This document shows positions 1-64,000 of a DNA stretch of 64,000 nucleotides, piece after piece. The stretch spans positions 11,191 through 75,190 of the IMG/VR virus record IMGVR_UViG_3300003316_000244. One strand, written 5' to 3'. The position numbers and the translations under genes are program-made. The notes beneath the pieces were generated by a model. That model was not told the DNA's origin. It did not search any database and saw only the letters and a program-made list of their open reading frames with translations. This stretch comes from a virus. Taxonomy: Duplodnaviria > Caudoviricetes. Within the stretch, counting starts at the first letter, position 1. Each line of letters opens with the position of its first letter.

Positions 1-1
1 A

Positions 2-52
2 GATATGTTTGTTCCAGAACATAGAATTTTAGCTAGTAAATTGTTTATCTAA
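2..52 (+). CDS. 3' end of an upstream gene (…DMFVPEHRILASKLFI*), possibly an NMN adenylyltransferase/Nudix C-terminus
   Basis: Open frame from window edge to TAA at 50-52, 14 nt before NAMPT; identity guessed from context and the EH-x-I/L tail only. Confidence 0.25.
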   Translation, partial: DMFVPEHRILASKLFI

Positions 53-66
53 AAATATAATTAATT

Positions 67-1446
67 ATGAAAAAAGAAAATTTAATATTATTAACAGATA
101 GTTATAAATTTAGTCACGCTTTTGCTTATAATAAAAATGTTACAAAAGTTTATTCATATCTTGAAAGTCGTGGTGGTAAATTTCCATATACTCTATTTTT
201 TGGATTACAATACTATTTAAAAAAATTTTTAGAGGGTAAAGTAATCACTCAAAACGATATTGAAGATGCTCATACTTTTTGTAAAAAACATTTTGGAAGA
301 AATGATGTTTTTAATAGTGATGGTTGGAGAAATTTATTAAAAAAATATGATGGAAAATTACCTTTACATATTAAAGCAGTTGAAGAAGGTTCGATAGTTC
401 CAACTGGAAATGTATTAATGACAATAGAAAATACCGATCCAGAATTTTATTGGTTAACAAATTTTGTTGAAACACTTCTAATGAAAGTTTGGTATCCAAC
501 AACAGTTGCAACACAATCAAGAGAAATAAGAAAAAGAATTAGTGATGCTTTAGAGAAAACTGGAACACCTGAAACAATAAATTTCAAATGTCATGATTTT
601 GGATATCGTGGAGTTAGTAGTGAAGAACAAGCAGGATTAGGTTCTGCAGCACATTTGCTTTCATTTATGGGAACTGATACTATTGCTGGTATAACAATGT
701 TAGAAAATTATTATAATGGAGATATGTCTGGTTTTAGCATTCCAGCAACAGAACATTCAATAATATGTTCTTTTGGAAAAGAAAATGAAATAGAAGCTTA
801 TCGTCATTTTTTAAATGAATATTTTGAAGGTACTATTGCATGTGTTTCGGATACATATAATATTTATAATGCATGTGAAAATATTTGGGGTGGGATTCTA
901 AAAGAAGAAGTATTAAAAAGAAATGGTACATTAGTTATTAGACCAGATTCTGGTGATTATATGGAAGTAGTACCAAAAATTTTAGATATTCTTTGGAATA
1001 AATTTGGTGGTACTATAAATGATAAAGGTTATAAAGTTCTTGATTCACATGTTCGAGTTATTCAAGGTGATGGTATGAATTTACAATCAATAACTGAATT
1101 ATATAGTTTATTAACCAGATTAAAATGGTCTGCAGATAATTTGGCTGTTGGTTCTGGTGGTGGACTTCTTGAAGAAGGTCTTACGAGAGATACTCAAAAA
1201 TTTGCAATTAAAGCATCTGCTGTTCAAATGTATACTGGTGAATGGATTGGAATTCAAAAAACTCCAATCACTGATTCTGGTAAACGTTCTAAAATGGGTA
1301 GACTTAAATTGATAAAAGATCAAAATGATGAATTTAAAACAGTCAATGAAAACGAAGAAGGAACAGATTTACTAAGAACTGTTTTTTTAAATGGTGAATT
1401 ATATAATAAAACTGATATTGAAACTATTAGAGAAAAATGTTTATGA
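67..1446 (+). CDS. nadV: Nicotinamide phosphoribosyltransferase (NAMPT)
   Basis: Motifs TDSYK, HDFGYRG, SIPATEHS, VSDTYN, VIRPDSGD, VIQGDG, GSGGGLL; 459 aa. Confidence 0.93.
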   Translation: MKKENLILLTDSYKFSHAFAYNKNVTKVYSYLESRGGKFPYTLFFGLQYYLKKFLEGKVITQNDIEDAHTFCKKHFGRNDVFNSDGWRNLLKKYDGKLPLHIKAVEEGSIVPTGNVLMTIENTDPEFYWLTNFVETLLMKVWYPTTVATQSREIRKRISDALEKTGTPETINFKCHDFGYRGVSSEEQAGLGSAAHLLSFMGTDTIAGITMLENYYNGDMSGFSIPATEHSIICSFGKENEIEAYRHFLNEYFEGTIACVSDTYNIYNACENIWGGILKEEVLKRNGTLVIRPDSGDYMEVVPKILDILWNKFGGTINDKGYKVLDSHVRVIQGDGMNLQSITELYSLLTRLKWSADNLAVGSGGGLLEEGLTRDTQKFAIKASAVQMYTGEWIGIQKTPITDSGKRSKMGRLKLIKDQNDEFKTVNENEEGTDLLRTVFLNGELYNKTDIETIREKCL

Positions 1447-1877
1447 TTACTGATCCATATTTTTCACATAATTTATCTGTTAAAAGATTATTAGATGTTT
1501 ATAAAAAACATAATACATTATTTATAGCTATTGATTTTGATGATACATTTTATGATTGTCATAATCAAGGATATAAGTTCAACAATGTTATTCAATTAAT
1601 TAAAGATTGTAATAATTTAAATTTTAAAGTAACCATTTTTACAGCATCAAAACCTAGTAGATTTCAATTAATGCTTGATTATTGTGATCAAATAGGAATT
1701 AAAGTAGAAGGAATCAATAAAAATCCAGAAAATCTTCCTGAAGGAATTGGTAGTTCTGGAAAAATTTTTTATAATCTACTTCTAGATGATAGAGCTGGTT
1801 TAGATTCTGCCTATAAAATTTTAAAAGAAGTTGTTGACATAATCAAACAAATTCATATTAATAATGAAAAAATATAA
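1437..1877 (+). CDS. Small cap-less HAD-superfamily phosphatase
   Basis: Motif I AIDFDDT, motif II IFTAS, motif IV LLLDDRAG. Confidence 0.75.
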   Translation: MFMITDPYFSHNLSVKRLLDVYKKHNTLFIAIDFDDTFYDCHNQGYKFNNVIQLIKDCNNLNFKVTIFTASKPSRFQLMLDYCDQIGIKVEGINKNPENLPEGIGSSGKIFYNLLLDDRAGLDSAYKILKEVVDIIKQIHINNEKI

Positions 1878-2367
1878 TAATTCAATAGTTAATGCAATAA
1901 ATAATGCTTTTGTAGAAAAAGAAAAAAGAGGTTGGTCTAAATTATATTTTTTCTTTGATATTCATCAAACAATATTATATCCTGATTACAATAATAATGA
2001 TCCTAAAAGATTTTATAAACATGCTAAAGTTGTATTACAATTTCTTTCAAACCATAAAGATATTGAAATGGGTTTATATACATGTTCATATCCCAATGAG
2101 ATAGATAATTACCTACAATTTTTTAAAGAAAATAATATTAATTTTTTGCATATAAATAAAAATCAAGATGCTAAAGATACAACATATGGTTATTATCAGG
2201 ATAAACCATATTATAATGTCTTATTTGAAGATAAGGCTGGTTTTGATGCTGAAACAGATTGGTTAGAAATAAAAAAATATTTTAATATTAAAACCATAGA
2301 AGATGCTAAATTGGAACGTGATTGGGAAATGATTCATAAAATCAATAGTATTTTGAGAGGATGGTAA
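1864..2367 (+). CDS. HAD-like protein, paralog of preceding gene with DxH in motif I
   Basis: FFDIHQT, LYTCS, VLFEDKAG in the same spacing as 1437..1877. Confidence 0.6.
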   Translation: MKKYNNSIVNAINNAFVEKEKRGWSKLYFFFDIHQTILYPDYNNNDPKRFYKHAKVVLQFLSNHKDIEMGLYTCSYPNEIDNYLQFFKENNINFLHINKNQDAKDTTYGYYQDKPYYNVLFEDKAGFDAETDWLEIKKYFNIKTIEDAKLERDWEMIHKINSILRGW

Positions 2368-3338
2368 ATAAAATTTTAAATATGACAAAAGACGAAGCAA
2401 TAAACTTAATTAATAATGCTAAATCATTAGTTGATGTTTTTCCCGATTTGAGTGTATGGAAAAATCAATATAAAAAATTAGCAATGCTTATTCATCCAGA
2501 CCATTGTAATACAACCGAAGCAGAACAAGCATTTAAAATTCTTGCAGAATTTGTTTCTAAAATAGAAAAAGGAAGTAAACATAATGATGACTCAGGAGAA
2601 ATAAAATATAAAATTATTGATGCATCAATTCTTGATAATTTATCAACAATTAAATCAGTTCTTGGAGTAAAAGAATTACCTATTGTAACAGAGTTAATCC
2701 TTAAAGGAAAACCTGAATTAAATAAAATTTCATTATATAATTATAATATATTAACAAATCTGAAAGATAAATCTTCAGAACATTTTAAAAAATATTTACC
2801 AATATCTATTACCAAAATATCTGATAACGAATTAAAAATCATATTACCATATAGAGCTGTTCCCCTTTCAAGTTTAGGTGTTTTACCTCAAGAACATGTT
2901 AATTGGATTCTGAGTAGAATGTTAGAATTTTCTTCTTGGTTGAATCAAATAAAATTTGTCCATGGAGGAATCAATCCAGATAGTATATACATAATTCCAG
3001 AAAATCATGGTATGATTTGTACATCATTTTATCATATGAGTAAATTAGATGATAAAATGAAAACAATATCAGGTAAATATTCACAATTTTATCCTTCAAA
3101 AGTTTTTACATCAAAAAAAGCAACTTCAGATATCGATATTGAACTTTCAAAAAGAAGTGCAATTTATTTATTAGGTGATACTTCTGGTGCAGGTATAAAA
3201 TTAAAGAAAACACATAATGTTAATATATTAGATTTTATATTTAAAAATCATAATATACCTTTAAATGCATATAAAGAATATAGAGAAATTTTAAATAAAA
3301 ATTATGATATGAAAAAGTTTCATGTTTTAAAAGCGTAA
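2361..3338 (+). CDS. J-domain (DnaJ-like) protein fused to a degenerate protein-kinase-like domain
   Basis: YKKLAMLIHPDHC (intact HPD); HGGINPDSIYI resembles a kinase catalytic loop lacking the catalytic Asp. Confidence 0.65.
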   Translation: MVNKILNMTKDEAINLINNAKSLVDVFPDLSVWKNQYKKLAMLIHPDHCNTTEAEQAFKILAEFVSKIEKGSKHNDDSGEIKYKIIDASILDNLSTIKSVLGVKELPIVTELILKGKPELNKISLYNYNILTNLKDKSSEHFKKYLPISITKISDNELKIILPYRAVPLSSLGVLPQEHVNWILSRMLEFSSWLNQIKFVHGGINPDSIYIIPENHGMICTSFYHMSKLDDKMKTISGKYSQFYPSKVFTSKKATSDIDIELSKRSAIYLLGDTSGAGIKLKKTHNVNILDFIFKNHNIPLNAYKEYREILNKNYDMKKFHVLKA

Positions 3339-3370
3339 ATAATAATTAAAATAAACAAAAATTAAAAATT

Positions 3371-4291
3371 ATGGGATATTCAAATTGGTCAAATGATGCT
3401 TATGCAAATTTAAGCTCATCTTATGCTAGTAAATCTACTAATGATATTTTTACAAGCAACAAAACTCGTAAAGCTGATGATTCTTTTACTCCAGATAAAA
3501 TTACATTCAGAGAGTCTAGAGATAGTGTAGAACATCCAAATTCTGTTGCAGTTGCTGTCTTTTTGGATGTAACTGGAAGTATGGGAGAAATACCAGAAAA
3601 AATGGTACGTGAAAATCTTGGAACATTAATGAATACATTAATTAAACACGAAGTAAATGATGCTCATGTGTTATTTGGTGCAATTGGTGATCATTACAGT
3701 GATAGATTTCCACTTCAAATTGGTCAATTTGAAACAGGTACTATAGAATTAGATCAAAGTTTAACAAAACTTTATCTTGAAGGTGGAGGTGGTGGAACAC
3801 AACAAGAATCATATCTTCTTGCTTGGTTATTTGCTGCAAGACATACATCAATTGATTGTTTTGAAAAAAGAAATCAAAAGGGTATATTGTTTACCATTGG
3901 TGACGAAAAATCACATAGTAAAATTGAAGCGGATAAATTAAAATCATTAATGGGATATACTCAAGCAGATACGTTAACCGATGAAGAACTTTTAAATGAA
4001 GTTAAAAGAATGTATCATGTATTTCATATTCATATTAATGAAGCATCATATAAAAACAATCCAAACATATTAAATTATTGGAAAAATCTTCTTGGAGAAC
4101 GGTTGATTATTCTTGATGACCATAATAGAGTTGCAGAAATTATTGCATCTACTGTTGCAGTAATACATGGTGCCGATTTAAATAACATTATATCAGGATT
4201 TAATCCATCTGTTGCTCTTACTGTAAAAAATGCTCTTGCTAAAGTAGATTTGTCTGTTTCAAAAACAAATGATAGTGTCATAAATCTTTAA
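3371..4291 (+). CDS. von Willebrand factor A (vWA) domain protein
   Basis: MIDAS-like VFLDVTGSMG, GGGGGTQQESY, LFTIGDE. Confidence 0.8.
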   Translation: MGYSNWSNDAYANLSSSYASKSTNDIFTSNKTRKADDSFTPDKITFRESRDSVEHPNSVAVAVFLDVTGSMGEIPEKMVRENLGTLMNTLIKHEVNDAHVLFGAIGDHYSDRFPLQIGQFETGTIELDQSLTKLYLEGGGGGTQQESYLLAWLFAARHTSIDCFEKRNQKGILFTIGDEKSHSKIEADKLKSLMGYTQADTLTDEELLNEVKRMYHVFHIHINEASYKNNPNILNYWKNLLGERLIILDDHNRVAEIIASTVAVIHGADLNNIISGFNPSVALTVKNALAKVDLSVSKTNDSVINL

Positions 4292-4300
4292 TAATATTAA

Positions 4301-5443
4301 ATGAAAAAAAATATTGTAATAGGTTTGGGTTTTGGAGATGAAGGTAAGGGGTTAATGACCTCTTACCTCGTTTCTAAATCACTTAAACCATTAGTCATTA
4401 GATTTAATGGTGGACAACAAGCAGGTCATACTGTTTCTTTTAATAATAAAAGACATGTATTTTCAAATTTTGGATCAGGTACATTACAAAATGCTCCAAC
4501 TTATTGGTCAGAATTTTGCACAATTGATCCTCTTGCTTTATTTAATGAATATAATAGTTTAAAAAATTTAGGTTTTTTAAATCCTGAATTAATTATTGAT
4601 CCATTATGTATGGTTACAACACCATTTGACATTACTGCAAATCACATATATGAATCAACAAAAAAACATGGTTCTTGTGGTGTTGGTTTTGGGCAAACAA
4701 TAAAACGAAATGAAGATAATTATAAACTTCATGCTATTGATATGCTCTATCCTGAAATTTTAAAAGAAAAATTAAAAAATATTATGAATTATTATAATTT
4801 AATAAATCATAATAATATTATTGAAAATTTTCTTAATTATGTCAAATTATTAATTCATAATTCTATTATTAAAATAGAAAAACCAAATTTTATTAAATAT
4901 GATGAATTAATATTTGAAGGTGCCCAAGGAGTAATGCTTGACATGGATTTTGGATTTTTCCCAAATGTAACAAGATCAAATACTACAAGTAAAAATGCTT
5001 TCACTATTTTAAAAAATAATAAATTAACTACTGATGATGTAGAGATAAATTATGTGAGTAGAGTTTATCAAACAAGACATGGTAATGGTTATATGACAAA
5101 TGAAGACTACCCACTTCATTTAAAAAATAATGAAAATGAGACAAATGTAAATAATAAATATCAAGGTAAATTCAGAATTGGTGCTTTAGATATTAATTTA
5201 CTTAATTATGCGTTGATGATCGATGATACTTTTTCATATAATCAAAAGAAAAACATATTATTCACCTGCTTAGATCAAGTTCAATCACCAACTTCAATAT
5301 CCTGTAGTTTAAATAATGTTGTTAGAACTATGAGTTTAGACGGAATTCTTTCAGAATTAAAATTTGAATTTAATAATATCCATACTTCTTACGGACCAAG
5401 TTATTCAAATATTGTAGAATTCATACCAAAATTATTTTTCTAA
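4301..5443 (+). CDS. purA: Adenylosuccinate synthetase-like protein (short, divergent)
   Basis: GLGFGDEGKG, RFNGGQQAGHTV, IFEGAQGVMLD, FPNVTRSNTT; 380 aa. Confidence 0.8.
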   Translation: MKKNIVIGLGFGDEGKGLMTSYLVSKSLKPLVIRFNGGQQAGHTVSFNNKRHVFSNFGSGTLQNAPTYWSEFCTIDPLALFNEYNSLKNLGFLNPELIIDPLCMVTTPFDITANHIYESTKKHGSCGVGFGQTIKRNEDNYKLHAIDMLYPEILKEKLKNIMNYYNLINHNNIIENFLNYVKLLIHNSIIKIEKPNFIKYDELIFEGAQGVMLDMDFGFFPNVTRSNTTSKNAFTILKNNKLTTDDVEINYVSRVYQTRHGNGYMTNEDYPLHLKNNENETNVNNKYQGKFRIGALDINLLNYALMIDDTFSYNQKKNILFTCLDQVQSPTSISCSLNNVVRTMSLDGILSELKFEFNNIHTSYGPSYSNIVEFIPKLFF

Positions 5444-5450
5444 TAAAATT

Positions 5451-5481
5451 AATAACATTTTGATCATTATAATCGTATAAT
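5451..5481 (+). promoter_or_regulatory. ECF-sigma-like promoter motif copy 1 (TAAC-A-TTTTG-N8-AATCGTATAAT)
   Basis: Same spacing and 11-bp identity with the copy at 6047-6078; AAC-N17-CGT architecture. Confidence 0.4.
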
Positions 5482-6052
5482 GATCATGAAAAAATATTTA
5501 TTTTTAACACTTTTCTTATTTCCAAATATCCTGTTTGGACAACAGGTTCTTTATGAACCTCATATTAATATATTAGAAACAAATAAAACTAATGAAATCA
5601 AATGGCTTAATTATTCAGATAAACCATTTGATTATATCTTAGATAGATACATTACGTTCATTAATCCAGATAATGATGATCTAGTTAATGAACTAGTTAC
5701 AATACAAATAATTGCAATTGGAAAGAATAAAAAAAGGATATTAGACACTTTTTATTGTAATATTGGAGAAAATAATTCTAATCATCTCTATTCCTTTTTA
5801 AGGATAAAAGAAAATGAGAATTTAATTTTTGAAATTAATTATTCTTCAATTGACCATCCTAAATTAATTTTTGATATTTTTTCTAAATCTAAAGAAAATA
5901 ATCTAACAAAAAAGAATGAAAATAAGGAGATTTTTATTATAAACGATAAAAAATTTAAAGAAAAACCTTTAAAAAAACACAAAAATCAAGATAAATCATT
6001 CCTTTTTAAGGCATTAAAATTTACAGTAGAACTTTCTTCAAATTTATTGTAA
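5480..6052 (+). CDS. Secreted protein with Sec signal peptide (probable start 5486)
   Basis: MKKYLFLTLFLFPNILFG|QQ; Gln at +1 is typical of Bacteroidota SPase I substrates. Confidence 0.6.
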   Translation: MIMKKYLFLTLFLFPNILFGQQVLYEPHINILETNKTNEIKWLNYSDKPFDYILDRYITFINPDNDDLVNELVTIQIIAIGKNKKRILDTFYCNIGENNSNHLYSFLRIKENENLIFEINYSSIDHPKLIFDIFSKSKENNLTKKNENKEIFIINDKKFKEKPLKKHKNQDKSFLFKALKFTVELSSNLL

Positions 6053-6078
6053 CCTTTTGTAACCGACAATCGTATAAT
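6047..6078 (+). promoter_or_regulatory. ECF-sigma-like promoter motif copy 2 (TGTAAC-C-TTTTG-N8-AATCGTATAAT)
   Basis: Matches the motif at 5451-5481; ~30 nt upstream of the lipoprotein gene. Confidence 0.45.
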
Positions 6079-6108
6079 AATCAGAAATCAACAATTAAAT
6101 AAAAAATT

Positions 6109-6633
6109 ATGAAAAAACAAACAATTTCTTATCTTTTGATCGCCTTTGCGATGATGTTCGTACTTTCAAGTTGTGGTGATAAAACTGATGATCCACAGCC
6201 TGTAGTAAAAACTGATCTTCAAAAAGTTCAGGAAGCAGTAAGTGGTTCAACATGGGTATTAATTTCAGCAGATGTTGTTACTAATGGAAAAACATATCAC
6301 TATAATGGTGATTGTAACTTCTCAGTCTTTAACGATCTTGGCGATAAAGCTGCAGCAACATCTACAAATACTGTAGACTTTACCTATATTTTTAATGGAA
6401 TATCACTCTCTTATACTCAAGAATGTGGTTCACAAACTGGAACTAATATACCATACACAATTGCTGAAAATTCTGGAAAATTTACACTTACATACAAACA
6501 TGGAACAGCAAATGTAATATTTGAATTGGTAACTCCAGTAGATGAATTAAAAACTGCAACATCTGTCACAGTTAAACTTTTAACATTGAATGCAGGAGCA
6601 ACTTCTTCAACTCTAGTTTATAAGAAATCTTAA
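6109..6633 (+). CDS. Bacteroidota-type lipoprotein, possibly a lipocalin-like beta-barrel
   Basis: Signal peptide ending LSSC followed by acidic GDKTDD; GSTWVLIS resembles the lipocalin GxW strand. Confidence 0.7.
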   Translation: MKKQTISYLLIAFAMMFVLSSCGDKTDDPQPVVKTDLQKVQEAVSGSTWVLISADVVTNGKTYHYNGDCNFSVFNDLGDKAAATSTNTVDFTYIFNGISLSYTQECGSQTGTNIPYTIAENSGKFTLTYKHGTANVIFELVTPVDELKTATSVTVKLLTLNAGATSSTLVYKKS

Positions 6634-6654
6634 TTCTAATTATACTCTATACCT

Positions 6655-6685
6655 AAAAAGCCACTAAATTTTAGTGGCTTTTTTT
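6655..6685. terminator. Bidirectional intrinsic terminator
   Basis: AAAAAGCCACTAA/TTAGTGGCTTTTT inverted repeat between convergent genes. Confidence 0.85.
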
Positions 6686-8744
6686 ATATAGATACAATAC
6701 CATTGTCAACTAAAAATTGTAGTATATCAGCATTTTTTATGCCTCTATAAAAATATTTTACAGTTCCAGTTGATGGGTAATTCCCAAGTAATGGATTGGT
6801 TGAAAATACTAAATCATTACTCGAAAAACCTTTTGAGTCTGGTATATTAGTCAATATATTAACCAAGTCAGCAGTTGGAACTTCAGTGAATGTTGTTTTA
6901 TATAAATCTGATCTTAAAAAATAAGAAGTATCTTTTCTTAATCCAACAACTCTATAATTATTTTCAATTGTCATATCAGTTGAATCTCCATTGTCGCTAG
7001 TCAACAACCTAGTAACATCATATATACCATTTGTATAATTATAAATTTGAGGATAATAAGTACACATATTTAACCACTCTGCACCAAATACTGGAACATT
7101 ATTAATCGTTTCATCACCACCAGTTCCAATTTTTTCATAATTAGCAGTAGCATTTGCTGGTAGTTCTTCAGTTTCATCATCAGTTGAGATGGTTGCTAAC
7201 ACACCAGCATTTCTCCAAACATTAGTTCCAATTTGATTAAAAGTGGCACCATCAGCTAATGTTTCACTAGTTGTTGCCTGAAAAGTTGAAATCGTGTAAA
7301 GCTTTCCACCTGTAAATGTATAGGTTTGTTTTCTCCATATTTCATTTAACTCTTTACGTTCTTCAACTGTCTTACCTGCAACTATACCACTTCTTTCTGA
7401 AGTAAATGTATTACCTAAAACATCTGTAGACTGTGGTATCTTAAGCCTACCTCTATCTGCTCTATTTCTATCACTTCTTGGTTTATCTGATGGATCATTT
7501 CTAATTGTTAACTCAGGAGCATAATCAATAATAAACATACCACAAAACTCAGTAAATACACCATTAGGATCATCATCAGTAGTTAAAACTAAATCACCTG
7601 TTGTTTGATCAAATATTTTTTTAGTCCTATTACATGGTAATGTTAATATAAACATACCATCATCCAATATTTCATTATATTGTGATTTATCAAGTAATAC
7701 AATATTTTTTTGTGTATCAAAATTACCTGATGCAATATCTTCACTACTAATTGTATTTGGTATAGTATATACTTCAATACTAAAATTACCATTTCGTCTG
7801 GAAAAAATACCCGTATTAAATTTTACACCAGCATTTATATTTCCATCAAAATCAGATGATTTATTAATACCCATTGCTGATGATGAATCATCTCTATTAC
7901 CAAAAAATGTATCTGATCCCCATATGGCTTCATGATTATCCGTAAATCCTGCACCAAATACAATAACAGATGAAACTAATGTTGCTCTTAATTTAAAATC
8001 TTGTCGGGTAATTCCAATTTCAAAATTATTTTCATCACCCCAAAATGGTTTAACATCAACTGATATTGTTTGTAATTCAACATTAGGTAATATATCTAAA
8101 TCTGTGGTTTTCTTTATTTTATTACCATCAAACAAACTAGCACTATATCCTAATTGACTTATCATTGTTCCGGGTGTCATTGAAAATCTCCCGATGTCAG
8201 TAATATCAACTGACATATGAACATCCTGAACTCCAATCGGAACACCAAATATCATATAATCACCAATTTCATTACTAACAGTTGTATACTTATAATACTT
8301 TTCATAAACTTCCAAAAATGTTGGGTTGGTTAATATCTCTTCCTTTGTTGGAAAACTACCTACCGGAACTGGTGGTGATACTGCACCCTGTGTTAAAAAT
8401 TGATTTCCCTGTGAAACTCTAGGTAATAAATTATATTTTTTACCATCATTATCTTTATCTCTTGTTGATTCATAAGGATATATTGATAATATATCAGGAT
8501 TCAATTTATCATCATCTGTAATTGGAATGAATACTGATATTTTAGCATTTGGAACACCAATATTATTATTGGCTTGAACTTTTCCAACTAACACACCATA
8601 ATCTGCATTAAAACTAGAATAAACTTCTGATTGGGATAATTTTAATGAAAGTATTTCTAATGTATCAAAATCCTGATCAAGTTTAATCTTTATATATTTA
8701 TCTGAAGGATTTTTATCAAGCTTAATTTTTATGTTTTTATTCAT
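6684..8744 (-). CDS. Putative virion structural protein (686 aa), N-terminal carboxypeptidase-regulatory-like beta region
   Basis: Long ORF divergent from tail tube with a TATTTAT motif upstream; GVLVGKV..GVPNAKISVFIP and GDYMIFGVPIG. Confidence 0.5.
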   Translation of the reverse strand: MNKNIKIKLDKNPSDKYIKIKLDQDFDTLEILSLKLSQSEVYSSFNADYGVLVGKVQANNNIGVPNAKISVFIPITDDDKLNPDILSIYPYESTRDKDNDGKKYNLLPRVSQGNQFLTQGAVSPPVPVGSFPTKEEILTNPTFLEVYEKYYKYTTVSNEIGDYMIFGVPIGVQDVHMSVDITDIGRFSMTPGTMISQLGYSASLFDGNKIKKTTDLDILPNVELQTISVDVKPFWGDENNFEIGITRQDFKLRATLVSSVIVFGAGFTDNHEAIWGSDTFFGNRDDSSSAMGINKSSDFDGNINAGVKFNTGIFSRRNGNFSIEVYTIPNTISSEDIASGNFDTQKNIVLLDKSQYNEILDDGMFILTLPCNRTKKIFDQTTGDLVLTTDDDPNGVFTEFCGMFIIDYAPELTIRNDPSDKPRSDRNRADRGRLKIPQSTDVLGNTFTSERSGIVAGKTVEERKELNEIWRKQTYTFTGGKLYTISTFQATTSETLADGATFNQIGTNVWRNAGVLATISTDDETEELPANATANYEKIGTGGDETINNVPVFGAEWLNMCTYYPQIYNYTNGIYDVTRLLTSDNGDSTDMTIENNYRVVGLRKDTSYFLRSDLYKTTFTEVPTADLVNILTNIPDSKGFSSNDLVFSTNPLLGNYPSTGTVKYFYRGIKNADILQFLVDNGIVSI

Positions 8745-8801
8745 TTAAGAATCAATATTTTATATAAATATAATCATTTAGTATAATAAATTATTTCAAA
8801 T

Positions 8802-8810
8802 AGTATTTAT
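8802..8810 (+). promoter_or_regulatory. Putative late-promoter motif AGTATTTAT upstream of tail tube
   Basis: Same motif recurs upstream of many structural genes. Confidence 0.55.
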
Positions 8811-8849
8811 CTGTATAAAATAAATATTAATTAAAAAAAAATATAAAAA

Positions 8850-9341
8850 ATGGCAAATCAATTAACTAGAGGTGTACCATTTGAATATGAACCTAAACGA
8901 GAAAATAGATTCTTTGTTGAATTTCCAGATGAACTCGGTATTGAAGTTTGGAAGGTTCAAACTATTAAAAGACCTCAAATAAATATTAACTCTGTTGAAA
9001 TTCCTTTTATTAATGAATCTCAATGGGTAGCGGGTAGATATACTTGGCAACCAATGGATATTACTTTTATTGATACTATTGGTCCAACAACTTCAACCCA
9101 ATTAATGGAATGGGTTCGTTTACATGCTGAATCCCTTACAGGGAGAATGGGGTACGCTCAGGGATATAAAAAGAATTTAATTTTAAAATCATTAGACCCA
9201 ACTGGTGTTGAGATAGAAAAGTGGTTTCTTGAGCAATGTATGATTACTAGTGCTGATTTTGGTAACAATGATATGAGTTCTGATGCATTACAAAATATAA
9301 CACTTACATTGCAACCTTATAGATGTATATTAAACTTCTAA
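8850..9341 (+). CDS. Tail tube protein (T4 gp19-like)
   Basis: EPKRENRFFVEFP, GRYTWQPMDITF, YKKNLILKSLDPTGVEIEKW; 163 aa; near sheath gene. Confidence 0.85.
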   Translation: MANQLTRGVPFEYEPKRENRFFVEFPDELGIEVWKVQTIKRPQININSVEIPFINESQWVAGRYTWQPMDITFIDTIGPTTSTQLMEWVRLHAESLTGRMGYAQGYKKNLILKSLDPTGVEIEKWFLEQCMITSADFGNNDMSSDALQNITLTLQPYRCILNF

Positions 9342-9357
9342 AATATTAATTATAATT

Positions 9358-9394
9358 AAAAAGAGAAATATAAAATTTATATTTCTCTTTTTTT
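9358..9394. terminator. Bidirectional intrinsic terminator
   Basis: AAAAAGAGAAATATAAA/TTTATATTTCTCTTTTT inverted repeat between convergent tube and endonuclease genes. Confidence 0.85.
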
Positions 9395-9415
9395 ATGGAA
9401 ATTTGATTATAAACA

Positions 9416-11224
9416 TCAATATTTTTTATTCCATACAAATCTCATATTACCAGAATCATATACAATATGATATCCAAGTTCTAACATAATTTCAAATTCA
9501 TGTTTATTTTCATCATATCCGAGTTTAGTTAATACATCACGTCTAAATGAAAAACGATGATACTTTTTATATGTATTATTTTTTACATACCAATAACCGG
9601 GTTCAGTATCATTCATATAAACAAAATCCGTTGATTTATAACTTTCACCATCAAAATATCTTTTATCTACAAGAGATATTATTTGTTTTGGATCAATTTC
9701 ATTAATAAAATGTTTTACTAGTTTACTAAAACCACCATGAACTTTATAATTAAGTTTTTTACAAAACCTAAGTAATTCAAAATGTCCATCAATGTTTATA
9801 TCTTTTTCACCATTTGATTTTCTTTTTTTCCCAAAACCAATAACAGCAACTAATTCACTATTATGCATTAATCCATATTTATGTTTGGTTGCTACACGTC
9901 CTTGGATGTGATTTTCATTTAAAAATTGTGTATATGTTTTACTATCAAGTTCTTTAATTATACATTTTCTTGCATAAACTTTATGGTCATAAATATTAAA
10001 TTTAGATTTGATTATTGATTTAACTATTTCTTTTTTATTAGTCCATTCATCTTCAAATATTTGATATAATTTGATTCCTAATGTTTTGGTTTCATTTAAT
10101 TTATTAATATGATAATCTTTTTCCTTAAAAAGGATAGAATGCCAATATGTACCATCACATTCAAATCCCAAATTAAGTTCTGGTAAAAATATATCTATTG
10201 ATTTTTTATTATCTTTATTATAAATGTATGATCTAATAATTTTTTTAGTTGGTAATAATGATTTAATATAATCACCTATTTCTTGTTCTTTTATTGATTT
10301 AGCAGTTTCAGGAGGAAAACATTTGGTACAAAACATATTTAATTTATAAATATAATATCTTGTATATAATAAATATCTATTAATTTTAAATTCATCATGT
10401 AATGGACAATGATTTTTAACAATAACTTCTTTTGTTTTTTTCTGTAAATCTATTTCTAATGTTGGATACCTCGATTTGAAATTATTTGATATTGTTTCAT
10501 ATCTTTTTTCACTAAGTTTCTCATTATGTAATGGATAAATAACACCATATTTTTCTAAATTAGTTTTATCCCTTTTCTTTCTAACATTTTCATCTGACAT
10601 TGGTCCGCGTGAACCATATTTTTCTAAATTAGTTTTATATATTTTATTTTTAATTTCTTCATTATTAAATGGATTTTCAACCCCATATTTTTCAAGATTT
10701 GTTTTCTTTGTTTTTTCATTAATTTCTTCATTTCGAAGAGTACATTCAACCCCATATCTTTCCAAGTTAGTTTTTTTCAATTTCTCCTTAAGTTCTGGAG
10801 AATGCATCATATTTTCAACACCATAATTTTTGAGTAATGTTTCTTTTTTCTTTTCTTTTACTGAATCTAATTGATTATGACTTTCAACACCATATTTTTC
10901 AAGAAATCCTTTTTTTGTATTTTGTTTTTTTTGATTGGACTGATTGGTGCATTTAATAGAGCAAAATTGATTATAACCTTCACTGATTTTTTCTCTGAAA
11001 TTAACTTCATTAATACCACAATGTTTGCATTTTGCAATTTCAGTTAATTCATAAATATAATTATAAACCTTCTGATTAAAAGGTATTTCTAACATTTTCA
11101 AGTTTAAAGGGAAATTAATTATCTTATCATACAATTCAGGTTTGTTTTTAGATAACCAACTTACTTTGGTTTTATGACCAGATTTGTTGTCTGTAGTAAA
11201 AAAATCGAAGATTTCTTGTTTCAT
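9416..11224 (-). mobile_element. Free-standing homing-endonuclease-like gene: Cys-rich N-terminus, 23-aa repeats, PD-(D/E)xK/Vsr-like nuclease, C-terminal GNAT/Mom-like domain
   Basis: CKHC..FCSIKC; six (E/K)(K/N/R)YG(V/S) repeats; IDIFLPELNLGFECDGTYWHS; YARKC..FLNENHIQG..ELLRFC..GGFSKL; antisense inside the tail module. Confidence 0.7.
10540..10905 (-). repeat. Six imperfect 69-bp (23-aa) tandem repeats KTNLEKYGVE within the endonuclease gene
   Basis: EKYGVESHN, KNYGVENMM, ERYGVECTL, EKYGVENPF, EKYGSRGPM, EKYGVIYPL at 23-aa spacing. Confidence 0.85.
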
Positions 11225-11245
11225 TTATTCTTTCTATGCTTAAAA

Positions 11246-11254
11246 AGTATTTAT
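11246..11254 (+). promoter_or_regulatory. Putative late-promoter motif AGTATTTAT upstream of tail sheath
   Basis: Recurring motif, 44 nt before the ATG. Confidence 0.55.
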
Positions 11255-11257
11255 CAA

Positions 11258-11289
11258 CAAAGATAATTTAAATTTTATTTTAAAACAAA
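11258..11289 (-). promoter_or_regulatory. Bacteroidota housekeeping-sigma promoter TTTG-N20-TATCTTTG driving the endonuclease gene
   Basis: Exact match to the -33 TTTG / -7 TAnnTTTG consensus. Confidence 0.7.
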
Positions 11290-11298
11290 CAAATAAAT

Positions 11299-14001
11299 AT
11301 GGCTAATGGTTTTGTTTTTGTTTCACCCGGCATAAAATATCGCGAAAGAGACTTAACATTTGTACAAAGAAATATTGGTGTAACTACATTAGGTGTTGTT
11401 GGTGAATTTCCAAAAGGACCAGCATTTGAACCTATTTTCATTCAGGATAAAGGTCAGTTAAGAACCAGATTTGGTGATAAAAATGATGAAAAATTTGGTG
11501 GTCAACCAAAATATCAAGCTAATTATGTAGCTAGTGGTTATTTGGATGAATCCAGTCAACTTTATGTTACTAGAGTTTTAGGTCTTTCAGGTTATGATGC
11601 AGGTAAAGGATGGGCATTGACACTTAGTGCTGGTGTTGATTCAACTACAACTGGAAGTACTGGTGTATCTGGTTTTACTTCCGGAGTAACATTTACAAAT
11701 AATTTTTATAAAGGTGATAGCATATTAACTAACGGTCAAACTGGTACTATATTTACTGGTTTTACTAAAGTTAGTTCAACTACTTTCGAAGGTATTATTG
11801 AAGACTATGTTGTTACTTCCTTATCTGGAGGAAGTGGTACGCTTAATTCTACAACACATGTTGTAAGTGGTTCTTCAATTTCACAATATGAAGGAATGGT
11901 TCTTGCTATTATTCGTTCAAGAGCAACAGTTGAAGACATTGAAGATGGTAATCCTGTTGTTGTATTTGATGCCACATCATTAGCAATTACTGCTAATTCA
12001 ACTGATGATGGTACTGGTGATTTATTTAATGATTTCACATTAACAGCAAGCAGTACTGCAGGTACTGAATCTTATGTTGTTTCATTAAACATGAATTCAC
12101 GTGATTTTATTACTAACGTTATTGGTGATAAACCAAAAGGAAAAAATACTAAAATTTATGTTGAAGCAGTGTATTCTGATTTAATTAAAAAATTAGATGC
12201 TGAAGGTTTTGCTTATGGTGTAAATACATCAGTTGTTACTTTAAATAATTCTGTTTTTACTGATTATAAAGAAGAATTCCAAACACCTGAAACACCATTT
12301 GTTGTTTCAGAGTTACGTGGTAATTCAGTATCAAGATTATTTAGATTTGTTTCAATTTCTGATGGTAATGCAGCAAACGAAGAAATCAAAATTTCAATAC
12401 TTAATGTTAATCCACAGACAAAAGAATTTGATATTATTATCCGTGATTTTAATGATACTGATGAAAATATTGTTGCACTTGAATCATTCAGAAGATGTTC
12501 AATGAGAAAATCTTTAAATAACTATGTTGGTAAAAAGATTGGTACAATTGATGGCAATTATGCGGCACAAAGTTCATTTGTTAAATTAGAAATTGATCCA
12601 AATGCACCAGAAGATGCATTTGCTGCAGGTTTTGAAGGATATTTATTTAGAGATTTTGGTACTGGTACTACTGGTTTATCAACTGTTAAATCACCACAGT
12701 TATTTTATAAACAAGAATATTTAGATACCGATAGAGTAAATAGAGTATATTTAGGTATTACTGAAAAAGCATATGATACTGCAACATCAAGAGGTACTGG
12801 TTTTAATAAACAGTATTTCAAATATTATGGTGCAGTTAAAAGTGGTTTTATAAAAACTAAAGGATTTCATTTAGATTCAGGTGCTACTGGAACATACTTT
12901 GATGGTGAAACTGAAATTGGTCAATTTGAGGTTGGTGAAGGAAGAATTAGAACTGCTGCAGATGTTGCAAAAACATCTAATCCATATAATGATATTTTAA
13001 CTAGAAAATTCACACTTGTTCCTTATGGTGGTTTTGATGGTTGGGATGAGCATAGAATTAGTAGAACTAATACTGATATATATGCTATTGGTCAAGCTTT
13101 TGATGGTGTACCTGATGGTTCAACATCAGCAACTAATGATTATCAAGCATGGCAAGCTGCAATTAATACATTTTCAAATCCTGAATCTGTAACTATAAAT
13201 GTATTTACTACTCCGGGTATAAATTGGAGTGATAATCTTGGACTTGTTAGACAATCTATTGATATGGTTGAACAAGAAAGAGGTGATAGTTTATATGTTA
13301 TTGATGCTCCAAGACTTGAAGGTGCTGATGTAAAAGATGTTGTTGATCTTTTAGATGTAGCAGGTATTGATAGTAACTACTCTGCAACATTCTATCCTTG
13401 GGTTCAAATTCAAGATGATGTTAATGGTGTTAATATATTTGTACCACCAACTGTTGAAGTTGTTAAAAGTATTGCATTCACTGATAAAATTAAATTTCCT
13501 TGGTTTGCACCTGCTGGTTTACAAAGAGGTACTACTGATGCAAAACTTGCAGATATTACATTATCTAATGCTCAAAGAGATACATTATATTCTGGTAGAA
13601 TTAATCCAATGGCAACATTCCAAAATGTTGGTGTTGCAATATGGGGTCAAAAAACATTACAAGTTAATGAATCTGCTCTTAATAGAATTAATGTTAGAAG
13701 ATTATTATTACAATTAAGAGTACTTATCTCTAATGTAGCAAACAGATTATTATTTGAACAAAACGATCAAACTACAATTGATGAATTCCTAAGTAAAGTT
13801 AATCCAATATTGGATAATGTTAAGAGAGAAAGAGGTATACAACAATTCAGAATAAAAATGGATAATAGTATTAACACACCTGAATCAATTGATAGGAATG
13901 AATTATATGGTGAAATATCGATTATACCAACACATTCAGTCGAATTTATAGGGTTAACCTTTACTTTAACACCTACTGGTGCTTCTTTTGATAATATTTA
14001 A
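11299..14001 (+). CDS. Tail sheath protein (T4 gp18-like, with insertions)
   Basis: FVSPGIKYRERDL, WFAPAGLQRG, INPMA..AIWGQKTLQ, LNRINVRRLL; 900 aa. Confidence 0.93.
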   Translation: MANGFVFVSPGIKYRERDLTFVQRNIGVTTLGVVGEFPKGPAFEPIFIQDKGQLRTRFGDKNDEKFGGQPKYQANYVASGYLDESSQLYVTRVLGLSGYDAGKGWALTLSAGVDSTTTGSTGVSGFTSGVTFTNNFYKGDSILTNGQTGTIFTGFTKVSSTTFEGIIEDYVVTSLSGGSGTLNSTTHVVSGSSISQYEGMVLAIIRSRATVEDIEDGNPVVVFDATSLAITANSTDDGTGDLFNDFTLTASSTAGTESYVVSLNMNSRDFITNVIGDKPKGKNTKIYVEAVYSDLIKKLDAEGFAYGVNTSVVTLNNSVFTDYKEEFQTPETPFVVSELRGNSVSRLFRFVSISDGNAANEEIKISILNVNPQTKEFDIIIRDFNDTDENIVALESFRRCSMRKSLNNYVGKKIGTIDGNYAAQSSFVKLEIDPNAPEDAFAAGFEGYLFRDFGTGTTGLSTVKSPQLFYKQEYLDTDRVNRVYLGITEKAYDTATSRGTGFNKQYFKYYGAVKSGFIKTKGFHLDSGATGTYFDGETEIGQFEVGEGRIRTAADVAKTSNPYNDILTRKFTLVPYGGFDGWDEHRISRTNTDIYAIGQAFDGVPDGSTSATNDYQAWQAAINTFSNPESVTINVFTTPGINWSDNLGLVRQSIDMVEQERGDSLYVIDAPRLEGADVKDVVDLLDVAGIDSNYSATFYPWVQIQDDVNGVNIFVPPTVEVVKSIAFTDKIKFPWFAPAGLQRGTTDAKLADITLSNAQRDTLYSGRINPMATFQNVGVAIWGQKTLQVNESALNRINVRRLLLQLRVLISNVANRLLFEQNDQTTIDEFLSKVNPILDNVKRERGIQQFRIKMDNSINTPESIDRNELYGEISIIPTHSVEFIGLTFTLTPTGASFDNI

Positions 14002-14014
14002 TTTATTTTTCATT

Positions 14015-14045
14015 AAAAAGGTTGTAGAAATACAACCTTTTTTTT
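14015..14045. terminator. Bidirectional intrinsic terminator with GAAA loop
   Basis: AAAAAGGTTGTA-GAAA-TACAACCTTTTT. Confidence 0.9.
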
Positions 14046-14262
14046 ATTCCCAAAACCAAAATCCACTCATAACATCTTTCCAAAAAGTTTCCTTTCTATT
14101 TAAAGGATAAATGTAAATAAAACTGTTAAAATTTTTATTTATAAGTAAATTTTTATCAGATTTAATATCTAAATTTTTAAATAAATTATTTAAACTTTGT
14201 TCGTTATTACTTTTTAATGTAATTATAATTTTTTCATTGATTTCAAAATTTAAACTTTTCAT
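14044..14262 (-). CDS. Small hypothetical protein (family A, paralog of 14747..14956)
   Basis: MKSLNFEINEKIIIT vs MKLKIEINTQKIWIT; aromatic C-terminus; overlaps neighbour. Confidence 0.5.
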   Translation of the reverse strand: MKSLNFEINEKIIITLKSNNEQSLNNLFKNLDIKSDKNLLINKNFNSFIYIYPLNRKETFWKDVMSGFWFWE

Positions 14263-14498
14263 ATAAATTGTATATTATTAATATAGTTATTAAAAGTATA
14301 ATAAAAATTTTCATTATCATAAATTGATAAAACTCCAAAATATTTTGGAGTTTTATCTTTAATATTTACCACAAGAGGTACACTATTATAACGTGCTTTA
14401 TTGAACTTATTCAAAATTAAAATACCATCAAAAGATTTTATATGAATTTTAAGCTCATTCATACTATCAGTTTTATATATTTTTATAGTTAAAATCAT
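14259..14498 (-). CDS. Small hypothetical protein (family B, paralog of 14502..14762)
   Basis: MILTIKIYKTD..NELKIHIKSF vs MLMIIKIFKND..NRLIISVKHY. Confidence 0.5.
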   Translation of the reverse strand: MILTIKIYKTDSMNELKIHIKSFDGILILNKFNKARYNSVPLVVNIKDKTPKYFGVLSIYDNENFYYTFNNYINNIQFI

Positions 14499-14501
14499 AT
14501 T

Positions 14502-14762
14502 CTATAATCCAATAATGGAATGCTTAAGAAGAGGAGAATCAATATAACTTAATGAAATTGAAACAAAGAAACTAGAATCTTTATAATTAGAATTTGATAA
14601 ATTTTTTATATTAGTAGTTAATAGATTATATTTATATTTTATCTTTGGAGCACTATAATGTTTAACGCTAATAATAAGTCTATTTGATAAATTTTTATCG
14701 TTTTTAAAAATTTTTATAATCATTAGCATATTATATTTAATCCAAATTAATATGTATACCAA
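14502..14762 (-). CDS. Small hypothetical protein (family B); true start probably at MLMIIKIF
   Basis: N-terminal similarity to 14259..14498. Confidence 0.45.
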   Translation of the reverse strand: MVYILIWIKYNMLMIIKIFKNDKNLSNRLIISVKHYSAPKIKYKYNLLTTNIKNLSNSNYKDSSFFVSISLSYIDSPLLKHSIIGL

Positions 14763-14956
14763 AAATAATCAATAGCAAGATTAAATCCATCTATTTTTGT
14801 AATGAAAATATTTGTTATATCATTCTGATTTCTTTTATTTTTAAGTTTTTTAAATAAAGTATTTATTCCATAATTTTTATTTTTTAATAAAATATTTAAT
14901 TGTGTTGGATTTGTAATCCATATTTTTTGAGTATTTATTTCAATTTTTAATTTCAT
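14747..14956 (-). CDS. Small hypothetical protein (family A)
   Basis: Similarity to 14044..14262; ATGA-type coupling. Confidence 0.5.
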   Translation of the reverse strand: MKLKIEINTQKIWITNPTQLNILLKNKNYGINTLFKKLKNKRNQNDITNIFITKIDGFNLAIDYFWYTY

Positions 14957-15357
14957 ATATAAAATTTATTTTCATTGATCATAATACAAGTCTCATTTAA
15001 TTCATAAATTTTATTATATTTTCTTTTATTATAAAATGATTCTAATTTAGAATCACAACTTAAAATAATTGGAGTATTAATATAATTTATTACACCATTT
15101 AATAAAATGGTAGCATAACCTTTACATTGATGATCTGGATGAGTATTTAATCCAAAAATTTCATAAAATTTGAGATTCATTGGTGATATACAAAATCCAA
15201 GAAAAGAAATTAAATCTTCATTATTAAATAAACCTAAATATTTGTTAATTAATAAATTTCCGAAAACCAAATTATCATTATTGTAATTTAAATTTACAAT
15301 CTTGTTACATTTTTTTAAATCAATTTCTGACTCAATAAATTTCATTTTCATAAACAT
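14953..15357 (-). CDS. GNAT-family acetyltransferase
   Basis: Acetyl-CoA motif A LNTHPDHQCKGYATILL; LESFYNKRKY motif B-like. Confidence 0.7.
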   Translation of the reverse strand: MFMKMKFIESEIDLKKCNKIVNLNYNNDNLVFGNLLINKYLGLFNNEDLISFLGFCISPMNLKFYEIFGLNTHPDHQCKGYATILLNGVINYINTPIILSCDSKLESFYNKRKYNKIYELNETCIMINENKFYI

Positions 15358-15580
15358 AAATATTTAAATGATTATCAATATTATAAATTGATGATTTTAT
15401 ACTCTGTAAATTTATTCTCATTATATTACTAAGAACAAAAATTTCAATATAATAATCTTCAAAAAAAAATGTAATATTATCTTGAGATGATGACAATAAC
15501 TTATTTTTTAATATAAATTTTTTTATAAAATTAGTTTTTGAAGCTAGAGGTAGGTAAATTTTAATGTTAGTTGTGTTCAT
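15332..15580 (-). CDS. Small hypothetical protein
   Basis: 82-aa ORF coupled to neighbours in the array. Confidence 0.45.
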   Translation of the reverse strand: MNTTNIKIYLPLASKTNFIKKFILKNKLLSSSQDNITFFFEDYYIEIFVLSNIMRINLQSIKSSIYNIDNHLNIYVYENEIY

Positions 15581-15786
15581 TTTTTATTTAAATTAATTGT
15601 AATAAAATCAATACTATTATAACTAAAATAAACAGTTATCTTTTTATAATTTTCATTTTTATATACATTAAAATTAGTAAATTTATAATAATATTTATTT
15701 TTTTTTAATAAATCATTTTTTAAACAAAATTTATGAATAATTTTATTTATTGTTGATGGACTGTTACCATTAATAATAATTTTCAT
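15577..15786 (-). CDS. Small hypothetical protein (family C)
   Basis: C-terminal TVYFSYNSIDFITINLNKK shared with the two upstream micro-ORFs. Confidence 0.5.
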   Translation of the reverse strand: MKIIINGNSPSTINKIIHKFCLKNDLLKKNKYYYKFTNFNVYKNENYKKITVYFSYNSIDFITINLNKK

Positions 15787-15877
15787 TTTTATTTAAACAA
15801 ATAGTGATGAAATTAATTGTATTACAACTAAAATAAACAGTTGAACCCTTATTACCATTATTAATATTAATAATCAT
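15770..15877 (-). pseudogene. 35-aa internally deleted paralog of 15577..15786 (not in ORF track)
   Basis: MIININNGNKGSTVYFSCNTINFITICLNKNENYY: both ends match family C, middle missing. Confidence 0.55.
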
Positions 15878-15878
15878 T

Positions 15879-16040
15879 TTATTTTTTAATTAGGATAATT
15901 GATATATAATTTACTTTTCTTAAAAAGAAATATATATCAATATAATCATATTTTTCATTATGATTTATAAACATATCTTCATTTAAAGAAGAATTATATT
16001 TCCTTTTTGATAATGAATATTTATTGATACTAATAATCAT
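15879..16040 (-). CDS. 53-aa family C paralog (not in ORF track)
   Basis: MIISINKY…IDIYFFLRKVNYISIILIKK, same terminal pattern. Confidence 0.45.
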   Translation of the reverse strand: MIISINKYSLSKRKYNSSLNEDMFINHNEKYDYIDIYFFLRKVNYISIILIKK

Positions 16041-16170
16041 TTAAATTCCTTTTTTGAAGGAAGATCGAGAATAAATTTTTCTTTTAAAGAATCATAATTA
16101 TTTAAATAAATAACCATTTTTAGGAAAATTTTTATTAATAAGTTAATATAGAATCAGATAAATGGTCCAA

Positions 16171-16452
16171 TCATTTAACTTTATTAAATCTTCTTTCTCT
16201 TAATTCATGAACAGAATAACAATTACTTTGAATAAATTCAATAAATGTATTATAATCGTTTTTTTCTAAAATTAAACAAAATTTATTTTCAGAAGAAGCT
16301 ATCGCATAATCTAATTCATTAATAGATGTCAATTTATATTTTAAATCTATTAAAATATTAATGATATCCATCCATTGATTATCAGATAAGTAAGCTTTTA
16401 TATAAATATCACGATTATCTGATAACCTTAAAGCTTTAACACAATTTATCAT
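16171..16452 (-). CDS. Hypothetical protein (93 aa)
   Basis: ORF track; coupled within the minus-strand array. Confidence 0.5.
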   Translation of the reverse strand: MINCVKALRLSDNRDIYIKAYLSDNQWMDIINILIDLKYKLTSINELDYAIASSENKFCLILEKNDYNTFIEFIQSNCYSVHELRERRFNKVK

Positions 16453-16460
16453 AATTTACA

Positions 16461-16772
16461 TTAATTAATAGTTTTCATTAATCTAATATTTTTCATATAT
16501 AAATTTTTTTCTATAATTGATTCAATTTCAGTATGATTATTTTTTTCATATAAATTATCAAAAAATTTAGATAATTGAAAATTATGATAATGTTTATTAT
16601 ATGAAAATCTATGACTTATACCAACTGCTCCTTCCATATAATAGGAATTATCAAATAATGATTGAAATGGTTTCTTGGTATGAATTGATAAATATAAATA
16701 ATTACCAATTTTAATTTTATAATTAAAATTGTTACATTTTAAGAGTTCTTCAGATAACTTATTGATGTTCAT
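16461..16772 (-). CDS. Dispersed ~110-aa paralog family, member 1
   Basis: ELLKCNNFNY..L.I.TKK..SLFDNSYYMEG..F.Y shared with 21984..22316 and 36180..36545. Confidence 0.6.
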   Translation of the reverse strand: MNINKLSEELLKCNNFNYKIKIGNYLYLSIHTKKPFQSLFDNSYYMEGAVGISHRFSYNKHYHNFQLSKFFDNLYEKNNHTEIESIIEKNLYMKNIRLMKTIN

Positions 16773-16779
16773 TTTTTAT

Positions 16780-17136
16780 TTATAAATCGTAAATTTCATT
16801 CAGTATGCTTTTAATAAAAATTTCATCATAATTAATAGTAGGATTTACTTTTATTACTTTTTTCCAAAAATGCTCATATGATAACCACCATTCCTTATTT
16901 TTTTTCTTAAAATAAAAACGATAATCATTATAAAAACGACAATCATTTAATCCACCTTTAAAAGATACACAATTTTTAACTAAAAATAAATTAATTTTAT
17001 TTCCCTTAATAGTTAAATTTAATTTTTCATATATAAATAAAAATTCAAATCTATTATATGATTCAAAATTTTCAAGAATTATTTGTTTAATAAATCCTTT
17101 ATTATTTTCATATGAACTTAATTGATCTAACATCAA
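16780..17136 (-). CDS. Dispersed ~110-aa paralog family, member 2 (more divergent)
   Basis: KLNLTIKGNKINLFLVKNCVSFKG…WLSYEHFWKK…YDEI. Confidence 0.5.
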   Translation of the reverse strand: MMLDQLSSYENNKGFIKQIILENFESYNRFEFLFIYEKLNLTIKGNKINLFLVKNCVSFKGGLNDCRFYNDYRFYFKKKNKEWWLSYEHFWKKVIKVNPTINYDEIFIKSILNEIYDL

Positions 17137-17193
17137 TAATCTAAATTTAGAAATTTTATTCTGATATGTAAAATTATCAAATTTTAATGACTC

Positions 17194-17395
17194 TTAAAAA
17201 AAATATTATCAATCTTTTTAAAGAAATAAAAAAATTGATAATATTTTAGATTTTTTTTAAAAATTTAATTATTTTTTAATAATTAATTTCTTTTTTTTCT
17301 TTTTAAGACAGTTACACATAATAAATCTTTAAACATAAATAGTTTAAAGATTAAATATAAAAATGGCACTTTAAAAAAAATGCCATTTTATTTTT
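17194..17395. repeat. Cluster of four consecutive inverted repeats in an AT-rich intergenic gap
   Basis: 17200-13/17234-47 (14 bp), 17265-73/17278-86 (9 bp), 17324-34/17342-52 (11 bp, loop ATAAATA), 17360-68/17381-89 (9 bp, terminator-like). Confidence 0.8.
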
Positions 17396-17400
17396 GTAAA

Positions 17401-17619
17401 TTAACGAACTTTTTTGTATGAAACTTCACCATTTTTTCCAAATGATGTTTCTACATTAAATTCATTCTGGCGAATATCTGAAACTGTTGCTCTAAGATTT
17501 TTTACACCATAAAGTGTACTAGCTTGTGCTTTAGTTAAAGATTTACCCTTTTTAAGGTGAGTGATGACCATAGCTTTTTTTGTTTTAGCTTTTGGTGCTG
17601 TTTTACTACTAGTTTTCAT
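17401..17619 (-). CDS. Small winged helix-turn-helix DNA-binding protein
   Basis: HLKKGKSLTKAQASTLYGVKNLRATVSDIR, typical phage wHTH pattern; basic N-terminal tail. Confidence 0.7.
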   Translation of the reverse strand: MKTSSKTAPKAKTKKAMVITHLKKGKSLTKAQASTLYGVKNLRATVSDIRQNEFNVETSFGKNGEVSYKKVR

Positions 17620-17649
17620 TTTAAATTAAAGTTTAAATATAATTGTTAT

Positions 17650-17856
17650 TTATCTTAAATTATTACCGAAAGAAATACATCGATAATATATTATATTATT
17701 ATATGTACAAACATCTTCAAATATTCCAATCAAACCTTTCTCCTTGATGTAATCAAGGGTGAATAAAAATGATCTCTTTTTTAAATGTTGAAATCTTTCT
17801 TCTGTTACATCTTCTTCTAAGAAGAGATTATACTGAATTCCGACTGTGTTTTTCAT
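17650..17856 (-). CDS. Hypothetical protein (68 aa)
   Basis: ORF track, co-oriented. Confidence 0.45.
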   Translation of the reverse strand: MKNTVGIQYNLFLEEDVTEERFQHLKKRSFLFTLDYIKEKGLIGIFEDVCTYNNIIYYRCISFGNNLR

Positions 17857-17887
17857 ATATTATTATGGGCTTAAATTTATTTTTTAA

Positions 17888-18256
17888 TTAAATTGAGGAT
17901 GGTTGTAATTTCAAATTATAATTATTTTTTAATATTTGTTTTGTATAATTTTTAAGATTAAAATCAAACGGATATGGAAAATGCATATTATTTTGATAAA
18001 ATGGAATATTTTTTATTTTTGATAAAATCTTTTCATCTGAAAAGAAAAAATTATCATATCTTTGATTATAATCAAATATCGATTCAGAATCAATATAACC
18101 TCCAAACCAAATACAATTATTAACCAATATTTGGTATAGATTTTTTGTATTAATTATTAAAATTAAATTACTAAATTGAATTTCATATTTAAAATTATTA
18201 GATTTTATAATTTCAGAATTTAATATTTCTATAAATTTATTTGCTCTGTTATTCAT
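17888..18256 (-). CDS. Dispersed ~110-aa paralog family, member 3
   Basis: EIIKSNNFKYEIQFSNLILIINTKNLYQILVNNCIWFGGYIDSESIFDYNQRY. Confidence 0.6.
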   Translation of the reverse strand: MNNRANKFIEILNSEIIKSNNFKYEIQFSNLILIINTKNLYQILVNNCIWFGGYIDSESIFDYNQRYDNFFFSDEKILSKIKNIPFYQNNMHFPYPFDFNLKNYTKQILKNNYNLKLQPSSI

Positions 18257-18264
18257 ATAATGAA

Positions 18265-18876
18265 TTATGATTCAATAGCCTCTTCTTCATTTTCTCTTTC
18301 AATTATTTCATCAATAATTTCAAGTTTTAATGCTTGTTGTGGATCAATGTACCAATCTTCTTTCTGACTATAAATTTTTTTAAGTTTATTTTTTGAAATT
18401 TTAGTTTTACTAACAACAATTTCTTCCATTATTTCCATCAACCTTGTATTTTCTTCAACATCCATTTCTTGCTTTCTAGCTTCTCCACCAGAAGAATCAC
18501 TACTGATTTGATGATACATTAATGTTGAATGTTTATAACAAAATCTTCTATGACCAGAAATAAGAATAATAAAACCAGAACTCATGGCAGAACCAGTATA
18601 ATATGTCCATATTGGGGTATTAGAGGCTTCGATGACACCAACTAAACCAAGAGCAGAATAAATATCACCACCGTAACTATCTAAATAAAGTTTAATTGGT
18701 TTTGGCTTATATTCAAATCCATAAACTTTTGCTAACTGTACAAGCAATGCATCAGATTCATTTATTTCAAGAATTTTTTTCTTAACATAATAACCTAAAC
18801 TTTCTTGTTCAACATCTCCAGCAAAAAATATTAATCTCTTTTTAGGATGGGGAAGATATATTCCATTTTCACTCAT
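18265..18876 (-). CDS. clpP: ClpP-like serine protease subunit
   Basis: IKLYLDSYGGDIYSAL, GSAMSSG (Ser), MYHQ (His), EDWYIDPQQAL (Asp). Confidence 0.88.
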   Translation of the reverse strand: MSENGIYLPHPKKRLIFFAGDVEQESLGYYVKKKILEINESDALLVQLAKVYGFEYKPKPIKLYLDSYGGDIYSALGLVGVIEASNTPIWTYYTGSAMSSGFIILISGHRRFCYKHSTLMYHQISSDSSGGEARKQEMDVEENTRLMEIMEEIVVSKTKISKNKLKKIYSQKEDWYIDPQQALKLEIIDEIIERENEEEAIES

Positions 18877-18898
18877 TACAATTATTAACTACTGATAA

Positions 18899-18930
18899 CA
18901 AAATTATATAAAAACTTATTATTTGTCAAA
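18899..18930 (-). promoter_or_regulatory. Bacteroidota housekeeping promoter TTTG-N20-TAATTTTG upstream of clpP
   Basis: Exact consensus match. Confidence 0.7.
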
Positions 18931-18991
18931 TTTTAAAGAATTTTTTATTGTAAAATACTGAAATACAGATACAATCATTGATGTATGTACA

Positions 18992-19375
18992 TAGAAATCC
19001 CTATCCTGCATAATACCTGTTTAGGAAGAAGTTAAAATGAAATAATTAACTTAATATTAAACAAATATTGTAGGTAGATAATATTAAAATATATAATATT
19101 AAATTAGAATTAATAAAATTAATATTATATAGATACCAGAATATTACCTCTAGCATAATGTAACATCCCTATCCTGCAAGGGGATTAAAATAATAAGTAT
19201 TATGGTAAATCTTTACAGATTATGCAGGTCTATGTTGTGGTTTTTCACATTGCATAGTATTCCTTACTATTCAATCATCAAACTAATATACCGTCAAATA
19301 TTAGTTTTAGTATACATTATACTGATTCATCTTTTCTTATTGGCTAGTAACAATAAATGGAGTAAGAGAATCCTA
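18992..19375 (-). ncRNA. Putative ~385-nt structured non-coding RNA of unknown class
   Basis: 569-bp gap without a convincing ORF; tandem promoter motifs just upstream; end-to-end stem, nested 10-bp long-range helix and at least 7 local hairpins. Confidence 0.55.
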
Positions 19376-19388
19376 TTATAAAACCATT

Positions 19389-19426
19389 ATAAATACAAAA
19401 ATAATAATTAATTATTATATGTCAAA
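19389..19426 (-). promoter_or_regulatory. Host-type promoter TTTG-N19-TATTTTTG (19426-19396) overlapping a late motif GTATTTAT (19396-19389)
   Basis: Both motifs point into the non-coding region. Confidence 0.7.
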
Positions 19427-19445
19427 TTTTAATTAAAAAAATAAT

Positions 19446-20222
19446 TTATAATAAAATAGGTATTAGACCAGTATAATCATAACATTCCATAATTTCTGCT
19501 TTACTATTTTTTTCATTAAACCAAACAATAAAGCATTTACCTATTTTTAGGTTTGGTATTTTTCTATTCAAAATAAATTTATACATTGAAGTTTGTAATG
19601 AATACAAATTCATATGTGAATCATCTAAATGAGATAATGGAGTTTTTAATGTTTGAAAATTATTTGTTAATTTAAATTCTTTATTTGTTTTCCAATCATA
19701 TATTTGGAATTCTTGAGCTTTTATATTGAAAAATAAACCATCCATCATTCCTGCAATACCTATTGCTTCATCATATACGATGAATTCAAGTTTTATTGGA
19801 ATTAATTTTCCATTTGTTTTTTGATAAAAATCATCAATTAAATTTTTGATAATATCAAATTCTTTTTTTATATTATCTTCACCTAGTTCACGAATAACCA
19901 TATCATATGGATAATCATATATTTTATTTAGAAAAAGATTTTCAATATAATTATGTACAATGCTGCCTTTTAATGTAGATTTTTTATTGATGGATTTCCA
20001 ATCAGCTAGAACTTCAGCTTGAGTCATTCCATATTCTTCAGCTTTTTTTAAACTCCATTTATTTTCATCAAATTTTTCTTGAAATTTATGTAAAAATGTT
20101 GTTACTGAAGTTAATTGTTTATAATTAACAAAATATTGATGTGTTTTATCTAAAAACTTTACATTATTAAATGTTGTAAAGAGTTCAAAAGGGATATCAA
20201 TCTTAATTGAATTTTTTTCCAT
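19446..20222 (-). CDS. PD-(D/E)xK exonuclease (RecB/Cas4-like fold)
   Basis: SVTT, KGSIVHNYIE, LEFIVY..IAGMMDGLF..IYDWKT, YSLQTSMY. Confidence 0.85.
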   Translation of the reverse strand: MEKNSIKIDIPFELFTTFNNVKFLDKTHQYFVNYKQLTSVTTFLHKFQEKFDENKWSLKKAEEYGMTQAEVLADWKSINKKSTLKGSIVHNYIENLFLNKIYDYPYDMVIRELGEDNIKKEFDIIKNLIDDFYQKTNGKLIPIKLEFIVYDEAIGIAGMMDGLFFNIKAQEFQIYDWKTNKEFKLTNNFQTLKTPLSHLDDSHMNLYSLQTSMYKFILNRKIPNLKIGKCFIVWFNEKNSKAEIMECYDYTGLIPILL

Positions 20223-20236
20223 TAAAGCAAATATAG

Positions 20237-21121
20237 TTAATTTATAACTATATTATTGGATAATATTTTATTAAAATCAGCATTTTCTAGTTCTCGAATT
20301 AATGAATTTTTGTCAGGAGGTAAACTAGAATAACCATGAACATGTGATAGTAATACTTTTCTGATTAGATTTAATGCTAAAACATTATAATCACCTCTAA
20401 CCATTGGATGACCTTCATTAAATATTTTATCTCTATCTTCTTTGGTTATATTATTATTTTTAAATTTAGGATCACCACCATGAGTTAATAATGCTATTTT
20501 ATCTGCCATTTCAATAATTGATGATCTTTCTCCTTTATCTTCAAAATTTAATCTTATAAATGCTGGATTTTTTTTATTTAGCATTAAAATATTATCAAAC
20601 TCATGTTTACCACAACGAATTTCCACTTCTCTTTCACGAAGTATTACATCAGTATTATTTCGTCCAACCAATGCAATATCTTCAATAGAAGGAAATACAT
20701 TAATGGCATCAGGATTTGTTGAAATTGCTGGTTCTGGTCTACTTAAACCAACATTAGTTGTTGAAAGAGCAGTATAATATTCATCCTTTTTTATTTTTTG
20801 TGGTTGTGAGATTACACTACCCATCCAATGTCTTCCTTGTTGTGGATGTTTTATATCATCAAAGAAAATTCGAACCATTTCACCTACTTTTGGATAATTC
20901 CAGAAAAATTTGGGTAAAATTGGATAACATTGAACCAAATTGGAGTTTGGTATATCTCGATCAATATCTGGAACTCTTACTTTTATACGTCCACCATCAT
21001 TCTCATCAATTATTGAAATAACTTCTCCAAAATATATTGATTTAACAATATTTTCTTTATTAGAATCTTCATTATAAACTGTTTTTGTTTTTTGAAGATA
21101 TTTTTTGTTATATCCTTCCAT
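20237..21121 (-). CDS. Baseplate central spike/hub protein with gp5/VgrG OB-fold N-terminus
   Basis: YFGEVISIIDENDGGRIKVRVP..PKVGEMVRIFF. Confidence 0.7.
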   Translation of the reverse strand: MEGYNKKYLQKTKTVYNEDSNKENIVKSIYFGEVISIIDENDGGRIKVRVPDIDRDIPNSNLVQCYPILPKFFWNYPKVGEMVRIFFDDIKHPQQGRHWMGSVISQPQKIKKDEYYTALSTTNVGLSRPEPAISTNPDAINVFPSIEDIALVGRNNTDVILREREVEIRCGKHEFDNILMLNKKNPAFIRLNFEDKGERSSIIEMADKIALLTHGGDPKFKNNNITKEDRDKIFNEGHPMVRGDYNVLALNLIRKVLLSHVHGYSSLPPDKNSLIRELENADFNKILSNNIVIN

Positions 21122-21317
21122 TATTTCGTTTATTTAATTCAGTAATAACATTAACCCATTGTAATTCAGCATCATAGAGTTCATTATGACGACTTTCTAA
21201 TTCAAGTGTTAATTCAATAATTCTATTTTTTGTAGATTCATGATTTTCTACAATATCAGAACAAAGTTTTAGTAATTCTTCATTTGATAAATTTTCAATG
21301 TTATTGTGCTTGTCCAT
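21108..21317 (-). CDS. Small coiled-coil hypothetical protein
   Basis: Heptad-like acidic helix; overlaps both neighbours. Confidence 0.55.
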   Translation of the reverse strand: MDKHNNIENLSNEELLKLCSDIVENHESTKNRIIELTLELESRHNELYDAELQWVNVITELNKRNNGRI

Positions 21318-21708
21318 AACCAGTTGCTATTTTAATTGTTGATCCTAATACTGTCATTGGACCACCATAATTTACACCAGAACCTTGAATGGTAATACCT
21401 GCAGGTATTGCTACAGTAATTATCATGTCTTCTTGAATGGCTTTAACAATTTCTTCAACCGCAATTCTCCACATAATTTCTTCAGGATTAACTGCACCTG
21501 ATGGTAAATTACCAATTGGTAATCCTGCTTCAGATTTTCTTTGAATGATTGAATTTGCTATTTTAGATGGTGATAAACCACTTTTCTTTGGTACACCAAA
21601 TAAAATAATAGGTGCTGGTACTTTTGGTGTACCTGATGATTGTAATTTAAGTATTTTATTAAATCCTCCAATAATTGAAGTTAGATTATTAAAATCAATA
21701 TCAGCCAT
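21301..21708 (-). CDS. Hypothetical protein, probably baseplate-associated
   Basis: Next to spike gene; late motif GTATTTAA at 21721-21714; Gly-rich beta C-terminus. Confidence 0.5.
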   Translation of the reverse strand: MADIDFNNLTSIIGGFNKILKLQSSGTPKVPAPIILFGVPKKSGLSPSKIANSIIQRKSEAGLPIGNLPSGAVNPEEIMWRIAVEEIVKAIQEDMIITVAIPAGITIQGSGVNYGGPMTVLGSTIKIATGYGQAQ

Positions 21709-21724
21709 ATCTATTAAATACGGA

Positions 21725-21755
21725 TTTGTTAAAATCTTAATTATTTTTAAATTTG
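21725..21755 (+). promoter_or_regulatory. Bacteroidota housekeeping promoter TTTG-N19-TAAATTTG
   Basis: Exact consensus match, 19 nt before 21775. Confidence 0.7.
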
Positions 21756-21774
21756 TAAAGAAAATAATATTTTA

Positions 21775-21987
21775 ATGAAAAAAAATTTAAAAAATATTTA
21801 TCTACATAAAAAACTTTTAAAAAAAGATTTTTATAAACAAGAATATCAGTTTGTAATAGTACTAGTATCAGCTATTGATAATATTATAAAAATTAATTTT
21901 TTTATAGAAAATCAACCTTTTAGTGGTATTGGAATTAAAAATAGTCAACCAACATTTTTAATATCTTTAGAATCAGAATTAAAATGA
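21775..21987 (+). CDS. Small hypothetical protein
   Basis: Downstream of host-type promoter; coupled to 21984. Confidence 0.5.
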   Translation: MKKNLKNIYLHKKLLKKDFYKQEYQFVIVLVSAIDNIIKINFFIENQPFSGIGIKNSQPTFLISLESELK

Positions 21988-22316
21988 AAAAATATAAAGA
22001 AGAAGTTAAAAAAGAATTATTAAAATGTAATAATTTTAACTATTGTATTGAATATGGTTGTCTAAAACTAAAAATAAAAACAACTAAGATAAATCATTTA
22101 TTAATAAATCAATCCTATAGTTTTGAAGGTAGAATTGATTCTAATTGGTTATTTATTTATGAATCAAAATATAATCAGGTTTATTTATCATGTACATATT
22201 TTTGGTCAAAATTTGAAAGTAATAACTTTTCTCATAATGAAATTATAAGAATTATGAATATTCTTCTTGAAAAAAACACTCAAAAAGAAGTATGTAATAT
22301 TTTTTTGGATAATTAA
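21984..22316 (+). CDS. Dispersed ~110-aa paralog family, member 4
   Basis: ELLKCNNFNY identical to member 1; SYSFEG..WLFIY..YFWSK..EI. Confidence 0.65.
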   Translation: MKKYKEEVKKELLKCNNFNYCIEYGCLKLKIKTTKINHLLINQSYSFEGRIDSNWLFIYESKYNQVYLSCTYFWSKFESNNFSHNEIIRIMNILLEKNTQKEVCNIFLDN

Positions 22317-23608
22317 AAACTTAATGATTTTAATATTCCAGAATATGCAGTTAATTTTTCTCGTAAAATTACTTTGCTGGTATTTTTAACAATTTTAAGT
22401 AGCTCACCAACTATTGCATTATAAATAAATTTATTAATTTCAGATTTTACAGAATTTGCTAAACATTCTGATAAATTTCTTGATGATTTAATATCTTCCT
22501 CTGAAGAAGAAGGCATTGTTAATACACCACCATTTTTGAAGCTCTCTATTAATATTTTCAATACCATTATTTGAGGTGTTGTTGTTATTGCTGTAACAAG
22601 TATTGATATTATTTTTTTTATAATTCTTTTAAAGAATGAATCTTTTGCTGTCGTTTCATTTTGTCCCAATGATTGATTACCTAGACTACTATTCAATAAA
22701 TTAGAATATTGATTAGCTACAAACTCAGGATCAGTTGATCCACTTATGTTATATATAAAATCTTTTGTTTGATCAAGATCAATTGAAGTATTGAAAAAAC
22801 CACAACCAAGATCGAGTACATTAATTCCCTTTTCTATATTTTCAGATTCTGTTTGAATATCTTTAATATCTTGATCTGTTAAATCTAAGCTATCTTCATT
22901 ATTTATTAATTTATCAATTATTTTTTTTAATTTTTGTTCAGCAACAATTTGTTCGTATGATTTATTTTGTTGGGAAGATATATTTCCAAAAATTTCATTA
23001 GTTATTTGAGTATTAAATTCTTTAGAATTAATTAGTTCTATTCCATCAACATAATTATTTAAAAATGTACCAATTGTGTCTGAACTATTCAATGGTTTAA
23101 TTGTCATTGTATCAGAAATTTCATTAAATTTTAATGACACATTACTACTATTAACTTCAGTACCCGGATTTCTGATTGCATTATATGATGATTTATCAAA
23201 ATTTTGATTATTATCTGAATAAATTAAGCTTCCTGTTGTGCTATCTGGATTAGTTTTTAATTTTCCATAATTATCAATTTTTTTTACAGGAATATCATAT
23301 CCATTTGATATGAAATTAGATGGTATACTTTGATTTGAGTTAAATGGTAATAATTGAGTTTTTAATGTTGATTTTAATAAAGGTTCTGCTTTTTTAACAA
23401 AATTAGTTAAAAGATCACCAGTTGATTTTTGTACGGCATTGCTACCTTTCAATTTAACTAAAAGATCAAGTAAAAATGGAATAATTTCTTTTTTATTATT
23501 AATTGATGTATTAGAGTTTCCAGTATCATTAACTTCAACAGTCTGTCCAATTGATGTTAAAACTGAAACTTGAGTAAAAACATTTTTTTTATCGTTTATT
23601 AAACTCAT
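22313..23608 (-). CDS. Hypothetical protein (431 aa), probable virion/baseplate component
   Basis: Long ORF co-oriented with baseplate genes. Confidence 0.5.
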   Translation of the reverse strand: MSLINDKKNVFTQVSVLTSIGQTVEVNDTGNSNTSINNKKEIIPFLLDLLVKLKGSNAVQKSTGDLLTNFVKKAEPLLKSTLKTQLLPFNSNQSIPSNFISNGYDIPVKKIDNYGKLKTNPDSTTGSLIYSDNNQNFDKSSYNAIRNPGTEVNSSNVSLKFNEISDTMTIKPLNSSDTIGTFLNNYVDGIELINSKEFNTQITNEIFGNISSQQNKSYEQIVAEQKLKKIIDKLINNEDSLDLTDQDIKDIQTESENIEKGINVLDLGCGFFNTSIDLDQTKDFIYNISGSTDPEFVANQYSNLLNSSLGNQSLGQNETTAKDSFFKRIIKKIISILVTAITTTPQIMVLKILIESFKNGGVLTMPSSSEEDIKSSRNLSECLANSVKSEINKFIYNAIVGELLKIVKNTSKVILREKLTAYSGILKSLSF

Positions 23609-23610
23609 TT

Positions 23611-23979
23611 TTAATTTGAATTTTTATCTTTTTGCATACTTTGTTTAACCATTCTAATTATTTCAGATTTTTCATCATGATTAATTTCTTCGTTTTTATC
23701 TGAATCTTTAGATTTTTTTTCACTATTGAAAACTATTTCTTTTAAATATTTTAATAATAATAATTTCTGTTCTTGATTTTTCAATTCTATGCCAAGTAAT
23801 GCAGTAATATCTTTTCCAATGGCTGCAATTTCTCCACCTTCATTTACAAATTTATTCCATTTGGCAAATAATGCTTTAATTTCACTTCTTACTGTAAGTG
23901 TATCATTATAATATTCTTGAAATAATTCATTTACGCTTTCTTCTGTAAACTTAATTTTCTTTTTCTGTGGTCTTGGCAT
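23611..23979 (-). CDS. Hypothetical helical protein
   Basis: Late motif CGTATTTAT at 24001-23993. Confidence 0.55.
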   Translation of the reverse strand: MPRPQKKKIKFTEESVNELFQEYYNDTLTVRSEIKALFAKWNKFVNEGGEIAAIGKDITALLGIELKNQEQKLLLLKYLKEIVFNSEKKSKDSDKNEEINHDEKSEIIRMVKQSMQKDKNSN

Positions 23980-24055
23980 AAGTTTTTTTATAATAAATAC
24001 GATTATTTGTTAAAAATCAATATATAATAAATATTTCCGTTTATGGTTTTAAATT

Positions 24056-24850
24056 ATGACAAAAAGAAAATCTAAAGAATCTTATCTTCATTTTACTAAA
24101 GAAGAAATCAGAAATAGAAATAAGGATATTATACTTTCTATAACAGGTGAAAGAGTAAAATTTACAGCTAAAAATGACTCTCAGAAAGAATTGATATCAT
24201 CAATTAATAAAAATGAAATAACAATATGTAGCGGTTTAGCTGGCAGTGGTAAATCATTTATTGCTTTAGCTGCTGCATTGAATTTATTAACTGATAGAGA
24301 TAATTTTTATCAAAAAATTTTTTTAGTTAAGTCTGTAACAACATTAAAAAATGAAGAATTAGGGTTTTTACGTGGTGATTTAGATGATAAACTAACCCCA
24401 TTCATGTCAAGCTTTAATTTGAATTTAAATAAAATAGTATCTGAAGATATAATTAATGAAATGATTTCAAAGAAAATCATTAATTATATGCCATTAGCGT
24501 ATATTAGAGGTATAACGATAGATAATGCTATTGTTATAGTAGATGAAAGTCAAAATATTACAATTGAAAATTCTAAGTCTTTTTTGACACGTATAGGTGA
24601 AAATTGTAAAATAATTTGTTTAGGTGATGAAAATCAAATTGATTTAAAAAATTATGATGATAGTTCATTAAGTGTTATAATGAATATATTGAAAGATATT
24701 GATGGGGTTGGAGTTGTAAAAATGAATGATAAGGATTCAAATATCAGGAATCCTATAATTCCAAAAATTGAAGAGAAATTTAAAAAATATTATATAGAAA
24801 AAGAAATAGATAAAGCTAAACAAAATAAAAATGGAACAAGAAGAGGTTAA
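24056..24850 (+). CDS. phoH: PhoH-family ATPase
   Basis: KNDSQKE, SGLAGSGKSF, LGFLRGD, YIRGITI, IVDESQN, LGDENQID. Confidence 0.93.
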   Translation: MTKRKSKESYLHFTKEEIRNRNKDIILSITGERVKFTAKNDSQKELISSINKNEITICSGLAGSGKSFIALAAALNLLTDRDNFYQKIFLVKSVTTLKNEELGFLRGDLDDKLTPFMSSFNLNLNKIVSEDIINEMISKKIINYMPLAYIRGITIDNAIVIVDESQNITIENSKSFLTRIGENCKIICLGDENQIDLKNYDDSSLSVIMNILKDIDGVGVVKMNDKDSNIRNPIIPKIEEKFKKYYIEKEIDKAKQNKNGTRRG

Positions 24851-25172
24851 AATAATAGTATTTTATGTTGATGTAAGGGGAATGGATAATTCAAAAGTAT
24901 ATGATACTGTTAAATCTATACAAGAAAATATAGATGAATCACCAATGTTTAAAGAAAATATTACAACTATCATAATACCAGTATTAGGAAATACAAGAAT
25001 AGAATGTATAAATCCAAAATATATTGTTGAACATGATTTAATATCAAAACATAATGATTTAATGAAGGAACTTCACGATCATCTAGAATATCAGATTCAA
25101 CAATTAAAAACTATTAAAGAAAGTTCGATAAATAAATTTGATGAATTAAAAAGTGATGAAAGCAATGGATAA
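24831..25172 (+). CDS. Hypothetical protein
   Basis: ORF overlapping neighbours in operon. Confidence 0.55.
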   Translation: MEQEEVKIIVFYVDVRGMDNSKVYDTVKSIQENIDESPMFKENITTIIIPVLGNTRIECINPKYIVEHDLISKHNDLMKELHDHLEYQIQQLKTIKESSINKFDELKSDESNG

Positions 25173-25593
25173 AAAAAACAGTGAAGATTTTTACAAAAAT
25201 TTAAAAAAGAAGCTTTCAAATAAAAGAGTAGTTAAAAGTTTGGAATATCATAGACGTATGATTGAAGAAATTATGGAATGTTCCATTGATATACAATTCA
25301 TTTCAGATGAAGAACTTATGGAAATGGAAGCAATGAATCAAAAGTTAAAGCAAACTTTGGAAGATGTCGATGAACTCGCAACATCAAATATAAATAATGA
25401 ATCACAAGCAATAACATTAAAGGACTTAAAAAAAATGCTTACAAGAGAAAATGAGGATCAGAAAGTATTCATTGATCCAATTTATTTAAGTAATGGTATG
25501 AATCCTTTAAATAATATGATATTAGTTGGTATGGATAATTATGTTATTTTGATACCTAAAAGTGAAAAAATAAATATAGAAAAAAAAGATTAA
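25153..25593 (+). CDS. Hypothetical protein
   Basis: ORF overlapping neighbours in operon. Confidence 0.55.
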   Translation: MMKAMDKKNSEDFYKNLKKKLSNKRVVKSLEYHRRMIEEIMECSIDIQFISDEELMEMEAMNQKLKQTLEDVDELATSNINNESQAITLKDLKKMLTRENEDQKVFIDPIYLSNGMNPLNNMILVGMDNYVILIPKSEKINIEKKD

Positions 25594-25594
25594 T

Positions 25595-26725
25595 ATGGAA
25601 GATTTAAAATTTGAAAAGATTGAGAAATTAAAAAGATCATTAGATGAATTAAAAAATAAAAAAAGTAAATTTTATTTTTTCTTACCACCAGTTAAGGAAC
25701 CAAATTCAAGTACTTATGAAATTTTCTTTCATGCAAATACATTAAAAAATGAAGGATATGAAGTAACAATGATAATTGAATCTGATGAATATCAAAGACC
25801 CTTTTTTGTGGATAAAGAATTATTGGATGGATTATCATATGAAATAATGAGTTCTGGTAGAATTACTATGGGACCAGAAGATGTTCTAATTATTCCTGAA
25901 GCACTTACAAATGTAATGGAACAAACCAAGGATTTACCAGCTATAAGAATAGTATTTCACCAATCAATTGATTATATGTATAATTCATTAATGTTAATGA
26001 CTGGATATGCTAATCATGGTATTGTTAATGTTATTACTAATAGTGATGATATGACCAATTATTTAAAGAAAACAATTGGTGGAAATATAATGGATATAAA
26101 ATCCTATACTATAGGGATTCCTGATTATTTTAAACCGGATGATAAACCAAAACAACCAACCATTTGTTTTTTAACCAGAAATGCAAATGATATTACAAAA
26201 ATTGCTAAAGATTTTTATACTAAAAATCCAATGTACAACTTTGTTACGTTTGAAGCAATGTATAGTGATACTAAACCACCTAGACAATTATCCAGAAAAG
26301 AATTTGCAGAGAAATTAGGAAAATCTTTTGCCGCAATTTGGGTTGATAGAATTTCATCATTTGGAACATTTCCTCTTGAAGCAATGAAATGTAAAACAAT
26401 ACCAATTTCATTGTTACCAGATTTTACTCCACCATATCTTTTTGATGAAGAAGGTAAATCTATAGAAAATGCTGGATTATGGTCAACTAGCACATATGAA
26501 TTATCGGACATATTATCAAATTTAGTTTCTAAATTTTTGGATGATAGTATACCAGAGGATATATATGAATCAATGGATAAAGTTGTTGATAAATATAATG
26601 TTGAAAATTCTAAAAAATCAGTTATTGAAATATATGATTATTTTTTAAATAAAAGAATTTCAAGTATAACATCAGCCATTGAAAAATTGGAACAAGAAAA
26701 AATAATAGAGAAGGAAAATATATAA
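25595..26725 (+). CDS. GT-B fold (GT4-like) glycosyltransferase
   Basis: SFGTFPLEAMKCKTIPI resembles the E-x-FG-x-x-x-(L)EA signature; 376 aa. Confidence 0.65.
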   Translation: MEDLKFEKIEKLKRSLDELKNKKSKFYFFLPPVKEPNSSTYEIFFHANTLKNEGYEVTMIIESDEYQRPFFVDKELLDGLSYEIMSSGRITMGPEDVLIIPEALTNVMEQTKDLPAIRIVFHQSIDYMYNSLMLMTGYANHGIVNVITNSDDMTNYLKKTIGGNIMDIKSYTIGIPDYFKPDDKPKQPTICFLTRNANDITKIAKDFYTKNPMYNFVTFEAMYSDTKPPRQLSRKEFAEKLGKSFAAIWVDRISSFGTFPLEAMKCKTIPISLLPDFTPPYLFDEEGKSIENAGLWSTSTYELSDILSNLVSKFLDDSIPEDIYESMDKVVDKYNVENSKKSVIEIYDYFLNKRISSITSAIEKLEQEKIIEKENI

Positions 26726-26734
26726 TATAAAAAT

Positions 26735-27517
26735 ATGATTACTGTAGTAATACCAATACATGAATATAATGATAAAATTGCTGATTTATTGAATCTTGGA
26801 ATTAAATCAGTGGAAGATCAAAAAGATTTTGAAGTTGAAGAACTTTTAATTGTTTTTCCTTCAAAAATTAAAACTGAAATAGATAAACATTTTTCATCTG
26901 TTTTATTTGATTTAAAAATATCATTATTAGAAAATGAAGGAAATTTTAAATTTCAGGATCAAATAAATTTTGCGGTTGAAAAAATAACAACACCATACTT
27001 CTCAATTCTTGAATTTGATGATGTTTATTCTAGAGTATATTTTAGAAATGTTAAAAAATATATTGATTCTTATCCTGATGTTAGTTTATTTATTCCATTT
27101 GTGTTAGAAGCAAGTGATGATAAAAATTCTGTTAAATTAATTAATGATCACGTATGGTCTAAAAGTCATATTGAAGATAGTTCAGAGTTAGGATTTTTAT
27201 CAGTTAAAAGTTTACAAGCTTATAGTGTTGTTAATGTTACTGGTGGTGTTTTTAAAACTGAATCTTATAAAAAATCTGGTGGATTAAAGAGAAATATTGA
27301 ATTAACTTTTTGGTATGAAATGTTACTTAGAATGTGTAATTCTGGAATGAAAATATTTGTAATTCCTAAAGCCGGATATAAACATCTAATAAATAGAGAT
27401 AATAGTTTATTCATGATATATAATAATACTCTCAATGATAAAGAGAGAAGTTTTTGGTTTGAAACTGCGAACAAAGAATTTCATTTCTCAACAGACAGAG
27501 TAATACTTCAAGAATAA
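26735..27517 (+). CDS. GT-A fold (GT2-like) glycosyltransferase
   Basis: MITVVIPIH, YFSILEFDDVY (DxD-like). Confidence 0.75.
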   Translation: MITVVIPIHEYNDKIADLLNLGIKSVEDQKDFEVEELLIVFPSKIKTEIDKHFSSVLFDLKISLLENEGNFKFQDQINFAVEKITTPYFSILEFDDVYSRVYFRNVKKYIDSYPDVSLFIPFVLEASDDKNSVKLINDHVWSKSHIEDSSELGFLSVKSLQAYSVVNVTGGVFKTESYKKSGGLKRNIELTFWYEMLLRMCNSGMKIFVIPKAGYKHLINRDNSLFMIYNNTLNDKERSFWFETANKEFHFSTDRVILQE

Positions 27518-27551
27518 TTAAAATAAAAATTATTTATGAACAGAATTTATT

Positions 27552-28349
27552 GTGGGAAGAAAACCTAAAAAAGAAAATACAGAATATTATTTTGGTGATC
27601 AGGAAGAAGAATTTTTTCTAACATTCATCAATAGTAATGATCCAATACAAAGAGAAATAATATATAATAAGTATCTAAAAGAACCATTTCAAAGAATGGT
27701 TGAATCAATACTTAGAAGATATCCAATTCACATTGGTAATTATGAAATTGATGAAGTTGAAAAAAATGGACTTTCTCATTTAATAGAAAACATGGTTAAG
27801 TTTGATCCAACCAGATTAAGTAAATCAGGAAAAAAAGTTAAAGCATTTAGCTATTGTCAAACAATTGTTAGAAATTATTTTAGGGATCATGGTAGAAAAA
27901 GTTATCATGAAAAAACTACTAATTTAAATTATGATGATCATTCAAATGAAGTTGAATCTAGAGATGAATATATGTATGAAATTGATGTATCTGAAGACAA
28001 TAAGATGCTTCAATTAATACAAACAATAGTTAGAAAAATAAAAGATCAATTAGTTGTTGATAAATCACTTAAGAAAAATGAAATAATTATTGGAGAAGCT
28101 ATTGTTAATGTTTTAGAAAATTGGGATTTACTCTTTCTTGAAGATACTAAGTATGGTAAATATAATAAAAAAATAACTAATAATTATACTAAAAATAAAA
28201 TTCTTCTTTTATTAAAAGAGCAAACACAATTATCTACTAAAGATATACGAATTGCAATGAAACAATTTAAAGATTTATATGCATTTACAAAAAAGTCATT
28301 TTTTAATGAAGAAAATGATGAGAATGAAGAATTTGAGTTTGAAAATTAA
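27552..28349 (+). CDS. Phage late-transcription sigma factor (T4 gp55-like), GTG start
   Basis: KFDPT…KAFSYCQTIVRNYF resembles gp55 region-2 (FDPEK…FAYFTQI). Confidence 0.65.
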   Translation: MGRKPKKENTEYYFGDQEEEFFLTFINSNDPIQREIIYNKYLKEPFQRMVESILRRYPIHIGNYEIDEVEKNGLSHLIENMVKFDPTRLSKSGKKVKAFSYCQTIVRNYFRDHGRKSYHEKTTNLNYDDHSNEVESRDEYMYEIDVSEDNKMLQLIQTIVRKIKDQLVVDKSLKKNEIIIGEAIVNVLENWDLLFLEDTKYGKYNKKITNNYTKNKILLLLKEQTQLSTKDIRIAMKQFKDLYAFTKKSFFNEENDENEEFEFEN

Positions 28350-28379
28350 TTTGAACAGTATTTAAATAAAAATTTTAAA

Positions 28380-29309
28380 ATGGATGAAATAGATAAAAAA
28401 GCATATGAAGGTGCTTTAAAAAATTTTTATGCAAACAGACCAACAACTGGTAATCAACAAAGTAATATTGGCATAGAAGAAAAGTCACAAGCAGCATCTT
28501 CTATAAGTGTTCCATCTATTAATAAAATGGATCAATTAGATTTTGAAAAAAGATTAACACAAAATACTGATCCAGATTTAAGTGTTGGATATGAAATAGT
28601 TAAATTTCCATCAAAAGGAATGTTTTACAGTAATGGTATTTCAGAAGTTGTAGTAGAATATATGACATCAAAAGATGAAGATATATTATCAACACATTCA
28701 TTAATTGAAAATAATACAGTATTTGATATTTTATTAAAAAATAAAATTAAAACACAAGGTATTGATGTTGATGATCTTCTTATTGGTGATAAAAATGCAA
28801 TTCTATTATTTTTAAGAGCATCATCTTATGGTAAAGATTATGAAGTTAAAGTAAAAGACCCAAGAAATGGTATTTATTTTAATAGTAAAGTAGATTTAAC
28901 ATTACTTAAACATAGAGAAATCAAAGAAAAACCAGACCATAAAATGGAATATGTTTTTGAACTTCCTATAAGAAAAAAAATGGTTAAATTTAGAATGCTC
29001 ACAAGTAAAGAATTAGAAACTTTACTTAAAACAGCACAAAATAAAAAAGAAGCATACGGTACACCTTATAATGAATTCAATAGTCTTAAATTAAAAAGTG
29101 AAATTGTTGAAATTAATGGTAATAGAGATAAAACATATATTAATAAATTTGTTGATGCAATGCCAATTAAAGATTCAATTGAATTAAAAAAGAAAATTTT
29201 TGAAGTAACTCCAGATATTGATACCACATATACCTTTAAAACTAGTGATGGTTATGAATTTGATGGCTATGTTAGCATTGGTATAGATTTTTTTTTCCCC
29301 TTCAACTAG
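28380..29309 (+). CDS. Tail/baseplate-hub assembly chaperone (gpG / T4 gp26-like)
   Basis: FPSKGMFY..MTSKDEDIL..LLIGDKNAILLFLRASSYG; upstream of tape measure; ends in GIDFFFP slippery run. Confidence 0.7.
   Translation: MDEIDKKAYEGALKNFYANRPTTGNQQSNIGIEEKSQAASSISVPSINKMDQLDFEKRLTQNTDPDLSVGYEIVKFPSKGMFYSNGISEVVVEYMTSKDEDILSTHSLIENNTVFDILLKNKIKTQGIDVDDLLIGDKNAILLFLRASSYGKDYEVKVKDPRNGIYFNSKVDLTLLKHREIKEKPDHKMEYVFELPIRKKMVKFRMLTSKELETLLKTAQNKKEAYGTPYNEFNSLKLKSEIVEINGNRDKTYINKFVDAMPIKDSIELKKKIFEVTPDIDTTYTFKTSDGYEFDGYVSIGIDFFFPFN
29288..29297 (+). other. Candidate -1 programmed frameshift site (T9-C)
   Basis: T TTT TTT / T TTT TTC heptamers; the -1 frame is open into 29327..29521. Confidence 0.65.
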
Positions 29310-29326
29310 CAGATCAATATAAAAAA

Positions 29327-29521
29327 ATGATAAAAGATGAGTGTTATGTTCTTGCCAAACATGGACACTTAGGTTCCATACAAGAAGTTCAAAAACTTCC
29401 AGTATGGGAAAGAAGATATTATTTATATAAATTAAATGAAGAAGCAATTATGCAAAAAGAAGCTCATGAAAAAGCACAAAGAGCAGCAAATAATAAAAGG
29501 ACTTCTTTTAAAAGAAGATAA
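29327..29521 (+). CDS. gpT-like tail chaperone C-terminal segment, probably made as a frameshift fusion
   Basis: SIQEVQKLPVWERRYYLYKL; lies in the -1 frame of 28380..29309, directly before the tape measure. Confidence 0.6.
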   Translation: MIKDECYVLAKHGHLGSIQEVQKLPVWERRYYLYKLNEEAIMQKEAHEKAQRAANNKRTSFKRR

Positions 29522-29561
29522 AAGATATTGATCCTTGTATTTATATAAAATTATATAATTC

Positions 29562-32156
29562 ATGGCAAAAACTCCGGGTAAATCTCAACAAATAAGAGAT
29601 GCTGCTGAAAGACTAATAAAACAAAAACTTGAAGAAATTGAATTAAATAAAAAAATAATTGATTCTTTAGGTTATATTAATGAAAAAGAGAGAGAAAGAC
29701 AAAAACTTGCTTTAGACCTTGAAGCTGCACAGGAAAGATATAATAGTTTATATAAGCTATATGAGTTAAATTTTAATCAATTAGATGGTAGACAAAAAAA
29801 AGCATTAACTAAAACTCTTGCAGATTTAGATAAACAGAGAAAATTATTAATAGAAATTAGTAAAGTTGAAAAACAGAGAGTTGAAAATGCTGAAAAATTA
29901 GGTAAAATGCTTGCAGGAATTATTGTTCCTGCAACAAAAAGTTTTTGGACTTATCTACAGAATAGTGATAAAGCTATGAAAACACTTAACCTTAATATGG
30001 GTAAGTTTGGTACTGGTGCAGATATAGTTAGTAAAAATCTACAACAATCATCTATGTTTGCAGCAAGTTTAGGAGTATCTGTAGAAGAACTTGCTAAAAT
30101 GCAACAAGGATATTCTGATGAATTAGGAAGAGCTGTTATTCTAACAGAAAATCAATATAAAGCAATTACTGAAATAGCTAAAGGTACTGCATTAGGTGTT
30201 GAAAATGCAACTAATTTCGCTGCTCAATTAGATTTAATTGGTGGCAATGCAGAAAATGCAAGAGATATAATTGAAGGTGTTGCAGATGCAACCCAAAGAA
30301 TGGGTCTTAATACTGGAAAAGTATTAAAAGATATGAATACCAATTTTAAATTAATAACAAAATATAATTTTAAACAAGGTGTTAGAGGTATAACTGATAT
30401 GGCAATGTATGCTGCAAAATTCAGAGTAGATATACAAGATGCAGTAGATTCAACAGAAAAAGCCAGAACATTAGAAGGTGCAGTTGATTTAGTTTCAAAA
30501 CTACAAGTTTTAGGTGGACAATTTGCCAAATCTGACCCATTTGAAATGCTTTATTTATCAAGAAATGACCCAGCACAATATACAAAAAAATTAAATGAAA
30601 TGACTAAAGGTATGGCAGCATTAGTTAAAACTGCAGATGGTTTTGATTTTAATGTATCAGCTTTAGATCGTGATCGTTTAAGACAATTTGCTGAAGCAAC
30701 AGGTCAAGATTTTGGAAAAGTAATGGAACAAGCATTGCGTCAAGGTCAAATTAGTGCAATAAAAAAAGAATTATTTGGTAAAAATTTAAAAAAAGAAGAT
30801 AGAGAATTCATTGAAAATTTAGCAATTCTTGATAAGAAAACAGGCAAATTTTTAATTAATGATAAAGATATTTCCAAACTTACTGAAAAGGAAATTGAAC
30901 AAATGAAAGGACAAAAAGCTACTTTAGAAGAAAGAGCAAAAGCTGCTCAAAATTTTAATGAAGCATTATTGAATACTTTAAATGAATTAAAAGCAGCAAT
31001 GCTTCCATTACTTAATGTTATTAATAAAGGTCTTGAATGGTTTAATGAATTTAGAGGTGGTATTAGTGAAACAACCAAAAAAGTTGCTGGAATGATATTG
31101 GGTGGTGGTACTTTATTATTAGGTGGTGCTAAAATTTTATTAAATGTTGTTGGTGGTTTAAAAACAGTAATTAAAGGGCTTGGAAGTGCAAAAGGATTAG
31201 CTTCAGGTTTTTTTGGAGTAAATAAAAAGGGTGGAGGTGTTACTGATATTTTAACTAAGTCAACAACATCAGTAACACAAGCTAGTGGTAATGCTGGATC
31301 ATCTGGTGGAGGTGCATTTGATAAAATGTTTGGAAAAGCAAGTCCAGCAAAAATAAATAGTTATGGTAAAGCATTTACAGGACTTGGTGTTGCAGCAGCA
31401 GGTGCAGGTGTTGGTATAGGAGCTGCAGCTTTTGGAATATCAAAATTAGCAGAATCAATGAAAGAACTTAATGGAACACAAATTGCAGGGTTAGCTGCAG
31501 TAGTGTTAGCTATTGGTGGTGCTATGTCATTAGTATTAGTTCCAGCAATATATGCTATTGGTGCAGCAGGTACTGCTGGTGCTGTTGGTTTATTAGCTAT
31601 TGGTGGTGCTGCATTAATGATAGGTGCTGGTATTGGTGTTGCTGCAGCAGGTATTGGTTATTTAGCAACAGGTGTAGGTGATTTACTAGAATCTGCTTCA
31701 AAAGTTAATCCTAAAGATATTTTAACAATAGCAGGAGCAATAGGTGGTATTGGTATAGGAATAAGTACAATGGGTAATCCACTTGCAATATTAGGAACTG
31801 CTAATTTAATGGGTATATTAAGTCTTTTAGAGAGTAAAGGGAATGTTGCAGAAACAGCAAATTCGATAAATAGTATGATTACCGCATTAAAAGGTAGTGG
31901 TGATGATTTAAAAACATTAGAATCTGTTCTAAAAAATATATCTAGTATGGAAGTTGGTGATGATTCTGTAGTTTCAAAACTTGCTTCATTATTTGATAAA
32001 CCTTTGAAAGTTGAATTTGCACAAAAAGATGTTGGATTAAATGTTAATGTAGATTTATTTATGGATAAAGAAAAAGTTGCAAGATCACTTAATTTAGCCA
32101 AACGTGTTGAATTACAACAAGTAGAACAAAAAAATGGTAAAGGTTCTGCTAGATAA
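29562..32156 (+). CDS. Tape measure protein
   Basis: 864 aa, coiled-coil N-terminus, Gly/Ala-rich hydrophobic repeats, position after chaperones. Confidence 0.8.
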   Translation: MAKTPGKSQQIRDAAERLIKQKLEEIELNKKIIDSLGYINEKERERQKLALDLEAAQERYNSLYKLYELNFNQLDGRQKKALTKTLADLDKQRKLLIEISKVEKQRVENAEKLGKMLAGIIVPATKSFWTYLQNSDKAMKTLNLNMGKFGTGADIVSKNLQQSSMFAASLGVSVEELAKMQQGYSDELGRAVILTENQYKAITEIAKGTALGVENATNFAAQLDLIGGNAENARDIIEGVADATQRMGLNTGKVLKDMNTNFKLITKYNFKQGVRGITDMAMYAAKFRVDIQDAVDSTEKARTLEGAVDLVSKLQVLGGQFAKSDPFEMLYLSRNDPAQYTKKLNEMTKGMAALVKTADGFDFNVSALDRDRLRQFAEATGQDFGKVMEQALRQGQISAIKKELFGKNLKKEDREFIENLAILDKKTGKFLINDKDISKLTEKEIEQMKGQKATLEERAKAAQNFNEALLNTLNELKAAMLPLLNVINKGLEWFNEFRGGISETTKKVAGMILGGGTLLLGGAKILLNVVGGLKTVIKGLGSAKGLASGFFGVNKKGGGVTDILTKSTTSVTQASGNAGSSGGGAFDKMFGKASPAKINSYGKAFTGLGVAAAGAGVGIGAAAFGISKLAESMKELNGTQIAGLAAVVLAIGGAMSLVLVPAIYAIGAAGTAGAVGLLAIGGAALMIGAGIGVAAAGIGYLATGVGDLLESASKVNPKDILTIAGAIGGIGIGISTMGNPLAILGTANLMGILSLLESKGNVAETANSINSMITALKGSGDDLKTLESVLKNISSMEVGDDSVVSKLASLFDKPLKVEFAQKDVGLNVNVDLFMDKEKVARSLNLAKRVELQQVEQKNGKGSAR

Positions 32157-32190
32157 TTATTATTTTTTTTGATATGGGTATTTAGTATAA

Positions 32191-35076
32191 ATGGCAAGTG
32201 GTTTATTAAATAGTGATATATCTAAAAATATTAGAGAAAATGCATTAAAAAGGAATCTTTTTACTGTTAATAGTCCTTATGAAATTGATAATCCTAAATT
32301 AATTAATACAATTAATACTATAGCAAACATTATTAATCCGGGTAATGCTTTTGATATAACAAATACAATAATTGGTAGATCATTACAATTAGGACCACAA
32401 ACACCCTTAGTTCAAATAGGTAATAGACAATTACTATCAGCATTTACAAAACAAATTGCCCGTCTCGCAGTAACTAATGTATTGCCAACTGTAAGTATAA
32501 CAAATTTATTTGATGGTGATCCAACAACAAAACTTATCACATTAAAAGAAGATTATGATATTACTGTCGATCAAAGTCAAACAAAATTACAAAGATTTAT
32601 AAATGAAATAACTGGAATACAAAGTAATTCTACACCTTTTAATAAAGATAGTACAAATATTGACTATGTAAATAATACAGGTAAAGGACAATTGAATTTA
32701 ATGATTTCTCTATTGAATAGAAATTATTATAGACCAAGTAATCCTAATTTTATTCAAGCTTTAAATAATAAAGGATTAAAATTAGGATCAATTAATGGTC
32801 CTATTGTTGCAAAGAAATTTATAGATGAAAAAAATTTAGGTGATTTTCCTGAAGCGTTAACTGTTAATACAACATTATCATTTAATGAAGCAGCTTTAAG
32901 ACAAAGAAATCAAGATAGAATTGATGGAAATGAATATGGTGTAAGTAAAGAATCTATCGCAGATTTTGGTAAAACAAATGTTTTTATTAAAACTGAAGAT
33001 TTATTATCTCCATTAAAATATGGTCATAGTGATGTAACAGGTGATACTATTACTTGGGGTTCTGACGATTTATTATCTTCATTAGATAATAAATTTTCAG
33101 CAAGAAAAGGTCTTTTAACTAAAACAGATGCTTTAATTAAAGCTCTTGGTAATAAAAAGTTTGCATCATTTGATCAAACACAAAAAAGATTGGTTGATAA
33201 AGATGGAACACCTCATTTTAATGGTACACCATTCAGACAACATACTAAAATAGATCAATATGATAGATTTGAAAAAGCAATAAGATTTGTTGGTAATCAA
33301 ATGTATAACGGTAATTCTAATAGTGTTGTAAATAAAACAGTTATACCTAAATTTCATCCTATTAGAGAAGGTCAAAATTTTAATAATAGAAATTTAATGT
33401 TTAGTATTGAAAATTTAGCCTATGTAATTAATAGTGATGGAGATACTGGTATACCATTAGAAACTAGTTCAGATATTAATAATAATGTAACCAGAGTAAC
33501 AAAAACATTAAAAGTACCAAAAACTGAAATTGGTGATAATGGAGGTAGATTAATGTGGTTTATGCCATATGATTTAAAAATAGCTGAAAATGCTATAGCT
33601 AAACATGAAACAACACAATTTATTGGAAGAGGAGAACCGATATATACATATAGTAATTCTGAACGAACTGCAACTCTTAGTTTTATAGTGTTAATCGATT
33701 ATCCACCGCAAGTATATGGTAGAGATCATAATGAAATTGCAAGATTTTATGCAATGGGTGGTACTGGAACAACTACTTTTAATAAAGTTAGTGATGATGA
33801 TATTAGTAATAAAAAGAAAAGAATTCAAGATTTAAAAAATCAGAAAGATCAAATTAAACCTAAACAAGAAGCAGTTACTCCAGATTTATCTTTTACTAGA
33901 AAAGAAATTTCATTTTACTATCCAAATGATTATCCAAGACCGGGAGATAGTTTAAGTTCTAGCATAACATCAATAATCGCACTTGGATATGAAGATGGAA
34001 GTCCAAGTCCAATAGATTCAAATGTTAAAGGAGATACAGGATTAAATAAAAATTTTGTTGATTCAATTGATTCATTAATTAATAATGACTTAACTGATGA
34101 TAAGTTAAAATATTATAAAATAACTATAACTGGTAGTGCTACCAAATTACATACTACAGATTATAATTTGGAATTGTCCAAACGTAGAACAGGTGCAATG
34201 AAAAGTTATATCCAACAAAGATATAGAGCAATAAAAGGTAAAGATTTAAATATCAATATAATTGAACAAGCTATTGGTGATAGTCAAAGTAGCCAACAAG
34301 GAGATCAAGCATCAGCTATGTATCTTCCAAATATTAAAACTGAACGTTATGCTAAGATAGTTGTAGAATATAATGGTGCAACTAATAATGCAACTCAAAC
34401 AATATCAGCAGAACAACAAGCACAAATTGATCAAATTAATGAAGATATTGAATCATTAAATACTGAAATAAATGTTGCAGAAAAACAATTATTAAAAAAT
34501 GATTTTGTTCTTAGAAATATAAATGATAAATATCCTAGAGGATTTGAAGATGTTGATACAATATATTCACAAAAAAGAGTAGCACCTGTATTTCATTCAA
34601 CAACTCCAGAAGAATTTCATAGAAGATTAACGTTCTTACAACAATGTACAAGACAAGGTTCTTCTTTAATTAAAAGAACTGTTACAAATGAAGGAATTTT
34701 AACTAGCAAAAATTCTGCATTTGGAAGACCTCCAGTTTGTGTGTTAAGAATTGGAGATTTTTGGCATACTAAAGTCATTATTGATAATGTTTCATATGAT
34801 TATGAAGCTCCTTGGGATCAAAATCCTGAAGGAATGGGTATGCAACCAATGATTGCTAGAATTGATATTGGATTAAAAATTATTGGTGGTCAATCACTTG
34901 ATATTCCTATTGATGCAATACAAAACGCAGAATCATTTAATTATTATGCGAATTCAACATTCAGTAATACTGATGTTTATCAATTAGCAAAAATGATGGA
35001 AGAAGCACAAAGAAAATATAGTGATAGTGCTTTACAAGAGACAAGAAAAACTAAATTTCAAAATAATAGCAAATAA
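32191..35076 (+). CDS. Baseplate/tube-initiator-like protein with an inserted OmpA-like peptidoglycan-binding domain
   Basis: FIGRGEPIYTYSNSERT and PPVCVLRIGDF (tube-like fold motifs); ITGSATK..YNLELSKRR..ERYAKIVVEY (OmpA_C pattern). Confidence 0.6.
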   Translation: MASGLLNSDISKNIRENALKRNLFTVNSPYEIDNPKLINTINTIANIINPGNAFDITNTIIGRSLQLGPQTPLVQIGNRQLLSAFTKQIARLAVTNVLPTVSITNLFDGDPTTKLITLKEDYDITVDQSQTKLQRFINEITGIQSNSTPFNKDSTNIDYVNNTGKGQLNLMISLLNRNYYRPSNPNFIQALNNKGLKLGSINGPIVAKKFIDEKNLGDFPEALTVNTTLSFNEAALRQRNQDRIDGNEYGVSKESIADFGKTNVFIKTEDLLSPLKYGHSDVTGDTITWGSDDLLSSLDNKFSARKGLLTKTDALIKALGNKKFASFDQTQKRLVDKDGTPHFNGTPFRQHTKIDQYDRFEKAIRFVGNQMYNGNSNSVVNKTVIPKFHPIREGQNFNNRNLMFSIENLAYVINSDGDTGIPLETSSDINNNVTRVTKTLKVPKTEIGDNGGRLMWFMPYDLKIAENAIAKHETTQFIGRGEPIYTYSNSERTATLSFIVLIDYPPQVYGRDHNEIARFYAMGGTGTTTFNKVSDDDISNKKKRIQDLKNQKDQIKPKQEAVTPDLSFTRKEISFYYPNDYPRPGDSLSSSITSIIALGYEDGSPSPIDSNVKGDTGLNKNFVDSIDSLINNDLTDDKLKYYKITITGSATKLHTTDYNLELSKRRTGAMKSYIQQRYRAIKGKDLNINIIEQAIGDSQSSQQGDQASAMYLPNIKTERYAKIVVEYNGATNNATQTISAEQQAQIDQINEDIESLNTEINVAEKQLLKNDFVLRNINDKYPRGFEDVDTIYSQKRVAPVFHSTTPEEFHRRLTFLQQCTRQGSSLIKRTVTNEGILTSKNSAFGRPPVCVLRIGDFWHTKVIIDNVSYDYEAPWDQNPEGMGMQPMIARIDIGLKIIGGQSLDIPIDAIQNAESFNYYANSTFSNTDVYQLAKMMEEAQRKYSDSALQETRKTKFQNNSK

Positions 35077-35078
35077 TA

Positions 35079-35390
35079 ATGGCATTAGATGATTATAATA
35101 GATATGGTTTATATAAGAAAGATTCAATTATTGAACAACCACCTTTTATTGACATTTCAGTAAATCCAGCAGATAAATATGAAGAATGGAATGAGGGTAC
35201 AAGTAGATTGGATAAAATTTCTTTAAAATATTATAATAATCCATTATATGATTGGCTTATATTAATGGCAAATCCTTCTTATTTAATTGAATTTGATATT
35301 CCCGATGGAACTATTATTAGAATACCATTTCCATTAGAAAGAGCTTTAGGTGAATTTAGAACCAAGAGTGTTAGAAAAACAGAACTATAA
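35079..35390 (+). CDS. Baseplate wedge protein (gp53/LysM-like)
   Basis: SRLDKISLKYYNNPLYDWLILMANP..IPDGTIIRIP. Confidence 0.75.
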   Translation: MALDDYNRYGLYKKDSIIEQPPFIDISVNPADKYEEWNEGTSRLDKISLKYYNNPLYDWLILMANPSYLIEFDIPDGTIIRIPFPLERALGEFRTKSVRKTEL

Positions 35391-35399
35391 AAAATATAG

Positions 35400-36092
35400 T
35401 TAAACTACTTTAATTGGCAAATATTCAGCATAATTTTGAATTAATTTTAATCTATTATTTTCCCATTCTTGATTTACCATCCCTACTGACTGATGTAGTA
35501 TTCTGATATCAGTTATTACACCAATTTTTATTTTATCAATAAAATTATCTAATGAAAAGCTTATATCGTACATATGAAATCCTTTAAAGTTTTCATTAAA
35601 TTCCCAATTGCTAATATCTGGATTAACAGCAATAAATACACCATCAATAACTGCAACTTCTTTAATATTTTTTATTTCGTATGAAAATCTGGTTGTCCAT
35701 TCTTTAAAACCATCAGTATGATCAACAATTCCATAACAAGTTGCTTTATTATTCCACCAAATACCATTTTCAGTTAATTCAGTGCTACCAGCCAATCCAA
35801 TAACACCAAATTCAGGATTAGACATAAATTTATTTATTAAAATTTTACCCCAATTTTTTGTTTTAAATTCAATATCATTATGACAGTAAACAATAATATC
35901 ATCATCTCTATCTGTTTCAAAATACCTAGAATATCCAATATTATATGCTTCGGAAAGAGAGTATTGATTATAATTTTCAACACATATTATTTGAATGTCA
36001 TCAATTCCTGAAGTTTTTTTTATTTTTTCCTTGAAAATATTGTCATATTCTTTTCCTTTGTGTGAACTAAAAATTACTGTTAAACTTTTCAT
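35400..36092 (-). CDS. GT-A fold glycosyltransferase (GT2-like)
   Basis: IIVYCHNDIEF, VIGLAG, VAVIDGVFIAV, FHMYDISFSL. Confidence 0.75.
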   Translation of the reverse strand: MKSLTVIFSSHKGKEYDNIFKEKIKKTSGIDDIQIICVENYNQYSLSEAYNIGYSRYFETDRDDDIIVYCHNDIEFKTKNWGKILINKFMSNPEFGVIGLAGSTELTENGIWWNNKATCYGIVDHTDGFKEWTTRFSYEIKNIKEVAVIDGVFIAVNPDISNWEFNENFKGFHMYDISFSLDNFIDKIKIGVITDIRILHQSVGMVNQEWENNRLKLIQNYAEYLPIKVV

Positions 36093-36128
36093 GATATTAT
36101 TAAAACGTAATTTGTTTTAAAAAATGTA

Positions 36129-36160
36129 TTTGATTTTAAATAAAAAAAATATTAAATTTG
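36129..36160 (+). promoter_or_regulatory. Bacteroidota housekeeping promoter TTTG-N20-TAAATTTG
   Basis: Exact consensus match, 19 nt before 36180. Confidence 0.7.
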
Positions 36161-36179
36161 TTTGTTTTAATAATTAAAA

Positions 36180-36545
36180 ATGTATAATAAAGAAACGATA
36201 AAAAAAATATTTCTTGATGAAATTGAAAAATTTAAAATTATTAGATATAAAATTATGATTAATAATTTAAAATTAACAATCCACTCAAATAAATTACATC
36301 AATCATTAATTGATAATTCATATTATTTTCATGGAAGAAGTGGAAAAGAATGGATTTTTGAATATTATAAAAAATATGAAACATTTTATTCGTATGATAA
36401 TGATTTTTTTTCAAAAATAAATAAAAATGAATTTGAAATTAATTTTGAAGAAATTTTTAAAATCATGGAAATTATTTTAAAAGAAACTTTTAATTTTAAA
36501 GAAAAAACAAATTTTATTGCTAGTATTAAAAATCCTTTAGAATAA
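36180..36545 (+). CDS. Dispersed ~110-aa paralog family, member 5
   Basis: NLKLTIHSNKLHQSLIDNSYYFHG..WIFEYYKKY..FFSK..EEIFKIMEIILKE. Confidence 0.65.
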   Translation: MYNKETIKKIFLDEIEKFKIIRYKIMINNLKLTIHSNKLHQSLIDNSYYFHGRSGKEWIFEYYKKYETFYSYDNDFFSKINKNEFEINFEEIFKIMEIILKETFNFKEKTNFIASIKNPLE

Positions 36546-36553
36546 ATTAAAAT

Positions 36554-37186
36554 ATGATAAATGTTTATGAATATGATGGAGAATTTCCAGTTAGTGTTAT
36601 AGTTCCTCTATCTGAAAAAAGAAAAAATTTTTTTAATCAGTTTACCCTTCCTTCCATTGAAGGAATGGGAGTGAAAGAAATAATTATTAATGATAATTTT
36701 GGTGGGGCATGTAAAAAAAGAAATGATGGAGCAAAGAAAGCAACACAACCATTCATATTATTTAGTGATGATGATTTAATATTTCCTGTTGATTTTATAA
36801 AAAAAGGATTAGAGACATTAGAAAAAAATCCAAATAAAGGATATGCATATTCTGGTTATGATGGAATTGTTATGGATTATAGAACTCATCCATTAAAACA
36901 AAATTTTACAATACCATCCATTCCATTCAATGGACCCCAATTGAAAAAGGGAAATTATATCTCAACAATGTCACTTTTAAAAAAAGAATATTTTTTTGGA
37001 TTTGATGAAAATCTTAAAAGATTTCATGATTGGGATTTGTGGTTAACTCTTCTCTCAAAAGGTATTGAAGGAATATGTGTACCAGAAATGAAATTTTTGG
37101 CATTTTATTTAGATGAAGGAATTACTTCAAATACTAATAACGAAATGAATGCATTATTAGCTATTAAAAATAAACATAATATATAA
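36554..37186 (+). CDS. GT2-family glycosyltransferase
   Basis: VSVIVP, KRNDGAKKA, FILFSDDD, FHDWDLWL. Confidence 0.85.
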   Translation: MINVYEYDGEFPVSVIVPLSEKRKNFFNQFTLPSIEGMGVKEIIINDNFGGACKKRNDGAKKATQPFILFSDDDLIFPVDFIKKGLETLEKNPNKGYAYSGYDGIVMDYRTHPLKQNFTIPSIPFNGPQLKKGNYISTMSLLKKEYFFGFDENLKRFHDWDLWLTLLSKGIEGICVPEMKFLAFYLDEGITSNTNNEMNALLAIKNKHNI

Positions 37187-37188
37187 AT

Positions 37189-37779
37189 ATGAATAGTAAG
37201 CAATTAAAAGTAAAAAGTTTTTCTTTTTTAGAAAATGAAAAAGAATCAGTGTTTTTAAAAATTAAAAATAAATTTAAAAATTTAATTTATTTTTGGTATG
37301 ATATAAAATACGGTGTTCGAAATTTAATAAAGTGGTTTCCAATTATTTGGAAAGATAGAAATTGGAATCATGAAAACATATATAGTATTCTAATAAAAAA
37401 ATTAGAATTACAAAGAGATTCAATAAAAAAAAATGACAGATTTGTAAATGTTGAAGAAGTTGTTAAAGATATGACATATGTTATTGATTTACTTAAGAAA
37501 TCAAATAATGAATGGGATAATTATTTAAACCCTTTTTATCAAATGCATGATAAAAAATGGGGAGAAAATGAATTTTATTTTGAAGAAATTAAAGAAGGTA
37601 AAAATAAAGGTTACTTTGATGTAAAATCAACAAGAGAAGATAGATTATCACCAGAAGAAAATGAAATTGAAAATAAAGAATTAATAGATGGATTGAATAA
37701 AATCAATGAAGAAAGACGTAAAGATTTACTTGATGCATTAACATTTATGGCTAATAAAAGTGATGAATGGTGGGATTGA
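37189..37779 (+). CDS. Hypothetical protein
   Basis: 196-aa ORF in operon. Confidence 0.6.
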   Translation: MNSKQLKVKSFSFLENEKESVFLKIKNKFKNLIYFWYDIKYGVRNLIKWFPIIWKDRNWNHENIYSILIKKLELQRDSIKKNDRFVNVEEVVKDMTYVIDLLKKSNNEWDNYLNPFYQMHDKKWGENEFYFEEIKEGKNKGYFDVKSTREDRLSPEENEIENKELIDGLNKINEERRKDLLDALTFMANKSDEWWD

Positions 37780-37794
37780 TTTTAGTATTTATTA

Positions 37795-38853
37795 TTGATG
37801 AGAAGAATTATAAAAAAACAAAATGAAAATAAAAAAAGTAAATTAGTACGACTTATAAAATCTGTAAATAATAATGTTATAACAACAAAAAAAAGAAAAA
37901 TAAATACAAATAATGAAGTTAAAGAAGAAATAAAGAATAGGATAGTAAAAAATAACAATTCATTATTAATTAATAATAAATTAAATATTAATGCTTTGAA
38001 TAAGTCAAAGTTAACCAAATTAGAACAGCGTATTGCAGCATCGGTTACCAATACTCCACCAGAAATTAAAACTAATAATTCAAATAATAAGTTTGATGAA
38101 AGAATTAATAATTCTGTTGTATCTAAACAAATTATTAAGGATGAAATATCATATGATGCAATAATTATGATTTCATCCTATAATAGATATAAAAAACTTC
38201 TTTCAATATTAAATCAACTTTTTACACAAGAAACTAAATTTTTATTTAAAGTTATAGTTTATAATGATGGATCAACAGAAAATTATGATGAATTACCCAT
38301 ATTATTTCCTCAAATAAATTTTATTAATGGAAAAATAAATAATGGAAAGAAAAAATATTGGGAAAGTATTACTAGACTTTGGAAAGAAATAAAATCACAT
38401 TATAATACTAGAACAGTAATTCAAATTGATGATGATTTTATTCTTTGTGAAAATTTTATTGATACTGTAATAGATTTTTTCATGGAAAAAGTGAAAATAA
38501 ATCCAAACGTGATGGCTATATCTTATCATGTTAATCCTGATTATAAACAAAAAAGATGGGGTTTTGATGATTGGGTTGATGGTGGTGCATTATATAGTGA
38601 TAGATTTTTAAAAAAAATAGATTATGCTGTTGAGCCTATTTCAGAAAAAAGATGGGAATCAAATCCTAAACTCAGTTCTGGTGTATGGCATCAAATAACC
38701 AAGAAAATACATCAGTTTGGTGGAGTAATAGTAACACCTGAGACTTCAATGGCATATCATGATGGTAATGAAGATTCTATGATGAATTCAAATATTAGAA
38801 AATTAACTCATATTAAAACAAAAAATTTTAAAGATGGTAACAGTAATTCTTAA
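37795..38853 (+). CDS. GT2-like glycosyltransferase with K/N-rich N-terminal extension
   Basis: IMISSYNR, VYNDGST, IQIDDDF. Confidence 0.75.
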   Translation: MMRRIIKKQNENKKSKLVRLIKSVNNNVITTKKRKINTNNEVKEEIKNRIVKNNNSLLINNKLNINALNKSKLTKLEQRIAASVTNTPPEIKTNNSNNKFDERINNSVVSKQIIKDEISYDAIIMISSYNRYKKLLSILNQLFTQETKFLFKVIVYNDGSTENYDELPILFPQINFINGKINNGKKKYWESITRLWKEIKSHYNTRTVIQIDDDFILCENFIDTVIDFFMEKVKINPNVMAISYHVNPDYKQKRWGFDDWVDGGALYSDRFLKKIDYAVEPISEKRWESNPKLSSGVWHQITKKIHQFGGVIVTPETSMAYHDGNEDSMMNSNIRKLTHIKTKNFKDGNSNS

Positions 38854-39568
38854 TGTTTATAAAAGACCTTATACTTTAGAGCATCAAATTAATGCAATAA
38901 AAAATCAAAATATAAATATTCCAGATGAAAATATTTGGATTTGGTATAATAAAAGTGATGTTCCACAACCATTACCAAACAATAGTAAACATTTTACATT
39001 TCAATGTAATTGGAATAGTAAATTTCATGGAAGATTTACTGCAGCATTGCTTGCTAAAACAGAATATGTTATTTTTTTAGATGATGACATTATACCCGGA
39101 AAAAAATCTTTTGAAAATGCTATTTATTGGACTAATAAAATGAATGGAATTATGGGTGGTAGTGGTGTATTATTAAATGGATATGGATATAGACCACATG
39201 AAAAATTTGGTTGGACAGGAGTTCATCCTAATGAACCAGTTAGAGTTGATTTATGTGGACATTTTTGGTGCATTAAACAAGAGTGGGCTAAATATATGTG
39301 GTATGAACCAGTATATAGTTTTGAAAATGGTGAAGATATTGCTTTTTCATTTTTATGTCAAAAATATGGTGGGATAAATACTTTTGCTTTTCCACATCCT
39401 GAAAATGATATTGATATGTGGTCAAATCATCCATCAAGAGATAATGGATGGGGTAATGATAAAAATGCATCATTTATAATTAAACCGAATCATTATACGT
39501 TAAGAGATAATATTTGTCAATATTATATTGATAAAGGATGGAAAACTGTTAAAAATTTAAAAAAATAA
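38834..39568 (+). CDS. GT-A fold glycosyltransferase
   Basis: VILNVYKRP, YVIFLDDDIIPG, GEDIAFS. Confidence 0.75.
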   Translation: MVTVILNVYKRPYTLEHQINAIKNQNINIPDENIWIWYNKSDVPQPLPNNSKHFTFQCNWNSKFHGRFTAALLAKTEYVIFLDDDIIPGKKSFENAIYWTNKMNGIMGGSGVLLNGYGYRPHEKFGWTGVHPNEPVRVDLCGHFWCIKQEWAKYMWYEPVYSFENGEDIAFSFLCQKYGGINTFAFPHPENDIDMWSNHPSRDNGWGNDKNASFIIKPNHYTLRDNICQYYIDKGWKTVKNLKK

Positions 39569-40227
39569 TGGAAGAAAAGTATGTATCAAGATTTTTTGAT
39601 GAAATAGATAATAATAAACAAAAGTTTTATTATGAAATGCCAATAGAATGGTGGAGTAGAATATATGAATACCATTGGGCAAGTGAATTTGTAGAAAAAA
39701 ATGATATATGTTTAGATGCGGCATGTGGTGTATCACATCCTTTTAAATTTTGGTTAACTGATAATGCTAATAAAGTTTATGCAAATGATTTTGATAAAAG
39801 ATTAATAAATATTGAGGAAGTTAAACGTGAATTGGAAGATATCGTTGGTGTTAAATGGTTTAATGAAATTGAAAATGCCTATAAAAAAATAGAGTTTAAT
39901 ACTGATAATTTAACTAAATTAAGTTATTCTGATAAACAATTTAATAAAACATTTTGTATTTCAGTTTTAGAACATATTGATAAATATCTCACATTAGATA
40001 ATTATAAAACAAGTAATTTATATAAAGCAATTACTGAATTAAATCGTGTAACTAAGGATGATGGTTTATTAATATTTACTTTTGATTATCCACACATTAA
40101 CCTTACTGTGTTTAATCAAATAATTAAAGATTTAAATTTAAATTATTTTGATTATAAAGATAATTTATCTGAAAAAAATGTTACTAAAAATAATTTGAAA
40201 TGTTTTAGAGCAGTATTAAAAAAATGA
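39568..40227 (+). CDS. Class I SAM-dependent methyltransferase
   Basis: CLDAACG, FCISVLEHI, RVTKDDGLLIFTFD. Confidence 0.8.
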   Translation: MEEKYVSRFFDEIDNNKQKFYYEMPIEWWSRIYEYHWASEFVEKNDICLDAACGVSHPFKFWLTDNANKVYANDFDKRLINIEEVKRELEDIVGVKWFNEIENAYKKIEFNTDNLTKLSYSDKQFNKTFCISVLEHIDKYLTLDNYKTSNLYKAITELNRVTKDDGLLIFTFDYPHINLTVFNQIIKDLNLNYFDYKDNLSEKNVTKNNLKCFRAVLKK

Positions 40228-40952
40228 AAACATTTAAAGGTGACTTTGATTATTTTTTAAATAAAGTTAAAAATAATGAACATTTTTCATTATCAAGATG
40301 GGGTGATGGTGAATTAATGATTCTTGAAAATAAATTTATTGATATTATTTCTAAAGGTGATGGTGAATTTAAACATGATCCAAATAGTAAATCTCATCTT
40401 GCTATGAGAGATATTTTAATGAAATCATATACCCATAAAGATGATAATTATTATATTGGAATTGCTTGTCATTGTTGTGTTGGTAGAGAAAAGTTTGAAT
40501 ATATGAAAAACTTGTCCAATCAAAATGAAAATAATTTAACTTGGGCAAATATTTTTGTTAATTCTAATTATAAATATTTTTTAGATGAATTTTTACCAAC
40601 ATTAAAAAATAAAAAAACAATTCTTGTAGCCAATCAAGTTGGTTATAAAAATTATAAATCTCTTCCATTTAATGTTGATAAATATATACCAATAGAAGCA
40701 GATGCTTGGGTTAAAAATTATAATATTTCAGATTTTTTAAAAAATGAAATAACTAACAATAATATGAAGGATTATATATTTTTATTTGCTGCTGGTCCAT
40801 TTGCAAACATATTAACATATGAATTATGGGTTCATGATAAAAATAATACCTATATTGATATAGGATCAACTTTAGATAAAATGTTAGGATTGCAAGTAAC
40901 TAGAAGATATCTACGTGGAGCAGATACCTTAAATAAGGTTTGTTTGTGGTAA
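40224..40952 (+). CDS. GT-D fold (DUF1792-like) glycosyltransferase
   Basis: FSLSRWGDGE, FAAGPFANIL, YIDIGS. Confidence 0.6.
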   Translation: MKTFKGDFDYFLNKVKNNEHFSLSRWGDGELMILENKFIDIISKGDGEFKHDPNSKSHLAMRDILMKSYTHKDDNYYIGIACHCCVGREKFEYMKNLSNQNENNLTWANIFVNSNYKYFLDEFLPTLKNKKTILVANQVGYKNYKSLPFNVDKYIPIEADAWVKNYNISDFLKNEITNNNMKDYIFLFAAGPFANILTYELWVHDKNNTYIDIGSTLDKMLGLQVTRRYLRGADTLNKVCLW

Positions 40953-40962
40953 ATTAAAAAAG

Positions 40963-41601
40963 ATGATAAATATTGAAGATTATAAAAACGAAGGATGGGG
41001 ACTTTCAAAAATCGGTTTTGAAAAAATATATGAAGGTCTTATGAATCATGAATGTGATGATTTAAATGTTGTAGAATTTGGTTCTGGAACATCAACTAAA
41101 TTTTTTCTTGATATTAATGAAAAAACAAATAAAAAAATAAATATATTCTCATTTGACAATGATCCAAATTTTTCATTTAAACCAGATAAAACATATGATA
41201 ATTTAAAATTAAATATTATTGATTTGGTTGATTTTTCTGATGATCATTTTAATAAAATGTTCATAAATAAAGAGTATTTTCCTCAATTTGCAAATCTTAA
41301 AAATACACCAGTTCATACTAGACAACGAAATACTTTTTATAATGTCAGAAATTTACAATTACCTGAACAAATTGATTATTTATTACTTGACGGCCCACAT
41401 GGTAATGGTAGAAGTATTGGATTTTTACATACATATAAAAAATTAAATTCAAAAAGTCTGATTTTTATTGATGATCATACACATTATCCATTTTTAGATG
41501 ATTTAAAAAAGCTAATAGATATTGAAATTCTATTTGAAAATAGATCATCTACCGGAAAATGGGAAAATGGAGGTAATTTTATTATTGTAAAATTAAAATA
41601 A
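40963..41601 (+). CDS. Class I SAM-dependent methyltransferase
   Basis: VVEFGSGTST, IDYLLLDGPHG, IFIDD. Confidence 0.75.
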   Translation: MINIEDYKNEGWGLSKIGFEKIYEGLMNHECDDLNVVEFGSGTSTKFFLDINEKTNKKINIFSFDNDPNFSFKPDKTYDNLKLNIIDLVDFSDDHFNKMFINKEYFPQFANLKNTPVHTRQRNTFYNVRNLQLPEQIDYLLLDGPHGNGRSIGFLHTYKKLNSKSLIFIDDHTHYPFLDDLKKLIDIEILFENRSSTGKWENGGNFIIVKLK

Positions 41602-42179
41602 TGTCGTTTGAAAAGGATTATTGGGAATTAAGATATAAAGGAGATGGAACTTCTGGTGTAGGTTCTTATGGTCAGTATTTTAAATTTAAATCAACAATCC
41701 TGAATCAATTTATTTTAGATAAAAATATAAAAAATATTTTTGATTATGGTTGTGGTGATTGTAATCAATTAGCAGGATTAAATTTAAATAATGTAATATA
41801 TTATGGTTCTGATATCTCAGATTTTATAATTGAGAAGCATAAAAAAATATATGAAGGTAGTAATTTTAATTTCATTTATGATAACGAAATCGACAACCAA
41901 GGAAAATTTGAGTTAGTACTTTCATTAGATGTTATATATCATATAGTAACTGATGAAAATTATTATCAATATATTAAAAATATAAAAAAATTAAGTGATA
42001 AATATATAATTATATATTCATCAAATGATGATAGTATTGAAAGTTTAGTTCATCATGTAAAACACAGATCATTTTTAAATGATATTCTTGATGGTGGTGA
42101 ATTTGAACTAATAAACATAATTAGAAATATCCATGATGTTTCTGCTGATTTTTATTTCTTTAAAAGAGTATGTTATTAA
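41601..42179 (+). CDS. Class I SAM-dependent methyltransferase
   Basis: IFDYGCGD, YYGSDIS, LSLDVIYHI. Confidence 0.8.
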   Translation: MSFEKDYWELRYKGDGTSGVGSYGQYFKFKSTILNQFILDKNIKNIFDYGCGDCNQLAGLNLNNVIYYGSDISDFIIEKHKKIYEGSNFNFIYDNEIDNQGKFELVLSLDVIYHIVTDENYYQYIKNIKKLSDKYIIIYSSNDDSIESLVHHVKHRSFLNDILDGGEFELINIIRNIHDVSADFYFFKRVCY

Positions 42180-43189
42180 TTTGCTATGGTACAAGACCAG
42201 AATTCATTAAATCAAAACCAATTATTGATGAATTAATAAAAAGAAAATTACCATTTAAAACATTATTTACTGGCCAACATGATATGTTGAAAAATATAAA
42301 AAGTGATTATGTTTTGGAAATTTTGGATAATTCAAATATTGATAGATTAAGCAATGTTACAAGTAATTGTGTTAATGGAATTTCAACTATCTTAAAAGAG
42401 GATAAAGAAATAAAATATGTAATGGTTCAAGGAGATACAACCTCTGCAGCAGCCATTGCTTGGGGTGCTTTAAATAATAATATTAAAATTATACATCTTG
42501 AAGCAGGTTTAAGAAGTTTTGATAAAAAAAATCCTTTTCCTGAAGAAAATAATAGATTATTAATAAGTGACATGGCAACCATCCACCTATGTCCAACTAC
42601 TTTAAATAAAGATAATTTAAATAAAGAAAATATATTTGATAATATTTTTGTTGTAGGAAATACTGGACTCGATCCACTACTTTCAATGAAAAATGAAATA
42701 AAATATGAAAATAAAGTATTAGTAACATTACATAGACGTGAAAACCATGAAATTATGAATCACTGGTTTGAAGTTTTAAATATGATAGCCAAAAACAATC
42801 CAAATTTGGAATTTGTATTACCAATACACCCTAATCCAAATGTTTTAAAACATAAAAATTTATTAACAAATATTAAAGTAATTGATCCAATTCCGCATTC
42901 TGATTTAGTTAAATTTATTACTGAATGCAAATTGGTTATAAGTGATTCGGGTTCAATTCAGGAAGAATGTTCATTTTTAAATAAAAAAATAATTGTTTGT
43001 AGAAAAACAACAGAAAGACCTGAATCTATTGGTATGACATCATTTTTATGTGAAAAACCAGAAAATTTAAAAGAAATTTTTGATTTTCATATTGAAAAAT
43101 ACATTGTTTCTGAAAATATTTGCCCATTTGGTGATGGAAAATCTTCAATTAAAATTGTAGATATATTAGAAAATATAATATATTTGTAA
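42170..43189 (+). CDS. wecB: UDP-N-acetylglucosamine 2-epimerase (non-hydrolysing)
   Basis: YGTRPEFIK, TGQH, VQGDTT, HLEAGLRS, PFPEENNR, TLHRREN, SDSGSIQEE, PFGDG. Confidence 0.93.
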   Translation: MLLICYGTRPEFIKSKPIIDELIKRKLPFKTLFTGQHDMLKNIKSDYVLEILDNSNIDRLSNVTSNCVNGISTILKEDKEIKYVMVQGDTTSAAAIAWGALNNNIKIIHLEAGLRSFDKKNPFPEENNRLLISDMATIHLCPTTLNKDNLNKENIFDNIFVVGNTGLDPLLSMKNEIKYENKVLVTLHRRENHEIMNHWFEVLNMIAKNNPNLEFVLPIHPNPNVLKHKNLLTNIKVIDPIPHSDLVKFITECKLVISDSGSIQEECSFLNKKIIVCRKTTERPESIGMTSFLCEKPENLKEIFDFHIEKYIVSENICPFGDGKSSIKIVDILENIIYL

Positions 43190-43191
43190 TA

Positions 43192-43416
43192 ATGGATAAC
43201 ATTGGTACAAAAGTTAATATTGGATTTTGCAAATCTATTGGTTTAAAAAACCAACATTTTCCCGTAAAAAAAAGATTAAATTTTAAGATTATATTTTATT
43301 TTAATAATCAAATTATCTATAGAAATGATGTTATTTCATTTATAAGAATTAATTTTAAAGATTTATATCTTAATCACCATTTTACAATTGATAAATCATT
43401 TTATTCTAAAAAATGA
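43192..43416 (+). CDS. Small hypothetical protein
   Basis: Preceded by TTG-N21-TATATTTG (43155-43186) host-type promoter. Confidence 0.45.
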   Translation: MDNIGTKVNIGFCKSIGLKNQHFPVKKRLNFKIIFYFNNQIIYRNDVISFIRINFKDLYLNHHFTIDKSFYSKK

Positions 43417-44054
43417 AATTAGGTAATATAATATATAATGGTGATTTAATTAATCACGAAATGGTTGATTATATCAATTATTATAGAGTTGAACTTAATA
43501 ATATTGATGCTATATTAGTTAATTTAAATAAACTTCCTACATTGATAGTAGGTTATTCATTATTTAAGAAACTTTTTATTGATAAGTTTCCAGACCAATC
43601 AATTTTAGATAAAAAAGTTATACCTAATAAATTATATTGGGAATTTTCATTTGCTGAAAATAAAAAACAAAATTTAGAAGGAATTGAATTCTTTGTTAAT
43701 GAAAATTTAGTTAAATATTATTTTTTTGATTTTACCTATAAAAATATTGATCCATTATTCGATAATTTAAAAATAAATGATGATTTATTTAAAATTTTTA
43801 TAAAACCTATAGAATATGTCTATATAGAAAAAAGAATGATATATGTTATATCAAATAACATTATTCATGGAATAGATAAAGAAACTTTTACTTTTTTTAA
43901 TTTTAATGTAAAAAATATTATAGATTTTTTAATTGAAAAATCATTAAAATGGACAAATGATGAAGATAATAAAATATATGAATCATATTATAAACAATTT
44001 CCAGAATTTGATTTATTGAAGAGATATATTCCTCTTTTTGAAATGATTAAGTAG
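43413..44054 (+). CDS. Hypothetical protein
   Basis: 213-aa ORF, coupled to previous gene. Confidence 0.6.
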   Translation: MKLGNIIYNGDLINHEMVDYINYYRVELNNIDAILVNLNKLPTLIVGYSLFKKLFIDKFPDQSILDKKVIPNKLYWEFSFAENKKQNLEGIEFFVNENLVKYYFFDFTYKNIDPLFDNLKINDDLFKIFIKPIEYVYIEKRMIYVISNNIIHGIDKETFTFFNFNVKNIIDFLIEKSLKWTNDEDNKIYESYYKQFPEFDLLKRYIPLFEMIK

Positions 44055-44095
44055 TTTTTTGGATGTTCCAGTATTTATAATAAATTATTAAAATT

Positions 44096-44284
44096 ATGGA
44101 AAATATTGATGCCCTAAATTCATTTTTGAATGATGAAACAAAATCTAAAAATGATAAATTTGAGGTAACAAAATCACAACCAGAGACTAAAAAAGTTATT
44201 TCAAAAAAAGATGGTTTAGTTGAAAGAGTTGATAAGATTTATGTAACTAACGATGGAAGACAATTATTAAGAGAAGTATATTAA
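44096..44284 (+). CDS. Small hypothetical protein, late-motif preceded
   Basis: AGTATTTAT at 44070-44078. Confidence 0.6.
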   Translation: MENIDALNSFLNDETKSKNDKFEVTKSQPETKKVISKKDGLVERVDKIYVTNDGRQLLREVY

Positions 44285-44296
44285 TTATTTAAATTA

Positions 44297-44995
44297 ATGT
44301 CTAGAGAAATAGATTTTTTAAAAAAATTTAAAAAGTTATCCTCAATGAATGAGGCAAATATCACAAAAATAAGTGATACTGATGATACTTTACCGCATCA
44401 ACATCTAGGATTGTCAGAAGAAGATGCTAATAAAGATCAAAATATTCCAAATCCAAACAGTGGAAGTACTACTGGCACAACTGGATCAACAAGCGGATCA
44501 ACTTTATCTGCAGTACCTCCTTCAGTAACTTCACCAGAATCAGAATTTGATCAAAATACATTAGGATCAGTAAAAAATACTAATTTAATAGACGATACTA
44601 AAGAAAAAGAAGAGGATATTCAAAACGAGTTATTAAAACTTCAAGTTTCAGCAATGAAAAAAATGTCTGATAAAATTTCAGAATTAGAAGAAATTATTGG
44701 ACAAATGAATATTTCAATGAATAATTTGAAATCTGAAGTTAATAAAGTAAAAGACCCATCACCAATGGAAAAACTAGAAAATAAATGGAAAGATAGTTAT
44801 CCATTTAAATATACTCTTGGTGACATATGGGATGGAAATGTTTTTCAAGGTAGAAAAGATTTGTTTGATGATTCATCTGTAATAAAAAATGATAGTGTAA
44901 TTAAACAGACACCAGATGGATCGTTTGAAGCCAAGTTTGATGAAATGCCAAAAATAAGTGATTTTGAATTAAAAAAATCCTTTGAAGTATATTAA
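44297..44995 (+). CDS. Hypothetical protein with Ser/Thr/Gly-rich linker and coiled coil, probably virion-associated
   Basis: SGSTTGTTGSTSGST; heptad region. Confidence 0.55.
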   Translation: MSREIDFLKKFKKLSSMNEANITKISDTDDTLPHQHLGLSEEDANKDQNIPNPNSGSTTGTTGSTSGSTLSAVPPSVTSPESEFDQNTLGSVKNTNLIDDTKEKEEDIQNELLKLQVSAMKKMSDKISELEEIIGQMNISMNNLKSEVNKVKDPSPMEKLENKWKDSYPFKYTLGDIWDGNVFQGRKDLFDDSSVIKNDSVIKQTPDGSFEAKFDEMPKISDFELKKSFEVY

Positions 44996-45000
44996 TTAAT

Positions 45001-45501
45001 ATGAAAGTTTTCAATAAAGCTGGTAGTAAAAAAAGATTATTTGAAATGATGGCAGTTATTAATAAAACTCCCATTAATGAAAAGTTTTTAACCAAAGAAG
45101 AATTGGGTGAAATTGCTTCATTATATAAAGCAAAAAAACAAACTGAAGATTTAACACACGATCAAGAACCAGATTTAAATGATACTCCTTTAAATCAATC
45201 AAATAATGATGAAAATAAAAATTTTGATTTATTAAAAACTTCTATTATAAAAGATTTTAATCCAGAAATTATTCATGATGATGATCATGAATTTCAGATT
45301 AGAATACCAAAGGATAATAATTATAGATTATATAAAATTGTTAAATTTTATATAAAAAATGATGAAAATGCACCATTATATGGTATCTATAAATATGATG
45401 ATAGTTTTGATGGTTATGATCTATTACATGATGAAATTGGAAGTAGAGCACTAGATTCTGAACAAATACCATTAATAATTTCACAAGATTTGAAAAAATA
45501 A
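45001..45501 (+). CDS. Hypothetical protein
   Basis: 166-aa ORF in late-type operon. Confidence 0.55.
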   Translation: MKVFNKAGSKKRLFEMMAVINKTPINEKFLTKEELGEIASLYKAKKQTEDLTHDQEPDLNDTPLNQSNNDENKNFDLLKTSIIKDFNPEIIHDDDHEFQIRIPKDNNYRLYKIVKFYIKNDENAPLYGIYKYDDSFDGYDLLHDEIGSRALDSEQIPLIISQDLKK

Positions 45502-45522
45502 ATCATATAATTTTATTTTAAG

Positions 45523-45572
45523 GTTATCCCTGCATGCCTCTGATTCAAGCACACTTTGCAGGGCTTTTTTTT
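45523..45572 (+). terminator. GC-rich hairpin with 22-nt loop followed by a T8 tract
   Basis: CCCTGCA (45528-34)/TGCAGGG (45557-63), then C-T8. Confidence 0.6.
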
Positions 45573-45609
45573 GTTATCATATAAAAGTATTTATCATAAA
45601 ACATAAAAA

Positions 45610-47028
45610 ATGTCAGTATATAGATCATATTTTAGTAAATCAAATACTTTAATTAAAAATAATGAAACAAATAATGGAAGAAATCCTGTTACTGAAATTT
45701 TTTATGGTACACCAGAAGCAGTTTTTAGTAGATATTTGTTTGCCATAAATCTAAATGATTTAATTAAAAAAATTAATGATGAAAATCTTACTATTAACAA
45801 TATTAAATCACATACTCTTTATATTACCAATACAATTGTAACAAGACCTGATTTAGTTGGTGGAACTATGCAAGATATGGTTACAAGAAGAGCAAGTAGC
45901 TTTCAATTGGAATTATTCACAATCCCCCAAGATTGGGATGAAGGAAATGGTTATGATTTTATATATGATGAAACTTTAACATTTCCTGTTGTTAAATCAG
46001 CTAGTAATTGGAAAGAAAGAAAAACCAATATTCTTTGGGATGTTGAAGGAGCTTATGAAAGTGGTTTAACTGGAACAAGTGGATTTACTGGAAGTACAAT
46101 AATTGCAATACAAGAATTTGATAATGGTAATGAAAATATTAAGATTGATCTAACAGATTTTATTAATGAAGAAATTTTTAGTGGAAATACTGTTTATGGG
46201 TTAGGTTTAAAATTACCAAACGATCTTGAAGAATTAGCATTAGATGATAGAAGAAGTGTTGGATTTTTTACAAGACATACTAATACTTTTTTTGAACCAT
46301 ATCTTGAAACAATATTTGATGATATAATTATTGACGATAGAAAATTCTTTTATTTAGATAAAGAAAATGATTTGTTTTTATATTCTAAAAAAGGAAATCA
46401 TTATGATGATGTTATAGTTAATTCTGTAACTATATATGATTATGAAGATAATAAAATAGGAACATTAACAGGAAATTCAATTAATAAAATAAAAACAGGA
46501 ATATATAAGATAACATTAACAATTGATTCTGATTTATATCCTGATGCTGTTTTATTTAGAGATGTATGGAATATTACAACCTCTGCTGGTAAAACTAAAG
46601 ATATTGAACAAGAATTTTATTTAATTGATAGTGATGAATATTTTAGTTTTAGTAAAAAAAATAGAATAAATCCTTCAAATTTTACTTTCAATTATGTCGG
46701 AATTAAAAATAATGAAGTATTTATTCGTGGTGATGTTCGAAATGTTCTTTTAAATGTTAAACAATTATATTCTAGTGATGAACAACCACTAGATTTAGAA
46801 TATAGAATATTTGTTAAACAAGGTGGTCATGTTGATATTAATGTAATTGATTTTACAAAAGTTAATAGAACAATAAATGGCTACGAGTTTGATATTGACA
46901 CAACATGGTTAATTCCAAATGAGTATTTTTTAGAATTGAAATTGAATTATAATGGTGTTTTTGAAGTAAAAAATCCAATCAAATTCAGAGTTCAGTCAGA
47001 AAGTAGATTTTTTGGTATAACTGATTGA
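45610..47028 (+). CDS. Putative virion structural protein (472 aa, beta-rich)
   Basis: AGTATTTAT at 45586-94; SGLTGTSGFTGST segment as in other structural genes. Confidence 0.55.
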   Translation: MSVYRSYFSKSNTLIKNNETNNGRNPVTEIFYGTPEAVFSRYLFAINLNDLIKKINDENLTINNIKSHTLYITNTIVTRPDLVGGTMQDMVTRRASSFQLELFTIPQDWDEGNGYDFIYDETLTFPVVKSASNWKERKTNILWDVEGAYESGLTGTSGFTGSTIIAIQEFDNGNENIKIDLTDFINEEIFSGNTVYGLGLKLPNDLEELALDDRRSVGFFTRHTNTFFEPYLETIFDDIIIDDRKFFYLDKENDLFLYSKKGNHYDDVIVNSVTIYDYEDNKIGTLTGNSINKIKTGIYKITLTIDSDLYPDAVLFRDVWNITTSAGKTKDIEQEFYLIDSDEYFSFSKKNRINPSNFTFNYVGIKNNEVFIRGDVRNVLLNVKQLYSSDEQPLDLEYRIFVKQGGHVDINVIDFTKVNRTINGYEFDIDTTWLIPNEYFLELKLNYNGVFEVKNPIKFRVQSESRFFGITD

Positions 47029-47147
47029 AATTTAATGATTTATGATAATTTTATTTAAAAAATTGATTTTTAATTAAAATTTACTTTATTTTGTGATGTT
47101 TTAAAAATGTAAAATTTATTATTAATGTATATTTAATTTAATGTATT

Positions 47148-48239
47148 ATGGAACAAAATGTAGACCAAAGCTTGTCTGATCTCTTCAATCAGTACAAAAA
47201 AAGCCACGAAACAACAAGAAGAATGTCTAGAGAAGACATGATGAAACAGTACTTCGTACCAAGAAATGCCTCAGAAGTATTTAGAATCCTCCCAAAACAT
47301 GACGGACAAGGTTATTTTGAAGAAGCCTATTTTCATTATCTAAAAGTAGGTAATGCTTGGAGAAAATTATATTGTCCTAAGCACAATGATAAGGAAGATT
47401 GTCATCTTTGTAATTTAGCTGATAAACTTTACAAAATGCAGGATAAAACTGTTTTTGAAAAAGTTAAGGGTAAAAAAGATGATGAATTATCTCCAGAATT
47501 GAAAAAAGCCAAAGATAAGAATTCAAAAATTTACGAAGAATATAAAAAATGGGCAGTTATCAAATTTTATATTTCTAAAGGACTTGATAAAGGTTCTCTT
47601 AAAGATGGAGTTAAATTTTGGAGATTTAAACATAATAAACTTCAAAAAGGTGTTCTTGACAAATTAATTCCAGTCATCAGTCATTTTAATAAAACAACTG
47701 GTAAAAACTTTAGTGATCCACAATTGGGTTGTGATTTTTCATTAACTGTTTCTGAAAACAGAATGGCAAATGGTAAAGCATATAAAGAAGTATCATCCAT
47801 ACTTCCCGATGGTCCTAAAATTCTTACTGATGATCAAGTGCTATATAAAGCTGCTTTAGATGATAGAAAAACATGGAGAGATGTTTATAAAAAAAGTAAT
47901 CCACCATTGATAACTTATGATGAATATCTTAAATTAATTACTTTAGGTAAAGCACCATATTTTGATAATAAAGACCCTAATAATAAAAGATGGATTTATC
48001 CTGATAATCCAGAATTAGAAGCTAAAGCAAATACTAAAAATAATTCTCAAAATAATGATGATATTAATGATCAAGATTTTGATGAAGATACTTTATCAAG
48101 TGGAAGTGCAAGCGATTATTTACAATCATCACCTGCACCAGCAGTACCAACATCAGCACCTATTAATGTAAGTACTTCAAAACCTTCTGAAGAAGTTTTT
48201 GATCCACTTAAAAGTGCTATTGATGATCTTCCCTTTTAA
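47148..48239 (+). CDS. Single-stranded DNA-binding protein (T4 gp32-like)
   Basis: FRILP..FHY..LYCP..CHLC zinc site; acidic/Pro-rich tail ending DDLPF. Confidence 0.85.
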   Translation: MEQNVDQSLSDLFNQYKKSHETTRRMSREDMMKQYFVPRNASEVFRILPKHDGQGYFEEAYFHYLKVGNAWRKLYCPKHNDKEDCHLCNLADKLYKMQDKTVFEKVKGKKDDELSPELKKAKDKNSKIYEEYKKWAVIKFYISKGLDKGSLKDGVKFWRFKHNKLQKGVLDKLIPVISHFNKTTGKNFSDPQLGCDFSLTVSENRMANGKAYKEVSSILPDGPKILTDDQVLYKAALDDRKTWRDVYKKSNPPLITYDEYLKLITLGKAPYFDNKDPNNKRWIYPDNPELEAKANTKNNSQNNDDINDQDFDEDTLSSGSASDYLQSSPAPAVPTSAPINVSTSKPSEEVFDPLKSAIDDLPF

Positions 48240-48266
48240 GATCAATTATTTATTTTTTAAATTAAA

Positions 48267-48299
48267 AATGTGTGAAGAATGAATTTTTCTTCACACATT
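48267..48299. repeat. Perfect 13-bp inverted repeat between SSB and recA-like genes
   Basis: AATGTGTGAAGAA-N7-TTCTTCACACATT. Confidence 0.85.
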
Positions 48300-48327
48300 C
48301 ATAACTATTATTTATTAAAATTTTTAT

Positions 48328-49410
48328 ATGGAAGATTCCGTTAAAAGAAAAACAGAGAAAAAAATTGTCCCAAAGAAAAATTATTCTTTGGCAGATTATA
48401 GAAAAGAAAAAGGACTTGATAAAGTTGCATTTAAAGAACAGAAGTGGTTGACAATGCCAAAGCCTTTTCAAAAAGCTACTGGAGTTCCGGGTATACCAAT
48501 GGGTGGATTAAGTTTAATTGCTGGTCATTCAGATACATCTAAAACAACATTAATGATTGAAGCAGCTAAAGCTGCACAAGCATTAGGTGCATTACCAATA
48601 TTTATTATTACTGAAATGAAATTCAGTTTTTCACATTTAAAATTAATGGGTTTTGAATGTGAAGAAATTAAGGATGAAAATGGAAATATAATAGATATAA
48701 ATGGTAATTTTCTTTATATTGATAGAAGTAAATTACCACATATTGAAGCTGTTGCAGAGTTTATTAATAAAACTCTAGATGATCAAGAAAAAGGTTTATT
48801 ACCATATGATTTAGTCTTTCTATGGGATTCAATTGGATCGTTACCTTCTCAAATGTCTGTTGAAAAACAGAAGAATAACAATGAATGGGCGGCACTTTCT
48901 TATAGTGTGCAATTCGCTAGTTCTATAAACGGGAGAATTACTGCATCATCTAAATCTGATTCATTATATACTAATACATTAATTGCTATTAATCGTGTTT
49001 GGGTTCAAAAAGCAGAAAATATTATGGCACAACCTCGTATTGAATTTAAAGGTGGTAGAAGTATGTATTTAGATGCTAAATTTATTGTATTTTTTGGTAA
49101 TGTAAAAAGTTCTGGAATACAAAAATTAAGAGCGGTTAAAGGCGGAAAAGAATTAACATTTGGTTCTAAAGTTAATGTACAAGTTTTAAAAAACCATGTT
49201 AATGGTATTGATTACAAAGGAAGTATTGTTGTAACACCACATGGTTACATTGATAATGAAAAAAAAGATATTGAAGAATACAAAAAAAATAATTTAGATT
49301 TTTTCTCAAAAATTATGGGAGAGAATCTAACTGAAGATTCATTTAAAATTGAATTATCTGAAAATGAAGATGAATTTGATTTAAGTTCATTAACTAATGA
49401 TGATGAATAA
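48328..49410 (+). CDS. recA: RecA/UvsX-like recombinase
   Basis: GIPMGG..IAGHSDTSKTT (Walker A variant), ITEMK, FLWDSIGS, INRVW, GGRSMY. Confidence 0.8.
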   Translation: MEDSVKRKTEKKIVPKKNYSLADYRKEKGLDKVAFKEQKWLTMPKPFQKATGVPGIPMGGLSLIAGHSDTSKTTLMIEAAKAAQALGALPIFIITEMKFSFSHLKLMGFECEEIKDENGNIIDINGNFLYIDRSKLPHIEAVAEFINKTLDDQEKGLLPYDLVFLWDSIGSLPSQMSVEKQKNNNEWAALSYSVQFASSINGRITASSKSDSLYTNTLIAINRVWVQKAENIMAQPRIEFKGGRSMYLDAKFIVFFGNVKSSGIQKLRAVKGGKELTFGSKVNVQVLKNHVNGIDYKGSIVVTPHGYIDNEKKDIEEYKKNNLDFFSKIMGENLTEDSFKIELSENEDEFDLSSLTNDDE

Positions 49411-49454
49411 AATTTTTCAATTGAAGTTGGATCGAATTCAGAATATGATTTATA

Positions 49455-50369
49455 ATGAAAAAGAAAAACATTGAATGGTTATATTCTTTAGCAAGAAAGA
49501 AAGAAGGTAGTTGTCTTTCTACAGAATATTTTAATTCAAGTAAAAAATATAAATGGAAATGTAAAAATAATCATATTTGGGAAGCTGTTGCATCTGATAT
49601 TAATGATGGTCATTGGTGTCCTTTCTGTTCTAAATTGGACAGAAAGGATATTTTTTATTTACATAAATTAGCAAAAAATAATGATGGAGAATGTTTAAGT
49701 GAAAATTATGTAAATATAAGAACATATTATAAATGGAAATGTAAAAATAATCATATTTGGGAAGCTACAGCAAATAATGTACAAAGTGGTTATTGGTGTA
49801 AAATTTGTTCTGGATTTTCTAAAAAAGATATTGATTGGTTAAAATCTTTGGTTTCAATAAAAAACGGAAAACTATTAAGTAATGATTATATTAATATTCA
49901 TACAAAATATTGCTTTGAGTGTTCAAAAGGTCATATTTGGAGTACTACAGCACATACAATTGCAAAAGGTAATTGGTGTCCTTTCTGTAAAAAATCAAAA
50001 TCTGAAAATGTTATTGAAAATTTTTTGATTAAAAAAAATATAAATTATATAAGAGAATTTAAATTTAAAGATTGTTATCATATTAAATCTTTAAGATTTG
50101 ATTTTTATTTGGTTGATTATAATATTATTATAGAATATGATGGTGAACAACATTTTAAAAAAACAACAGGCTCATGGTCTTCTTCATTTGAAGAAACTAA
50201 AATTCGTGATTTAATCAAAGATAAATATTGTGAGGATAACAATATTAAGTTAATTAGAATACCATATACTAGATTCAATCAAATTGAAGAAATATTAAGT
50301 ATTGAACATTCAAATGGCTTTAATAGAACTTTAAATTATTCTAAAGAATTGAGAAAAGAAAATGCATAA
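49455..50369 (+). mobile_element. Free-standing homing endonuclease with three zinc-ribbon repeats and a PD-(D/E)xK/Vsr-like domain
   Basis: 3x (KW/F)xCxxxHIW..G.WCxxC; LRFDFYL..IIEYDGEQHF; sits between recA and the exonuclease, overlapping the latter's start. Confidence 0.78.
49548..49766 (+). repeat. 39-bp exact direct repeat, 180-bp period, in the endonuclease zinc-ribbon repeats
   Basis: TATAAATGGAAATGTAAAAATAATCATATTTGGGAAGCT at 49548-86 and 49728-66. Confidence 0.9.
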
Positions 50370-51453
50370 TATTAAATCATTACTTATAGATGCTTCTTAT
50401 TTATTCAAGAAGTCAACATTTAATAATAGTAAATATATTACTAATTCTAATGGTGATTTTTATGGTGCATTATATTCTTTCATGACCTCATTAAGAAAGT
50501 TAATAAAAGATTATTCACCTAATAAAGTTATTTTATTTTGGGATGGAGAAAATGGTGGTAAGGCTCGTTATTTGATCGACTCTAATTATAAAGCAAATCG
50601 AGAACATAAATCTTGGTATAATCAAATACATTTGACTCAAAAAGAAATTAATTACTTAAATAAATCTAAAGATAGCGAACTTTGGAATCGTACTCAAATA
50701 AAAAGGTATTGTGAAGAATTATATATTAGACAAATAGAAGTTCCTTTAATAGAAGGTGATGATTTAATTGCCAAATATGTGATGTTACATCAGTCAACAG
50801 AAGAAATGGTTTTATTTAGTAATGATAGAGATTTTTTACAATTATTAGATTATGGAATTACAATTCATGTTGACAATTTAAAATTTCCAATAACCAAGTA
50901 TAATTCTGAAATGTTTTTAAATTATTATTATAAAAATTCATTATTAATGAAAGTTATTTGTGGTGATAGTTCTGATAATATTGATGGTATAAAAGGTGTT
51001 GGTGAGGATACATTATTTAAATATTTTCCAGAACTAAAGGAACGTGAAGTAATGGTTCGTGATATTTTAAAAAGAGCTAAAGAAATTAATGATGAAAGAA
51101 TAGCACAAAAGAAAAAACCAATCAAAGCTCTTGAAAATTTATTAAATGGAATTGAAAGATTAAAAATCAATCATAAATTGATGAATTTATCAGAACCATT
51201 TTTAAATGAAGAATCTTTAACAGAATTAGAATATCTTGATTATCCATTATCTGATAAAAATGAAGATGGAAGTGAACGAGGTAGTAAAGCATTATATAAA
51301 TTAATGATGGAAGATGGTTTTTTAAATATGTATTCACAATATGGAAATTTTACTGAATATGTAACACCCTTTTTTATTGTAATTTCCAGAGAAAAAGAAA
51401 ATTTAAAAAAATATCTTTTAGAACAAAACCAAAAAACTGGACAGGTTGAATAA
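50362..51453 (+). CDS. 5'-3' exonuclease / flap endonuclease (T4 RNase H, PolI N-terminal-like)
   Basis: LLIDAS, FWDG..YKANR, EGDDLIA, SNDRDFLQL, GDSSDNIDGIKGVG. Confidence 0.9.
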   Translation: MHNIKSLLIDASYLFKKSTFNNSKYITNSNGDFYGALYSFMTSLRKLIKDYSPNKVILFWDGENGGKARYLIDSNYKANREHKSWYNQIHLTQKEINYLNKSKDSELWNRTQIKRYCEELYIRQIEVPLIEGDDLIAKYVMLHQSTEEMVLFSNDRDFLQLLDYGITIHVDNLKFPITKYNSEMFLNYYYKNSLLMKVICGDSSDNIDGIKGVGEDTLFKYFPELKEREVMVRDILKRAKEINDERIAQKKKPIKALENLLNGIERLKINHKLMNLSEPFLNEESLTELEYLDYPLSDKNEDGSERGSKALYKLMMEDGFLNMYSQYGNFTEYVTPFFIVISREKENLKKYLLEQNQKTGQVE

Positions 51454-51492
51454 TTTTTTTTATTTTTACATAAATTCTTAATTAAAAATTAA

Positions 51493-52176
51493 ATGAATAA
51501 TAATTCAGAAAAGAAACACGAAAATTTATTTAGATTCGGTGTTTATCAAAATGACTCTCTAGTTATTGAGAGATCATTTAGTGCAGACGATTATAATCAA
51601 GGAATGCGTTATTATGTTGATATAAGAGATAAAGTATCAGGCATAATCTCTAAGTTGTCAAGAACGTTATCGAGGCAAAATTTAACTTATAATATTTTTG
51701 ATTATGATAATTTAAAAGAATATAATAAACGTCTTAAAGGTGCAAAAGATCAAGAAGATAATAAACTTCTTAAACCTGAAGAAATTTATTTTAGAAAAGG
51801 AAATAATGGTGAATTTAAAGGTGCCGAATTTAAATTTGTATTATTTGTAAATGAACATACAATAGTTGAAAGAACATTTGGTGTTGAAAATTATAATCCA
51901 GCATCTAGATTTTCTAGAGAATTAACTGATGTAGTAAAATACATTGTTGAAGATATTATTGATTATTTAAAAAAATCTGATAGAAATCATATGTGGGATG
52001 ATAAGTCTATTATTAGTATATATAATCTAAACATTTCTCAAATAAGAGATTTGAGTCGAGAAAATAGAAATCTTCTACTTAAAAACATTGATCAAATTGA
52101 TTTTGTTAAAAAAATTAAAAAACAATATCGCACAAATGTTGAAACAGAGATTAATGATGATATGATGAACGATTAA
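51493..52176 (+). CDS. Hypothetical protein with internal duplication (LVIERSFSADDYN / IVERTFGVENYN)
   Basis: 227-aa ORF in replication module. Confidence 0.6.
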   Translation: MNNNSEKKHENLFRFGVYQNDSLVIERSFSADDYNQGMRYYVDIRDKVSGIISKLSRTLSRQNLTYNIFDYDNLKEYNKRLKGAKDQEDNKLLKPEEIYFRKGNNGEFKGAEFKFVLFVNEHTIVERTFGVENYNPASRFSRELTDVVKYIVEDIIDYLKKSDRNHMWDDKSIISIYNLNISQIRDLSRENRNLLLKNIDQIDFVKKIKKQYRTNVETEINDDMMND

Positions 52177-52186
52177 TTTAAAAAAA

Positions 52187-52414
52187 ATGGCAAAAATAAA
52201 ATTTAGTATTAGGTTCAATACAACTATTGAAGTTTCACAAAAAGATTTAAAAATCCAATTAGAAAATGGAGAAATAATTAATCCCTCTAATATATCGCCA
52301 TATACTATTCGTGAATCAATTGAAAATGGTGATTATAAACTTATTTTATCTGATCATATTTCAGATTTTCAAATAGAAAATTTGAAAGTAGATTTTGAAG
52401 AAAGTTCTCTTTAA
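52187..52414 (+). CDS. Small hypothetical protein
   Basis: 75-aa ORF in operon. Confidence 0.5.
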   Translation: MAKIKFSIRFNTTIEVSQKDLKIQLENGEIINPSNISPYTIRESIENGDYKLILSDHISDFQIENLKVDFEESSL

Positions 52415-52433
52415 CAAATAAAAAAATTAACTA

Positions 52434-53972
52434 ATGAGTGATCTTAAAGATAATTTAGGTTATCTAGGTAATGTTTTTCAACAAAAATTATTATGGCAAT
52501 TATTAACAAATCAAAAATTTGGTGAAAATGTAATACCATATTTAGATTCTAAGTATTTTGATGATGGTTATTTTAAAAGATTAATTATTTTAATTAAAAA
52601 TTACTTAGAAAAAAATAGAAAAGTTCCATCAATAAAAAATTCAAGTATTCATGAAGTAATTAATGAAATTAATATTGATGAAACTGAAAGAGAAACATTA
52701 CTTGCTGTAATAAAAAAAATAGAAACATGGGAATCAGATGTTTTAAGAGGAGCAATACCATTTGATGGTAATATTGTTCAAGAAAAAATTTATGAATTCA
52801 TAAAACAACAAGAATTTAAATCTCTTGGAACATATATAGTTGAAAGAGTTAAGGACGGTAAGATTGATGACTCTTTCAATAGTGATGTTGATGAAAAAAT
52901 TAAATTAATTAATAAAGTTGGTATTAGAGATGAAAGAGGAATTGATCCATTTACAAATATTGATTCTAATTTAGATGATGATTATAGAGAAGTAATACCA
53001 ACAGGTATATCCAAGATAGATGAATTAATGGGAGGAGGTCTTGGTAAAAAAGAATTAGGATTAATATTAGCAGCACCCGGAACTGGTAAATCAACGATCC
53101 TTACAAAAATTGCAAATACTGCAATAAATCATAAAAAAAATGTTCTTCAAATAATTTTTGAAGATACATATAAAGAAATTATTCGTAAACATTATTCTAT
53201 TTGGAGTGAAGTACCTTTAAGTGATTTTAAGGATAGTAAAGAATTAATTAAGAAAAAAGTACTTCAAGTACAAACGAATCCGAATTTGGGTAAATTAGTT
53301 CTTGTTCGTTTTCCAGAAGAAGGTGTTACAATACCATCAATTAAAAGATGGATAATTGAATTTCAAATTGAAACAGGGATAATATTTGATGAAATTGTTT
53401 TAGACTATATCGATTGTGTTGAGTCAGATAGAAGAATGAAAGACAAATTAGATGAAGAAATGAGAGTCATTAAATCAATGATAGTTCTTTTAGATGAATT
53501 AGATATTCCCGGATGGTCTGCAGTCCAATCAAATAGATCAGGAGCAGTAAGTGAATTTATTAATTCAAGTCAGATTGCTGGTAATTTTAAAAGAACACAT
53601 AAAGTCCATTTTTTTATGTCAATAAGTAAAACACCAGAACAAAGAAGACATGGAAGAGCAAATGTTCAAATATTGAAATCAAGATTTGCAAGTGATGGTC
53701 AACAGTTTGAAGATATAATATTTGACAATAATAAAATGTCAATAATTATAACAGATAAACCACAAAAAAATTACCAAGGTGGTACTGGTCATACATTTAC
53801 ACAAGAAATTAAACCTGATGATTTTTCAATAAATATTGATTTATTGAAACAATTAGATGAATTTTCAGATGTTACAATTGTTGAAAATAAAAAAATAGAA
53901 TCAGAAATTATTGAAAATTTAAATGATGAAGAAGAGTATGATCCTCTAAAAGAGGCACTTGCAAACATATAA
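52434..53972 (+). CDS. dnaB: Replicative DnaB-like helicase (T4 gp41-like)
   Basis: PTGISKID..GGLGKKEL..AAPGTGKST, VLDYID, WSAVQSNR, ILKSRF. Confidence 0.88.
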   Translation: MSDLKDNLGYLGNVFQQKLLWQLLTNQKFGENVIPYLDSKYFDDGYFKRLIILIKNYLEKNRKVPSIKNSSIHEVINEINIDETERETLLAVIKKIETWESDVLRGAIPFDGNIVQEKIYEFIKQQEFKSLGTYIVERVKDGKIDDSFNSDVDEKIKLINKVGIRDERGIDPFTNIDSNLDDDYREVIPTGISKIDELMGGGLGKKELGLILAAPGTGKSTILTKIANTAINHKKNVLQIIFEDTYKEIIRKHYSIWSEVPLSDFKDSKELIKKKVLQVQTNPNLGKLVLVRFPEEGVTIPSIKRWIIEFQIETGIIFDEIVLDYIDCVESDRRMKDKLDEEMRVIKSMIVLLDELDIPGWSAVQSNRSGAVSEFINSSQIAGNFKRTHKVHFFMSISKTPEQRRHGRANVQILKSRFASDGQQFEDIIFDNNKMSIIITDKPQKNYQGGTGHTFTQEIKPDDFSINIDLLKQLDEFSDVTIVENKKIESEIIENLNDEEEYDPLKEALANI

Positions 53973-54060
53973 AAATATTTAAATTATATTTTTTTATAAG
54001 TTCTATTCTTTTAAAAAATGATTTCTATTTATTAACACCCATTTATAAAAATAAAAATTC

Positions 54061-55038
54061 ATGAATAATATTTTTGAAAAAAGAGATTCTATTAAACCAT
54101 ATGAATATCCTAACTTAATGAAATTTACCAATGCAATACATAATAGTTTTTGGATTCCAGATCATTTCACATATGATAGAGATGTAATTAATTATAAAGT
54201 TGATCTTAATCCTATTGAACAAGATATTTTAAAAAAATCAATGTTAGCAATAGGTGTTGTTGAAAATAAAGTAAAAACATTTTGGGCAAGAATTGATATG
54301 AGAATGCCTAAAACTGAGATAGCAAATGTTGGTCATACATTCGCAGCAAATGAAGTAATACATCAACTTACTTATGAGAAATTATTGAATTTATTAGGTT
54401 TAGAAGAAGAGTTTCTTCATATACATGAAGTTCCTTGTATGAAAGGAAGATCAGAATATTTAAGTAAGTATTTAACTGGTGTTCATTCAAAATCAAATAA
54501 AGAATTTACAAAATCATTAATTCTGTTTACTCTTTTGGTTGAAAATGCAAGTTTATTTTCACAATTTTTAATTGTATCATCTTTTAATAAATATAAAAAA
54601 ATGTTAACCAATTTTAATACAGTAATTGGTGCAACAGCACGTGAAGAAAATTTACATGCGAAATTTGGTGAAGAACTTATTACAATTATTAGAAATGAAA
54701 ATCCAGAATGGTTTGATGATGAAATGGAAAAAAAAATCAGACGAAATATACAGAAAGCATATAAAGCAGAAGTTGAAGTTTTAAATTGGATTTTTGAGAA
54801 GGGTGAGTTAGATTTTTTACCTAAAAAAAGTATTGAAGAATATTTAAAATATAGATTTAATAAATCATTAAAACAAATAGGATATGAAAATGAATTTGAA
54901 TTAGATGAAAATTTACTTTCATATTCCAACTACTTAGATGTTCAATTAACAGCAACAACATCATTTGATTTCTTTTCAGAGAAGTCAACAGATTATGCAC
55001 ATAACTCTGCTTTTGATGAAGATAATTTATGGAATTAA
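54061..55038 (+). CDS. nrdB: Class I ribonucleotide reductase beta subunit
   Basis: Ligand motifs VENKVK, NEVIH..Y, VENASLF, EENLH; aromatic C-terminal tail. Confidence 0.92.
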   Translation: MNNIFEKRDSIKPYEYPNLMKFTNAIHNSFWIPDHFTYDRDVINYKVDLNPIEQDILKKSMLAIGVVENKVKTFWARIDMRMPKTEIANVGHTFAANEVIHQLTYEKLLNLLGLEEEFLHIHEVPCMKGRSEYLSKYLTGVHSKSNKEFTKSLILFTLLVENASLFSQFLIVSSFNKYKKMLTNFNTVIGATAREENLHAKFGEELITIIRNENPEWFDDEMEKKIRRNIQKAYKAEVEVLNWIFEKGELDFLPKKSIEEYLKYRFNKSLKQIGYENEFELDENLLSYSNYLDVQLTATTSFDFFSEKSTDYAHNSAFDEDNLWN

Positions 55039-55055
55039 AATAAAAATAGATAAAG

Positions 55056-56765
55056 ATGAAACTTAATTGGCTAAAAGAAGATCAAATAGAATTTTTAAAA
55101 AGAGGTTATTTAGAAAATGATCAAACACCAGAAGAAAGATATAAAGAAATTTGTGATACTATAGAAAAATATTCACTGAAACTTTCAAAAAGTGTTGAAG
55201 CAATTGAATATTGTAAAAATATTGGAAAAAGATTTGAAGAATATATAAGTAAAGGATGGGTATCCTTTTCAACTCCAGTTTTTATTAATTTTGGTAAAAA
55301 AGAAAATTTAGCAATTTCATGTAATAAAAGTATACTTAGCGATTCACTTGATGATATATATAAAGGTATTCATGAATTGGGAATGTTGGCAAAATATGGT
55401 GCTGGAACATCACAAAATTTTTCAAAATTAAGACCAATTGGTTCTAAAATAAATACTGGTGGAGCATCTAATAGTATATTAGATTGGATTGAATTATATG
55501 CTGATATGATGTCAAAAACATCACAAAATAGAGCAAGAAGAGGATTTTTAACAGCGTATCTTTCAGTAGATCATCCAGAAATTATGGATTTTTTAGATAT
55601 TGGTACACACAGAATGCCAACAGAAAAACAACGTTTTTTTCAAACAATTACAACCGCAGTAACATTACCTATTGGATGGAGAAAATCTTTAAAAGATGGT
55701 GATTTAGAAAAACGTAAAATTTGGGCAAAAATATTAAAAACAAGAAAGGAAATCGGATTCCCATATATTATTGATCTTGAAAATGCTAATGAAAATAAAC
55801 CACAGGTTTATAAAGATAAAAATATGAATATTAGTACTTCTAATATTTGCACGGAAGTTCAAGAATATGCTGATGATAAAAAAACATTTGCGTGTTGTTT
55901 ATCTTCTGCTAATGCATATTATTTTGATGAATGGGAAAATCATCCAAATTTCATATTTGATATGAATATAATGTTAGATTGTGTTATTGAAGAATATATT
56001 GAAAAAGGTAAAAAACTTTCAGGTCTTGAAAAATCTGTTAAATTTGCAGAAGAACATAGATCAATTGGATTAGGAATTTTAGGATTTCATTCATATTTAC
56101 AAAAAAAATCTATAGTATTTGGTGAATTAGCTTCATATTCAGTTAATCATAGAATTTTTTCTAAATTAAGATCAGAATCAGATAGATCATCTAAGTGGAT
56201 GGCAGAACATTTTGGTGAACCAGAAATGTTAAAAGGTTATGGTTTTAGAAATACAACAAGATTAGCACAAGCACCAACTAAGTCGACATCATATATTATG
56301 GGAGGATTAACATTAAATCTTTCTGAGGGTGTTGAACCACACAAATCAAATTATACTTCAAAAAAATTGGCTAAGATTCAATCTGAAGTTAAAAATAAAG
56401 AATTGATTGATTTATTAGAAAGTAAAGAAAAAAATAATAAATCAACATGGGATTCAATACTTTTACACAATGGTTCTGTTCAACATTTAGAATTTTTAAC
56501 TGATAGAGAAAAAGCAATATTTAAAACATTTTCAGAAATATCACAAGTAGATGTTATTAAGCTTGCAGCTCAAAGACAAAAATTTATTGATCAAGGTCAA
56601 TCTATTAATATAATGATACATCCTGATACTCCAGTAAATGAAATAAATAAATTACATTTGCTTGCTTTTGATGAAGGTTTAAAATCATTATATTATCAAT
56701 ATTCAATTAATGCTGCACAAGAATTTAATAAAGATTTATTGACTTGCTCAAGTTGTGAAGCATAA
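55056..56765 (+). CDS. nrdA: Class I ribonucleotide reductase alpha subunit, no ATP cone
   Basis: AISCN, SNICTE, CCLSS, RSIGLG, AQAPT, QKFIDQGQS, KSLYY, C-terminal CSSCEA. Confidence 0.92.
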   Translation: MKLNWLKEDQIEFLKRGYLENDQTPEERYKEICDTIEKYSLKLSKSVEAIEYCKNIGKRFEEYISKGWVSFSTPVFINFGKKENLAISCNKSILSDSLDDIYKGIHELGMLAKYGAGTSQNFSKLRPIGSKINTGGASNSILDWIELYADMMSKTSQNRARRGFLTAYLSVDHPEIMDFLDIGTHRMPTEKQRFFQTITTAVTLPIGWRKSLKDGDLEKRKIWAKILKTRKEIGFPYIIDLENANENKPQVYKDKNMNISTSNICTEVQEYADDKKTFACCLSSANAYYFDEWENHPNFIFDMNIMLDCVIEEYIEKGKKLSGLEKSVKFAEEHRSIGLGILGFHSYLQKKSIVFGELASYSVNHRIFSKLRSESDRSSKWMAEHFGEPEMLKGYGFRNTTRLAQAPTKSTSYIMGGLTLNLSEGVEPHKSNYTSKKLAKIQSEVKNKELIDLLESKEKNNKSTWDSILLHNGSVQHLEFLTDREKAIFKTFSEISQVDVIKLAAQRQKFIDQGQSINIMIHPDTPVNEINKLHLLAFDEGLKSLYYQYSINAAQEFNKDLLTCSSCEA

Positions 56766-56790
56766 TAAATTTTTATAAAAATTATTAATT

Positions 56791-56827
56791 AAATGGTATG
56801 TTTAACTTTAAACATACCATTTTTTTT
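56791..56827 (+). terminator. Intrinsic terminator after nrdA
   Basis: AAATGGTATGTTTA/TAAACATACCATTT plus T tract. Confidence 0.85.
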
Positions 56828-56886
56828 GATTTTATATTTTAGTTGATTTCATTTAAAAACAACTATTTATATGAAATTGAAAATTA

Positions 56887-59307
56887 ATGACATTCAATAC
56901 AAGGCCAAATATTGACAACAGACAATTTAGGCAACTTTCTGGTGATAGTATAACTCTCTCTGGATTAACTAATTTTTTAGGGATTTTACAATCCAAAGGT
57001 GTTGAAATTGATGCAACTGCTACAGGTGCAACATCAGGTTTTGTATTAAAATATAATGGAAGTAAAATTTTATTATCTCCAGACCTTGCTGGTAGAGGAA
57101 ATGCATTAACAGACATAATTTCACAATCTGGACATGGTTTTACTGTCGGTTATGTTGTTGGTTATAATAGTGGAACAACATCATATAGTGGTGTAACTGC
57201 AACTAGTGGAAATACTAATGAAGTAATTGGTATTGTTAGTAAAGTATATAATGCAAATACATTTGAAATAACATATCAGGGTATAGTAACTGGTATGACA
57301 TCACTTTCACCTAGTGCAACATATTTTTTATCTACAACAACTCAAGGACAATTAACTACAACTGAAACAACAACAGTTGGAGAAGTTTCAAAGCCATTAT
57401 TTGTTGCATTGTCAACTACATCTGGTTTATTTATTAATTGGAGAGGAAATATAATAACTACTGGATCAAGTGGAGGTGGTGGAAGTAGTGGTTATCCCGC
57501 AATTGGACAGCCAACAGATGGAACATTTTCTGATGGACTTTTACCGTTAACTAGTGGAGATACAATTGCTGATACTGTTGATTCATTTAATGAATTATTT
57601 GCGGTATTAGCACCATCTCCTGCACCATCATTAACAAATATTAGTAAAACTGGAACTGGGACATATGTTGCTGCCAAATTATCATTTGGTACATCAAATA
57701 ATGATGTTGGTTATACTTTAGTGAGTACTGCCGCAGGAAATACTGCAGTTGATATTAATGGTAGTTATAATATTGGTGGTACTAGATTAGGAGTAACTAA
57801 TGGTACAAATATTACAGGTATATTAAATGATAATGTTATAGCTGGTTCATCATATCCAGCAGATAGTTTTGGTGATGCCGATAAAGGTAAATTAAAATTA
57901 TATTTAAATAATGTATTAATTGATTCATTAAATTTAAGTGGTACTACTGCTTCAACTAGTAGTACAAGAATGACAGTATCTGCAGCCAGTCCAGTATTAA
58001 CAGGAAATGGATCACCATTTAACTTTTTTAAATATAGAACAGGAACATATACTATACCTAATAGTTTATTCTTAAATGGAATGAATTATCTAAGAATATT
58101 ACATGATAAAATAACTTCTACTGGTCAAACTAATTATCTTGAATTTGTATATGATCCAGATTTGAGTGTGATGGCTTTTTCAACCTCTCCAACTTTAACA
58201 AGTTTAAATTTGGTTGGAAGTAAATTTATATCTGGTGTTCAATATCATGCTAGTGGTACTGTAAATTATAGCGCATCAACAAATAATGTATATAGAAATA
58301 CTTATTCATTATCAACAACAGCATTTTCATATCCATCAAGAGTTAATTTAAGTGATGCTACAACAATTACTAAATCTGGTGTTGGTATAATAACAGAAAC
58401 AAATGCAAATAAAAATTTACCTGCATTAAATCCGGGTGTTAGTAATCCAGCACAAACAAAATTAAATTTAGTATCAACACATACTATAAATGTTTCAAAA
58501 GTATTAGGTACAATAGGAACGTTTGGTAAAATAGAAACTAATTTTACTATAACTCATCCATTAAAAACAACATTGTTAGGTGGAGTTGCAACAATGACAG
58601 GATTTTTACTAGATGGAACTAATCAAGTTAATAATCAAACAACAGAAGATTTTGATGGTGAATTGAATAGAATGCAAAATAGAAGTTATGTTTCCGATAC
58701 ATTTGCAGTAGCAAATAGTTCAACATATCTATGGGACTCAACTCAAAGTTTAATGGGAGCAAGTCCAACACATAATAATGGTTTACTTATTTTTAATGGT
58801 GAATTGTTGTATCCAAATTCTACTTATTTGACAAGTCAATATGGTATTAATTCTGGTAATTTTGCAGGTATAACACATGGTTATGGAACTAATCCTAATT
58901 ACTCTTTAGCATCAGGTATTAGACAACATACTAGAAGATTTATATCAACAAATTCAGTAACACAATCTTCATTAATAATTGATATACTACATAGTGGATC
59001 AAATTCTGATTTTATAACTATTGGTGGAACTGGTGGTACTGCTTCAGTTAATAACATAAAACTTGAATGTTTGATTAAACGTAGTGTTGGTTCGACACAT
59101 GGAATTTTTAATCCATTTGCTTCAACAGGAAATCCTGAAGGTATTGCAAATACATCTATTGCTGCTATTCCCGGAGGAACCAGAGTAATATGTACTTTAT
59201 CAACAGTCCCAAGAATTGCATTGGGTGATTTATTATTCATTAATATAAAAGCATCCAGTGGATGGACTAATAGGATACAAAATATTAGTACAATTAATTT
59301 GATTTAA
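56887..59307 (+). CDS. Tail fibre / virion structural protein (806 aa, S/T/G-rich)
   Basis: ACTATTTAT at 56862-70; N-terminal module shared with 62503 and 63511 ORFs. Confidence 0.6.
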   Translation: MTFNTRPNIDNRQFRQLSGDSITLSGLTNFLGILQSKGVEIDATATGATSGFVLKYNGSKILLSPDLAGRGNALTDIISQSGHGFTVGYVVGYNSGTTSYSGVTATSGNTNEVIGIVSKVYNANTFEITYQGIVTGMTSLSPSATYFLSTTTQGQLTTTETTTVGEVSKPLFVALSTTSGLFINWRGNIITTGSSGGGGSSGYPAIGQPTDGTFSDGLLPLTSGDTIADTVDSFNELFAVLAPSPAPSLTNISKTGTGTYVAAKLSFGTSNNDVGYTLVSTAAGNTAVDINGSYNIGGTRLGVTNGTNITGILNDNVIAGSSYPADSFGDADKGKLKLYLNNVLIDSLNLSGTTASTSSTRMTVSAASPVLTGNGSPFNFFKYRTGTYTIPNSLFLNGMNYLRILHDKITSTGQTNYLEFVYDPDLSVMAFSTSPTLTSLNLVGSKFISGVQYHASGTVNYSASTNNVYRNTYSLSTTAFSYPSRVNLSDATTITKSGVGIITETNANKNLPALNPGVSNPAQTKLNLVSTHTINVSKVLGTIGTFGKIETNFTITHPLKTTLLGGVATMTGFLLDGTNQVNNQTTEDFDGELNRMQNRSYVSDTFAVANSSTYLWDSTQSLMGASPTHNNGLLIFNGELLYPNSTYLTSQYGINSGNFAGITHGYGTNPNYSLASGIRQHTRRFISTNSVTQSSLIIDILHSGSNSDFITIGGTGGTASVNNIKLECLIKRSVGSTHGIFNPFASTGNPEGIANTSIAAIPGGTRVICTLSTVPRIALGDLLFINIKASSGWTNRIQNISTINLI

Positions 59308-59318
59308 TATTTTAAAAC

Positions 59319-62300
59319 ATGGCATTAAACGATTCAAATAAAAATAGTATATCATTTAAAAAATTAGTAGGAAAAGCACATACTCAACAAACATTTGCTT
59401 TTAATGAAGAATCTATTTCATCAAATATTAGTATATCATGTGCTACAGTATTTGGTGAAACTATTGATCCAACACCAATAACTAATGGACTTACTATACC
59501 ATATAGCAATGATGGAATTGTTGAAAAAGTTAAATTTGAATTGGAAGTTATTCCTGATACACAAATAGGTACTAATCAATCACAAGGTTATAGAATTAAA
59601 TTACCTACAGGATATACTGGTTTAGGTGCATTAGGATCAATATATTCTGGTGGTACAATACTTTATAAAGCATTAGGTAGACTTCAGATTGTCCCAAGTT
59701 TATATGGAAAATTAAAATCAGATGGAAGTACAGAATATGATCCAATATTATATCAAACAAATGGATCAACAATAATAACAAAATTTGATTCTATTGATTG
59801 GATTTTAGATACATATGCAGGAACTATATTTGTACAAAGTCCACCATCTAATTACAATATTAGTGCAGCCAGACCGGGTTATTTAGAAGCATTTTTATAT
59901 ATTGGAAAATATGTTGATCAAATTATTTCTGGAACAACTCCAGCAGTATCCGGTCCAAATTTTTCAGTTCAATGGAGAAATGGAACAGCATTTAGTGGTA
60001 GTGGATTTTTTGAATTTATTCCTTCAGCAAATACAGTAACATTAGGTACTAGAACAAGTGGAACATTTGGTAGATATAGTTTATCTATTGGTTCAGGAAA
60101 TACTGTAAGTGGAAATAATAGTGCAGCAATTGGTGCTGGCAACAATGCAAGTGGATTAAATTCATTAGCTATAAATTCACAAACTTCGGCAGAAGGAGTA
60201 CAATCATTTGCTGGTGGTTTTGGTTTAACATCTAAAAAAATAATATCAGCAGGTGCTAGTGCATTTAATTTCTCAAGAAATACATCTTCACAAATTAGTG
60301 GACATGGTGCAAATGCAGATGAATCTGTAATACTTGGTGGTCGAAATAATAATATATCAAGTCTTAATATTGGTTCGGTAATAATAGGTGGAAATGCTAT
60401 TAAATTAAACAGCAGCGGATATACTTATACAACAGCAGTTCAAAATTTAGCAATTTTTGGTCCAGTTAGTGGAGGTACTAGTGGTGATACATTTCTTGTA
60501 ATTGATAATACAACTAAAAAAGTTAGAGGTAGAACAACAAGTGAGGTTATTGGAAATATTGCACAAGCACAGGGACCATTTTATTCTATTCAATATAATA
60601 AAAATGGTGGTTTTAGTGGTCAAACAGAATTTTATATAGATGAATCTCAACGTGCTTTAACATTAGGTAGTAGAGATGGTTCTATTGGTGTAAATTCATT
60701 TGTTATTGGTGGAAATTCTACTGCTAGTGGGAATTATTCATTTGCAATAGGAGATAATACAATATCAAGTAATAAAGCTTCTATTGGGGGCGGTACAAAT
60801 ACAACAGTAAGTGGTGCTAATTCTATAGTATATGGTGAAAGTAATATTTTAGGTGGAAATAGATCAATAGTTTTAGGTTATAATAATACTGATTTAGCTA
60901 ATGATAGTGCAATAATTGGTGGATCAGGAAATACAGTTTCATCAGGTAATACTGGAATTGTTTTGCTTGGAGTAAATGATTTAACAATAACAGGTAGTTC
61001 ATATAGTAATACAACATTAGTTGATCAATTTGCAATTTTTGGATCACTTACTACTGGAACAACAGGTGATACTGTATTAGTTATTGATAGTGCTACTAAA
61101 AAAATAAAAACTGTTTCTCAAAGTAGTATTGCTATTACTGGTATAACTACAGTAACAGCAAATAATGGTTTAACTAAAGTTGGTAATAATATCTATTTAG
61201 GAGGTCAGTTAACAGGATCAACTACTATAGGTCTTACAGCTAACAACTTAATATTTACTGGCACAACTGGAACACTTCGTTATGGCGGTGATTATTCTGG
61301 AAATTATAATATAAGATCATTAGTTGATAAGGGATATGTAACTGGCATAACAACAACCTTAACAACTACAGCGAATAATGGAATAACAAAATCTGGTCAG
61401 AATTTCAGACTTGGAGGAACATTGACTGGTAATACTATTATTGATGGAAATAATAAAAATTTATATTTTAGATTTTTAAATACTGGTGGTACATTTAATA
61501 TCAGTGGTTCAACTGGGTATAACTTATCATTCGATCCAATAAATAAAAGATTCATTGCTGGTAATGATTGTGTTGTTACTGGTGGTTCAATTAATTTTAC
61601 TTTTGGTGATACAAATACAAATGATGGTGTTTTTGGTTCAGCAATGTTTGGTGAATTATCATACATTGATCCTAATGTTGGTTCAGCATTGGCTGTTGGT
61701 GAGGCAGTATGGATTAGAGCTTATGGTGGTAAAGCATTTGGTAGAGGATCAAGGGTAAATTCTAGTGGTAATTTTTCATTGGTAGGTGGTGGTTATACTG
61801 TTGGAAGTACTAACCCAAAAACAAATGATAAAGTACCACAAACAAATGGATTTGGTTCTTTTGGATTTTATAATACTGATGGTGGACAAACAGATAATCA
61901 TGGTGCTCTTGCTGATTATTCTGCAATACTTGGTGGATTAAATCATAATATACCATCATCATCAATTAGATCAGCAATTTTGGGTGGTGATGCAATAAAA
62001 GTTAATACTGGTGTTACTAATACTGTACATTTTCCAAAAGTTAGATTTGGATTAGGTAATAATGCAAATATCACAACTAATAATAGTAATAATAATCTTC
62101 TTGTAAGAAATCCAACTACTGGTGAAATTGAAATACGTGATGCTTCAACTATTAGTGGTGGTACTGGTAATCAAAACATCTATTCAACAAAAACTATCGT
62201 TAGTGGTAATACAACATTAACTAATAGTGATTTCGTTATATTTTGTCAATCAAGTGTAACAACAATAACATTAACATTACCTATTGCTCCTGTTGATGGA

Positions 62301-62477
62301 CAAGTTTACAAAATTAAAGATGTTGATAATGCTCTAATTAATAACATTACTATTGATGGTAATGGAAAAAATATTGATGGAAGTAGTACTGCATTAATTA
62401 ATACACAAAAGGGAGGTATAGAAATAGTATTTGATCAAACATTAGATGGATGGTATGTATTGAATTTTGTAGGATAA
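59319..62477 (+). CDS. Tail fibre / adhesin-like protein with YadA-head-like beta-roll repeats
   Basis: NSAAIGAGNNASGLNSLAI, NSFVIGGNSTASGNYSFAIG; 2x TANNG(L/I)TK module; C-terminal TLP..NITIDGNGKNIDG module. Confidence 0.65.
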   Translation: MALNDSNKNSISFKKLVGKAHTQQTFAFNEESISSNISISCATVFGETIDPTPITNGLTIPYSNDGIVEKVKFELEVIPDTQIGTNQSQGYRIKLPTGYTGLGALGSIYSGGTILYKALGRLQIVPSLYGKLKSDGSTEYDPILYQTNGSTIITKFDSIDWILDTYAGTIFVQSPPSNYNISAARPGYLEAFLYIGKYVDQIISGTTPAVSGPNFSVQWRNGTAFSGSGFFEFIPSANTVTLGTRTSGTFGRYSLSIGSGNTVSGNNSAAIGAGNNASGLNSLAINSQTSAEGVQSFAGGFGLTSKKIISAGASAFNFSRNTSSQISGHGANADESVILGGRNNNISSLNIGSVIIGGNAIKLNSSGYTYTTAVQNLAIFGPVSGGTSGDTFLVIDNTTKKVRGRTTSEVIGNIAQAQGPFYSIQYNKNGGFSGQTEFYIDESQRALTLGSRDGSIGVNSFVIGGNSTASGNYSFAIGDNTISSNKASIGGGTNTTVSGANSIVYGESNILGGNRSIVLGYNNTDLANDSAIIGGSGNTVSSGNTGIVLLGVNDLTITGSSYSNTTLVDQFAIFGSLTTGTTGDTVLVIDSATKKIKTVSQSSIAITGITTVTANNGLTKVGNNIYLGGQLTGSTTIGLTANNLIFTGTTGTLRYGGDYSGNYNIRSLVDKGYVTGITTTLTTTANNGITKSGQNFRLGGTLTGNTIIDGNNKNLYFRFLNTGGTFNISGSTGYNLSFDPINKRFIAGNDCVVTGGSINFTFGDTNTNDGVFGSAMFGELSYIDPNVGSALAVGEAVWIRAYGGKAFGRGSRVNSSGNFSLVGGGYTVGSTNPKTNDKVPQTNGFGSFGFYNTDGGQTDNHGALADYSAILGGLNHNIPSSSIRSAILGGDAIKVNTGVTNTVHFPKVRFGLGNNANITTNNSNNNLLVRNPTTGEIEIRDASTISGGTGNQNIYSTKTIVSGNTTLTNSDFVIFCQSSVTTITLTLPIAPVDGQVYKIKDVDNALINNITIDGNGKNIDGSSTALINTQKGGIEIVFDQTLDGWYVLNFVG

Positions 62478-62502
62478 TTTTATTTTTAATTTTTATGAAA
62501 AA

Positions 62503-63501
62503 ATGAGTTTTAAAACAAAACAAGAATTAAGTTTAGGAAAATTTATACAAGAAAGTGGTTTTACTTTAAATTTATCTGGAACTACTATTGTATTTGGTAA
62601 ATTACAATATGATAGTTCAGTATTGATAACTGGATCAACACAAGTAACAACTAAATCATATGTTGATAATAAATTATTAACAGGATCAACTGCTAATAAT
62701 GGTTTAACAAAAATAGGTAACAATATTAGTTTGGGTGGAACATTAACTGGTAATACTACCATTTCAATGGATCAATATAATTTAATTTTTGAACCATCAT
62801 CGAATTATCAATTACTAGGTTTTGGTACTAATGATTTTCCACTATCTAATATTGAGGCAAGAACTGGTGGTGCAGGTAGCCAAACTCAATTTAGAGCAGT
62901 AAGTGGTAGTTCAATATATTTGAGGAATTTTGATGCTGTTGCAAATAATTCTGTTGGTGAAATTGCTTTGACTGATAATACAGTATATAGTGGATTAACA
63001 CTTTTTAATTATGATGGTTATAATACTCAAATAAGATCATTAAATTCTGGTTTTACTACTAATCATGAATTAAGATTTACTACAAACAATGTTAAATTTT
63101 ATGATAATAAAACAATAAAAACTGGCATTGAATATAATGCAGATTATACAACTGGATTTACTAGTTTATCATTAGTACATAAAGGATATGTTGATAATAA
63201 AAATAATACAATTATTGGTATTACTGCAAATACCTTACTTACAAATTCAATTGATTATGTTTTAGTAAATTCCTCATCATCAGGATTGACTGTAACATTG
63301 CCATCAACACCAGATAGTAGTAAAAAAATAACAGTTAAAGATAGAACAGGTAATGCATTATCAAACAATATAACAATTGACGGTAATGGAAAAAATATTG
63401 ATGGAGTATCAACAGCTTTAATTGATACTAATCGTGGTTCACTACAATTTATATATAGTGATGAATTTGATGAATGGTATATTATAGGATTTTTAAATTA
63501 A
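62503..63501 (+). CDS. Short tail-fibre-like protein sharing modules with 59319..62477
   Basis: TANNGLTKIGNNISLGGTLTG and NNITIDGNGKNIDGVSTALI. Confidence 0.65.
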   Translation: MSFKTKQELSLGKFIQESGFTLNLSGTTIVFGKLQYDSSVLITGSTQVTTKSYVDNKLLTGSTANNGLTKIGNNISLGGTLTGNTTISMDQYNLIFEPSSNYQLLGFGTNDFPLSNIEARTGGAGSQTQFRAVSGSSIYLRNFDAVANNSVGEIALTDNTVYSGLTLFNYDGYNTQIRSLNSGFTTNHELRFTTNNVKFYDNKTIKTGIEYNADYTTGFTSLSLVHKGYVDNKNNTIIGITANTLLTNSIDYVLVNSSSSGLTVTLPSTPDSSKKITVKDRTGNALSNNITIDGNGKNIDGVSTALIDTNRGSLQFIYSDEFDEWYIIGFLN

Positions 63502-63510
63502 AAACAAGAT

Positions 63511-64000
63511 ATGTCAACTAAAATAATTTTAGATAACTCAAGAATTAATCAATCAACAGGTAATACAATTTCATTATCTGGTGATACAATAATTTATGGA
63601 AATATTACATATCCAGATAATTATAATATTACTTCAGATAGATCATTAGTAAATAAATTATACGTAACTAATGCTATCAGTACAGGTCAAACAAATACAT
63701 TAATAAAACACATTACTGGAACTACATATTTAATTAGTAATTCAGATAAAAATTATAGCATATATGTTGATGGAATATCAAATACTGATATTTATATACC
63801 AGATAATGTTGATAGTGGATTAACTTTCACGATTATTCGCGGTTCAGGTGCAGGTATAGTTAATCATATACCAACAGGTACTAGTGTATTTAATACAATT
63901 AATAATGCAACAGACATTCAAGTTGAAAATGGTGCAGCTACATGGCAATATATTGGTAACAGTAACTGGTATGGATTTGGTGCATTAGGAGCTAGTAGTA
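63511..64000 (+). CDS. 5'-partial tail-fibre-like protein running off the window (not in ORF track)
   Basis: MSTKIILDNSRINQSTGNTISLSGDT… open to base 64000; same N-terminal module and SLVNKLYV motif as upstream fibres. Confidence 0.65.
   Translation, partial: MSTKIILDNSRINQSTGNTISLSGDTIIYGNITYPDNYNITSDRSLVNKLYVTNAISTGQTNTLIKHITGTTYLISNSDKNYSIYVDGISNTDIYIPDNVDSGLTFTIIRGSGAGIVNHIPTGTSVFNTINNATDIQVENGAATWQYIGNSNWYGFGALGASS

Follow-up and report, generated by a model that had tools for sequence, protein, structure and literature searches.

We believe that the window, the whole 64,000-nt stretch of Caudoviricetes DNA analysed here, probably carries on its minus strand a stand-alone gene whose product is a highly structured non-coding RNA of about 390 nt. 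This RNA would represent an undescribed family, confined to a few related giant phages with AT-rich genomes of about 330 kb. This genome size was deduced from the IMG/VR virus record containing the window, since its 75,190 bp are estimated to be 23% complete. The window has 25% G+C and is well fitted throughout by the standard code (table 11), and the candidate gene lies in its longest ORF-free gap (18877-19445), where minus-strand ORFs do not exceed 36 aa and no credible frame was opened by reading TGA as W (table 4) or TAG as Q. The locus is organized as follows.

19446..20222, minus strand: exonuclease gene, 258 aa, upstream neighbour (PHROG 298, E 1e-21)
19396..19426, minus strand: predicted promoter of the RNA, TTTG (19426-19423), 19-nt spacer and TATTTTTG (19403-19396), exact match
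18998..19390, minus strand: candidate structured ncRNA, conserved unit of about 390 nt with predicted ends, based on compensatory change, identity and absence of a conserved ORF
18899..18930, minus strand: clpP's own predicted promoter, TTTG-N20-TAATTTTG, exact match
18265..18876, minus strand: ClpP-family protease gene, 203 aa, downstream neighbour (Pfam PF00574, E 3e-20)

Distant homologues of the exonuclease carry PF12705, and the clpP product is also assigned by PHROG (head maturation protease / ATP-dependent protease). Judged by their homologues (about 260 aa and about 190-200 aa, respectively), the two genes that flank the gap are of full length, and ARAGORN detected no tRNA or tmRNA in the window. 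Relatives have sheath genes near the locus, the phage being of the large contractile-tailed type.

Syntenic contigs were reached through the ClpP and exonuclease homologues. L007 and L008, which are one sequence from two samples, encode a ClpP 70% and an exonuclease 69% identical to those of the window, and the 528-bp gap of L007 aligns with that of the window along its full length. In both, exonuclease gene, RNA and clpP follow each other in this order on one strand. In L006 (ClpP 75% and exonuclease 68% identical), the gap of 478 bp is filled with unrelated sequence that folds no better than its shuffles and in which blastn, nhmmer and the covariance model found no trace of the RNA. Since L006 is as close to the window as L007 is, the RNA seems to be dispensable or replaceable.

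The candidate had an MFE z-score of -2.7, against -4.4 when the plus strand was folded, so that folding energy alone is indecisive, the opposite strand scoring lower. It is covariation, and not folding energy, that decides that the predicted RNA is structured. A fold was first predicted with the window as sole input and then scored on L007, a sequence that had no part in the prediction. From a total of 136 pairs, 16 were kept in L007 with both sides changed and 12 were broken, while 2000 shuffles gave a mean of 2.8 (maximum 10) for the former class and a mean of 31 (minimum 19) for the latter. The reciprocal test, in which the L007 fold was scored on the window, yielded 14 pairs kept through a double change and 20 broken; on the opposite strand, the same test gave only 6-7 kept and 20-26 broken. 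With RNAalifold, window and L007 together produced 92 pairs, 12 of them compensatory and none broken, and several of the changes between both sequences were from A-U to G-U, which is tolerated on the minus strand only.

A covariance model (R1) of the 172-nt core (19323-19152) of window and L007 was run unfiltered over 60 kb of related loci. It matched L012:3422-3600(-) with 27.6 bits (E 1e-4) and L011:113-296(-) with 23.4 bits (E 1e-3), in both cases inside a gene-free gap beside an orthologous exonuclease gene (52-55% identical). In the resulting four-sequence core alignment, which leans towards R1 because it was fitted to that model, 97.2% of the pair cells are standard pairs and 29 of the 49 pairs show compensatory change, versus 1-5 in slid controls. 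When L012 and L011 were compared on their own, 12-16 compensatory pairs were counted for about 3 expected, with fewer on the opposite strand. These comparisons, which cover four distinct sequences in two clades and lie below R-scape-grade testing, show that compensatory substitutions preserve the predicted helices, both within two independent pairs of relatives and between the two clades. A sequence-only reading of the window had postulated a stand-alone structured minus-strand RNA and looked to homologous intergenic regions for covariation; these regions display a compensatory excess, in L007 and in L012 against L011, and the central claim is borne out by the window/L007 and the cross-clade covariation.

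The comparisons show at least 13 predicted helices arranged in four domains, namely a 5' stem-hairpin, a core built as a four-way junction, a long hairpin that varies and a 3' stem-hairpin, with the following elements.

19324..19372, minus strand: 5' domain, helix P1 (19372-19368 / 19328-19324) enclosing P2; layout common to both clades
19356-19351 / 19342-19337, minus strand: hairpin P2 with an 8-nt loop; two compensatory pairs in L007
19152..19323, minus strand: core domain of eight helices closed by P3 (19323-19310 / 19164-19152); seed of model R1
19281..19306, minus strand: hairpin P4, 9 bp, conserved loop UUGACGGU (19297-19290); covariation in L007
19183..19276, minus strand: helices P5 (19276-19270 / 19189-19183) and P6 (19266-19263 / 19197-19194); compensatory in L007 and across clades
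19230..19257, minus strand: hairpin P7/P8, CUAUG..CAUAG around UGUG..CACA; invariant in L007
19229-19221, minus strand: conserved joiner ACCUGCAUA; identical in L007 and complementary to both copies of a direct repeat
19220-19209, minus strand: GNRA hairpin P9, loop GUAA; stem and loop change in L007
19165..19182, minus strand: hairpin P10 (19182-19179 / 19170-19167) with the 8-nt loop UGCAGGAU; covariation
19076..19149, minus strand: helix P11 (19149-19141 / 19084-19076) around the AT-rich insert 19140-19085; one compensatory pair
19012..19069, minus strand: 3' domain, P12 (19069-19058 / 19023-19012) around P13 (19052-19046 / 19035-19029); kept in L007

The core is a four-way junction of P3, P4, P5/P6 and P10, and P5 and P6 enclose P7/P8 and P9. 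The P4 stem changes from ACUAAUAU/AUAUUAGU in the window to GCUGGUAU/AUACUGGC in L007 around an unchanged loop, through two compensatory pairs plus three changes of the A-U to G-U or U-A to U-G type that support the minus strand because they are permitted on that strand only. Model R1 probably misplaces P4 in L011 and L012, where a hairpin with the 8-nt loop A(G/C)UGAC(G/A)A and four compensatory pairs is a better counterpart. P7/P8 is altered in L011 and L012 in a compensatory manner, to UCAAG..CUUGA and UGAG..CUCA, respectively, and P9 changes from AUCU-GUAA-AGAU in the window to CUCC-GCAA-GGAG in L007. P10 carries C-G to U-A and U-A to U-G changes in L007 and is present in L011 and L012 with the loop CUUGAGG(A)U. 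The insert of P11 is variable, with 43 nt missing in L007 and a long hairpin at the same site in L011 and L012. In the 3' domain, L007 has one compensatory pair and P13 is swapped for a 7-bp hairpin of other sequence at the same place. Ahead of the core, L011 and L012 have, like the window, a 5-bp stem around a 6-bp hairpin with an 8-nt loop. The hairpins originally drawn at 19337-56 (P2), 19280-307 (P4), 19236-49 (P8) and 19029-52 (P13) are supported by the relatives; those at 19309-23 and 19254-70 appear to be local alternatives in conflict with the covarying long-range helices P3 and P5-P7, and that at 19091-130 lies within the AT-rich insert, which L007 lacks.

The motif TTTG-N19-20-TAnnTTTG, which we take to be the Bacteroidota sigma-A consensus, lies with 0-1 mismatch at the same position upstream of the RNA in all four copies (window, L007, L011 and L012), and a conserved 5' segment, AUA(A/G)..UGG(G)UUUU, begins 5-10 nt after it. 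A promoter of this host type at 19426-19396 had been recognized from the window alone, as had the separate one of clpP at 18930-18899, and both are exact. As read off the promoter position, transcription would start at about 19390, and a sigma-A promoter of host type would drive the RNA as an independent transcript; the motif, taken by itself, would point to a Bacteroidota host. The additional proposal of a late promoter, and hence of expression both early and late, is not supported, GTATTTAT being neither enriched in the window (16 occurrences for 10.7 +/- 3.4 expected) nor kept in L007.

Identity between window and L007 was 0.78-0.87 in the RNA and 0.57-0.64 at the third codon positions of clpP, the exonuclease gene and a 294-aa gene; by this comparison, the RNA sequence is under purifying selection. 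We place the limits of the conserved unit at about 19390-18998 because identity falls past the second copy of the direct repeat, to 0.50 over the 38 aligned bases below 18998. The 3' end, which this drop would put there, agrees with the extent of about 385 nt, ending near 18992, that had been proposed. In the window, L007 and L012, the region where the RNA would end revealed no canonical terminator, and read-through into clpP is therefore possible in the window and L007.

The 14-nt direct repeat TGCAGGATAGGGAT pointed out in the sequence-only reading has, as stated there, exactly two copies (18997-19010 and 19165-19178), when about 0.19 matches with up to 2 mismatches are expected by chance.

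19178-19165, minus strand: repeat copy 1, overlapping hairpin P10
18997..19010, minus strand: repeat copy 2, UGCAGGAUAGGGAU, exact 14-nt direct repeat at the 3' edge of the conserved unit

Both copies in L007 preserve the repeat core UGCAGGAU, which in copy 1 is exactly the 8-nt loop of P10; in L012, GAGGAUA occurs in the P10 loop and again in a 3' hairpin loop. This suggests, if thinly, that the doubling of the motif may matter. The 10-bp complement between 19005-14 and 19219-28 and the 10-bp hairpin at 19280-19307 are both in the sequence as described. The former would pair the joiner ACCUGCAUAAU with AUUAUGCAGG and retains 8 bp in L007, with bases invariant between window and L007; it had been taken for a nested helix and would be a pseudoknot in the covariation-supported fold, and no counterpart of it, or of two alternative partners, was found in L011 or L012. 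As to the pairing of the RNA ends (19375-66 with 19001-18992), 9 of the 10 positions are complementary in the window, but L007 loses two pairs, gains one and shows no double change, and the pairing draws on the same bases as helix P1.

L012 differs in gene order. There, clpP (+) is followed by the RNA (-), a 51-aa ORF and the exonuclease gene (+), which a LAGLIDADG gene adjoins, so that RNA and clpP face each other, with the exonuclease gene divergent from the RNA; in L011 the RNA and the exonuclease gene are likewise divergent. Since the orientation with respect to clpP and the exonuclease gene differs between the clades, the RNA would act in trans and not as a leader. Common to the whole family (window, L007/L008, L011 and L012) are the P3/P4/P5-P6/P10 junction, the P7-P8 hairpin with its conserved GCAAUG...CAAC and the AGG-containing P10 loop, and its members also adjoin a PHROG-298 exonuclease gene and have the TTTG/TAnnTTTG promoter. 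The family is rare, with four distinct sequences, all metagenomic, and it has no cultured phage-host pair.

L123 is a more distant relative whose exonuclease and clpP genes adjoin each other directly; like L013, L124 and three huge uncultured phages, it holds no copy of the RNA. Among GenBank phages, LR756500, LR756502 and LR756504 (huge and uncultured) resemble the window in clpP only and have no such gap. Similarly, none of 80 exonuclease-bearing IMG/VR loci has a copy (best E 0.24) and the gap is almost never present in them; no large gap lies downstream of the exonuclease gene in the gene maps of P0104 and P0106; and no IMG/VR relative was found via clpP alone. Pattern scans of IMG/VR with the conserved blocks and with a degenerate cross-clade pattern returned nothing or matches that nhmmer and the covariance model qualified as chance; the 5 matches of a JGI metagenome scan were chance as well, and the 75-kb record holds no second copy (paralogue). 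Since L123 and the IMG/VR exonuclease loci have no copy, the RNA appears to be a lineage-specific insertion at the exonuclease/clpP junction. On the sequences compared, two sub-clades keep the predicted RNA and L006 has lost or replaced it.

With regard to function, we tentatively propose that the RNA may be a protein-binding scaffold or decoy, which is the likeliest of the mechanisms considered but speculative, and which we hold as possible rather than probable. The (C/G)AGGAU motif would be presented twice, in the 8-9-nt P10 loop and at the 3' edge, several invariant unpaired joiners would be offered to the protein, and the GNRA tetraloop would lock the tertiary fold. The repeated motif is kept only partly in L012 (GAGGAUA twice), which speaks against this function. 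In the 75-kb record, the search for target sequences that could pair with the conserved loops or joiners gave nothing meaningful.

It is rather unlikely, although less so than the explanations discussed below, that we are dealing with the first representative of a functionally novel class of large trans-acting phage RNA, be it a ribozyme, a self-assembling particle or a conformational switch, with no counterpart in known families. In the switch version, the invariant CCUGCAUA joiner could toggle between the P10 loop and the 3' repeat copy, sensing or timing infection.

We give little credence to a cis-acting leader, by which a distal second promoter would provide clpP with a long structured 5' UTR gating its expression as a riboswitch, thermosensor or protein-dependent attenuator. 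It is true that in the window and L007 the RNA immediately precedes clpP on one strand, that no terminator-like site separates them and that the CCUGCA strand has two possible partners. However, a conserved clpP promoter, retained in L007 and also in the RNA-less L006, intervenes between the RNA and the start codon, and conservation stops about 70 nt short of this promoter. Moreover, the RNA of L012 lies on the strand opposite to clpP and is directed at the 3' end of that gene, and in the more distant relatives in which clpP abuts the exonuclease gene the leader is absent.

We consider about equally improbable that the RNA is a catalytic or self-assembling 'ornate' molecule (a ribozyme, or an RNA-only multimer like ROOL and GOLLD) with its activity in the fold itself. 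It is phage-borne, as are many ROOL and GOLLD copies (bioRxiv 10.1101/2024.12.08.627333). Its size would also fit, and so would a complexity that includes multi-way junctions, unpaired joiners that do not vary and a GNRA tetraloop (GUAA or GCAA), but no ribozyme or ornate-RNA model in Rfam 15 matches it and a conserved palindromic loop suggesting self-association is absent.

Less probable still is a replication origin, in which iteron-like direct repeats would border an AT-rich unwinding element and the promoter-driven structured transcript would form an R-loop there or serve as primer. ColE1 RNA II and the T4 ori(uvsY) and ori(34) transcripts are R-loop/primer origin systems of this kind, and the candidate has, besides a promoter of its own, a segment of 13% G+C (19085-19140) between exact 14-nt direct repeats 168 bp apart, and a dispensability or replaceability in L006 that would befit one of several origins. 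Yet most of the AT-rich segment is missing from L007, pairing is selected over the whole 390 nt on one strand, when a double-stranded origin needs neither, and the minimum of cumulative GC skew is not at 19 kb but at about 22-23 kb, some 3 kb away, where gene direction switches.

That the 36-aa hydrophobic ORF at 19046..19156 is the real product and the RNA structure incidental is very improbable. This ORF exists in the window, the putative ribosome-binding site AGGAUAGGGAU of repeat copy 1 ends 8 nt before its ATG, and its C-terminal 'ILST.(D/N)IC' stretch is similar in L007; nevertheless, a 43-nt indel puts the start codon and the N-terminal half in another frame in L007, and there is no such frame in L011 or L012. 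Furthermore, it spans no more than the variable insert of P11 and some of P12, and thus cannot account for the selection acting on the remaining 280 nt or so. A 59-aa antisense ORF is missing in L007, and the alignments show that no reading frame is conserved in the RNA region. We attach just as little probability to the gap being a functionless, decaying remnant of an inserted element whose apparent structure arose by chance in AT-rich DNA; the site does take insertions (the unrelated 478-bp filler in L006, the LAGLIDADG gene in L012) and the MFE z-score is modest, but the compensatory excess appeared in two independent pairwise tests, the model matched across clades and RNA identity is well above that of synonymous sites.

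Much of the non-coding DNA of giant phages is unexplained and, to our knowledge, few large structured phage RNAs have been described, the function of ROOL and GOLLD being still open. The present one is a compact case of about 390 nt with a covariation-supported secondary structure, a defined promoter and a fixed genomic address; its close relatives offer a natural presence/absence comparison (L007 with the RNA and L006 without it), and it is directly usable for in-vitro probing, cryo-EM and pull-downs. Should a protein of phage or host turn out to bind it, an RNA would join the players in the infection programme of these giant phages, for which the promoters suggest a Bacteroidota host.

Concerning known systems, the models of Rfam 15 include group I and II introns, RNase P, tmRNA, 6S, SRP and pRNA, as well as GOLLD, ROOL, HEARO, OLE, raiA and riboswitches. 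None of its 4227 models matched the window, searched as a whole at gathering score, and in E-value mode the gaps of window, L007, L012 and L011 gave only microRNA, snoRNA and CRISPR-repeat noise far below threshold. The earlier failure to assign the RNA to a known family thus stands after an Rfam search, for all four copies, and our literature searches found no description of it. A group I intron was discarded: the flanking genes are full length and abut in L123, no intron model matched, and the supported fold is a nested tree without a P3-P7-like pseudoknot. A type III antitoxin RNA (ToxI-like) was discarded as well, the two 14-nt copies being only two, 168 nt apart and not in tandem, and the neighbour being a PHROG 298 exonuclease gene, upstream in window and L007 and divergent in L011 and L012.

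Like the phi29 pRNA, which acts in trans in a protein machine, the RNA is phage-encoded and structured, with its own promoter, and it adjoins a ClpP-family or head-maturation-type protease gene. In contrast, it is about twice as long, does not match the pRNA model and belongs to a contractile-tailed phage and not to a phi29-like podovirus. CsrA and RsmE bind A(N)GGA sites in loops, and RNAs of the CsrB/RsmZ type have 5-22 such sites. The RNA resembles these sponges in standing alone with a GGA-containing CAGGAU in a hairpin loop and near its 3' end; however, it carries no more than two CAGGAU sites, of which one is in a loop, its fold is compact and multi-junction instead of a string of hairpins, and Rfam gave no match. 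The catalogued phage 'csRNAs' are motifs of 29-151 nt for which at least 3 matching IMG/VR regions were required (PMC10690425). They are likewise intergenic, supported by covariation and of function not known, but a sequence of about 390 nt whose IMG/VR scans yielded no relative would have remained outside that catalogue. With respect to ROOL and GOLLD, the RNA is shorter, shows no sequence or structure similarity in Rfam 15, has no adjoining tRNA genes and is known from four distinct sequences only. All the same, and by analogy only, these large orphan 'ornate' phage RNAs would be its nearest kind, since it is, like them, a multi-domain and protein-free-looking phage RNA gene of more than 350 nt, recognized by covariation alone.

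The exonuclease gene does not keep a single orientation among the related phages. When contigs L010, L011 and L012 were compared with window 19446-21121, this gene was found to be inverted in the three of them relative to a conserved block of genes encoding proteins of 427, 135, 68 and 293 aa, whereas it was co-directional with the block in the window and in the relatives L007, L013, L123 and L124. L012 also carries a free-standing LAGLIDADG endonuclease gene that overlaps the 3' end of the exonuclease gene. The exonuclease-gene junction looks like a rearrangement hot spot. In the clade where the RNA is divergent from the exonuclease gene (L011 and L012), the interval between the two holds a small ORF that has no counterpart in the window clade (the window and L007):

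L012:3807-3962 and L011:492-695, small ORF of 51 or 67 aa

L006, a relative that lacks the RNA, is related to the window as closely as L007 is (75% for ClpP, 68% for the exonuclease). At exactly the junction that holds the RNA gap in the window, it presents a 478-bp stretch of unrelated sequence with a higher G+C content (L006:1170-1647). This stretch displayed no stop-to-stop ORF longer than 83 aa, no match in the Rfam comparison and no excess of folding energy. The L006 junction is a case of other sequence swapped or inserted at the site.

The window contains two other ORF-free gaps, neither of which yielded an Rfam match at gathering score:

15787-16170, ORF-free gap of 384 bp
17137-17400, ORF-free gap of 264 bp, G+C only 7-17%

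A 50-nt direct repeat (72% identity) links the promoter regions of clpP (18908-18957) and of the RNA (19404-19453), and the RNA gene may have arrived together with the clpP promoter or originated via duplication of that promoter. At the DNA level, the window clpP (18265-18876) was 65-68% alike to the clpP genes of LR756500, LR756502 and LR756504, which are uncultured phages of huge size (462-642 kb); the rest of the 2-kb query gave no match.
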